From contig OZ287086.1 of assembly GCA_965645245.1 (NCBI GenBank), positions 744,001-808,000 of the forward strand: a DNA stretch of 64,000 bases, given 5' to 3'. Source of the stretch: Massalongia carnosa. Lineage: Eukaryota. The notes beneath the pieces were generated by a model that worked only from the letters and a program-made list of their open reading frames with translations, was not told the DNA's origin and did no database searches. Shown piece by piece: positions 1-64,000 of this stretch. How positions within the stretch are numbered: position 1 is the stretch's first letter; each line of letters opens with the position of its first letter. The position numbers and the translations under genes are program-made.

Positions 1-652
1 GATTTACCTTTATGTGCTACGCAAAGCTTCTGAGGGTGCTCATGCCAAAAGTACACTTGCGGGATACAAAGGGTATTATTCTTTATGAACGTGCTCTTTA
101 ATAAAGTTCACGTTTAAAATGTAGAGCATCTGTTAATAAATGAATCCAGTCAATGGAGGATGTTTTCATCCTGGGTCAAGGATAATTTTCCTAACATGAG
201 ATATCTGTGTTACATCCAGACAAAAACACTCTATATTTGATAGCTTATTGGATTTATCAAAACTGTGATTCTCCTGAATCTGTTGAGTAAATGCATTATT
301 CTTTAATACTAATGATCTCGTTATTAATGAACCTTTCAATAATTAAAACTCAACACTTGCTATTCCTCAAGATAAGTCATGGTTACATGCATGTAAAATG
401 CGCTCCGCATGCAGTTGGAAGTATACATATAGCATGGAGATAGGTTCGCATCCTTGGAGAAAGGATCGAGATTGTTTATACAGTGGCAATCCGTCTATTT
501 CGAGCACGGTATCTATCTACATGAAAAGCTTACAAAGAAAAAAAGTGAGTTCTTTTCGTTCGAGCTCTTTTAAAATAAGCATTATCAATAATATATTTCA
601 GGTGCGAGCAGGTACTGTATCTCAAAGCGCAAGAGCAATAGTGTAAGGTTAT

Positions 653-882
653 TGTGACAGGCGATGGGAGGGAGCCCTATAGAGCTATGGCATGCGAGGA
701 TAGAATGGATAAACTGAAAACTAGCTATCTATAAGAACCGAAACGACTAATATATACCCCTCTCTGATGTCCTACTCCTAAGAAATTCCTATCCTGATAA
801 CTCCGATGACGCGTTGTCAGGGTCTAGACGTTCTGTCCCCGATCGAGGCGAGGATCCTCGTCCATGTGTCGAGACTCTGACA
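653..882 (-). mobile_element. Possible solo LTR
   Basis: 230-bp segment bounded by TGTGACA and TGACA. It has an internal inverted repeat (TGTCAGGGTCTAGAC 815-829 vs 868-882), similar in style to the hairpin that opens the Gypsy LTR at 32988. No TSD found (GTTAT vs AATAG). Confidence 0.4.
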
Positions 883-2349
883 AATAGACGCAAATTTGTT
901 ATTTCGTTTATACGAAAATAACAAGCAACATAAAACCGCTAGTCAACTGCATAGACTCGATGTAGACGAGCAAGGAGATCGATTTTAGGGCGGAGCAGCT
1001 CAACGTATGATGATATCAGTTGCTTATGTTTTGAGTTTCTTGTGTCTTTTGCGATTTGATAAAGTTCTGCACATTCAAGCACATCATATCGAGCTCATAG
1101 ATGAAGAGAAAGGTAAAATCTCGTTGTGGTTAAAGTTTCGCAAAACACATCAGGAAGGAGGTATGTGATTGCTATATGAGAGTTCATATTATACGAGCTT
1201 GTTTTAAACGAGAATAACAATAACAATTCTCAGAAATCAAACCGTTTTATTAAGACTGGAATCGGAAGGAACCAAATCTAGATGCTGTACATCTCTTGTG
1301 TAGATGGTTGCATCATACTGAAATAAAAGAAGGATTTATTTTCCGTCGATTCGATCAGTATGATAGAGTGGATAAAGCAAGTCGTCCTATAGTGAGTATG
1401 CTTGATAGTTCTTGTTTTCAAAGTGCTCTCTTTAAACGAGCTCTTAGACCTCGTCCACGTTTTTAGAGAATTTTCGCAACAATCTTGCCGATATAGGAAT
1501 AGATCCAGCTCCTTATGGTACTCATTCATTTCGAAGAGGAGGTGTACAATATCTTTCGAGTGAAAAACGATGCAACATACGCAAATTATGTGACTGGGGT
1601 GGATGGTCTTAAAGTTATAATACTTTAACAATCGTTCGTTATTTAATGAATTGGAATGATGATCCTATAAGATATCGAGATGATTTCATTAATCCGGAAG
1701 CACAGATCGGAGTAAAATGTTCTTATTGTAGTCGAGCTTGCGATTGTGCATAAAGAACTCATTAAATACTAGTTTATGAGCTCGAACAATGAAAACCAGG
1801 AGGATGATATCAATCTGTTCTATAATGATAAAAGTTAAGTGCTTATTTAGATAAACTCTTTTCACCCGAAATCCGACTCCTCATCTTTATCCTCCCCCCC
1901 CCCCCTCCTCTTCACCCTCCTCCTCACTCCTCTCCTCTTCCTTACCTTCCTCCTCTCTCATCTCCTCATCCGTACTGAAAGGATCGGACGACACTTCCTC
2001 AAAAAGTGGATCATCACTTTCGCCTAGTTTAGTCAAAAGATCGACAGCAGGATTCACCCTTTCGCCTCTACTAGCCATCTAAATTTGGTTAAAACGAGTT
2101 CGTTTATAACGAGCAGTTCGGTTGATTTACTTTTCTATAAGACCATTCACCCAGTATGGCCTCAAAAAGACGAAAACAATGCTCTCGTCGACCTCCAAGA
2201 GTCAACTCCTCTTGCGCCACTTTCTATAAACATTAAATATTAGGTCGAGCTCGTATATAACGAGTATAAATTAACGATTTTACTTTGGTTTTGGCATTTG
2301 AAATGATTTGCTTCTCGAACATCTATTGTTCGAGCATGGACGCACCATA

Positions 2350-3687
2350 CAGTCCCGTGCCAAAAGTCAGCGGCCCAACCCGTAATTTTCGTGATTTCGC
2401 GTTTTCAACTCATCAACCCCCCATCTTCCACCTTATCATTTCACCATGCTTCGTGCTTCTTTGACCCCCATAAGTGGTAATCGGCCTCGTAACACTGAAT
2501 TGACGCCATATCAATGTGGTATGATTGTTGGGGCCCAGGCGTTGGGGCACACACCGACCGAGATTGGGAAGACTATTAATTTCACTAAATCGACCGTGCA
2601 GAGCACCATTCAGAAGCACTCAGTTCGCAACGACGGCGTGTCTAAATCACGTTCTGGACGGCTTGAAGTGCTGTCAGAACGCGATCGACGTTATATCATC
2701 AAGCATGCACGAATCAATCCACGAATCACTTATGCACAAATCAAACTAGAAGTAGGGCTCGGCTGCAGTCGTACGACTATTTATCGGGCACTCACACTAT
2801 ATGGTTTAACCAACTGGGTAGCTAAAAAACGACCTTTATTGACGCCTGAGGTGGCCAAGAAACGGTTGGATTGGTGCTTGCTGCGGCGTGAGTGGACTTT
2901 TGAGCAGTGGTCAAGAGTTATATGGTCAGATGAGTGCTCGGTGGAAAAGGGGTCAGGAAAACAGCGTCAGTGGGTGTTCAGATTGCCAAAAGAAAAATGG
3001 AATAAAGAGATGATACAACCTGTCCCCAAAGGCAAAGGAGTCAGTGTCATGGTCTGGGCAGCTTTTTGGGGAGATAACAGGTCAGATCTTTACAAATTGG
3101 CTCGTGATTTTGCTGCGAAGAAGATGGGGTACTCGGCGAACTCATATATAGAATTATTGAACGATAATCTGCTCGGAATTTGGCAACCGGGCCTCATTTT
3201 CATGCAGGATAACGCACCTATACATAAGGCTAAAAAGGTGATGGAATAGTTTAATGAGAACGGCATATAGGTTATCGATTGGCCCCCCTATTCACCTGAT
3301 TTAAATCCTATCGAGCAAGTTTGGTATGTGCTCAAAAAGCTCGTCTATCAAGTCAACCCGAACATAGATTTGGTTATCTGCAGTGATGAAATTGTTCGTG
3401 AGGTACTTTGGAAAGCGTTAGAAGAAGCCTGGACGTTAATAGATGTGAAAATGATGAGGAGGTTAATAGAGAGCATGAATAGGAGGATAAAAGCGTGTAT
3501 AGCGTCAGAAGGATGGTATACTAAATATTAAAAATCAATTTTTGGGGGAATTCTTGTTTAGTATGTAAGTAATCATTATGTAAAGTTTCAAGACATTTCA
3601 GCAATCGTGACGTGGTTGATTGTCGATTGAATAGAATAATTGAAATGTTAGTGGGGTGCGGGGCCGCAGACTTATGGCCTAGTACTG
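2350..3687 (+). mobile_element. Tc1/mariner (Tc1-like, DD34E) DNA transposon
   Basis: Imperfect 27-bp TIRs starting CAGT (2350-2376 / 3661-3687, 21/27 match), TA on both flanks (2348-2349, 3688-3689), transposase inside. Confidence 0.92.
2446..3531 (+). pseudogene. Tc1-like transposase, two in-frame stops
   Basis: HTH region, GRL/KKRPLL linker, WSDEC, QDNAP and SPDLNPIE motifs with 34 residues between D (3208) and E (3313). In-frame TAG at 3247 and 3268. Confidence 0.92.
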
Positions 3688-4469
3688 TAAGCACATCCGC
3701 AAGGCAAGAGATCAACCTTATCTAAGCCTAACGGAATATTCTCGCCCTTAGGCATCTCCTGCATTCGTTTTAAACGAGCTCATCAGTAACAGATATCATC
3801 ATTTATAACGAACTCATACCTTTTGTGACCGATAACATCCATGACATCGGGCATAGCCCGGATTCTGTCTCCAGAATTTCGCCCGTAGCCCTTCTTCGCC
3901 CTCGGTTTCCTCTGGTTTTGCCCCAGGACCCCAACGTGTCTTATAAGCATTTATTCGTCTTCATTAATAACGAGTCAGTTTAAAACGAACTCATTTCATA
4001 CAATAATATATACTTCTTTTCTGAAGGCTTCTTGTGTTTCGCTTGTTCGAGCTCTATTTTTATTTTCTGTCTTCGATAACCGCAGCATTATGTTTAGAAG
4101 ACATGAGTTTGTTATGTGATTATAAGAAAAATTGGTTGCAAGTTTACGAAGCGAGAGTCATTTGAAACGAGTTTGATTAAGGCCCCGTTTGTATACAGCG
4201 TAGATAGCTCGCTTCCTCCGGTAATTTTCGACGTTACGGCATACACTTTTGGTGGTGTTGTGTCCGCCATTACCGGCATTTTGGGACCAATTGTACGATT
4301 CTACTCTTGAGGCCGTTTTTTTGGGCCATTGCCTCCTACGCAGAGGATTGTAACGATATACAGTTCAATCAAGGAATCGGCGCAATGCGTCAAGTCTCTA
4401 CGGCGAGTAATGGATGGAGCAACTGCTCGATCAGCGCTATACGAATCGATCTACGACAACCTTCGCATG

Positions 4470-4713
4470 GATCGAGAGACGACATCTTCGCTGTCTCTAC
4501 GTTCGACCTACAGTTCAGCTACATTCTTGCTAGATGGGAGGGCTCTGCGCATAATGCGCTAGTCCTTAAGGATGCCGTCTCCTATCATGGATTGAGGCTC
4601 CCTACAGGGAAGTACATCCTTGCGGACGCTGGATACTCTAATACGGAGCACACCTTGGTGCCGTTTCGGGGCACGAGGTATTATCTCATGGAGCAAAGGC
4701 TGGCTGGAGAAAG
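4470..4713 (+). pseudogene. PIF/Harbinger DDE transposase fragment
   Basis: FDLQFSYILARWEGSAHNALVL...YILADAGY...LVPFRGTRYYL matches the Harbinger/HARBI1 pattern (GWEGSAHD, YLADAGY, PYRGVRYHL). It is followed by a GTAAGA intron donor at 4714. Confidence 0.8.
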
Positions 4714-4951
4714 GTAAGATCTACAGTCTATTTGAATGGTACTAATAAGGCTTCAGGTCTACGAGATCCAACGATCAGCTTGTTACCTTCTCCACTCTTA
4801 TGATACAATGGAAAAGCTTGATAGTAAACGATCCTGCACCTGAGAGCAATGCAGTTAAATATCATTTCCTAAACAGTGCTCCTGATATTTTGAGCTCTTT
4901 TCACCGCTGAATATCAGACCTCGATACAGATAAGACTCGAGACGGACCAGC

Positions 4952-5037
4952 CTACACCATCGGTCCTCCTCCTTCTACACCATCGGTCCTCCTCCTTCTA
5001 CATCATCGGTCCTCCTCCTTCTACACCATCGGTCCTC
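4952..5037 (+). repeat. 23-bp minisatellite CTACACCATCGGTCCTCCTCCTT x~3.7
   Basis: Direct reading. Units start at 4952, 4975, 4998 and 5021. Confidence 0.95.
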
Positions 5038-5222
5038 ACCACGGAGACGCCAAAGGCCTCACCGTGGGGCGACCGTCAAACATAGATTTGCTCCTATCTC
5101 TTCGCATCAAAACAATGCTAATTTAACGCGTTCTCACGCGTCGCAGACGTAAGTACGGAAGAGGATACGAAAGCCAACCGCCGGGGGGTAGAATGCGCGC
5201 CTCCCTGTACCATGCTTCTAAG

Positions 5223-5957
5223 GGTTCAAGTCCCTTCTTGCAGTCATCAGCTAGAAGAAGATGTGGACCAAAGGAGCCGCATCATCCCCCACCCGGGCAC
5301 AGTCGACACGCGTTCTAGCTCCTGAGAGTTCAAGTTTCCCTATGCAGTCATCAGCTAGGATCAACAGAACGCGTAAAGGCACCGGGGCGAATGCTGTCAC
5401 CTCAAGAAAACTCTATCTCGGAGCAGAATAACAATATCCCATTTAATAGGCCCGGCCTGTTAAATAAAATCGAGGAAAACAAAGTCACAAAACACATAGT
5501 CATCAATCACACGTTGTACAAAGCACACAGTCACAAAGCACACATCACAAAGCACACAGTCACAAACATACAGTCACAAACAAACAGGGACAAAACACAC
5601 AGTCACAAAAAACACAGTCACAAAAAACACAGTCACAAATCAATAACACGTCCCTGTGAAGTGGGTTCTGCGGGGGCTCGTTAAGACAGATCTGCACCCG
5701 TTAATATCGGAGTACATATTTTTAGAGGTTCAAGTCCTTTCTAGCAGGCATCAGCTGAAAATAATGTATTTTGACACGGACATGGTATGGATTTGACACG
5801 GGTAGACCTCGATGGATCACAAAACGAATGAAAAGAGTTCAGCGGAACTTCGTTAATATTGTTCTCGAAGACCTCGTTAATAAGATTTTCATAGACCTCG
5901 TTAACAACGTTCGGTCATACTCTTAAAGGTTCAAGTCCATTCATACAGTCATCGGCT
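5223..5957 (+). promoter_or_regulatory. Four dispersed bipartite motifs GGTTCAAGTCC-N6-GCAGTCATCAGCT (B-box-like first half)
   Basis: Copies at 5223-5252, 5327-5356, 5727-5756 and 5928-5957 with identical spacing. The repeat is certain; the function is inferred. Confidence 0.6.
5521..5639 (+). repeat. ~15-bp imperfect tandem repeat (AAAACACAGTCACAA)n
   Basis: Direct reading, about 8 units. Confidence 0.85.
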
Positions 5958-7081
5958 GAGAGCTAAAGACGTACGACACGTGTCAGCTATGTCTATTACA
6001 CGGGTCTCCTTCGTCTACAACACGGAGCCCTCCGGCTGAAAGAAATAAACATATAGACACATAGTGTAGGGTCACACCCTACACGATACAAGGGATTTGG
6101 GTTATGAAAATCATCCGTTTGATGGCTACCGTGAGCAACACGGCCCGAACCGGAGTCGTACCGGGGATGGTGGAGGCAACCTAGTCATCAAATAGGACAC
6201 CCTTGGGACAAAAAGAGGGCAATATACGAGGAACCCGTTAATTGATAACAGTCTAGGCCCTGAGCTAATAGACGAATTTCAAACGAGCACCCCTCCGAGT
6301 TGTCCTCGACTCGTTTTGGTAAGAAGGGACGGAAAATCGATACTATACTGCCTGGTCATGAGCATAGTGGTCGAAATCCCCGCGAGACATTGTCGGTTCA
6401 TAAACGGGAGACCTTTATGAATAACGCGAAGTGGGCGTAAAAAACCTGTGAGGCGTGGTATGCAATGGCGGCCACAGTACGGAGACCCTCTGCATAGCCC
6501 GAGAGGACAGTATGCGCATGTCGGTATATATAGAGCAGGGAATATCTATCTCACGCGTAACGAGACCCCGTCGGTTCGCCAGCGCATGGGCTACGGCTAG
6601 ACTCGCCCTTGATATATGCTTAAGGAGTAAACTGGGTTTGACCAAGGCGAAAGGGACGTCGTTTACCCCAATCGTAGAATTCATCAATAGTCTTGGGCCA
6701 TAAAACGCACCAGTGAGATGAACGAAAACTGGGATAGAGACTTCACGAAGGAGATGTCAACTCTATTTTATCATTCTTAGCCCCGAGATATCAACTGCAC
6801 ATCATATATAGTGCTGGGCGTATAGAGGAAAGACTTAGTCTCATCGTTTCAATTACGATCATAAACTTGTCGCGAAAATGACTACACTCGAACAAACAAA
6901 CGCACTCTCGAGAGCGCACAGTGAAAGGAGCGAATGTTTACACGTAAAGATCAAGGAGTATCTTGATCGAGTGGGCACCGTTGGTGACCCGGAGGCATTG
7001 CAGTTGCTGAGAAACTCAGCGGACATTTTGCAAGCGCAAAATCTAGTCGTTACAAAGTTGCAGAAACTCCCAACAACATAG

Positions 7082-9837
7082 TATGGTGGGGCGACATGTG
7101 TCATCTATGGTCAGGTGACATGGCAAGCCTGTGTGTGTATAAAACGGGTTTTTTGCTGGTGTTTTCTTCATTATCTCCGGACATCAATTTTCTATCACCT
7201 ACGCTGTCATCATAATCGTCGTGTCACGTAGTCATCGACACACGTTAATTTCGTGCATCAACTAGTCGCTCAGTCGTTCAGTCGTCTAGTTCTTTTCATG
7301 TCTATGCAGTCGTAGGTCCATTCAGACGTTTGTGTGTGTATGTGTGTTTACTGCTCAGTTCGCCATCTATCATCACCTACCACCACCTTCTATTAGCACG
7401 CACGACTACCCTTCTCCATTGGTGACCACGGTGCGATATATGATTGTACTGGTGCAATTGAGCGGTTGAACTGAGCATCAAACGTCGAAAAACCTCCTTG
7501 TTTTGCACCTCTGATCACTCTGACTACTCTACCTCCGACCGTGCACGACCGTGTCCTTCAGCACCGAATAGAGCAACATGGCCCCCATCAGCTTCTTTAC
7601 TACCGCTATCGCTTCCGTCACCATCCCAGCACCGACTGCATGCGTTTTAGACGTACATTCCAGGAACTATCTAATCATTCTATTCACTGCACTGATGGCC
7701 ATATCCTCGTGCATTACCTTCTGCATTTGGGCAAATGCGACCGTGTCCGAGAGTACTAGACCGACCTCACCTACTCCACTACGATCAAATCGAGCACGTC
7801 AACGACAGCGACACCATAATCGAGCGAAACGTGGTAGGCCTACCAAAAGAGCCTCCGTTTCTGCCTCCGAGTCGTCTGAGTCGTCCGAGTCGTTCGAGTC
7901 GTCCACTTCCACGTCCACCACTAGTGCACCAACCTCTAGCACTAGTGCATCTCCATCTACATCTTCATATTTATCTGCTTCTTCTTCTTCACCCAGCGCA
8001 CCTATGAGCAAGCGACAGCGACGTCATCTGCCGAGACAGCGCCGGTCCATCTCCGTGTCGAGGGCATCGTCTGTCAGTTCATCAGCACCGTCAGTGTCAT
8101 CATCAACTGCCTCGGTTGCATCGACAAGGTCATATATGAGCATGGAGGAATTGTTTGCGAAATATAGGGCACAAAATGCCTATGTGGCCCATATAGACTG
8201 TCCAGAATCGCTGTCTATTTGTCCAACAGTCGCCGTGTCACCACCGGTCACCATATCTGCACCGTCTGCACCGTTCATGTCTGCACCGTCCACCGCACCA
8301 CCGTCTCCCGCCACCGCTTTTCGTTCTGCCGTGTCTTCGGCACCTGTCCTCACCACTATCGAGTCAGCTGACACTGAGTCGGCAATTGAGTCATCTACAC
8401 GTGGGCCGGAAGGGCCAAAATCAACATCATTTCATTCAGCCTCTGAGGTCAATGTGGAGCTAGCTATGGCCGGACGCCTTCCGGACGTCAGCTAGGTCGA
8501 AATTGACGACTATATAGCACCTTCCCGTTCATTATCACCATTGCGTTCAGCATCACCGTCCCCTTCAGCGTCATCATTCGTCATTCAATGGCCTTTGTTT
8601 CGTCAAATATCGAAGAATATCTGTCTACTTTGCCTCTCATTCAGTCATCTATCTCCCGTCTGGCACTGGGATTTTTATATTTGCAGGCCTCCACCTGGAT
8701 AGTTCCTATGTGTCGACTGTCCAGTCTTCCCCTTTCGGACGCCCTATGTTAACTAGCAGGTGCTGATAACACGAAAATATTGCTGCACACTGTCGTGGGT
8801 CGAGAGATTTTGACCGAATTGCTGACGAAAGTGAAAGAAATTCTCGCACGGTCAAGTTCATCTTCAGCTAGTGCCACCGTGTCAGCCAATCGAGTGAGGT
8901 CGCTTCCACCTTCATGTAGGTCAGGGCCATGGCATTCAGACCGAGCTAGGCACGCACGGGCTAGACGTGCAAAACGTACGCGCTGGACACTACCTGCACC
9001 TCCGGTTTCATATTTTTCCACTCCATTTGACAGGCCCGGCCTATCTAATAAGTCACCGTTAGCACATCCGTCGTTATCATAAGCCCTACCAGCTGCACCA
9101 CCGGTTGATGCCTTGCCATTACCTTAAACGGTCACGCCTTCAACATTTGAGGCCTATCGGGCGCGCGGTGCGTTCATTCCGCCTCAGGCTACTCCATGCA
9201 GTCGTCCGGATCACCGTCAACAGACCCATCAGTCAGTCAACAACGATTTATTCAGTTCGTGTCCACCCCCGAGGGCTGGCAGGCAATAGTGACGATGATG
9301 GAGGCTATTCAGCAGCGGATAGGGGTCGATGTGAGTCGTGTTTTTCACATGTGAAGTGATCATGTGAGCTGTGATTGACCCGCAGGGCAGACTATTGAGG
9401 CGGACAGACTAGAGGCGAGGCGAGGGCTCAGAGACGAGTTCTGATTGGTCAGGAGAGGTGAGCTGGCGGAGTGTTGACAGATGCCAGGGGACGGCATCTA
9501 ATGAAGAAGGGTAGTCGTGCGTGCTAATAGAAGGTGGTAGTACGTGATGATAGATGGCGAACTGAGCAGTGAACACACACACATACACAAACGTCTGAAT
9601 GGACCTACGACTGCATAGATATGAAAAGAACTAGACGACTGAACGACTGAACGACTAGTTGATGCACGAAATGAACGTGTGTCGATGACTACGTTAAACG
9701 ACGATGATGATGACAGGATAGGTGATAGAAGATGATGTCCGGAGATGATGAAGAAAACGCCAGCAAAAAACCCGTTTTATCCCCACACAGGCTTGCTATG
9801 TCACCTGACCATAGATGACACATGTCGCCCCACCACA
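7082..9837. mobile_element. Unclassified element with ~340-bp inverted terminal repeats, T(A/G)TGG..CCACA ends and 4-bp TSD
   Basis: 7082-7420 is the reverse complement of 9500-9837 (about 93% by eye). ATAG is duplicated at 7078-7081 and 9838-9841. Host ORF1 is continuous across the site. Confidence 0.88.
7578..8495 (+). CDS. Ser/Arg-rich hypothetical protein inside the inverted-repeat element
   Basis: 305-aa ORF with an N-terminal hydrophobic segment, basic patches and Ser/Thr runs. The frame stays open past the TAG to ~8702. Low complexity, so coding status is uncertain. Confidence 0.45.
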   Translation: MAPISFFTTAIASVTIPAPTACVLDVHSRNYLIILFTALMAISSCITFCIWANATVSESTRPTSPTPLRSNRARQRQRHHNRAKRGRPTKRASVSASESSESSESFESSTSTSTTSAPTSSTSASPSTSSYLSASSSSPSAPMSKRQRRHLPRQRRSISVSRASSVSSSAPSVSSSTASVASTRSYMSMEELFAKYRAQNAYVAHIDCPESLSICPTVAVSPPVTISAPSAPFMSAPSTAPPSPATAFRSAVSSAPVLTTIESADTESAIESSTRGPEGPKSTSFHSASEVNVELAMAGRLPDVS

Positions 9838-11119
9838 ATAGGTGACACATTACAGGCAATTCAACAATCATTGACACGCATAGAGCGCAACAAGACCACT
9901 CCTCGCAGCTATGCCGCTGCTGCCACAAGGCAAGGCCGAGATGAGCCCGCACCCCTAAAGAACCAAAACGTCAAGCCTCAACAGGCCCGCAAAGCCAAAG
10001 CACCCACACCAAGACAAGAGCGACGTGCCTGGGAAATCACCGTTCACATCACGGAGGATGCGGACAAGGAAAAAATGAAGCTAATGCCAACCAAGGAGTT
10101 ATTAGAAACACTACAAAATGGAGCTGAAGGAATAAGGGTAGTGTCGTGTTTGTTAAACGGCGACATCAGGATTCACGCAGAGTCATTGGAGGCAAAGAAG
10201 ACCCTGCAGGAGAAGACCGATTGGACCCGCATGGTGGCCGCCTCAGCTGCGGTGCACACCCGCACCTTCACCGTAAGAGCGAATGTAATCAGGGTAGAAA
10301 ACATCAAAGTGGCCAATCAATCAACAGCTTTCACATACCTTCAGGCCGATAACGGACGCCTGCACCCTAACCTGAAGATCGTCAAAGTAGCCTGGTCAAT
10401 CAAGGCCATTACAGAGAAAAAAGCGTACTTGACGCTCATATAGAGGTCGCCACCGCCGAGATGGCTAACCGGCTCATCACCGAGGGCCTAATGGAAAGCT
10501 ACGAAATAAAGGACTGCGAGCGCTTCACACGTGGTTGCACCATGACTCAATGCTTCAACTGCCAAAAATACGGACACATCGGTAGAGCATGCCGCAGTCC
10601 CGCCGCCTGTGGTCACTGGGCCGGTGGACATCAAAGCAAAGAATGCAATCTGGAGACAACGGGGCAATACCGCCGTTGCGCCGTATGCGGAGAGAAGGGA
10701 CACGAAGCATGGTCCACAGCATGCAAAGGCAGATTAGCTGAAAAGCGAAAAACTGAAATAGCAATGCAAAACCGCGCCCCCCTCTATGCAATCGAATCAC
10801 AGCCGCCCTCATTTCAATTTCAACTTCTACGAGAGTCGACACCCACAGTCACACAAACGGACGAAATTCCGTCAACGTGGAAGATAGTAAACGGCAAGAA
10901 AAGAAAAACACACAACGCTACGCCCTCATCCGGCACACCCCCGGGCCCTCATCGGGGAGACGACGCACCTACCTGGGCTAATATAGGCATCATGAATCCT
11001 GAAAATAAGGTAAAGGCCTTAGCAAAACCAGTGCTGGGTAGGCCTCGTGCAGATCCCGTAGCATTAACGACAAAAACTCAGGTCACATCGAACACAGCGG
11101 CCGAAACGATGGAAATCCT

Positions 11120-14100
11120 ATGAGGGACACGAAATCCCTCTCTATATTGCAGTATAATGTCAGAAATGACAGAGTGAGTACTATGATACCCCTCTTAACA
11201 GACACAAACACCCAGGACTTTGATATTATTGCAATACAGGAACCGTGGCGCAATCTATCCGCCCCCACATCGGTTAGTTCTCATCAAAGCGGCTTTCACC
11301 TCCTATACCGCCCAGGAGGTGACACCAGAGTGTGCTTTTATGTCAACGACCTAATAGACACTGACAGCTGGGAGGTGGAATTCACCTCGGCCGACATGTG
11401 CACTTTGAAACTAAAGACCTACACCGAAGGCGTTATGGAGAAAATTCACGTCCATAATGTGTATAACCCCTCTCCCGCTTCCTATTTATCCACTGACTGT
11501 CCTACGACCTTACCGGCGGCTTGGAGCATGCTTACCGCCGATGCGCATCACATACTACTTAGAGATTTCAACCTGCATCATCCCTTTTGGAATGGTCCCT
11601 CAAGACCCATACAACACGCTGCTGATGATCAATTACTAGAAATAATCGATGATCATAATCTTTCGTTGACACTGCCGAAAGGCACCGTAACATGGGAAGC
11701 AAGAAAAACGTCTAGCACGATAGATTTAGTTTTCATGTCAGAATACCTAGGCGAAAGACTCTAACACTGCATGTCCAGACCAGAATTGAATCAATCGTCC
11801 GATCACGTGCCGATATCAACCCGCATCTTACTCGGAAGCGAGCCGCAACCGAAAATCAAAGGGAGAGCATGGAAACTTCTAAACCTGGAAAAATTTAGGG
11901 AGGCCGAACGACACGCCCCTATACCGGAGTCTTCCCGTACCACTGCCGAGATTGATACGTACACGGAATCGATTCAAAAATTTCTACAAAATTTCATCAA
12001 ACGAAGCAGTTCCATGGGCAAAATCTAGCGAATATGCTAAGCCATTCTGGACAGAAGAATGCAGCATTGCCACCAAAGCCACGAGGAAACTACGCCGCAT
12101 ATGGTCCAGCACGTTAGACCTAACGGACTAGTCTAATTATATGAAATCCAATAATAAAAAACAGAAAATAATTCAAAAGACAAAGAGAACAAACGTTTGT
12201 GAAGAAATCAATAAGGCTACCGAAACGCCTCAGGGACTATGGCGGCTAGCGAAATGGGCCAAAGACAAAACTCATCAATCTAGAGAAGTATCCAAAATGC
12301 CGATGCTAAAATTCAATGACCAAGTAGAAGACACGTTTGACCAAAAAGCCGAAATTCTGAAAGGTGTCTTCTTTCCCGCACCACCACCGGCCAACCTAAG
12401 CGACATAGAAGGATCCTTCTATCCTACATCGCCGCACTGCCCAATAATCATCACCAAGTCAGAAGTATCGACGGCCCTGAGTCGGCTCAAGTCCGGTAAG
12501 GCACCGGGCCCAGACGGCATATCTAACGGAATACTCAAAGCATGCAGCGAAATACTTGTCGAACTACTCACACCTCTGTTTTAGGCGTGCGTCACACACT
12601 CGTACCACCCGCGGGCCTTCAAAATGGCAAACACAATAGCGCTGAAAAAAATAGGCAAAGGAGACTATACCACGCCGAAAGCCTACCGACCAATTGCACT
12701 GCTCAACACGCTCAGTAAAGTTATGGAATCCATCATTGGATCGAAAATAACATATCTGGCGGAAAAACACCGGCTCCTACCCGATACACAGATGGGAGCA
12801 AGGAAGGGCAGATCCACAGAGTCAGCACTGAAACTGCTAACTGAACAGGTTCACACGATTTGGGGACAGGGAAAAGACAAAGTTGCCACACTGCTAAGTA
12901 TGGACGTCGCCGGCGCGTTCGATACGGTATCACATCAACATCTAACGCACAACCTACGGAAAAGAAAAATTCCAAAATGGTTCACTAACTGGTTAAACAG
13001 CTTTCTGAGCGATCGAAGCACCACTTTAGCAATAAATCGAAAAGTCACTGGGAGGTTTGCGGTAAGAACGGGTATCCCGCAGGGCTCTCCACTGTCATCT
13101 ATTCTTTACCTATTTTACAATGCAGATCTATTGGAAATATGTGATCGACCAGGCAAAAACACAAGTGCCATAGGATTCGTAGACGACGCAAACATTTTTG
13201 CATATAGAAAAAGCACCGAGGAAAACTGCAAAACTCTAGAGGCAATACACAGACAATATGAGACGTGGGCTTCCCGGCTCGGGTCCGTATTCGCTCCGAC
13301 GAAGTACGAACTCATACACTTGTCCAGAAATCCCAAAAGATTCAACATGACCGCATCAATCAATATTGTTACCACCGAAATTGAACCTAAAATAGACATC
13401 AGAGTATTGGGCCTACAAATCGACACCAAATTGAAATGGGGACCGCACGTTCGCATAACGCAAGAGAAAATAGTCAAACAATCCATGGCATTGACAAAAA
13501 TTTCCACATCAACCTGGGGTGCCACCTTCGCCAAGGCAAGGCAGGTTTACAGTACCGTGGTGCGTCCGGCCATGACATATGGGTCAACCGTATGGCACAT
13601 GCCCAAAGAAGTCAAAAAGTCGAAAACGTCAACGAGCAAGCTCTCCGTCATGCAAAACAATTGCCTTCGCACTATAGCCGGTGCCTTTAAAGCCACTCCC
13701 ATCTCAGTACTAGAAGCAGAGATATTCATAGAGCCCATAGATACGCATCTCGACATGCTACAAGCACAGGCAAGGCACCGGCTCCGAGCCGGAGGCCAAT
13801 TGAAGATCATCTCCTCCGCATGCAACAAAATAGATGACAAACTTCGAGGCAAGGCAGGTCGCAAACGACTTCAAAACCCCACCCGGGAGAGCTGAAACAC
13901 ATCTGGGCCAAAAGCCTACTGATCGACTCAAAAATAGTTCAACCACCAAAGGCACACCTACTATGGTTCGAAGTCTACCCGGCGTGGCACCGCGAAGCTA
14001 CCGTTGCGGTAACTGCCCGACACAAGTATATGCAAACAATCAAAGCACGACAAATAAATGTCTGGAACGACTCGTTGTACGTATATCAAAATCGCGTCAT

Positions 14101-14471
14101 CGAACCCTCTATAGCATAATCAGTCCCACTGAGCAAAAAACGGCTGAAAATAAACCCAGCTAAAAAAGGCAGAAAGCGCTCTAACAACTCAAATCCGCAC
14201 TGGCGAGATCGGGTTAGCTGACTTCCTCTACAAGCGATGGGTGCCCTCCGTCACCTCACCGGCCTGCTCATGTGGCTGGCACAGACAAACTCCAGAACAT
14301 GTAATCATGTTCTGCAGACTTATTGACAATAGAGAACAGATGTTTCGCGCCGCCGGCACGAGCGACTATCAGCAGCTGACCAAATCATCAAAAACTCTAA
14401 AGATACTAACTGCTTGGCTAATGAAAACATGCTTATTGAATCAATTCTCACTAGCATCAACATTATTATAA
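11120..14471 (+). pseudogene. LINE A1 ORF2: AP endonuclease + reverse transcriptase + C-terminal Cys/His motif (no RNase H)
   Basis: ILQYNV, IAIQEPW, DFNLHH, SDH; KAPGPDG, YRPIALL, GIPQGSPLS, FVDD; SPACSCG..QTPEHVIMFC. Several stops and frameshifts. Confidence 0.93.
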
Positions 14472-14945
14472 AATCAACAATAGTTGAATCTTTCTTTCTT
14501 TCTTCTCTTTTCACAAGGCATTACAGTTCCCACACGTCTTTTGCACTGCGTCTCCCGCCCGACGTCGACACGTAGTCACATCGGACGGGTATCAAGGGAC
14601 ATGGTTTTACACCTGTGAAAAGTTTTCCATGTAACATAACTTAGATAGCTTTGCCCGCATGGGCAGGCCTACGGCCGGTATCATATCGGAGTATGAATAC
14701 ATCATCATTATTATTATGAATGGTACTAATGGTCTATAGAAGTTATTGAAGTTATCATAGCCTTAATAATGACCTTTTTGTCTTCCGCGCTCTTAAGACT
14801 TTTAAAAAAAGATGCTTTATTGAGTACACTGTGAATGGCCTCACGGAGGCGAAAAAGGAAGATACTACTTTATCAGGCTATGCGGCGACAAATTCCCAAC
14901 AGCCATCTACGGCGTATCTAAACGCGGCCTAAATCCTTGATTATG

Positions 14946-15628
14946 CTTGCCTCAGTACCTCAGACGTACGTGGGCTCTAGGAGCCGTCTAAGCCCTCCGG
15001 GTTAGCCTATTTCGCTAAGCTCCTTCGAATTAGCGTCCCAGCTGACTAACGTGGCTGCGATAGCACGTCTGAGCGCAAAACTAAATATTACGGTCAGATA
15101 TTCGTAATAAATCGTGTATTATTGCGATTTTTCGACATTTTGACGTTTTGCTTTTTCGTTTGACACGGACTATTTCTTCGAAAGAATTCAACTGGAATTT
15201 GTATAGAAAGTTTTCTGAAATTTATGTTCGTTGTAAAGTTTATGTGGGGCAATCTAATTGCACTTCGCATAGAAATCGAGAATCGACTTAACGAAAATAA
15301 CAAGATATATGTAAAGTTGCTCTGCACGTTATAAAAATAAATAAAGATTGAAATTTATATCGAAAAAATAAAAAATACATTGATAATGTTCATATCAAGC
15401 GACGACGACGTTACAAACATGAAAACAATGAAGTTGTGATGTTGTACTATAAGGTCGAAATCGTTCTTGTCATGATCGTTAAGCCATATCTGACCGTAAT
15501 CTTGAGTTTTGGGCTCAGACTTGCTACAGATGTGCTGCGTAGTCAGTCTGTTAACCCGAAGGGGCTTAACGTTCTGTAAGGCTAACCCGAAGTGGCTTAG
15601 CCGGGCACGTCTGAGGTACTAAGGCAAG
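14946..15628. mobile_element. MITE / non-autonomous TIR transposon
   Basis: Termini CTTGCCTCAGTACCTCAGACGT / ACGTCTGAGGTACTAAGGCAAG with ~150-bp imperfect TIRs. TSD ATTATG (14940-14945, 15629-15634), or GATTATGC if the ends are drawn 1 bp inward. No ORF. Confidence 0.85.
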
Positions 15629-15723
15629 ATTATGCAAGCTAACTTAAAGTAAAAGGCAACATTACGCGAAAAAAAAACTCAGTCTCACCCCGATCCTCGC
15701 TTAGAGATTGTCAACCTGCGAGG

Positions 15724-18389
15724 GGAATAGGATTATACCAAAGGTCCTGTTTCAGATTAATCAGAATAGGTAGTCTCGTATTGCCTTACATTGCATTAAA
15801 TCTACCTTTATTTAAAAAAAGCAAAAAAAACTTTCATTAATTTCACCTATTGTAGTGTCTCGTAAAGAGTTAAATCCGACTTACTGCCTTAGCGAGGAAC
15901 GGTATATTTTAACCCGATTAGGATTTATTGGACACGTTATAGTCAAATAAATAGGGATAGGAAGAAAGAGTCATTTGACCAGAGTCATTTGACCAGTAAA
16001 CAGGTGTAAATTCTATTCTGACTAGTACGTCCGGGGAACGTCAGAACAAATTATTTGGTGGCGATAAAAGGGATATTGCAAAGGCAAAAAAGACTATGCT
16101 CAATCGAAGGTTTAACCCGATAAGTCATAGACCTAATCGATTGGTACCATCAACTCCACCCCCAGGCCCTCCTCCGAAAAATCTATGGGTCCCCCCGACT
16201 ACTCGCCTGGGCCCCCCCCTAACCGACTCCCTCGCGTAATCTTCAGTAGCGATAATTGGGAGCACCCCCCTAACCGTAGAATCCACGGAGGCCATGGACC
16301 AAACACGAGAATCTTCGTCCGCATCGTCCATAACTACTCCAAAAGCGAAATCTTTTGTAGCGCCATCTGTTGAATTCAGTACTAATCTTCCCATGCCGTC
16401 ATTGAATTCTGATATTCGACTGAGTCTACCAATTAAACGCAATAAAAGACGAACATTTGAGGAAGATTCAATTGAAAGTCAAGAAGTCATCAATCGAAAA
16501 AAAATCGATTCAAGTATTGAATACGGCAAAAAATGCATTATTGGAGTCATTCTTACTAGATCAAAAACCCGAAACGGCTATTGTCATTGATTATATCAAT
16601 TCTCTACTGGCAAAGAAATCGATCAAGCCTAAAGTAACGTTAGAAATGATTGATTGGAAATTGAATAGATTGCTATAACAAACTAGCAAAATTCCAGAAA
16701 AAAATAGACAATCGGTGCGACCTATACAGACAAGTTCAAATGGAAATTCAAATGGAAATTCGAATTTGACCAGAAACATCAACCCAACAATTCAGAGAGG
16801 AACTACCGGGTTCCCGGGGCCGCAGGTCAATTACACAGCTAGAACATGGAGTTAAATGCTCGGAAAAGCGACTGCCAATTCAGAAAACTGGACTACCGTT
16901 ACTCGATCCAAAAAAACCAACAACAACAACATCAACAACAATTCGAATGCGAACAAATTCGATAATACTGACGATTTCAAGGCGATAATATCTCGACGGT
17001 CGATAATCCCACCGAAAGCTCATATCGGCGATATCGATTCACTGTTGCTTCGAAACCAAATCAATTCGCTTTTTAAAGACGCGAAGTTGACTATCGTAGT
17101 TAACACGGTCGAAAAGCCAAAACGAGTCAAAAAATTGTTCTGACTACTAGTCCTGAAATCACTATTGAAGATTTATTGAACAATAAATCAGCATTTAATT
17201 GACCCACGAATAGTTCGAAAGGACGAATCATGGTTCAAAGTCGTCGCACACGGTATAAATATTTCAATATTTGATTAAAACATGCAATATTTGCAAGACG
17301 AAATTCAAAAGTTCAATTCGTACATGCAACTATGCGATGTTCCCAGATGGCTAGCACGTGATCGTCATAACAAGATCAAATTATCCGTTGTCTTGACATT
17401 TTAACGATCGAAATATGGCCTTGAACGCGTTAAAGGAGTCAATATCGCGGGCCGACATTGTGACACGGAAATATTAACCTCAGTTTGTCCAAAAACACAA
17501 TACATTAATTGTCAAAATTTTGGAAACAAGCATTATCAATGCAAAAGTCAAGCCAAATGCAGCAGATGTGCACAAAATCATGAAACACGCAATCATGAAT
17601 GAAAAACATGCAAATCAAAAATTGCGTATGCACACGTCGTCGTCAAATGCGCGAATTGCAACAAGAATTATCAATCCAATGATGAAAATTGTGAAATAGT
17701 TGTATCTTTAAATGTTCAAAAATCGACTGACGAACTAGACGCTTTATAACGGCAGGATAACATTCGTTGATAAATATCGAAAATTCAAAAAATGTTAAAT
17801 TTATTCAAAATAATTAATTGTGCAAAGTAAACATTTCGTGTTAGGAATATGCTTTATCAAATCAATTTGATATTGTTTTGTTTCAGAAACCATGGACACG
17901 AGATCAAAAAACAATATCACATCCGTCATTTACATGTATTATGCCGAAAATAGCGATTTATCGCTCGAGAGTAGCTATATTTGTCAAAAAATGCAATCCC
18001 AAACTGCAATGCACGCCTGGATCGGATATTCTTGACGATTCCGATATGCAAATTATTGAAATTACAATTGATGAAGTTCGAAGAGCACAGATCTTCAATA
18101 TTTTTAACGAAAAAAGTTAGAGTAATCGAGAAATATACACGATCGATCGACTTTTGATCAAATATCAACATAAATAAACTGATAAATTCGTCATATATGG
18201 AGATTTCACTGCATATCATAACTGGTAGAATTCGAAAATTCAACAAGAAATTCGATCAGAAAATCTAGTCAAATTGTTGAAATTAAAAAAGTATACCTTG
18301 AAAAACACACCTGATTTATGCACATACTACGCCTATTTTAGAAGATCTTCATCTTTTATTGATTCAACATTTGCAAATTCTAAAATAGA
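15724..18389 (+). mobile_element. LINE family B copy B1, 5' half (partial 5'UTR, ORF1, start of endonuclease), degraded
   Basis: Homologous to intact copy B7 with many stops and frameshifts. Ends at the tail of B2. Confidence 0.9.
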
Positions 18390-21300
18390 TTTTTATTATT
18401 TTATTGATTCATTAAGTGTATTCAAACTAAGGTTATGACAGAAAACTATTTTAAGGTATGTTTTTATTTTACAAAATAAATCAACCCTTAATAACCCAAC
18501 TATGTATCGTAAATATTGCCCAGTTTTTACTCCGTGTTAGTAACAACCTTTAGTAATCGATATATCGATTTTACAATTTGTTTTTGTAAATCTCGTGAAT
18601 ATTCCAGCATAAATAATTTCTAACTTTACTGTTCGATCTCTCCCCAACCTCCCGTTTCGATATTTTCGTCATCGAGCTGACCTAGCATCCATTTTCTAGT
18701 CGCGATTTGGTTATCAATAATATATTTAATTAAAATATTATTTCCGATCCTAGTATTAAAAAAGATTTTTGAAGTAATTGTGGTATCGATATTTTGTTTC
18801 ATATTTAGGATTTCATTGGAATAATGTATGCAATTCATCAATAAGCGTTCTGGCGTTTGACGTTCGTTGCAGCGCCCTGTGCATTTTGACGAATTATAAT
18901 CTTTCAATCGGTGCAGATATGATCGAAAATAACCGTGTCCGAATTTCATTTGCATAATAGTCGCAAATATCAATTTCGAACAATTATTCGACAGATAATA
19001 AAAACTCGATTTGCCCGGCTGCATTTCGAATTTCTCATAATATTTGCCTTTTGACTTGCATTGTTGCCATTGATTCGCCCATGTGTCTAACATATTTCGA
19101 TTTATTTGACCCTTTACATAATCAAATGTTATTTTCGAAGACTCGACTAGGATTCGACTAAGTCCCGCTTTTGCTGCTTTATCTGCAATTTCATTTTCGA
19201 CGATTTTCGAATGACTAGGAATCCATTGTAGAACCACCTGATAATTGTTTCCGAATAAGCATTTCGAGAATTTTCGAATTTGTTTTGCGTAAGTATGATT
19301 TGTCAAGTTCTGAATTTCGTTTATCGCGTTTATACTATCGGAAAAAATCCAAATCGTTTTTTCCAAATTGGAGTGAATATTTGCAATTATCAATTTGTAT
19401 GCCCATTTTATTGCTTGTAGTATCGCATACAGTTCAGCGTTTTTAATGATTGACTGTTTGTGTAATTTCCAGCTTTTCGAAATCATATGATGTTTGAGGA
19501 GACAATCTTTTTCGATAAAACGATTGAAGTTATCGGTGAAATTGTTCCAATTTCGCATAATTGGTGCAATGTGACAGCGGAAGTTGAAAACTCGGTTTTT
19601 GATCCATCGGTATAGGGTAACACTAGCGATTTATCGGCGTTTATTGATTGAATTTTTGATAAAGTCGAATAATAACTTGACTTTACTGTTTCATTTGATT
19701 TTTCGATTTGGAACTTGATTTTACAAGACGGCTTCCATGGTTTGATGAAATTATTTACTGATTCGAATTCATCAGTTTTGTGAACTATATCCGAAACGGA
19801 ATGAAGAATACGGATAAGCTGAATAGGATGAGATTTAATCGATTTTTTCTCGTCTTCGTTCCATTCAGCATATCTGTTGTTCCATAAACTAGTGTCAAAA
19901 CCGATGTTTTCGAATTTCACCGAATAGGTACTGGGAATTCTTTGACAAATAGGATTATTTTCGGCAATCTTCAATAATCGAATTGCGTATTTTTGATTTT
20001 TTATCAACAATCGTAGCTTGGCTGGTAAAATATGCGATTCAATTTCCATCGCCTGAACAGGCGTGCTTTTGAATGTGCCTAAAATCTTTCGAATCATTCG
20101 ATTTTGCAGATTCTGAAATAGCTTTTCATATTTCTTTTGACCGTTATACCAGATTTCTGAGCCATAGTCCGAAATAGGAATAATGCATGACAAATAGAGC
20201 TGTCTGTATGCAGTTGGCTTTAGTCCCCATTTAGACTTCATAAAATTTTGAATTGCGAAAAACGATCGATTTGCAGAAGCAATTCGTGTTCCGACGTGTT
20301 TTTCGTAATTTAGTTTTCGGTCTAACCAGATTCCTAACAATTTGACAGAATTTTTCGGTTCTAGAATTGTCCCGTTTGGTAATTGCACTTTGTCTTTTGA
20401 TGCATTTCTTGACTTTCCGAAGTGAATCTACACAGATTTGTCGTCATCAAATTTGACATTATTCGTTGCGGCCCAATAAAAAGCTGTTTTGACGATAATT
20501 TCGATTTCTTTGCAATTCTGTTTGGCAGTTTTATTTTCGACATATATTGCAACATCTTCTATAAAGCTAGGTGAATGAGCAATGAATTTCATTCGTATTT
20601 TCGGAAATAAATAACGAATATAAATCAGAAATAGAATTGGCGAAATTGGTGAATCTTGTGGAATTCAAGATTCGATATAGTACGTTTTACTTTTGTATTC
20701 ATCGAATATCAAATTGATCGATCGTTTTGTCATAAAATGCTTGACCCATTGAATAACTATGCGAGATAAATGCAGCTTTTTCATGACATTTAGCAATTGA
20801 TTAATCGAAAAAACGTCAAATGCTCCTTTGATATCGAGTAATAGACATGATAAAACGTTTTTGTTTCGGTTTGAGATTTCGATATCATGAACGACGTTTA
20901 TTACCGCTCGATTGCAGAATGATTTTTGCGTCCGCCCATTTGTTCGGTATCTAACAAGCTAGAATTTTCGCCGAGGTAGGCGAGTCGATTAGCAACTATT
21001 TTCTACGCAATTTTACCAAGAAAATTCAGTAGTGTAATAATTCGATCTGATTTTGGCAGCGAGTAGTCTGGTTTATTAGGTTTTTTTAAAACTGCACAGA
21101 GTCCTGTTCGCCAGCATGACGGGTGATAACAGATTTGTATAAATTAAGAATAAATAGTAAAAAACACGTTTTTCAATGGTTGAAACGGGCCTACTTCGGC
21201 GAAAATTCGAATTTATTAGACATCGAACAGATGGGCGGACGCAAAAATCACTCTGCAATTGACGCAGTAATGACCGTCGTTCATGATATCGAAATAGCGA

Positions 21301-24300
21301 ACCGAAAAAAGAACGTTTTATCATGTTTATTACACGACATCAAAGGCGCATTTGACTTTGTATCGATTAATCAGCTGTTAAATGTCATGAAAAATCTGAA
21401 ATTATCTCGCATAGTTATTCAATGGGTCAAAAATTTTATGACAAAACGATCGGTCAATCTAATATTCGATGAAAATAAAAGCAAAACCTATTATGTCGAA
21501 TCAGGAATTCCACAAGGCTCACCTATTTCGCCTATATTATTTTCGATCTACATTCGTCACTTATTTCCGAAAGTACGAATGAAATTCAATGCACATTCTC
21601 CTAGTTTTTTTATAGACGATGTTGCAATATATGTCGAAAATAAAACTGCAAAACAGAATTACAAAGAAATCGAAATCATAGTAAAAACTGCATTTGATTG
21701 GGCCGCATCGAATAATGTCAAATTTGATGACGAAAAATCCGAACTGATTCACTTCGAAAAGACAAGAAATGCATCGAAAGACACACTGCAATTACCAAAC
21801 GGAACTATACTGGAACCGAAAAATGTAGTCAAATGGTTGGGAATCTGGCTAGATCGAAAACTGAATTACAAAAAACATGTCGAAACTCGAATTTCTTCTG
21901 CAAATCGGTCATTCTTTGGGATTCAAAATTTGATGAAATCAGAGTGGGGTCTTAAACAGACTGCATGTAGACAGCTTTATTTGTCATGCATCGTTCCTAT
22001 TTCGGATTATGGTTCAGAAATTTGGTACAATGGTCAACAGAAATATGAGAAACTATTTCAGAATTTGCAAAATCGTATTACTCGAAAGATTTTAGGAACA
22101 TTCAAAACCACACCTGTTCAGGCGATGGAAATTGAATCACATATTCTACCAGTCAAACTACGATTATTGATGAAAAATTAAAAATATGCTATTCGATTGT
22201 GGAAGATTGCCGAAAATAATCCCATTTGTCAAAGAATTCCAAACACATATTCGATGAAATTCGAAAACATCGGTTTTGATACTAGCTTATGGAACAACAA
22301 ATATGCCGAATGGAACGAAGACGAAAAACAAACAAATAAAAGATATCCTAGTCAGCTTATTCGTGTTTTGCACTCCGTTTCGGACATAGTTCACAAAACT
22401 GATGAATTCGAACAATCAAATAACTTCATAAAACCATGGAAGTCGTCGTGTAAAATCGAATTTCAAATCGAAAAGTCAAAAGAAACAGCAAAATCAAGTT
22501 ATTATTCGACTTTGTCCAAAATTCAATCTATGAATTCCGAAATATCACGAATATTACTTTATACGGATAGATCAAAAGTAGAATTTGCAACTTCTGCGGT
22601 CACATTCGCACCAATTATGCGAAAATGGAACAATTTTATCGATGATTTCGATCACTTTATCGAAAAAGATTGCCTTATCCAACATCATACAATTTCGAAA
22701 AGCTGGAAATTGAGCAAACAGTCAAGCATTAAAAATGCTGAACTTTATGCGATTTACAAGCAGTCAAATGGGTATACAAGTTAACGAACGAGAATATATT
22801 ATCGAATTTAGAAAAAACAATATGGATTTTTCCAATAGTTTGAACGCGATAAACGAAATTCAACATTTAACAAATCATATTTATGCGTAGCAAATTCGAA
22901 AATTGCAAAATGTTTATTCGAAAACAACTATCAGATAATTCTGCAATGGATCCCTAGTCATTCGAAAATTATCGAAAATGAAATTGCAGACAAAACGGCG
23001 AAAGCAGGACACAGTCAAATCATAGCGGAGTCCTCGGCGATCACATTTGACTACTTGAAAAGTCAAATTCATCAAAATACGCTAAACACATGGACGAATC
23101 AATGGCAACGATGCAGGTCAAAAGGCAAACATTACGAGAAATTTGATATGCAACCTGGCAAATCGAGCTTTTATCATTTGTCAAACAATTGTTCGAAAAT
23201 GATATTTGCTACCATTATGCAGCTGAAATTTGGACACGGTTATTTTCGTTCATATCTATATCGATTGAAAGATTACAATTCGTCAAAATGCACGAATAGA
23301 TGCAACGAACGTCAAACGCCAGAACATCTATTGTTGAACTGCAATCACTATTTTGAAGAATTTCAAATAATGAAACAAAGTATCGATACTACAATCAATT
23401 TGAACATTTTATTCAATACCAAAATTGGAAATGACATTTTGATAAAGTTTATTGCCAAAAACAAAATCGCTACTAGAAAATGGATACTAGGTCAGCTAGA
23501 AGACGAAATTGTCGAAACGGGAGGTTGGGGAGAGATCGAACAGTAAAATCAGAATTGATTTATGCTGAAACAGTTACGAACTTTACAAAGACAAATTGTA
23601 AAATCGAAAATTCGATTACTATAGGTTGTTACTAACACGGAGTAAAAACGGGGAAAAATTGAAGGTTCATAGATGGGTTATAAAGGGTTGATTTATTTGT
23701 ATTATAGAAAGATATCTTAAAATAGTTAAGTGTCATAACCTTAGGTTGAATACACTCAATGAATAAATAAAAAAAAATGGTTGAAACGATTTTGAACTAT
23801 TGTGAAATTGATTGAATCAGGTCCACATGCTTTCTTTGGATTAAACAAACTAATCGCATTTTGCAATTCATTTTCGGTTAAATTCGGCCAATTGTTGTCA
23901 TTTTCGCTGTCTTGATTCGTTAGATCTTCAAAATTATCGTCCGTGAACGGGTTTTTTGTATACATTGCTGACACAAACGCATCGCATTTGTGATCGAATT
24001 GAACATTTAACTTGTTTTCATATTGAATAGGTGGTATTTTTTCGAACATGCGCGGTTTAGTGTATTTATAAGCTGTAAATACGTCTTGATTCGCTGCGTT
24101 TTCGAGGAAAGCCAACCAAGTTTGCTGTTTCGCTTTTCGGATTGCATGAAAGTACTCGATTCGACTATGTCTAAATGTTTGATGACTAAAATAGGACGGA
24201 TTATTCTTCCATTCTCGAAGATGTCTCCACATGATTTTTCGAAGTCCGGTTAAATCTTGCGACCACCAATTTTTCGATTTTGCGCATATTTTTTTCTTCG

Positions 24301-25494
24301 GAATAAACATTCCATCCGCGTTTTTGATAACGTTTTGCAAATATAACGCTAATTCGTCAAATTGATAATTGTTCAATAGACTTTGTATTTGGGACTCGTA
24401 GTTTATTGCATTTTCGTCTAGAAACTTCGAGAATTTATCCTAATCGGCTTTATTGCAGTTGTATTTATCAGATAATGCGGTTGCGTGTGACGTCAAGTTC
24501 TTGAATGACGCGATAAGTTCAAATCGAATAACTTCATGAACTGAACCCGTGACTGCGTTTTCATCGATTGACCAATTTGTAATTGCGTTTTCGATTTTAG
24601 AATTTGCAAATGTTAAATCAATAATAGATGAAGAGTTTCCTGAATGAGCAAAAAATGTATATAGATCAGGCGTATTTATAAACTAGATTTGTTTAATTTT
24701 AACTATTTGACTAGATTTTCTGATCGAATTGCAGTTTGAATCTTCGAATTCCACCAGCTATGATGTGCATTGAAATCTCCACATATGTCCTATTGATCAG
24801 TTGATATAGGTTGATATTTGACTAAAGTTCGATCGATTTTATATGTTTCTCGATCGTTTAGACTTTTTTCATTGTAAAGTTTAAAAATCTGCACTTTTCG
24901 AACTTCATCAATTCTAATTTCGATAATTTGCAGCTCAGAATCGTTAATAAGATCGGTTCTAAGCGTGCATTGTAATTTTAGATTGCATTTCGTAACAAAT
25001 ATAGCTACTCTCGGCCGATAAGTCGCTATTTTCGGCATAATACATGTGAATGACGGATGGGAAATTGTTTTTTGATCTCGCGTCCATGGTTCCTGAAATA
25101 AAACAATATCAACACGATTTAATACTGCATATTCCAGACACGAAATCATTGCATTCGTTGACTTTGCACAATTATGTTGAATAAATTTGACATTTTGTTT
25201 ATTTTCGATATTTGTCAACGAATGTTGTCCCGCCATTAACCAAGCATTAATTCATCATTCGATTTTCTAGGATTTAGCGAGATAAACATTTCGCAACCTA
25301 TATCGTCCGATTGATGATTTTTGTTGCAATTGACGCATTTCAGAATTGCATGTGCGCATGCGATTTTAGACTTGCATGTTGTGCATTCATGATTATGCGT
25401 TTCATAACTTTGTGCGCATATATTGCATTTTGCCGGACTTTTGCATTGATAATGCTTATGTCCAAATTTCTGACAATTAATACATTGCGTGTTT
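18390..25494 (-). mobile_element. LINE family B copy B2 (ORF1 C-terminus, ORF2, 3'UTR), interrupted by B3
   Basis: (TAAAA)n-type tail at 18390; RNase H, RT and APE fragments; resumes at 23789 after B3. Confidence 0.9.
21188..23775 (+). mobile_element. LINE family B copy B3, 5'-truncated
   Basis: 13-bp TSD AATGGTTGAAACG (21175-21187, 23776-23788). RT, RNase H, 3'UTR and A tail. Confidence 0.93.
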
Positions 25495-27480
25495 ATTCGA
25501 ATGCGAACAAATTCGATAATACTGACGATTTCAAGGCGATCAAATCTCGATGGTTGATAATCACACCGAAAACTCAAATCGGCGATATCGATTCACTTTT
25601 GCTTCGATAATAAATCAATTCGCTTTTTAAAGAGGCGAAATTGACTATCGTTGTTAACACGGTCGAAAAGTCCAAAACGGGTCAGAACATCGTTCTGACT
25701 ACTAGTCCTGATAACACTGCTGAAGATTTATTGAACAATAAATCAATATGGGAGCATTTATTCCACCCACGAACAGTTCGAAAGGACGAATCGTGGTTTA
25801 AAGTCGTCGCACACGGCGGTGTAAATACTGCAACATTTGATGAAAACATGCCATATTTGCAAGACGAAATTCAAAAGTTCAATTCGAACATGCAACTATG
25901 CGATGTTCCCAAATGGCTAGCACGTGATCGTCGTAACAAGATAAAATCATCCGTTGTTTTGACATTCAATTATCGAAATATGGACTTGAACTCGTTAAAA
26001 GGAGTCAATATCGCGGGCCGACATTGTGACACGGAAATATTTACCTCCGTTCGTCCAAACACACAATGCATTAATTGTCAAAAATTTGGACACAAGCATT
26101 ATCAAAGCAAAAGTCAAGCGAAATGCAGCATATATGCGCAAAACAATGAAACACGCAATCATGATTGCACAACATGCAAGTCAAAAATTGCTTGTGCACA
26201 CGTAGTCCTCAAATGCGCGAATTGCAACAAGAATCATCAATCCAATGATAAAAATTGTGAAATGGTTATATCGTTAAATGTGCGAAAATCGACTGACGAA
26301 TTAGCCGCTTTGTAATGGCAGAACAGCATTCGTTGACAAACATCGAAAATACACAAAATGTTAAATTTATTCAACATAATTGTGCAAAGTCAACTAATGC
26401 AATGATATCGTATTTGGAATATGCTTTATCAAATCAAATTGATATTGTTTTGTTTCAGGAACCATGGACACGAGATCAAAAAACAATATCACATCCGTCA
26501 TTTACATGTATTATGCCGAAAGTAGCGACTTATCGCTCGAGAGTAGCTATATTATTCACAAAAGGCAATCGTAAACTGCAATGCACGCCTAGTACGGATC
26601 TTATTGACGATTCCGATACGCAAATTATTGAAATTACAATTAATGAAGTTCGAAAAGTGCAGATTTTCAATATTTATAACGAAAAAAGTCACAGTGATCG
26701 AGAAACATACACGATCGATCGACTTTTAATACAATTACAACCTAAATCAACTGATCAATTCGTCATCTGCGGAGATTTCAATGCACATCATAACTGATGG
26801 GATTCGAAAATTCAACAATCAATTCGATCAGAAAATCTTGTCAAATGGTTGAAATTAAACAGGTGTAGTTTGATAAAAACACCTGACTTCTGTACATAAT
26901 ATGTCAATTCTGGAAGTTCTTCATCTGTTATTGATTTAACATTTGCAAATTCTAAAATCGAAAATGCAATTACAAATTGGTCAATCGATGAATACGCAGT
27001 CACAGGTTCAGATCATGAAGTCATCCGATATGAACTAATCGCATCTTTCAAGAAGTTGACGTCACATGCAACCGCATTATCGAATAAATATAATTGCAAT
27101 AAAGCCGATTGGAATAAATTCGCGAAGTTTCTAGACGAAAATTCAATCAACTACGAATCGAAAGTTCAAAGTTTATTGAATAATCATCAATTCGACGAAT
27201 CAGCGATACATTTGCAAAATATTATCAGAAACGCGTCTGAAATGTTTATTTTTTTTAATTTATTCATTAAGTGTATTCAACCTAAGGTTATGACACTAAA
27301 CTATTTTAGGATATGTTTCTATATTACAAATAAATCAACCCTTTATAACCCATCTATGTATCGTCAATTTTTCCCCATTTTTACTCCGTGTTAGTAACAA
27401 CCTATAGTAATCGAAAATTATCGATTTTACAATTTATCTTTGTAAGTTCGTAACTGTTTCAGCATAAATCGTTTCTGATT

Positions 27481-30400
27481 TTACTGTTCGATCTCTCCCC
27501 AACCTCCAGTTTCGAAAATATCGTCAACAAGCTGACCTAGTATCCATTTTCTAGTCGCGATTTTGTTATTGACAATGAATTTAATCAAAATGTCATTTCC
27601 GATTTTTGTATTAAACAACATATTCAAGTTGATCGTAGTATCGATAGTTTGTTTCATGTTTTGAATTTCATCGAAATAGTGAATGCAATTCAATAACAAG
27701 TGTTCTGGCGTTTGTCGTTGATTGCATCGATTTGAGCATTTTGACGAATTATAATCTTTCAATCGATGTAAATATGATCGAAAATAGCCGTGTCCGAATT
27801 TTAATTGCATAATAGTGGCAAATATCAATTTGGAACAGTTGTTTGATAAATAATAAAATCTCGATATGCCAGGTTTCATTTCGAATTTCTCGTAGTATTT
27901 GCCTTTTGATTTGCATTTTTGCCATTGATTCGTCCATGTGTTAGCATATTTTGATTTATTTGATCTTTTACATAATCAAATGTTATAGCCGAGGACTCGA
28001 CTAGGATTTGATTATGGCCCGTCTTTGCTATTTTGTCTGCAATTTCGTTTCCGGTAATATTCGAATGACTCGGAACCCATTGCAAAATCACCTGATAATT
28101 GCTTTCAAATAAGCGTTTTGCGAGCTTTCGAATTTGTCTTGCGAAAATATGATTTGTCGAGTTATGAATTTCGTTTATCGCGTTTATACTATCAGAAAAA
28201 ATCCAAATCGTTTTTTCCAAGTTTGATAAAATATTAGTATTAGACAATTTATAGACCCATTTCATTGCTTGTAAAATTGCATGCAGTTCAGCATTATTAA
28301 TGCTTGACTGTTTGCTTAATTTCCAGCTTTTCGAAATCGTATGATACTTGATCAGACAATCTTTTTCGATAAATCGATCAAAATTAATGATAATACTACT
28401 CCAATTCCTCATAATTGGCGCAAATGTGACTGCAGACGTTGCAAATTCGATTTTTGATCCATCCGTATAAAGTAAAACTCGGGATTTATCGGAGTTCATT
28501 GATTGAATTTTGGATAAGGTCGAATAATAACTTGATTTAGCAGATTCCTTTGTATTTTCGATTTGAAATTCGATTTTGCACGGCGATTTCCAAGGTTTAA
28601 TAAAATGATTTGATTGTTCAAACTCATCAGTTTTGTGAACTATGTCGGAAACGGAATTAAGAACGCGAATGAGCTGACTAGGATGTCGTTTATTTGTTTG
28701 TTTTTCGTCTTCGTTCTATTCGGCATATTTGTTGTTCCATAAACTAGTGTCAAAACCGATGTTTTCGAATTTTATCGAATATGTATTTGGAATTCTTTGA
28801 CAAATAGGGTTATTTTCGGCAATCTTCAATAATCGAATTGCGTATTTTTGATTTTTCATTAATAATCGAAGTTTAACTGGTAAAACATGTGATTCAATTT
28901 CCATCGCCTGAATAGGTGTGGTTTTGAAAGTTCCTAAAATCTTTCGAATCATTCGATTTTGTAGGTTCTGAAATAGTTTTTCATATTTCTTTTGACCATT
29001 ATACCAAATTTCTGAGCGATAGTCCGAAATAGGAATAATGCATGACAAATAGAGCTGTCTGCATGCGGTCGGTTTTAGACCCCATTCGGATTTCATCAAA
29101 TTCTGAATTGCAAAAAACGATCGATTCGCAGAAGAGATTCGCGTTTCGACGTGTTTTTTGAAATTCAGTTTCCGGTCTAACCAGACGCCCAACCATTTGA
29201 CTACATTTTTCGGTTCTAGTACTGTCCCGTTTGGTAATTCCAATGTGTCTTTCGATACATTTCTTGTCTTTTCGAAGTGAATCAGCTCGGATTTATCGTC
29301 ATCAAATTTGACATTATTCGATGCGGCCCAATCAAAAGCTGTTTTGACTATGATTTCGATTTCTTTGCAATTTTGTTTTGCAGTTTTATTTTCGACATAT
29401 ATTGCAACATCGTCAATAAAACTGGGAGAATGTGCATTAAATTTCATTCGTATTTTCGGAAACAAGTGACGAATGTAAATCAGAAATAGAATAGGCGAGA
29501 TTGGTGAACCTTGTGGAATTCCTGATTCGACATAATATGTTTTGCTTTTGTTTTCATCGAATATCAAATTTATCGATCGTTTTGTCATGAAATGCTTGAC
29601 CAATTGAATTATTATTCAAGATAATTTCAGCTTTTTCATGACATTTAGCAGTTGATTAATCGAGACAAAGTCAAATGCGCCTTTGACATCGAGTAATAAA
29701 CAGGATAAAACGCTTTTATTTCGATTCGCAATTTCGATATCATGAACGACGTTCATTACTGCGTCAATTGCAGAATGATTTTTGCGTCCGCCCATCTGTT
29801 CGATATCTAATAAATTCGAATTTTCGCCGAAGTAGGCTAGTCGATTTGCAACGATTTTCTCAGCAATTTTACCAAGACAATTTAGTAATGTGATAATTCG
29901 ATATGATTTTGGTAGCGAATAGTCTGATTTATTAGGTTTTTTCAGAACTGCACCGAGTCCTGTCCGCCAGCATAACGGGTGATAACCGATTCGAATGAAT
30001 TTCGAATAAATCATGAAAAACACGTTTTTCAACGATTGAAACGATTTTTGAACAATTGTAAAATTGATTGCATCAGGTCCACATGCTTTCTTCGGATTAA
30101 ATAAATTAATCGCATTTTGCAGCTCGTTTTCGGTCAAATCTGGCCAATTATCATCATTTTCGCTCTCTTGATTTGGTAAATCTTCGACATTATCGTCTAT
30201 AAATGGGTTTTTTGTGTACATTGCTGACACAAACGCATCGCATTTGTCATCAAACTGAACATTAAGCTTATTTTCATGTAGAATCGGCGGTATTTTTTCG
30301 AATATGCGAGGTTTAGTATATTTATACGCGGTAAACACGTCTTTATTCGCTGCATTTTCTAGAAAAGTCAACCAGGTTTGTTGTTTTGCTTTTCGAATTG

Positions 30401-31490
30401 CATGAAAATACTCAATTCGACTATGTTTAAACGTCCGATGACTAAAATCGGACGGATAATTCTTCCATTCTCGAAGATGCCTGCACATGATTTTTCGAAG
30501 TTCGGTTAAATCTTGCGACCACCAATTTTTCGATTTTGCACATATTTTTATTTTCGGAATAAACATTTCAGGCGCGTTTTTGATAATTTTTTGCAAATGT
30601 ATCGCTGATTCGTCTAATTGATGATTATTCAATAAACTTTGAACTTTTGATTCGTAGTTGATTGAATTTTCGTCTAGAAACTTCGCGAATTTATTCCAAT
30701 CGGCTTTATTACAATTGTATTTATTCGATAATGCGGTTGCATGTGACGTCAAATTCTTGAAAGATGCGATTAGTTCAAATCGGATAACTTCATGATCTGA
30801 ACCTGTGACTGCGTTTTCATCGATTGCCCAGTTTGTAATTGCATTTTCGATTTTGGAATTTGCAAATGTTAAATCAATAACAGATGATGAACTTCCAGAA
30901 TGGGCGTAGAATGTGCATAAATCAGGTGTGTTTATCAAACTACATTTGTTTATTTTCAACCATTTGACTTTTTCTGATCGAATTGCGTGTTGAATTTTCG
31001 AATTCCACCAGTTATGATGTGCATTGAAATCTCCACATATGATAAATTGATTAGTTGATGTAGGTTGATATTTGATTAAAAGTCGATCGATCGTGTATGT
31101 TTCTCGATCATTTTGACTTGTTTCGTTATAAATATTGAAAATCTGCACTTTTTGAATTTCATCAATTGTAATTTCAATAATTTGCATATCGAAATCGTCA
31201 ATCAGATCCGTTCTAGGCGTGCATTGCAGTTTGGGATTGCATTTTGTGACAAATATAGCTACTCTCGAGCGATAAGTCTCCGTTTTCGGCATAATGCATG
31301 TAAATGACGGATGTGATATTGTTTTTTGCTCTCGTGTCCATGGTTCCTGAAACAAAACAATATCAATTTGATTTGATAAAGCATATTCCAAACACGAATT
31401 CATTGCATTCGTTGACCTTCCACAGTTGTGTTGAATAAATTTGACATTGTGAGTATTTTCTATATTTGCTAACGAATGCTGTCCTGCCAT
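27481..31490 (-). pseudogene. B5 ORF2 (APE-RT-RNase H)
   Basis: ORF pieces 29616-31490, 28716-29603, 27876-28499 and 27481-27879 are collinear with B7 ORF2. Confidence 0.92.
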
Positions 31491-32987
31491 TATAAGGCGG
31501 ATAATTCGTCAGCCGATTTTCGTGGATTTAATGCAGTAAACATTTCACAATGTTCATCATTTGATTGATGATTTTTATTGCAGTTTGCACATTTCACAAC
31601 AACGTGTGCATACGCAGTTTTCGATTTGCATGTTATGCATTCATGATTACGTGTTTCATGATTTTGTGCACAAATATTGCATTTTGATTTGTTTCGACAC
31701 TGATAATGCTTGTGTCCGAATTTTTGACAATTAATACATTGTGTATTCGGACGAACGGAAGTAAATATTTCCGTGTCACAGTGTTTTCCCGCGATATTTA
31801 CGCCTTTTAACGCGTTTAAGGCCTGATTTCGATCGTTAAAAGTCAGAACGACCGAAGAATTGACTTTGTTTTCGCGATCTCGCGCTAGCCATCTGGGTAA
31901 ATCGCACAATTCCATGTTAAGGTTGAATTTCTGGATTTCATTTTGCAAAAATTGCATATTTTGATCAAACGTTGCAATATTTACTCCATGTGCGATCACT
32001 TTAAACCAGGATTCGTCTTTTCAAATTCTTTGTGCATCGAACATATGTTCCCATATAGATTTGTTTTCCAACAATTCTGCAGCAGTGTTTTTCGAACTAG
32101 TAGTGAGAACGATATTCTGACCGGTTTTCGATTTTTCGACCGTGTTGATTACGATATCTAACTTCGCGTTGCTGAATTGCGCGTTGATTTGATCTCGAAG
32201 TTTCAATGAGTCGATATCGCCGATTTGAATTTTTGGTGTAATTATCAGTCGTCTGAGTTTGATTGCATTTAATTCGTCGGTTTTGTCGAGTTTGTTCGAG
32301 GTTTGACTCGAATTTTTCGATCTGGAAACAGTGGTCCAATTTTCGGACTTCGCAGTTGCTTTTCCAAGCATTTGACTCCAGGATGGAGGCGTGTTATTGA
32401 CCTTTGTACTCGTAACCCCGGCGGTTTCCTTTCGTGCGTTCGTGTTGACGACTTTATTTGGATTTTCAGTCATATTGACTTGTTGAACCCGAATCGATTT
32501 TCGCGTTGTTTCTTAGGTTCGATTACTAGTCTGATCAATTACCTTGTCCAATTTCCAATTCATCATGTCTAGTGTTGTTTTGATATTAATTGATTTTTTT
32601 GTCAATAAGGAATTGACATTATCAATGACTATTGCTGTTTCTGGATTTTGATCTAAGACAAATGACTTCAATAACGCGGTTTTAGCCGTTTTGAGTAATC
32701 CAATCGATTGTGCTCGATTGATTGCTTCTTGGCTTTCCTCTACTCGTTCGTCGAATGTTTTTCGTTTGTTACGTTTGATGGGCGGGCTTAATTCTATATT
32801 AGAATTTAACGATGGCATGGGTAGATTGGTAGTAAATTGTCCAGATGGGAATTTGGTTGCTTTTGGGGTCGGCGTAGTCGGGGCGGACGAATATTCATGT
32901 GATTGATCCATAGGCTCGTCAAGTACAGGCGATTTTTCTATAAGTCCTACTGACGAGAGCCCCGGAGATTCCATTTGGGGAGGGTTT

Positions 32988-33221
32988 TGTCAGGGTCCTA
33001 TCCTGACATAGAGATAGAAGGTTGACCTTAGAGGTGTTCGAGGTAATCGGTTAGGCTTAGCGCCAGCCGAGATAGAAAGAGGGATCACGGGATCGCGCGA
33101 GGCTAGCGCGACACTCGACGCAGATATTTCTAGCGAGTCGCGCACAATAATTCTTTTCTTTCTTTGTAGATAAATTTTAGTTTAATAGCGGTTGAAAAGA
33201 ATCGACGACAGCTACCTTACA
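32988..33221 (+). repeat. 5' LTR
   Basis: Matches 39139-39372 with two substitutions seen. Confidence 0.96.
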
Positions 33222-33222
33222 C

Positions 33223-33233
33223 AATTTATCTAC
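33223..33233 (+). promoter_or_regulatory. Self-priming PBS
   Basis: AATTTATCTAC is the exact reverse complement of LTR bases GTAGATAAATT (33166-33176). Confidence 0.8.
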
Positions 33234-33434
33234 CTACCTATCAGTATTCTTTCTTCCAGAACTTCCAGTAGGGACGAGGTCCCGTTCCAGCAACTTCCTT
33301 CCAGTTAGGGTGAAGACCCGTTCCAGTAACCTTCCAGACTGATCGTTTGTGCGAATCCAAACCGATCCAAATTCCAGAACTTCCAGAATTTTCAGAGCCA
33401 GGGAATCAAGCTTTCCCACTTCCAGTATCCAGTC

Positions 33435-35079
33435 ATGAGCTCAAAAACGCCCATGACAGCAAGAAAAGTCGGAGCCCCTCCCACGGAGGCTCAGACTGGT
33501 CCAGCATTTAACACCCGCGCTCGTTCCGCCTCCCGCCATTCGTGTCGTTCGGATAGCAGTATGCCAGGAACGTTCGAAGACTCCGAGCTACTGCAGAACG
33601 AGCAAATGAGAGAAACCACGGAGGGGACGTGGGAAAAAACCTCAAGAGCAGGGCGCGGAAAAGAAAAGGAAATTTTCCAAACAATAGACGTCTCCAACCA
33701 CCCATACTACGAACAGGATGCAGCGGAGCATCCGTCTCTCGTCGTGGCACACAACTTGAAAGAATTGCAGAGCATCTTGCGAGATGAGAAAGAAGGACCC
33801 CGATGGTACGATTTTCTCGCGAGAGCGCTCGAATACGATAAGACCCTATTCGAAAAATACATCTCTATGCAGAACGATCAGGAGAAGCTTGCCGAAGCAA
33901 AAAAGATCAACAGACGTTACAAGCAAGTAAATGAACGTCTCATCGCAGAAAAGGATGATGCCGAACGAGAGGCCCTTCTCGCGCAAGAAGAACTCTCATA
34001 GAGATATCGAATTGGAGACAACGACTCTAGCAAAAGAGAGATTACAGAAAGACAGAGACTCCTTGATCCGCCAGTTTGCGGAAACACAGGAAACACCACG
34101 TCAGCAACGGGAAGACACCGTTGCTACCTCAAGCACTAACTACAATCCTCAGAATTGGCGACCTCGTGGTATAAACCCTAGCAAGCCACTAAAAGGTGAA
34201 GACTCGGAGGAGTATAGCCCTTGGGCGTACTCCGTCCGCAACAAACTGAAGACAGACGCACCCCTCTACGCCGACGAGAGTGAAAAAGTCGGTTACGCGC
34301 TGTCTCAAATGGAAGCGCCGATCTTCGGGGCTATGCATTCTTGGGTAGCGGATATGGGAGACTCACTATCGGCCGATGCTTTGTTCGAAGAGATAGAACA
34401 CTACATGGGCATCCACCTCCAGAGCCGCGACGCCAAGAAAGAACTCCTCACCGTCACCATGAAAGGGGGCGAAAGCGTCAGCGAGTATTACCACCGAATC
34501 TTCAAGCTATGGCAGAAAGCCAAAACTCCCGTTGACGAGCGAATTGAAAAGTTCCTCGTGACGTTAAAGCCTAGCATCTCCAGCTCTCTTATGGGTTCCG
34601 TCTTTACCGATTTCCGCCCTCTACTTGACGAAGCACGAAGAATCGAAGACCGCCGCAAAGATGTGGCACATCACTTTCCCCGCCCCGATAAACCAGCTGC
34701 AACGAAGAACTCCGGCCAACGAAGCAACTTCTCCGGTGGACAGTCCTCAAACCAATCCTCCGGTGGAAAGTCCGTCTCAGCCTCCACCAACCAGATCAAC
34801 TCCAGAAAATCGGACGATCGGCCAAACGCGAAGCTGACGCCAACAATAGTCAAGCCGGCCGGTTGGGTAGGCACGTGGTACGATCCAGACCCGAACCCAA
34901 AGAAGCTGAAGGATGACGATCGTGAGTCCCTCTCCCGCCAACGCCGATGCTGGGCATGTAGGGGATCGGGACATCGAGGACACGATACCATCTGTCCTCA
35001 ATACAAGGACAAGAATCTGAGCACCATGGGAACTGTAGAAACAGATTCAGGAACCGAATCTGATGCGGGAAAAGTCTAG
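33435..35079 (+). pseudogene. Gypsy gag (one frameshift near 33995)
   Basis: Coiled coil, retrotransposon-gag core (GESVSEYYHRI) and CWACRGSGHRGHDTIC knuckle. Confidence 0.88.
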
Positions 35080-35147
35080 TCCTTGATCAAAATCGCGATT
35101 AAGGGCGTACAAATAAGGAGGTTGTTAGTGAGAACAGTGACACTGAA

Positions 35148-38100
35148 ATGAAGATGATTAGGGTCTCTACTTGTGCTGTCCGCGATACTGAAAAGAAAAT
35201 CGAGGGCAAGCATTTAGTTTTTAAAACTAGCATAGCTGGAATTAAAACCCGTTTACTGATCGATAATGGAAGTGAAGCTGAACTCATTGACGAATCCTTT
35301 GTGCGTAAACACAAATTGAACACCTTCAAACTGGATAAGAAGGTGAAACTTACTTTGGGAAATGGAGAGGTAGTACAGCTCCTCTCGAAGACCGCCTTGA
35401 TCGACGTGAAAATTGGAGATCACGAAGAGCAAGTCTTATGTTATTTAGCAAAACTAGAAGCGTACGCAGTCATTCTAGGGGATGGATGGCTGCAAACGCA
35501 CAACCCAATGATCAATTGGAAAGAGAGAACGATGAAGTTCAACTCATCTGATTGCCTCGAAAAGGGATGTCTTACACGAGGGATAAGTTGCACCGAATTC
35601 GCTGTGGGAGGCAGGGTTAAGAATAGGACCGAGCCTAAAGAAGATATCGAAGTTCTCCCAGTCAACGCAAAACACTTCTTTCGAATGGTCAGAATGAAGG
35701 ATCACGAGGGTTACCTATGGGTTCCTCGAGAAACAAAGAAGGCCTTATGCGCAACTATCACCGGAGCAGTGACATCGGGAGATTACGACAAGTTCATGAA
35801 GGGAAAACCGGAATACACCCGAGAGGAGTTGTTGAAGAGAGTCCCAGCAGCTTATCACAGCGTAATAGATGTCTTCATGAAGCACAAGGCAGACGAACTG
35901 CCCGAACATCGAAAGGAGGATCACCAGATAATCCTCGAAGCAGGAAAAGAGGCTCCGTACGTGAGGAACTACAAGCCCATGTCAGAACAAGAACTGGAAG
36001 CAGTTAAAAAATACATCGATGAACATCTGGAAAAAGGTTTCATCCGTCCTAGCTCTTCAAGCGCAGCAGCCCCCGTTCTTCTAGTTAGGAAACCAGGGGG
36101 TGGCCTAAGATTCTGCGTAGATTATAGAGCCTTGAACTCCATCACCATCAAGAACAGGTATCCAATACCGTTGATAAATGAGACATTGGGAAAACTGTCG
36201 CAAGCCAAGAAGTTCACGAAACTGGATGTGATTAGCGCGTTCAATCGTATGAGAATGAAAGAAGGCCATGAGTGGCTCACAGCTTTCAATACCAGATATG
36301 GTCAGTTCGAATATCTGGTGATGCCATTCGGTCTCTGCAACGCTCCAGGGACTTTTCAAAGCTTCATCAACGACACAGTCAGAGAATATTTAGACGTTTT
36401 CTGCACGGCGTATTTAGACGATGTCTTGATTTACAGCGAAAACGAAGAAGAGCATTCCGAACAAGTGTTAATAGTCCTAACTCGATTGAAAGAGAAAGGA
36501 CTACAAGTGGATATAGACAAATGCGAATTCTCCGTAACGAAGGTAAAGTATCTTGGACTGATAGTCACCACCGAGGGGATAAAAATGGACCCGGAGAAAA
36601 TCGAGGCGATTCTAAAATGGGAGACCCCAGGATCCGTCAAAGACGTGCAAGCATTCTTAGGCTTTGCGAATTTTTATCGACGATTTATATCGAGGTTTTC
36701 GCAACGAACGAGACCATTAACAGAGTTAACGAAGGGTGAACAAATAACAACTAAATCAGGAAAGAAACGAACCAAGTATAACTCGTTCGTTTGGTCCGAA
36801 GATTGTCAGAAAGCCTTCGAAGATTTAAAGAATGCATTCACCACCGCTCCCGTTTTAGCACATTACGACCCGGCCCTGGAAACGTGGGTCGAGACTGACT
36901 CTTCAGATTTCGTTAGCGCCGGAGTACTCTCTCAAATGCACGACGGAGTACTGAAACCAGTGGCTTATTTCTCCAAAAAGATGACCCCTGCCGAGTGTAA
37001 CTATATGATTTACGATAAGGAGCTCCTCGCAATTGTAAAGAGCTTCGAAGTCTGGCGTCCCGAAGTTGCAAGTGCTGCTCCTGACAAACCCGTTAAAGTA
37101 TACACCGATCACAAGAATTTGGAGCATTTTATGACGACAAAGCAGCTAAACAGAAGACAAGCCAGATGGGCTGAATTTCTTTCCGAGTTTAATTTCAAGA
37201 TAATGTATCGACCGGGGAAGCAAGGAGAAAAACCGGACACGCTGACCCGACGCTCTCAAGATCTCCCGAAGGGATTCGAAGATATCAGAGAGCAACATCA
37301 ATTTCAAACGTTGTTGCAGGAGCATCAACTAGATGACGATATACGAAAAGCGTTAGCGGTCGTGTTCTGCGCAAACACGATAGACGACGATAACGATAAC
37401 GATCAAGATGATCGAAGCGTAGCCACTGAGGAAGACGCAACAGAATCAGAGGAACCTAACGCAGAACATACACCAGTGACCGACGTGACCGAGAGCTCGA
37501 TAACGAAGACCTTGGAAGAACTAATAGAAGAGGCTTACGAAAAGGACGAAACGGTTCAAGACATAATAGCAGCAAAGAAGAAGGAACTGAGAAAACTCCA
37601 CTGAACCTCATAAAAAGAGGGATAAAGCTAGCCATGGGGGACCTCAAATTAGAAAACGACAAGCTGTATGTCAAAGGAAGATTATACGTACCAGATCACG
37701 AGTCATTGCAATTGCATTTACTGCAAAAGCATCACGAACCACCATTACAGGGCCATCCGGGATACAAAAGTATGTATCAAATAATGAGAGAAAATTACTT
37801 CTGGTTCGACATGAAGGAGCACTGCAAGAGATACGCCGTGAACTGCTTAGTATGTCGTAGATCAAAAGCATACAACGACAAGAAGCAGGGACTGTTGAAT
37901 CCTCTCCCCATCCCGAATAGAAAATGGATGGACGTATCATTGGACTTCGTTGAATTTCTTCCAGAATGCCGAAGACGGAACAGAGTCTATCAGCACATAT
38001 TGGTGATAGTAGATCGTTTAACGAAAAGACGATTATACGAACCACTAACATCTCTCTCTACTGACGAACTGATGGACGCGATGTCCAGAAGATTATTCTC

Positions 38101-39079
38101 CTCTTACGGATTCCCTATATCAACAGTCAACGATCGCGGTAGTCAACTAACCGCTCACTTATGGAAAAGAGTTTGCGAAAGATACGGGGTGAGAATAAAA
38201 TTCTCTTCCGCACATCACCCCGAAACAGACGGTCAAACCGAGAACGCCAACAAGGTGATGAAGAACTACCTCCGAGCGTACGTCAGTTACACACAAGACA
38301 ACTGGGTGGATTATCTCTCGGACGCAGAGTTTGCCGCCAACAATCATGTAAATGTATCTACGGGAATGACCCCATTCTTCGCAGATCATGGCTTTAATCC
38401 GCGCTGTGGCATCGAACCACCAGGCACATATGAAGGAAAAGGAAGAGCGGAGATACTGCACGCTGACAAGATCATAGAACGACAGGAAGCCATGCGAACC
38501 TGGCTTCGAGATCAATTAGCCTGGGCTCAGGAAGAACAAATAAGGCATGCAAACAAAGGCCGCCAACCTCATCCCGAATACAAGGTCGGGGACATGGTTT
38601 ATGTTAACGCCAAACATTTCGCTTTCGAAAGACCCAGCAGATCGTTAAGTTTCAAGAACGCAGGCCCGTGGAAGATAATAAGAATTATCGACAATAAAGC
38701 CTACGAACTAGAGATCCCGGATCAGTTAAAGAACGTTGATCTTACTTCCATCTTTCATCCATGGAAGCTACATCTAGCACCTTCCAATCTATTCCCAGGT
38801 CAAGTCTTACCGCCCGGACCGCCCATAGCCATTGTCGAGAACGACGAAGAGGAGGCTCACGAAGAGTGGGAAGTCCTTGAAAAAGTAGACTGCCGCGAAA
38901 CAAGGAAATTCGGAGTGCAGTACAAAGCAACTTTCGTCGGCAACTAGGACGAATGGAATGCGAACCCTTACTGGCAATCATGGACCGACTTCAAGAACTC
39001 CAAGGATAAAATCCTTCAATATGATCGCGAACACCCACATAAGCCGAAACCACCAGAAGACCTGACAGAAACAGGCTAG
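35148..39079 (+). pseudogene. Gypsy pol: protease, RT, RNase H, integrase, chromodomain
   Basis: LIDNGS, YLDD, ETDSS/DKELLAI/YTDHKNL, HHCC + DDE integrase, EWEVLEKVD chromodomain. Frameshift near 37600 and TAG at 38945. Confidence 0.95.
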
Positions 39080-39138
39080 CTGACAGGGCGCCTGCCACTT
39101 AGCGCTTCGGAGACCTCGCCCATAGAAGGGGGGGATAG

Positions 39139-39372
39139 TGTCAGGGTCCTAGCCTGACATAGAGATAGAAGGTTGACCTTAGAGGTGTTCGAGGTAACCG
39201 GTTAGGCTTAGCGCCAGCCGAGATAGAAAGAGGGATCACGGGATCGCGCGAGGCTAGCGCGACACTCGACGCAGATATTTCTAGCGAGTCGCGCACAATA
39301 ATTCTTTTCTTTCTTTGTAGATAAATTTTAGTTTAATAGCGGTTGAAAAGAATCGACGACAGCTACCTTACA
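39139..39372 (+). repeat. 3' LTR
   Basis: Direct repeat of 32988-33221, preceded by the PPT. Confidence 0.96.
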
Positions 39373-42300
39373 GGTTTTGAGGAGTGCTCAGGGGTGTTCC
39401 CGGGGAGGCTCTCGATATAATTCGTCGAGTCCTAGAGAGTACCGGATTGAACATGATTTAATAAATAAATCGATATGCCTTTTCAATATCCCTTTTATCA
39501 CCACCAAATAATTTATTCTGATGTTCCCCGGACGTACTAATCAGAATAGAAATTTACACCAATTTACAGGTCTAACGACTCTTGCTTTCCTATCCCTATT
39601 TATATGACAATAACTCGTCAAATAAATCCTAATCGGGTTAAAATAGACCGTTCCTCGCTTAGGCAGTAAATCTTATTTAACCCTTTACCAGACACTACAA
39701 TAGTTGAAAATAATGAAAGGTTTTTTTTTGCTTTTTTGCGATAAAAATAGATCTAACGCAAGGTAAGATAATAAGAGACTTCCTATTCTGATTAATCTGA
39801 AATAGGATCTTTGGTATAATCCTATTCCAGACGTTTTTCCCCTTCTTTTCAGTGATCTGTTGACCGGCCGTTCAATGGAGATCGATAAAGCCTAAAATGG
39901 TATATGCAGAAATTATACGTGAAATATACTGTGAATATTTGAGCTTGCGGAAGTTGCCGTAACCTTAAATGAGAAATGAACTTCAAAAAAGTTGGTCGTC
40001 GCGACAGTTGTTGTACAGTACCGCGACAGTAGATATTTTTTGTAGATAATTCTTGTAGTAATAATTGAGGGTAATGCGACAACAGAACAGAAGAAAGTGA
40101 GAAAAAAGAGCGATTTTTGGTGATATTGTTGGTATTTGTTGTTTTTTATAACTTCTTGAGCGCGCTTTATCACGTCTGTCGCGTGCGACCAGCAGAAAAT
40201 CTCTGCTGGAGCTTTGCTAGAGCTCTCCTACACTCAATCTAAGTCCGTTTTTGCTCTGGAGGAGCTCAAATGACTGAGAAAGAGATGTTCAATTGAATGT
40301 GAAAGTTTTAGAGTATCAAAAGTTGCGGTACTTGTGTTTCGCTAGGTGGTCTTTGGTGTGAGCGTCTGAAATGTTTATTCCGAAAACAAAAATATGTGCA
40401 AAATCGAAAAATTGGTGGTCGCAAGATTTAACCGAACTTCGAAAAATCATGTGCAGGCATCGTCGAAAATGGAAGAATTATCCGTCCGATTTTAGTCATC
40501 GGACGTTTAAACATAGTCGAATCAAGTATTTTCATGCAATTCGAAAAGAAAAACAACAAACCTGGTTGACTTTTCTAGAAAATGCAGCGAATAAATACGT
40601 GTTTACCGCGTATAAATATACTAAACCGCGCATATTCGAAAAAATACCGCCGATTCTGCATTAAAATAAACTTAATTTTCAGTTTGATGACAAATGCGAT
40701 GCGTTTGTGTCAGCAATGTACAATAAAAACCCATTCATAGACGATAATGTCGAAGATTTACCAAAAAAGACAGCGAAAATGATGATAATTGGCCAGATTT
40801 GACCCAAAACGAGCTGCAAAATGCGATTAATTAATTTAATCCGAAGAAAGCATGTGGACTTGATGCAATCAATTTTACTATTGTTCAAAAATTGTTTCAA
40901 TCGTTGAAAAACGTGTTTTTCATGATTTATTCGAAATTCATTCGAATTGGTTATCAACCGTTATGCTGGCGGACAGGACTCGGTGCAGTTCTGAAAAAAC
41001 CTAATAAATCAGACTATTCGTTTCCAAAATCATATCGAATTATCACATTACTAAATTGTCTTGGTAAAATTGCTGAGAAAATCGTTGCAAATAGACTAGC
41101 CTACTTCGGCGAAAATTCGAATTTACTAGATATCGAACAGATTGGCGGACGCAAAAATCATTCTGCAATTGACGCAGTAATGAACCTCGTTCATGATATA
41201 GAAATTGCGAATAGAAATAAAAACGTTTTATCCTGTTTATTACTCGATGTCAAATGCGCATTTGACTTTGTCTCGATTGATCAACTGCAAAATGTCATGA
41301 AAAAGCTGAAATTATCTCGCATAATAATTCAATGGGTTAAGCATTTCATGACAAAACGATCTATCAATTTGATATTCAATGAAAAAAAAGCAAAACATAT
41401 TTTGTCGAATCAGGAATTCCACAAGGTTCACCAATCTCGCCTATTCTATTTCTGATTTACATTCGTCACTTGTTTCCGAAAATACGAATGAACTTTAATG
41501 CACATTCTCCCAGTTTTATTGACGATGTTGCAATATATGTCGAAAATAAAACTGCAAAACAAAATTGCAAATAAATTGAAATCATAGTCAAAACAGGTTT
41601 TGATTTGGCAGCATCGAATAATGTCAAATTTGATGACGATAAATCCGAGCTGATTCACTTCGAAAAGACAAGAAATGTATCGAAAGACACATTGGAATTT
41701 CCAAACGGGACAATACTAGAACCGAAAAATGTAGTCAAATTGTTGGGCGTCTGGCTAGACCGAAAACTAAATTTCAAAAAACACGTCGAAACGCGAATCT
41801 CTTCTGCGAATCGATCATTTTTTGCAATTCAGAATTTGATGAAATCCGAATGGGGTCTGAATCCTACCGCATGCAGACAGCTCTATTTGTCATGCATTGT
41901 TCCTATTTCGGACTACAGCTCAGAAATTTGGTATAAGGGTCAAAAGAAATATGAAATACTATTTCAGATTTTGCAAAATCGAATGATTCGGAAAATTTTA
42001 GGAACTTTCAAAACCACACCTGTTCAGTCGATGGAAATTGAATCACATGTTTTACCAGTCAAACTTCGATTATTAATGAAAAATAAAAAATATGCAATTC
42101 GATTATTGAAGATTGCCGAAAATAATCCCATTTGTCAAAGAATTCCAAACACATATTCGATAAAATATGAAAACATCGGTTTTGACACTAGCTTATAGAA
42201 TAACAAGTATGCCGAATGGAAAGAAGATGAAAAACAGACAAATAAACGACACCCTAGTCAGCTTATTCGCGGTCTTCATACCGTTTCTGACAAAGTTCAC

Positions 42301-43694
42301 AAAACTGATGAATTTGAACAATTAAATCATTTCATTAAACATTGGAAATCGTCATGCAAAATCGAATTTCAAATCGAAAATACAAAAGAATCTACAAAAT
42401 CAAGTTATTATTCGACCTTATCAAAAATTCAATCAATGAACTTCGATAAATCCCGAGTTTTACTTTATACGGATGGATCAAAAATAGAATTTGCAACGTC
42501 TGCAGTCACATTTGCACCAATTTTGCGGAATTGGAATAATATTATTGATAATTTTGATCGATTTATCGAAAAAGATTGTCTGATCAAGTATCATACGATT
42601 TCGAAAAGCTGTAAATTAAGCAAAAAGTCAAGCATTAAAAATGTTGAACTGCATGCGATTTTACAAGCAATGAAATGGGTCTTAAATTATCGAATACTAA
42701 TATTTTATCAAACTTAGAAAAAACGATTTGGATTTTTTCTGATAGCATAAAGGCGATAAACGAAATTCAGAACTTGACAAATCATATTTTCGCAAGACAA
42801 TTTCGAAAGCTCGCAAAACGCTTATTTGAAAGCAATTATCAGGTGATTTTGCAATGGATTCCGAGTCATTCGAAAATTACCGAAAACGAAATTGCAGACA
42901 AAACAGCAAAGACGGGACATAATTGAATCCTAGTCGAGTCCTCGGCGATAATATTTGACTATGTAAAAGATCAAATAAATCAAAATATGCCCAATACATA
43001 GACGAATCAATGGCAACAATGCAACTCGAAAGGCAAATACTATGAGAAATTCGAAATGTAACCTGGCATATCGAGTTTTTATTATTTATCAAACAACTGC
43101 TCCAAATTGATATTTGCGACTATTATGCAATTAAAATTCGGACACGGTTATTTTCGATCATATTTACATCCATCGAAAGATTATAATTCGTAAAAATGCA
43201 CAAATAGATGCAATCAACGACAAACGCCAGAACACTTGTTATTGAATTGCATTCACTATTTCGATGAAATTCAAAACATGAAACACAATGTCAATACTAC
43301 TATCAACTTGAATATGTTGTTTAATACAAAAATTGGAAATGACATTTTGATTAAATTCATTGTCAATAACAAAATCGCGACTAGAAAATAGATACTAGGT
43401 CAGCTTGATGACGAAATTGTTGAAACGGGAGGCTGGGGAGACATCGAACAGTAAAATCGGAAATGATTTATGTTGAAACATTTACGAACTTACTGAGACA
43501 AATTGTAAAATCGATAATTTCTCGATTACTATAGGTTGTTACTAACACGGAGTAAAAACGGGGGAAAATTGTCGATACATAGATGGGTTATAAAGGGTTG
43601 ATTTATTTGTATTATAGAAACATATCCTAAAATGTTTTAGTGTTATAACCTTAGGATGAATACACTTAATGAATAAATAAAATAAAATAAAAAT

Positions 43695-43768
43695 CCGATG
43701 GTGTAGAAGGAGTAGGACCGATGGTGTAGAAGGAGGAGGAACGATAGTGTAGAAAGAGGGGGACCGAT
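43695..43768 (-). repeat. 23-bp minisatellite, reverse complement of the 4952-5037 repeat
   Basis: CCGATGGTGTAGAAGGAG(T/G)AGGA units, about 3 copies. Confidence 0.88.
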
Positions 43769-43769
43769 A

Positions 43770-44409
43770 CAATAGATTTAATGCAATATAAGATAATACG
43801 AGACTTCCTATTCTGATTAATCTGAAACAGGACCTTTGGTATAATCCTATTCCTGTTTTTCCCCTTCTTTTCAGTGATCTGTTGAACGGCTGTTCAACGA
43901 AGATCGATAAAGCCAAAAATGGAATATAAAAAAATTATACGCGAAATATACTGTCAAAATATGTGCTAGCGGAAGTTCCAGTAACCTTAAATGAGGAATG
44001 AACTTTAGAAAACTTTGACATCGCGACAGTTGTTGAATAATACATCGAGATTAGATATTTTTTGTAGATAATTCTTATAGTAGTAATTGAAGGTCTTGCG
44101 ACAACAGAACAGAAGAAAACAAGAAAAAAGAGCGATCATTGGTGATGTTATTGGTATTTGTTGTTTCTTCCAACTTCTAGAGCGCGCTTTATCGCGTCGG
44201 TCGCGTGCGACCAGCTGAAAAGCTCTACTGGAGTTTTGCTAGAGCTCTCCTGCACTCAATCTGGGAACGTTTTTGCTCTGAAGGAGCTCAAATGACTGTG
44301 AAATAGAGGCTCAATTGACTATTAAAGTTATAGAGTATCAAAAGTTGCGGTATTTGTATTTCGATAGGTGTTCTCTTGGCGGGGAAAACATGTAATTCCT
44401 CCGTTGATT
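43770..44409 (-). mobile_element. LINE family B 5'UTR fragment
   Basis: Homologous to 39765-40355 and 53430-54059. Begins with the same AATCAACG as B7. Confidence 0.85.
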
Positions 44410-45696
44410 TAACTATTTGTTATAAGATAGCTGAAATCGCGACTCCGGACGCGCCCGTCTTTAATTTTATTTTCCGCTTAAGGTCTTTTTATTATTTTAT
44501 TTATTCATTAAGTGTATTCAACCTAAGGTTATGACATTAAACTATTTTAGGAGATTTTTATATAATACAAATAAATAAACCCTTTATAACCTATCTAAGT
44601 ATCGTCAATTTTACTCCGTGTTAGTAACAACCTATAGTAATCGAAAAATTAACGATTCTACAATTTTCTTTGTAAGTTCGAAGTGTTTTAGCATGAATCA
44701 TTTCTGATTTTACTGTTCGATCTCTCCCTAACCTCCAGTTTCAACAGTTTCGTCATCAAGCTGACCAAGTATCCATTTTCTAGTCGCGATTTTATTATTG
44801 ACAATGAATTAAATCAAAATATTATTTCCGATTTTTGTATTAAAAAAAATATTCAAGTTGATCGTAGTATCGAAATTTTATTTAATGTGTTGAATTTCAT
44901 CGAAATAGTGAATGCAATTCAACAACAAGTATTCTGGCGTTTGACGTTAATTGCCTCGGATTTGAGCATTTTGACAAATTATAATCTTTCAATCGATGTA
45001 AATATTATCGAAAATATCAGTGTCCGAAATTTAATTGCATAATAGTAGCGAATATCAATTTGGAACAGTTGTTTGATAAATAATAAAAACTCGATATGCC
45101 AGGTTTCAATTCGAATTTCTCGTAGTATTTGTCTTTTGATTTGCATTGTTGCCATTGATTCGTCAATGTTGTTAGCATATTTCGATTTATTTGATCTTTT
45201 ACATAGTTAAATGTTATCGCCTAGGACTCGTCTAAGATTCGATTGTGGCCCGTCTTTGCTGTTTTATCTGCAATTTCGTTTTCGGTAATTTTTGAATAAC
45301 TCGGAACCCGTTGCAAAATTACCTGAAAATTACTCTCAAATAAGCCGTTTGCGAGCTTTCGAATTTGTCTTGCGAAAATATGATTTGTCAAGTACGCCCA
45401 TAGATAGCTGTACTTGAAGCAGAGACATTTATAGCCTCAATTGACATACATTTAGATCAACTTTTTTTATTTTATTTATTCATTAAGTGTATTCAACCTA
45501 AGGTTATGACACTAAACTATTTTAGGATATGTTTCTATATTACAAATAAATCAACCCTTTATAACCCATCTATGTATCGTCAATTTTTCCCCATTTTTAC
45601 TCCGTGTTAGTAACAACCTATAGTAATCGAAAAATATCGATTTTACAATTTATCTTTGTAAGTTCGTAACTGTTTCAGCATAAATCGTTTCTGATT

Positions 45697-48600
45697 TTAC
45701 TGTTCGATCTCTCCCCAACCTCCAGTTTCGAAAATCTCGTCATCAAGCTGACCTAGTATCCATTTTCTAGTCGCGATTTTGTTATTGACAATGAATTTAA
45801 TCAAAATGTCATTTCCGATTTTTGTATTAAACAACATATTCAAGTTGATCGTAGTATCGATGGTTTGTTTCATGTTTTGAATTTCATCGAAATAGTGAAT
45901 GCAATTCAATAACAAGTGTTCTGGCGTTTGTCGTTGATTGCATCGATTTGAGCATTTTGACGAATTATAATCTTTCAATCGATGTAAATATGATCGAAAA
46001 TAGCCGTGTCCGAATTTTAATTGCATAATAGTAGCAAATATCAATTTGGAACAGTTGTTTGATAAATAATAAAATCTCGATATGGCAGGTTTCATTTCGA
46101 ATTTCTCGTAGTATTTGCCTTTTGATTTGCATTGTTGCCATTGATTCGTCCATGTGGTTAGCATATTTTGATTTATTTGATCTTTTACATAATCAAATGT
46201 TATAGCCGAGGACTCGACTAGGATTTGATTATGGCCCGTCTTTGCTATTTTGTCTGCAATTTCGTTTTCGGTAATATTCGAATGACTCGGAACCCATTGC
46301 AAAATCACCTGATAATTGCTTTCAAATAAGCGTTTTGCGAGCTTTCGAATTTGTCTTGCGAAAATATGATTTGTCGAGTTATGAATTTCGTTTATCGCGT
46401 TTATACTATCAGAAAAAATCCAAATCGTTTTTTCCAAGTTCGATAAAATATTAGTATTAGACAATTTATAGACCCATTTCATTGCTTGTAAAATTGCATG
46501 CAGTTCAGCATTTTTAATGCTTGATTGTTTGCTTAATTTCCAGCTTTTCGAAATCGTATGATACTTGATCAGACAATCTTTTTCGATAAATCGATCAAAA
46601 TTATTGATAATACTACTCCAATTCCTCATAATTGGCGCAAATGTGACTGCAGACGTTGCAAATTCGATTTTTGATCCATCCGTATAAAGTAAAACTCGGG
46701 ATTTATCGGAGTTCATTGATTGAATTTTAGATAAGGTCGAATAATAACTTGATTTAGCAGATTCCTTTGTATTTTCGATTTGGAATTCGATTTTTCACGG
46801 CGATTTCCAAGGTTTAATAAAATGATTTGATTGTTCAAACTCATCAGTTTTGTGAACTATGTCGGAAACGGAATGAAGAACGCGAATGAGCTGACTAGGA
46901 TGTCGTTTATTTGTTTGTTTTTCGTCTTCGTTCCATTCGGCATATTTGTTGTTCCATAAACTAGTGTTAAAACTGATGTTTTCGAATTTTATCGAATATG
47001 TATTTGGAATTCTTTGACAAATAGGGTTATTTTCGGCAATCTTCAATAATCGAATTGCGTATTTTTGATTTTTCATTAATAATCGAAGTTTAACTGGTAA
47101 AACATGTGATTCAATTTCCATCTCCTGAATAGGTGTGGTTTTGAAAGTTCCTAAAATCTTTCGAATCATTCGATTTTGTAGGTTCTGAAATAGTTTTTCA
47201 TATTTCTTTTGACCATTATACAAAATTTCTGAGCCATAGTCCGAAATAGGAATAATGCATGACAAATAGAGCTGTCTGCATGCGGTCGGTTTCAGACCCC
47301 ATTCGGATTTCATCAAATTCTGAATTGCAAAAAACGATCGATTCGCAGAAGAGATTCGCGTTTCGACGTGTTTTTTGAAATTCAGTTTCCGGTCTAACCA
47401 GACGCCCAACCATTTGACTACATTTTTCGGTTCTAGTACTGTCCCGTTTGGTAATTCCAATGTGTCTTTCGATACATTTCTTGTCTTTTCGAAGTGAATC
47501 AGCTCGGATTTATCGTCATCAAATTTGACATTATTCGATGCGGCCCAATCAAAAGCTGTTTTGACTATGATTTCGATTTCTTTGCAATTTTGTTTTGCAG
47601 TTTTATTTTCGACATATATTGCAACATCGTCAATAAAACTGGGAGAATGTGCATTAAATTTCATTCGTATTTTCGGAAACAAGTGACGAATGTAAATCAG
47701 AAATAGAATAGGCGAGATTGGTGAACCTTGTGGAATTCCTGATTCGACATAATATGTTTTGCTTTTGTTTTCATCGAATATCAAATTGATCGATCGTTTT
47801 GTCATGAAATGCTTGACCCATTGAATTATTATGCGAGATAATTTCAGCTTTTTCATGACATTTAGCAGTTGATTAATCGAGACAAAGTCAAATGCGCCTT
47901 TGAAATCGAGTAATAAACAGGATAAAACGCTTTTATTTCGATTCGCAATTTCGATATCATGAACGACGTTCATTACTGCGTCAATTGCAGAATGATTTTT
48001 GCGTCCGCCCATCTGTTCGATATCTAGTAAATTCGAATTTTCGCCGAAGTAGGCTAGTCGATTTGCAACGATTTTCTCAGCAATTTTACCAAGACAATTT
48101 AGTAATGTGATAATTCGATATGATTTTGGTAGCGAATAGTCTGATTTATTAGGTTTTCTCAGAACTGCACCGAGTCCTGTCCGCCAGCATAACGGGTGAT
48201 AACCGATTCGAATGAATTTCGAATAAATCATGAAAAACACGTTTTTCAACGATTGAAACGATTTTTGAACAATTGTAAAATTGATTGCATCAGGTCCACA
48301 TGCTTTCTTCGGATTAAATAAATTAATCGCATTTTGCAGCTCGTTTTCGGTCAAATCTGGCCAATTATCATCATTTTCGCTGTCTTGATTTGGTAAATCT
48401 TCGACATTATCGTCTATAAATGGGTTTTTTGTGTACATTGCTGACACAAACGCATCGCATTTGTCATCAAACTGAACATTAAGCTTATTTTCATGTAGAA
48501 TCGGCGGTATTTTTTCGAATATGCGCGGTTTAGTATATTTATACGCGGTAAACACGTCTTTATTCGCTGCATTTTCTAGAAAAGTCAACCAGGTTTGTTG

Positions 48601-49710
48601 TTTTGCTATTCGAATTGCATGAAAATACTCAATTCGACTATGTTTAAACGTCCGATGACTAAAATCGGACGGATAATTCTTCCATTCTCGACGATGCCTG
48701 CACATGATTTTTCGAAGTTCGGTTAAATCTTGCGACCACCAATTTTTCGATTTTGCACATATTTTTGTTTTCGGAATAAACATTTCAGCCGCGTTTTTGA
48801 TAATTTTTTGCAAATGTATCGCTGATTCGTCGAATTGATGATTATTCAATAAACTTTGAACTTTTGATTCGTAGTTGATTGAATTTTCGTCTAGAAACTT
48901 CGCGAATTTATTCCAATCGGCTTTATTACAATTGTATTTATTCGATAATGCGGTTGCATGTGACGTCAAATTCTTGAAAGATGCGATTAGTTCAAATCGG
49001 ATGACTTCATGATCTGAACCTGTGACTGCGTTTTCATCGATTGCCCAGTTTGTAATTGCATTTTCGATTTTGGAATTTGCAAATGTTAAATCAATAACAG
49101 ATGATGAACTTCCAGAATGGGCGTAGAATGTGCATAAATCAGGTGTGTTTATCAAACTACATTTGTTTATTTTCAACCATTTGACTAAATTTTCTGATCG
49201 AATTGCATGTTGAATTTTCGAATTCCACCAGTTATGATGTGCATTGAAATCTCCACATATGATGAATTGATTAGTTGATGTAGGTTGATATTTGATTAAA
49301 AGTCGATCGATCGTGTATGTTTCTCGATCATTTTGACTTTTTTCGTTATAAATATTGAAAATCTGCACTTTTCGAACTTCAGAAATTGTAATTTCAATAA
49401 TTTGCATATCGGAATCGTCAATAAGATCCGTTCTAGGCGTGCATTGCAGTTTGGGATTGCATTTTGTGACAAATATAGCTACTCTCGAGCGATAAGTTGC
49501 TATTTTCGGCATAATGCATGTAAATGACGGATGTGATATTGTTTTTTGATCTCGTGTCCATGGTTCCTGAAACAAAACAATATCAATTTGATTTGATAAA
49601 GCATATTCCAAACACGAAATCATTGCATTCGTTGACCTTCCACAGTTGTGTTGAATAAATTTGACATTGTGAGTATTTTCTATATTTGCCAACGAATGCT
49701 GTCCTGCCAT
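45697..49710 (-). pseudogene. B7 ORF2 (APE endonuclease, RT, RNase H, C-terminal Cys/His), 1337 aa with a single nonsense codon
   Basis: IQHNC, FQEPW, GDFNAHH, GSDH; GIPQGSPIS, FIDD; YTDGS, AEL, FSDS, WVPSH. TGC>TGA at 46795-46797, with the frame otherwise continuous. Confidence 0.95.
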
Positions 49711-52700
49711 TATAAGGAGGATAATTCGTCAGCCGATTTTCGTGGATTTAATGCAGTAAACATTTCACAATGTTCATTATTTGATTGATGATTTTTATTG
49801 CAGTTTGCACATTTCACAACAACGTGTGCACACGCAGTTTTCGATTTGCATGTTATGCATTCATGATTACGTGTTTCATGATTTTGTGCACAAATATTGC
49901 ATTTTGATTTGTTTCGACACTGATAATGCTTGTGTCCGAATTTTTGACAATTAATACATTGTGTATTCGGACGAACGGAAGTAAATATTTCCGTGTCACA
50001 GTGTTTTCCCGCGATATTTACGCCTTTTAACGCGTTTAAGGCCTGATTTCGATCGTTAAAAGTCAAAACGAGCGAAGAATTGACTTTGTTTTCGCGATCT
50101 CGCGCTAGCCATCTGGGTAAATCGCACAATTCCATGTTAAGGTTGAATTTCTGGATTTCATTTTGCAAAAATTGCATATTTTGATCAAACGTTGCAATAT
50201 TTACTCCATGAGCGATCACTTTAAACCAGGATTCGTCTTTTCGAATTCTTTGTGCATCGAACATATGTTCCCATATAGATTTGTTTTCCAACAATTCTGC
50301 AGTAGTGTTTTTTGAACTAGTAGTGAGAACGATATTCTGACCGGTTTTCGATTTTTCGACCGTGTTGATTACGATATCTAACTTCGCGTTGCTGAATTGC
50401 GCGTTGATTTGATCTCGAAGTTTCAATGAGTCGATATCGCCGATTTGAATTTTTGGTGTAATTATCAGTCGTCTGAGTTTTATTGCATTTAATTCGTCGG
50501 TTTTGTCGAGTTTCTTCGAGGTTTGACTCGAATTTTTCGATCTGGAAACAGTGGTCCAATTTTCGGAATTCGCAGTTGCTTTTCCAAGCATTTGACTCCA
50601 GGATGGAGGCGTGTTATTGACCTTTGTACTCGTAACCCCGGCGGTTTTCCTTTCGTGCGTTCGTGTTGACGACTTTATTTGGATTTTCAGTCATATTGAC
50701 TTGTTGAACCCGAGTCGATTTTCGCGTTGTTTCTGAGGTTCGATTACTAGTCTGATCAGGGGTCTGAAACCGACCGCATGCAGACAGCTCTATATGTCAT
50801 GCATTATTCCTATTTCGGACTACGGCTCAGAAATTTGGTATAATGGTCAAAAGAAATATGAAAAACTATTTCAGAACCTACAAAATCAAATGATTCGAAA
50901 GATTTTAGGAACTTTCAAAACCACACCTATTCAGGCGATGGAAATTGAATCACATGTTTTACCAGTTAAACTTCGATTATTAATGAAAAATCAAAAATAC
51001 GCAATTCGATTATTGAAGATTGCCGAAAATAACCCTATTTGTCAAAGAATTCCAAACACATATTCGATAAAATTCGAAAATATCGGTTTTGACACAAGTT
51101 TATGGAACAACAAATATGCCGAATGGAACGAAGACGAAAAACAAACAAATAAACGACATCCTAGTCAGCTTATTCGCGTTCTTCATTCCGTTTCCGATAT
51201 AGTTCACAAAACTGATGAATTTGAACAATCAAATCATTTTATTAAACCTTGGAAATCGCCTTGCAAAATCAAATTTCAAATCGAAAATACAAAGGAATCT
51301 GCTAAATCAAGTTATTATTCGACCTTATCCAAAATTAAATCAATGAACTCCGATAAATCCCGAGTTTTACTTTATACAGATGGATCGAAAATCGAATTTG
51401 CAACGTCTGCAGTCACATTTGCGCCAGTTATAAGGAACTGGAGTAATATTATCAATAATTTTAATCGATTTATCGAAAAAGATTGTCTGATCAATAATCA
51501 TACGATTTCGAAAAGCTGGAAATTAAGCAAAAAGTCAAGCATTAAAAATGCTGAACTGCATGCGATTTTACAAGCAATGAAATGGGTCTATAAATTGTCG
51601 AATACTAATATTTTATCGAACTTAGAAAAAACGATTTGGATTTTTTCTGATAGTATAAACGCGATAAACGAAATTCAGAACTTGACAAATCATATTTTCG
51701 CCAGACAAATTCGAAAGCTCGCAAAAATCTTATTTGAAAGCAATTTTCAGGTGATTTTGCAATGGGTTCCGAGTCATTCAAATATTACCGAAAACGAAAT
51801 TGCAGACAAAATAGCAAAGACGGGCCATAATCAAATCCTAGTCGAGTCCTCGGCGATAACATTTGATTATGTAAAAGATCAAATAAATCAAAATATGCTA
51901 ACCACATGGACGAATCAATGGCAACAATGCAAATCAAAAGGCAAATACTACGAGAAATTCGAAATGAAACCTGGCATATCGAGATTTTATTATTTATCAA
52001 ACAACTGTTCCAAATTGATATTTGCTACTATTATGCAATTAAAATTCGGACACGGCTATTTTCGATCTTATTTACATTGATTGAAAGATTATAATTCGTC
52101 AAAATGCTCAAATCGATGCAATCAACGACAAACGCCAGAACACTTGTTATTGAATTGCATTCACTATTTCGATGAAATTCAAAACATGAAACAAAATATC
52201 GATACTACCATCAACTTGAATATGTTGTTTAATACAAAAATCGGAAATGACATTTTGATTAAATTCATTGTCAATAACAAAATCGCGACAAGAAAATGGA
52301 TACTAGGTCAGCTTGATGACGAGATTTTCGAAACTGGAGGTTGGGGAGAGATCGAACAGTAAAATCAGAATCGATTTATGCTGAAACATTCACGAACTTA
52401 CAAAGACAAATTTTAAAATCGATATTCTTCGATTATTATAGGTTGTTACTAACACGGAGTAAAAATGGGGAAAAATTGACAATACATAGATGGGTTATAA
52501 AGGGTTGATTTGTTTGTAATATAGAAACATATCCTAAAATAGTTTAGTGTCATAACCTTAGGTTGAATACACTTAATGAATAAATAAAAATAAAAAAACT
52601 AGTCTGATCAATTACCTTGTCCAATTTCCAATTCATCATGTCTAGTGTTGTTTTGATATTAATTTATTTTTTTGTCAATAAGGAATTGACATTATCAATG

Positions 52701-53137
52701 ACTATTGCTGTTTCTGGATTTTGATCTAAGACAAATGACTTCAATAACGCGGTTTTAGCCGTTTTGAGTAATCCAATCGATTGTGCTCGATTGATTGCTT
52801 CTTGGCTTTCCTCTACTCGTTCGTCGAATGTTTTTCGTTTGTTACGTTTGATGGGCGGGCTTAATTCTATATTAGAATTTAACGATGGCATGGGTAGATT
52901 GGTAGTAAATTGTCCAGATGGGAATTTGGTTGCTTTTGGGGTCGGCGTAGTCGGGGCGGACGAATATTCATGTGATTGATCCATAGGCTCGTCAAGTACA
53001 GGCGATTTTTCTATAAGTCCTACTGACGAGAGCCCCGGAGATTCCATTTGGGGAGGGTTTTGAGGAGTGCTCAAGGGTGTTCCCGGGGAGGCTCTCGATA
53101 TAATTCGTCGAGTCCTAGGGAGTACCGGATTGAACAT
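49710..53137 (-). pseudogene. B7 ORF1 (gag-like, three Cys/His knuckles), interrupted by B8
   Basis: CINCQKFGHKHYQC, CNICAQNHETRNHEC and CANCNKNHQSNNEHC. N-terminal part at 52611-53137. Confidence 0.9.
50759..52597 (+). mobile_element. LINE family B copy B8, 5'-truncated
   Basis: 13-bp TSD ACTAGTCTGATCA (50746-50758, 52598-52610). RNase H region, 3'UTR and tail. Confidence 0.95.
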
Positions 53138-56100
53138 GATTTAATAAATAAATCGATATGCCTTTTCAATATCCCTTTTATCACCACCAAATAATTTATT
53201 CTGATGTTCCCCGGACGTACTAATCAGAATAGAAATTTACACCAATTTACAGGTCTAACGACTCTTGCTTTCCTATCCCTATTTATATGACAATAACTCG
53301 TCAAATAAATCCTAATCGGGTTAAAATAAACCGTTCCTCGCTTAGGCAGTAAATCTTATTTAACCCTTTACCAGACACTACAATAGTTGAAAATAATGAA
53401 AGTTTTTTTTTGCTTTTTTGCGATAAAAATAGATCTAAGGCAAGGTAAGATAATAAGAGACTTCCTATTCTGATTAATCTGAAATAGGATCTTTGGTATA
53501 ATCCTATTCCAGACGTTTTTCCCCTTCTTTTCAGTGATCTGTTGACCGGCCGTTCAATGGAGATCGATAAAGCCTAAAATCGTATATGCAGAAATTATAC
53601 GTGAAATATACTGTGAATATTTGAGCTTGCGGAAGTTCCCGTAACCTTAAATGAGAAATGAACTTCAAAAAAGTTGGTCGTCGCGACAGTTGTTGTACAG
53701 TACCGCGACAGTAGATATTTTTTGTAGATAATTCTTGTAGTAATAATTGAGGGTAATGCGACAACAGAACAGAAGAAAGTGAGAAAAAAGAGCGATTTTT
53801 GGTGATATTGTTGGTATTTGTTGTTTTTTATAACTTCTTGAGCGCGCTTTATCACGTCTGTCGCGTGCGACCAGCAGAAAATCTCTGCTGGAGCTTTGCT
53901 AGAGCTCTCCTACACTCAATCTGAGTCCGTTTTTGCTCTTGAGGAGCTCAAATGACTGAGAAAGAGATGTTCAATTGATTGTGAAAGTTTTAGAGTATCA
54001 AAAGTTGCGGTACTTGTGTTTCGATAGGTGGTCTTTGGTGTGCTGTTCCGTCGTTGATTCTCTCGAATGTTCGTCAAATGTGCGTCTATTATTTCGTTTG
54101 ATTGGTGGGCTTGATCCAATCATTTAGATCAACTACAGGCCCATAACAGACAACGCCTGTGTCGAAATGCTCTAAAGAGTTTCATCACAAATGCATGCAA
54201 CAAAATAGCCAATAATCTTCGATGTCGGGCAGGACGCAAGAGGGCCCCAGTCATCACTCCAGGAACGCTGAAATACGTCTGGGCCAAGAGAATCAATCGG
54301 AGGCACATAACCCTCCAACACCGACACCAAATCCACCATGGGCCGAATCCCCCCCGAATCTCGCCAGAGAAATAGGGGAGGCAAGCGCCGCTCATAACAA
54401 AATAACTGCTCAAATAAAAAAACTACACATATTTGCATGGCAAGCCTCGTGGAGATAATATCAGGAACATACACCCCTTCCCACCCCGGCACAATCAGGT
54501 TCACTCTCCAACAAACACATCAAATTGCACGAAACTCTAGCAAAAGCGGAGAGCGCGCTAGCAATTCAGATACGCTCAGACAAGATAGGCCTAGCCGCCT
54601 TCCTATATAGACACCGAGTCCCAGACGTCTCGTCCCCGAACTACTTATGTTGCTGGCACAAACAGATTGCAAAACATGTGATCATGTTTTGCAAACTTAA
54701 CGACAACAGATAAACTCTGCTTAATACGATAGGCTCAAACAGCTATCGATTAATCACTGAGTCTTCTAAAGCAAAGAAATTAGTCACAAAGTGGCTAATG
54801 AAGACAGGTTTGTTGTCACAATTTGCACTGACAGCACAGCATCTATACTGCTAAAAGTAGGCATGCTTTGTTTCATTTTTCATACTTGTCTTAGGTCAAA
54901 GGTATTTTCATGGAGCACACGGCTGGGACCCGGAGGGTCCTCGGCAATACACAGGATTGCATTGTTTTTCTTCCTCAAAAGGTTTTCCATTTACTATAAA
55001 ACTAGATAGACTCGCCCGCATGGGCCGGCCTTCGGCCGGTACCACATCGGAATAGTAATTATCATTATCATCATCATAATTTGTCAAGTTCTGAATTTCG
55101 TTTATCGCGTTTATATTATCAGAAAAAATCCAAAGCGTGTTTTCTAAGTTCGATAAAATATTAGTAGTGCAAATTTTATAGACCCATTTCATTGCTTGTA
55201 AAATCGCATGCAGTTCAGTATTTTTAATGCTTGACTGTTTGCTTAATTTCCAGCTTTTCGAAATTGTATGATAATGTTCAGACAATCTTTTTCGATAAAT
55301 CGATCATAATTATTGATAAAATTACTCTAATTTCGCATATTTGTAGCAAATTTGACTGCAGACGTTGCAAATTCGATTTTCATCCATCCGTATAAATAAA
55401 ACTCGGGATTAATCGGAGTTTATTGATTGAATTTTGGATAATGTCGAATAATAACTTGATTTTGCAGATTCTTTTTTATTTTCGATTTGAAATTCGATTT
55501 GGCAAGACGATTTCCAAGGTTTAATAAAATGATATGATTTTTCAAATTCATCAGTTTTGTGAACTATGTCGAAAAAGGAATAAAGAACGCGAATGAGCTG
55601 ACTAGGATGTCGTTTATTTGTTTGTTTTTCGTCATCGTTCCATTCGGCATATTTGTTATTCCATAAACTAGTGTCAAACCCGATTTTTTCGAATTTTACT
55701 GACTATGTGTTTGGAATTCTTTTACAAATGGGGTTATTTTCGGCAATCATCAATTATTGAATTACGTATTTTTGATTTTTCATTAGTAATCGATGTTTGA
55801 CTTTTAAAACATGTGATTCAGTTTCCATCGGCTGAATAGGTGTGGTTTTGAAAGTCCTCTAAAATCTTTCGAATCATTCGATTTTGTAGGTACTGAAATA
55901 GTTCTTCATATTTCTTGACCGTTATACCAAATTTCTGAGCCGTAGTTCGAAATAGGAATAATGCATGACAAATAGAGCTGTCTGCATGCGGTTGGTTTCA
56001 GAACCCATTCGGATTTCATCAAATTCTTTATTACAAAAAACGATCGCTTCGTAGAAGAGATTCGCGTTTCGACATGTTTTTTGAAATTGAGTTTTCGGTC

Positions 56101-57770
56101 TAGCCAGAGGCACAGCTATTTTACTACATATTTTGTTCTAGTATTCTCCCGTTTGATAATTCCAATTTGTCTTTCGATGCATTTCTTGTCTTTACTAAGT
56201 GAATCGGCTCGAATTTATCGTAATCAAATTTGACATTATTCGATGCTACCTAATCAAAGGCTGTTTTGACTATTATTTCGATTTCTTTGCAATTCTGTTT
56301 TGCAATTTTATTTAAAATCGTCTATAAACTAGGAGAATCTGCTTTGAATTTCATTCGTATTTTCGGAAACAAGTGACGAATGTAAATCGGAAATATAATA
56401 GGCGAGATTGGTGAACCTTGTGGAATTCCTGATTCAACATAATATGTTTTCTTTTGTTTTCATCGAATACCAAATAGATCGATCGTTTTCTCATGAAATG
56501 CTTAACCCATTGAATTATTATGCGAGATAATTTCAGCTCTTTCATGAAATTTAGCAGTTGATTAATTGAGATAAAGTTAAATACGCATTTGACATCGAGT
56601 AATAAACATGATAAAACGTTTTTATTTCGATTTGCAATTTCGATATCATAAACAACGCTCATAACTGCGTCAATTGCAGAATGATTTTCTCATCCGCACA
56701 TCTGTTCGATATCTATCTAGTAAATCCGAATTTTCACCGAAGTAGGCTAGTCGATTTGCAACGATTTTCTCAGCAATTTTACCAAATCAATTTAGTAATA
56801 TGATAATTCGATATGATTTTGGAAGCGAATAGTCTGATTTATAAGGTTTTTTTTAGAACTGAACCGAGTCCTGTCAGCCAGCATAACGGGTGATAACCGA
56901 TTCGAATGAATTTCGAATAAATCATCAAAAACACGTTTTTCAACGATTGAAACGATATTTAAACAATTGTAAAATTTATTGCATCAGGTTCACATGCTTT
57001 TTTCGGATTAAATAAATTAATTGAATTTTTCAACTCGTTTTCGTTCAAATTTGGCCAATTATCGTCATTTTCGCTTTCTTGATTTGATAAATCTTCGACA
57101 TTATCATCTATAATTGGGTTTATTGTTTATATTGCTGACACAAATTCTTCCCATTTTCTATCAAACTGAAAATTTAGCTTATTTTTATATAGAATCGACG
57201 GTATTTTTTCGAATATGCGCGGTTTATTTAGTGTATTTATACGCGGTTAATACATCATTGTTTACTGAATTTCTAGTAAAGTCAATCAGGTTTGTTGTTT
57301 TGCTTTTCGAATTAAATGAAAATACTCGATTCGACTATATTTAAACGTCCGATTACTAAAATCGGACGGATAATTCTCCGTTCTCGACGATTTCTGCACA
57401 TGGTTTTTCTAATTCCGGTTAAATCTTGCGACCACTAATTTTTCGATTTTGCACATATTTTTGTCTTCGGAATAAACATTTCAGCCGCGTTTTTGATAAT
57501 GTTGCAAATATATCGGTGATTCCTCGAATTGATAATTATTCAATAAACTTTGAACTTATAATTCGTAGATGATAGAATTTTTGTCTAGAAACTTCGAGAA
57601 CTTATCCCAATCGGCTTTATTGCAATTGTTTTTATTCTATAATGCGGTTGCATGTGACGTCAAATTTCTAAAAGATGTGATTAGTTCCAATCGGATGACT
57701 TCATGGTCTGAACCTGTGACTGCGTTTTCATCGATTGACCTATTTGTAATTGCATTTTCTATTATAGAAT

Positions 57771-60655
57771 ATAGCTCCCAAAAGCCAACACCCAAAACAT
57801 CGGTACCCTATATTTTGATATACTGAAACGTTCCCAACTTATTCTCCTTAGTCTTCTTATCATTTGAGCCTACCAGAAGCACAACCCATCAGAATTGGAT
57901 ACAAGAGAGCTCATCCACGGCCCCTGCAGAGTTTTCCTCGCGGTCTGTCCGCCCCTTCATCAAAAAGCGCGTCCAAAAAATCTACAAAAAACAAAAACAC
58001 CAACAACAACGTCAAAAATCGATCTATTTTCGATATTTCTTCGGTTTAATTGTCGCATAGATCTCATCTATTATCACAAAAATTATGTACAAAATATTAT
58101 CACTGTCGCGTAACTGTATAACCTGTTCTCGAGACAACAAATCTTCTTGGTATTTATTTGAAATTTAAGGTTACGGGTATCGTATACACTATTCATTTTG
58201 GGTTTTTTTGATTTACGTTGAACTGCCGAACCACAATCTGCTGAAACGAAGGAGAAAAACATCTGAAAATAGGGTTAAACCAAAGGCCCCGTTTCAGGCT
58301 AACCAGAATAGGAAATCTCCTACTCTGTCATTGTACTTGATTTTTATTTCTGGATTATAAACATTTTTTAAAAAAAAAATTTCTGTTCGATCGTATAATT
58401 TCAGAATAAACTATTTGGTGGCGATAAAGGGGATATAGCAAAGGCAACATCGATTTATTTATAAAATCATATTTAACAAGGTAATGAACCGCCGGAATAT
58501 ACCAAGGACACCACCTCTAGCCGGTCCCGCCCCCCTATCGATCCCCTACCCGGTCCCCCCCCCGACACTCTCGCGGACCATCTCCGGTGGCGTTGATAGG
58601 GAGCTCTCCCCGTCTTGAACCTATAGATCAAACTCGCGAATATGTATCAGCCCCGTCAACACCGACACCAAAGGCAACGAAATTCCCATCGGGTCTATTT
58701 ATCACTATCTTGCCGATAGCTTCATTAAATTTAAACATTGGATCAAGCCTACCAATCAAACGAAATAAAAGACGAACATTTGACGGAACATTCGAGAGAT
58801 AGCCAAGAAGCGATCAATGGGGCAAATTCAATTGAGATTCTGAAGTAGGCCAAAAAGCACTATTGCAATCATTTATATACTCGACCAAAATCCACAAACG
58901 GCTATCCTAATTGACAACGTTTATTCGTTGATTTTCGAAAAAATCAATTAATTTACAAACATCCTTAGATATGATTAACTACAAAATAAGCATAGTAATT
59001 GATCAAACTAGTCATCTTTTCTCAAAAACGTCACAACAACAAACGACTCCACAACAGAATGGTCCAAAAATCCAAAAACCTGTTGTTAAATTGAATGAAA
59101 ATTCAATTATCGAAAATCAGACAATTCGCAAAGGAGCCACCGGAGTCTCTGGTAACAATGTTAGCACAACCAGTACATGATGTCAAATACTTGGAAAAGC
59201 AACCGAAAACTCCGAAAATTGAACTACTATTCAAAGGAAAAGTTCGAATTATAATTCGAGCAAAGTCGATCGATTTGATGCAATCAAGGCCAGACGACTC
59301 GTGATTTCACCGAAAAACCCCGACGCTCAAATCGACTCTATGAAGTTGCGTGATCAAATTAACGCACTATTAAAAAACGCAAATTTAAATATCATCGTCA
59401 ATACTGTTGAAAAGTCCAAAACCGGTCAGAATATCGTTCTCACCACTAGCCCTGAGAACAATGCCGAAGAATTGTTGAAAAATAAATCTTCATGGGAATA
59501 CATTTTCGAATCACAAAGAATTCGAAAAGACGAATCCTGGTTTAAAGTCAAAGCACACGGAGTAACTATCTCGTTATTAGATAATAAAATTCAATATTTG
59601 CAAACCGAAATCGAAAAATATAATTCGAATATGCAACTATGCGATTTACCAAGATGGCTTGCTCGGGATCGTCAAAACAAATTCACGTCGTCGGTAGTTT
59701 TGACTTCAACTTTTAGTCAAATATAAACCTATATCAACTGATCAATTTGTCATATGTGGAGATTTCAATGCATATCATAGCTGGTGGAATTCGAAGATTA
59801 AAAAATGCAATTCGATCAGAAAATCTAGTCAAATGGTTAAGATTAAACAAATGTAGTTTGATAAATACGCCTGGTCTATATACATTTTTTGCTCATTCAG
59901 GAAAGTCTTCATCTATTATTGATTTAACATTTGCAAATTCTAAAATCGAAAACGCAATTATAAATTAGTCAATCGATGAAAACGCAGTCACGGGTTCAGA
60001 TCATGAAGTTATTCGATTTGAACTTATCGCGTCTTTCAAGAACTTGACGTCACACGCAACAGCATTATCTAATAAATACAACTGCAATAAAGCCGATTGG
60101 GATAAATTCTCGAAGTTTCTAGACGAAAATGCAATAAACTACGAGTCCCAAATACAAAGTCTATTGAACAATTATCAATTTGACGAATCAGCGTTATATT
60201 TGCAAAACGTTATCAAAAACGCGGATGAAATGTTTATTCCGAAGACAAAAATATGCGAAAAGTCGAAAAATTGGTGGTCGCAAGATTTAACCGGACTTCG
60301 AAAAATCATGTGGAGACATCGTCGAGAATGGAAGAATAATCCGTCCTATTTTAGTCATCAAACATTTAGACATAGTCGAATCGAGTACTTTCATGCAATC
60401 CGAAAAGCGAAACAGCAAACTTGGTTGGCTTTCCTCGAAAACGCAGCGAATTAAGACGTATTTACAGCTTATAAATACACTAAACCGCGCATGTTCGAAA
60501 AAATACCACCTATTCAATATGAAAACAAGTTAAATGTTCAATTCGATCACAAATGCGATACGTTTGTGTCAGCAATGTATACAAAAAACCCGTTCACGGA
60601 CGATAATATTGAAGATCTAACGAATCAAGACAGCGAAAATGACAACAATTGGCCG
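57771..60655 (+). mobile_element. LINE family B copy B9 (divergent 5'UTR, ORF1, jump at ~59707 into endonuclease), B2-type subfamily
   Basis: ORF1 fragments 58587-59706. 59710-60655 is very close to the reverse complement of B2 23885-24830 (shared LTGLRKIMWRH, NNPSYFSHQTF). Confidence 0.85.
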
Positions 60656-63600
60656 TTTTTTTTTTTTATTTATTCATTAAGTGTATTCAACCTAAGGTTA
60701 TGACACTAAACTATTTTAGGATATGTTTCTATATTACAAATAAATCAACCCTTTATAACCCATCTATGTATTGTCATTTTTTCGCCATTTTTACTCCGTG
60801 TTAGTAACAACCTATAGTAATCGAAGAATATCGATTTTAAAATTTGTCTTTGTAAGTTCGTGAATGTTTCAGCATAAATCGTTTCTGATTTTACTGTTCG
60901 ATCTCTCCCCAACCTCCAGTTTCGAAAATCTCGTCATCAAGCTGACCTAGTATCCATTTTCTTGTCGCGATTTTGTTATTGACAATGAATTTAATCAAAA
61001 TGTCATTTCCGATTTTTGTATTAAACAACATATTCAAGTTGATGGTAGTATCGATATTTTGTTTCATGTTTTGAATTTCATCGAAATAGTGAATGCAATT
61101 CAATAACAAGTGTTCTGGCGTTTGTCGTTGATTGCATCGATTTGAGCATTTTGACGAATTATAATCTTTCAATCGATGTAAATAAGATCGAAAATAGCCG
61201 TGTCCGAATTTTAATTGCATAATAGTAGCAAATATCAATTTGGAACAGTTGTTTGATAAATAATAAAATCTCGATATGCCAGGTTTCATTTCGAATTTCT
61301 CGTAGTATTTGCCTTTTGATTTGCATTGTTGCCATTGATTCGTCCATGTGGTTAGCATATTTTGATTTATTTGATCTTTTACATAATCAAATGTTATCGC
61401 CGAGGACTCGACTAGGATTTGATTATGGCCCGTCTTTGCTATTTTGTCTGCAATTTCGTTTTCGGTAATATTTGAATGACTCGGAACCCATTGCAAAATC
61501 ACCTGAAAATTGCTTTCAAATAAGATTTTTGCGAGCTTTCGAATTTATCTGGCGAAAATATGATTTGTCAAGTTCTGAATTTCGTTTATCGCGTTTATAC
61601 TATCAGAAAAAATCCAAATCGTTTTTACTAAGTTCGATAAAATATTAGTATTCGACAATTTATAGACCCATTTCATTGCTTGTAAAATCGCATGCAGTTC
61701 AGCATTTTTAATGCTTGACTTTTTGCTTAATTTCCAGCTTTTCGAAATCGTATGATACTTGATCAGACAATCTTTTTCGATAAATCGATTAAAATTATTG
61801 ATAATATTACTCCAGTTCCTTATAACTGGCGCAAATGTGACTGCAGACGTTGCAAATTCGATTTTCGATCCATCTGTATAAAGTAAAACTCGGGATTTAT
61901 CGGAGTTCATTGATTTAATTTTGGATAAAGTCGAATAATAACTTGATTTAGCAGATTCCTTTGTATTTTCGATTTGAAAGTTGATTTTGCAAGGCGATTT
62001 CCAAGGTTTAATAAAATGATTTGATTGTTTAAATTCATCAGTTTTGTGAACTATATCGGAAACGGAATGAAGAACGCGAATAAGCTGACTAGGATGTCGT
62101 TTATTTGTTTGTTTTTCGTCTTCGTTCCATTCGGCATATTTGTTGTTCCATAAACTTGTGTCAAAACCGATATTTTCGAATTTTATCGAATATGTGTTTG
62201 GAATTCTTTGACAAATAGGGTTATTTTCGGCAATCTTCAATAATCGAATTGCGTATTTATGATTTTTCATTAATAATCGAAGTTTAACTGGTAAAACATG
62301 TGATTCAATTTCCATCGCCTGAATAGGTATGGTTTTGAAAGTTCCTAAAATCTTTCGAATCATTTGATTTTGTAGGTTCTGAAATAGTTTTTCATATTTC
62401 TTTTGACCATTATACCAAATTTCTGAGCCGTAGTCCGAAATAGGAATAATGCATGACATATAGAGCTATCTGCATGCGGTCGGTTTCAGACCCCATTCGG
62501 ATTTCATCAAATTCTGAATTGCAAAAAACGATCGATTCGCAGAAGAGATCCGCGTTTCGACGTGTTTTTTGAAATTTAGTTTTCGGTCTAACCAGACGCC
62601 CAACCATTTGACTACATTTTTCGGTTCTAGTACTGTCCCGTTTGGTAATTCCAATGTGTCTTTCGATACATTTCTTGTCTTTTCGAAGTGAATCAGCTCG
62701 GATTTATCGTCATCAAATTTGACATTATTCGATGCGGCCCAATCAAAGGCCGTTTTGACTATGATTTCGATTTCTTTGCAATTCTGTTTTGCAGTTTTAT
62801 TTTCGACATATATTGCAACATCGTCAATAAAACTGGGAGAATGTGCATTGAATTTCATTCGTATTTTCGGAAACAAGTGACGAATGTAAATCAGAAATAG
62901 AATAGGCGAGATTGGTGAGCCTTGTGGAATTCCTGATTCGACATAATATGTTTTTCTTAAATTTTCATCAAATATCAAATTGATCGATCGCTTTGTCATG
63001 AAATCCTTGACCCATTGAATTATTATGCGAGATAATTTCAGCTTTTTCATAACATTTAGCAGTTGATTAATCGAGACAAAGTCAAATGCGCCTTTGACAT
63101 CGAGTAATAAACATGATAAGACGTTTTTATTTCTATTTGCAATTTCAATATCATGAACAACGTTCATTACTGCGTCAATTGCAGAATGATTTTTGCGTCC
63201 GCCCATCTGTTCGATATCGAGTAAATTCGAATTTTCGCCGAAGTAGGCTAGTCAATTTGCAACGATTTTCTCAGCAATTTTACCAAGACAATTTAATAAT
63301 GTGATAATTCGATATGATTTTGGAAACGAATAGTCCGATTTATTAGGTTTTTTCAGAACTGCACCGAGTCCTGTCCGCCAGCATAACGGGTGATAACCGA
63401 TTCGAATGAATTTCGAATAAATCATGAAAAACACGTTTTTCAACGATTGAAACGATTTTTGAACAATTGTAAAATTGATTGCATCAGGTCCACATGCTTT
63501 CTTCGGATTAAATAAACTAATCGCATTTTTCAACTCGTTTTCGGTCAAATCTGGCCAATTATCATCATTTACGCTGTCTTGATTTGATAAATCTTCCTCA

Positions 63601-64000
63601 TTATCGTCAATAAATGGGTTTTTTGTATACATTGCTGACACAAATGCATCGCATTTGTCATCAAACTGAACATTTAGCTTGTTTTCATGTAGAATCGGCG
63701 GTATTTTTTCGAATATTCGCGGTTTAGTGTATTTATACGCGGTAAATACATCTTTATTTGCTGCATTTTCAAGAAAAGTCAACCATGTTTTTTGTTTTGC
63801 TTTTCGAATTGCATGAAAATACTCGATTCGACTATGTTTAAACGTCCGATGACTAAAATCGGACGGATAATTCTTCCATTCTCGACGATGTCTGCACATG
63901 GTTTTTCGAAGTTCCGTTAAATCATGCGACCACCAATTTTTCGATTTTGCACAAATTTTCGTTTTCGGAATAAACATTTCAGCCGCGTTTTTGATAACGT
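60656..64000 (-). mobile_element. LINE family B copy B10, runs off the window
   Basis: T-rich tail at 60656. RNase H and RT ORF pieces are very similar to B8. Confidence 0.93.

Follow-up and report, generated by a model that had tools for sequence, protein, structure and literature searches.

Non-autonomous LTR retrotransposons of the TRIM/LARD type, which a Ty3/Gypsy partner mobilizes in trans, carry direct TG...CA LTRs, a tRNA PBS, a PPT, and a TSD; they also leave solo LTRs, lack pol, and have cis signals in common with an autonomous element. The family described in this report is alike in all of these respects. It differs in having a 654-aa orphan ORF and, in one copy, the PPT is absent and the 3' LTR is flipped. 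Pairs of autonomous and non-autonomous elements in fungi are noted in passages of PMC3248453. Complex LTR insertions made by template switching are rare (2 of 400 Triticeae insertions) in the excerpts of Sabot and Schulman 2007 (PMC1950507) that bear on this point, and it is to these complexes that the inverted copy is closest in logic. An aberrant cDNA formed before integration, normal catalysis by integrase, an intact TSD, and rarity would be common to both. The complexes in those excerpts contain three LTRs and terminate in U3 and U5 in the usual way, whereas both outer ends of the inverted copy are U3, one of its LTRs is inverted, and what appears to be an unprocessed U5 dinucleotide is found inside. 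For HIV-1, sections of PMC5618025 describe the joining of unprocessed cDNA ends by host repair, including junctions of an unprocessed end with internal sequence, and 2-LTR circle junctions that retain both terminal dinucleotides of the cDNA ends. The likeness lies in the joining of unprocessed ends with their dinucleotides kept; the circles in those sections are U5-U3 and unintegrated, whereas the joints reported here are U5-to-internal and U5-to-U5 in integrated linear molecules.

Inverted ends are also found in two other kinds of element. According to passages of PMC2836005, Ginger1 and Ginger2 have TGT termini (TGTNR), a 4-bp TSD, inverted ends, and Gypsy-type integrase chemistry, in which they resemble the inverted copy; the same passages give TGTNR termini and a 4-bp TSD for Gypsy as well, and in them Bao et al. 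raise the "reverse evolution" of Ginger1 from a Gypsy. The Ginger TIRs described there are ~40-300 bp, the inverted form is multi-copy, and the transposase is encoded or borrowed. In contrast, the inverted form reported here is single-copy (1 of 17), its ends are LTRs, and the partner has an RT. DIRS-1 is likewise a retroelement with inverted long terminal repeats, and portions of PMC7192593 state that DIRS elements depend on a tyrosine recombinase as well as on an internal complementary region. The inverted copy lacks this region and has a 4-bp TSD, and the partner has an rve-type integrase. We know of no integrase-type TSD for DIRS elements. Judged by the features that define these elements, the inverted copy is neither Ginger nor DIRS; it is a structural variant of an ordinary Gypsy-type LTR family and no new kind of transposon.

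The window analyzed here is the whole stretch of 64,000 nucleotides at C20:744001-808000, from a genome of 52 Mb in 25 contigs, and the positions given below are those of the window. The inverted copy was found to span 7082-9837, and these coordinates were confirmed to be exact. A sequence-only reading had described inverted termini of ~340 bp that are ~93% identical; the arm alignment gives arms of 336-337 bp that are mismatched at 21 of the 336 positions aligned (93.8% identity). The left arm (7082..7418, + strand) is a 5' LTR (U3-R-U5) in normal orientation that ends with CA and is 90-95% identical to the full-length LTR matches genome-wide. The termini of the copy are TAT... on the left and ...ACA on the right, with TGTGG on the intact arm; the TG-to-TA mutation of the left arm recurs in 5 of 64 other LTRs. 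The word TATAAAA is present at 7138..7144 (+), as had been pointed out, but it is a private change of the family word GATAAAA and not a conserved TATA box: the base before ATAAAAC is T in 2 of the 66 LTR copies and G in 60, and the word is missing from 4. The right arm (9502..9837, - strand) is an inverted LTR with U5 inward and U3 outward.

The left arm is followed by one spacer T and an 18-nt PBS (7419..7437, +). The sequence TTGGTGACCACGG at 7419-7431 had been described as PBS-like, and it is a PBS, but comparison with the host tRNA 3' end identifies the tRNA as tRNA-Arg(UCG) and not tRNA-Trp. The PBS of the family is fully complementary to the 3'-terminal 15 nt of the tRNA-Arg(UCG) gene (G000:C14:1695229-1695304) followed by CCA. 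The match is 18/18 in the family and 17/18 in the inverted copy, which carries one C-to-T change. Beyond the PBS lies a decayed cargo ORF (7578..9354, +) with 4 stops, 2 frameshifts, and a 162-bp in-frame deletion. No Pfam family was found at the cut-off in the four internal frames scanned, and RT, integrase, and transposase are all absent, in agreement, for RT and transposase, with the sequence-only reading. A search of the inverted copy for an internal complementary region returned 9-10-bp chance matches only (E 0.17 or worse), and an Rfam scan gave a single match at the level of chance (E 0.45).

Using the arm as the query, at least 41 matches were found in the genome, from the 40 of 91 candidates that were scored; the interior gave 43 matches. 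The family comprises non-autonomous LTR retrotransposons of ~2.95 kb, composed of an LTR, the PBS TTGGCGACC, an interior, a short G-rich PPT block, and a direct LTR. Among 66 aligned full-length LTRs, 12 pairs flank an interior in direct orientation. The 4-bp TSDs of these 12 pairs are identical for eight, match at 3/4 positions for one, and are discordant for three; the corresponding numbers for 32 solo LTRs are 26, 5, and 1. Thirty-four matches were obtained with a pattern that represents the bases immediately preceding the PPT, 17 from the family and 17 from the partner and further Gypsy families. Of the 17 internal 3' ends of the family, 16 lead into the PPT and a direct LTR; the one remaining, that of the inverted copy, leads into an inverted LTR. 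The repeat is thus a direct LTR in 16/17 cases, and a TIR-like or Ginger-like family, as had been entertained, does not describe it. Ectopic exchange is common in this genome, with discordant TSDs for 3 of the 12 non-autonomous pairs and for several autonomous copies, two of them reciprocal. Nested insertions into LTRs also occur.

In young copies the cargo ORF encodes 654 aa from the ATG; it is rich in Ser, Ala, and Pro and has an N-terminal hydrophobic stretch. The ORF is open in 4 of 13 copies, counting the reference copy L074 and leaving out the inverted copy. Nothing was found for it in Pfam up to an E value of 10 or in Atlas, and a sequence search with residues 340-500 gave no matches. 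Among 1.84 billion representatives there was one match, at 92% identity, which was taken as a member of the family. The best BLASTP score against ORF1 of the partner was 28 bits, in low-complexity sequence. The cargo had been called gag-like; no homology to gag was detectable, and the label is unsupported because there is no Pfam or Atlas match, no outside relative, and no credible likeness to the gag of the partner. The pN/pS values relative to one young copy range from 0.45 to 1.09 in 12 comparisons with synonymous changes, which are not independent of one another, and hint at weak constraint on the ORF.

The candidate partner, L051, is an 8.3-kb Gypsy element (C1:1064398-1072734) with LTRs of 324 bp that are 99.7% identical and a TSD of ATAT. 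Its 960-aa ORF1 contains a protease-like domain (E 1e-4, below the Pfam cut-off), and its 1191-aa ORF contains RVT_1, RT_RNaseH, and Integrase_H2C2, followed by rve (below the cut-off). L051 and the small family have in common the U5 end (17/18), the PBS (19/19), the hairpin core before the PPT (19/19), and a 4-bp TSD; no further interior similarity was found between them at E 1e-5. L051 is the sole coding element found with these cis signals, and it has an RT. The sequence-only reading had called the inverted copy non-autonomous and had suggested a search for an autonomous partner or a direct-orientation LTR element; there is no pol inside, and the search returned L051, with its shared cis signals, and the 12 direct LTR pairs. 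From these signals, L051 likely supplies the mobilizing proteins to the small family. No chromodomain was found in the L051 pol or among the 120 of 361 homologues that were listed, and L051 may be a Ylt1-like (non-chromovirus) fungal Gypsy. Relatives from filamentous ascomycetes are among the few retroelement homologues that are named. A chromovirus ORF of 2188 aa near the LTR fragment L036 was first taken for the partner and was rejected because it belongs to a separate nested element with its own 208-bp LTRs.

The segment before the PPT contains a putative hairpin, AGATGCC-AGGGGAC-GGCATCT (9479..9499, +, in the inverted copy), the core of which is kept in the autonomous partner and in other Gypsy families. 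Its outer pair is A-U, U-A, or C-G in seven sequences, two of which are from one family. Conservation, together with one covarying pair in these seven sequences, lends support to the predicted hairpin. Relative to shuffled sequences, the segment of the inverted copy folds no better (z -0.39) and that of the partner folds better (z -4.17).

The inverted copy lies in a LINE, which we presume to be Tad1-like. The left flank (6781..7081, +) holds the 5' end of the LINE and the start of ORF1; its identity with other LINE copies is 94-97%, and some of these copies begin at the same place. The LINE continues on the other side (9838..14471, +) with the rest of ORF1 (zf-CCHC) and with ORF2 (endonuclease and RT), as identified by the Pfam families zf-CCHC, Exo_endo_phos_2, and RVT_1; the ORF pieces extend to 14471. 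The left TSD, ATAG (7078..7081, +), fits the 4-bp target preference of the family, and the right ATAG (9838..9841, +) is its duplicate. The host LINE is uninterrupted in the 13 best of the 39 non-self matches listed, and in all 13 the ATAG is single and no host sequence is lost. The single ATAG of the empty copies shows that the duplication is genuine and that nothing was removed from the host, and the earlier view that a unit with TAT and ACA ends was inserted in one piece with a clean duplication of ATAG is borne out. The empty joint, 7077-to-9838, was found in 4 of 4 public runs, one of which carries the label lichen metagenome; no RNA run was among the matching public runs listed. The host LINE differs from the majority sequence at 49 of 1900 positions (~2.6%). 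Seven insertions strike this LINE, for which ~110-250 of 5029 sites are effective according to a target-preference matrix made from 29 sites; the ATAG site of the inverted copy scores 21-95x background in this matrix.

The interior of the inverted copy differs from that of a young copy by 53 substitutions in ~2,070 bases, or ~2.6%. Given a drift of 2.6% for both the interior and the LINE, arms that were identical at insertion should differ at ~17 of 336 positions; the 21 differences seen, roughly double the drift of 2.6%, also fall inside the range of 0-29 for the 12 ordinary pairs. The two arms share three non-majority alleles, one of which is in no other LTR. The signal for a common donor thus consists of a single doubleton plus two alleles that are more common; as a background, 56 of 2211 LTR pairs have such a doubleton. 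With one unrelated LTR, the score of the left arm is slightly above its score with the right arm. Taken together, these comparisons give moderate support to the two arms being co-born.

Normal copies have 16 bp (the PPT and TA) between the hairpin and U3. In the inverted copy these 16 bp are gone, and what comes after the last base of the hairpin, which is the breakpoint, is AA and then U5 in reverse complement. This AA (9500..9501), which sits in place of the 16-bp PPT region, is TT on the - strand, directly after the CA of U5. All intact 5' LTRs read CA-T-TGG; the flipped LTR, read on the other strand, ends with CA-TT, and the join is exactly 2 nt past the CA with no microhomology. By analogy with HIV, where the spacing appears to be the same, CA-TT would be the expected unprocessed right end of the linear cDNA. 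A junction made by integrase would be without the TT.

A second insertion with U3 at both ends is found at C7:2351190-2351864, where two LTRs are fused U5-to-U5 as CATT|AAT with U3 outward. The end that extends 2 nt past the CA is thus seen twice at this junction. The target is GTGG, which occurs once in each of the nine LINE copies examined; on either side of the insertion it is found as GTGG/GTAG. Five subfamily alleles of the left arm are missing from the right arm, which indicates that two different cDNAs were joined, and the insertion folds as a near-perfect 330-bp hairpin. The C7 insertion would be the intermolecular version of the accident that produced the inverted copy. The sequence-only reading had held that direct repeats everywhere else would count against it; the form with an interior and an inverted LTR is indeed confined to one copy, but C7 provides a second, independent U3/U3 insertion. 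In the loci fetched there are 62 distinct U3 flanks other than the PPT, of which four come from the inverted copy and C7. U3 is at both ends in 2 of the ~60 insertions inspected, a survey limited to the loci fetched, in which a few insertions duplicate others. Junctions of the U5-U3 circle type or of the U3-U3 type were absent from 86 matches to a U3 pattern and from the U5-pattern matches listed (100 of 129 and 100 of 136). An outward-facing autonomous pair on C10 was considered as one aberrant unit and is not one, since its left LTR carries its own TSD (GTAG/GTAG). C22:1239399 and C4:3043516, candidates for the junction "CA-TTAG", are solo LTRs with the TSD CTAG/TTAG. C9:1957368 and four other candidate places are without an LTR match, and one is a normal solo LTR.

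Our preferred explanation, which we regard as probable, is that the integrated molecule was a cDNA bearing U3 at each end as a result of end-joining, and that this gave a dead-end copy of a non-autonomous Gypsy-type family. Most likely the rearrangement arose in the cDNA, before integration. Plus-strand synthesis may have stalled, or the DNA may have broken, at the PPT primer site, and the broken end would then have been joined, by end-joining or a jump of the RT, to an unprocessed U5 end. This end could have come from the 3' LTR duplex of the same molecule, turned round, or from a sister cDNA, the remainder of which later collapsed to a solo LTR. The integrase of the partner would have accepted both U3 ends and integrated the molecule in the normal way. 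The sequence-only reading had proposed an LTR retroelement converted to a form with two U3 ends, and this is what an arm that is a true LTR of the family and a single TSD point to. It had also attributed mobility to an integrase of the Gypsy or Ginger type, of which the former is retained and the latter is not. Our literature search returned no citable statement on the use of two U3 ends by such an integrase; the two insertions suggest that a Gypsy-type integrase accepted a U3/U3 substrate. Another round of retrotransposition requires a PPT and a direct 3' LTR. In the inverted copy the 16-bp PPT region is missing and the 3' LTR is inverted; lacking both the PPT and a 3' R region in direct orientation, the copy cannot retrotranspose again. 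It is immobile, nothing inside it excises DNA, and it is probably without function.

We consider it unlikely that the copy is a chimera formed after insertion, which is the main alternative. A + copy at the ATAG would have been broken near the hairpin, and the template for repair of its right end would have been a paralogous LINE, C8 or a forerunner of it, with a minus copy; the LINE flank, the 5' LTR of that copy, and 2 nt of its PBS would have been copied in and then end-joined. The TSD would look intact because both insertions had duplicated the same ATAG. A minus-oriented solo LTR of the family is in fact found at the identical ATAG in the C8 copy of the LINE (C8:1570251-1570714), although such reuse of ATAG is plausible from target preference alone, without any link between the two loci. 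The right flanks of C8 and the inverted copy share four rare alleles in the first ~510 bp, the highest number for 325 LINE pairs (the next is two); no rare allele is shared over the 1200 bp that follow, nor across the left flank or 646 sites of the upstream repeat. This pattern resembles a conversion tract and is what a chimera would predict, and ectopic exchange is frequent in this genome, as judged by the discordant TSDs; however, the shared alleles could also be due to later conversion between two loci that were already similar. The LTR at C8 lacks two of the three alleles that unite the arms, and it shares with the right arm two common alleles only (9 and 12 carriers) and no private allele. 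Copying would, moreover, have to halt by chance exactly at CA+TT, without microhomology, and the C7 insertion is left unexplained.

There is little likelihood that two opposite insertions at the same ATAG made a long palindrome, the center of which was later deleted, or that the 3' LTR was inverted in place. ATAG is a favored target, and nested LTR insertions are known in this genome. Long palindromes are unstable, which also favors this explanation. However, the end of the deletion would have to lie precisely 2 nt inside the PBS, with C7 requiring this for each of its two sides, and an inversion in place gives no TT and does not remove exactly the PPT.

An assembly artefact that fused two repeat copies is highly improbable. 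None of the listed contig pieces of the four public runs crosses 9499/9500, so that the inverted junction is known from the assembly alone; two of the pieces end at 9499, and run X1 carries the normal PPT joint. However, the public runs differ from the assembly at many private sites and may therefore be other strains, and contigs drop rare variants. Private alleles are found in both arms and both flanks, the TSD agrees with the empty site, and the base at which the junction lies is mechanistically meaningful. The slimmest chance is given to inverted termini being the normal form of the element, as in a DIRS-like element or a non-autonomous TIR DNA transposon of the Ginger-like or another kind: the TGT...ACA ends, the 4-bp TSD, a size near that of Ginger, and a target preference close to the RTATAY given for Ginger2 in passages of PMC2836005 would fit, but the inverted form is one copy, the "TIR" is a direct LTR in 16/17 copies, the PBS and PPT are functional retroelement signals common to an RT-bearing partner, and there is no internal complementary region.

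The preferred explanation, an end-joined cDNA with two U3 ends, would make the inverted copy and C7 two germline fossils in one genome that keep the unprocessed U5 end of the cDNA and show a Gypsy integrase taking U3/U3 ends in vivo. We found no description of integrated inverted-LTR copies with a TSD in the literature, which was covered mostly as open-access titles and abstracts, and older retrovirology may hold precedents. For annotators, such copies mimic Ginger/TIR or DIRS elements. The inverted copy itself has no evident function and is a mechanistic curiosity, not a new system.

A broader proposal, which we put forward tentatively and which may well prove wrong, is that the Gypsy system regularly (~2/60) integrates end-joined U3/U3 cDNAs and so creates a TIR-shaped, TSD-flanked unit in one step, and that the resulting hairpin or convergent-promoter loci could trigger silencing of the family. 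If so, LTR finders that require direct repeats would systematically miss such copies. Should the reading of the two insertions be correct, inverted LTRs, one TSD, and an inner CA-NN junction would constitute a searchable signature, with which the frequency at which host end-joining reshapes retrotransposon cDNA would be measured, and a concrete route from an LTR to an inverted-repeat architecture would be in hand. With regular U3/U3 integration, these fossils would supply the structural intermediate that is missing from the proposed "reverse evolution" from Gypsy to Ginger.

A head-to-head fusion of two LTRs of the window element's family, joined at their unprocessed U5 ends, was found on contig C7 of the Massalongia carnosa assembly (G000:C7:2351190-2351864; L031:3191-3865). 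The fused pair is enclosed by a single 4-bp TSD, and in the LTR alignment the two arms belong to different subfamilies. The pair is predicted to fold into a 330-bp hairpin. A solo LTR in the minus orientation is located on C8 (G000:C8:1570251-1570714; L135:4252-4715) at a LINE ATAG site identical to that of the window element, and the two loci have 4 rare flank alleles in common. Within this solo LTR, an 8-bp unit has grown to ~19 copies.

Two autonomous Gypsy copies are found in opposite orientation on C4 (G000:C4:2702559-2713664 and C4:2754219-2762830; loci L053, L055, and L056). Their TSDs are reciprocally swapped (GTAT/CTGC vs CTGC/GTAT), which suggests an inversion of ~40-50 kb via recombination between the two copies. 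On C8 (G000:C8:2172912-2172945; L078:1413-1446), 13 bp from the U5 end of an autonomous element, in inverted orientation, lie ahead of a young non-autonomous copy, the flanks of which are discordant (GTAG/GCAT). The arrangement was probably produced by a nested insertion that was followed by recombination. A truncated copy of the window element's family rides within a multi-copy unit of ~99% identity (G000:C21:15000-25000, C18:1746000-1756000, and C11:135000-145000; L034-L036). On C21 this unit additionally houses a nested chromovirus, whose 208-bp LTRs are identical to each other and whose ORF is 2188 aa long.

Within the window, a 1.8-kb repeat (4952-6783) opens with a 23-bp tandem array and has a fixed end; at three loci, the 5' end of the host LINE lies directly after or near this repeat. 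A fragment of a DDE_Tnp_4 (Harbinger-like) transposase at 4208-4717 is a weak Pfam match (E 7.5e-05, below cut-off). Positions 18390-64000 hold densely nested copies of an AT-rich repeat family, some in each orientation; ORFs there were judged by eye to be LINE-like.

The young counterpart of window 7578-9354 is an orphan ORF of 654 aa (L074:2652-4616, in the reference non-autonomous copy), which stays open in young non-autonomous copies. Counted across 13 comparisons against L074 (not independent of one another), most indels are in frame (80 vs 22 otherwise). No homolog was found among 1.84 billion representative sequences, the sole match (92% identity) being taken as a family member.

A 19-nt hairpin is positioned immediately 5' of the PPT (window 9479-9499; also L054 and L103-L107). 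It is conserved in several Gypsy families of the genome that are unlike one another in other respects, and its outer pair covaries among them (7 sequences, two of them from one family). The hairpin is a candidate cis signal that may function in packaging or plus-strand priming.
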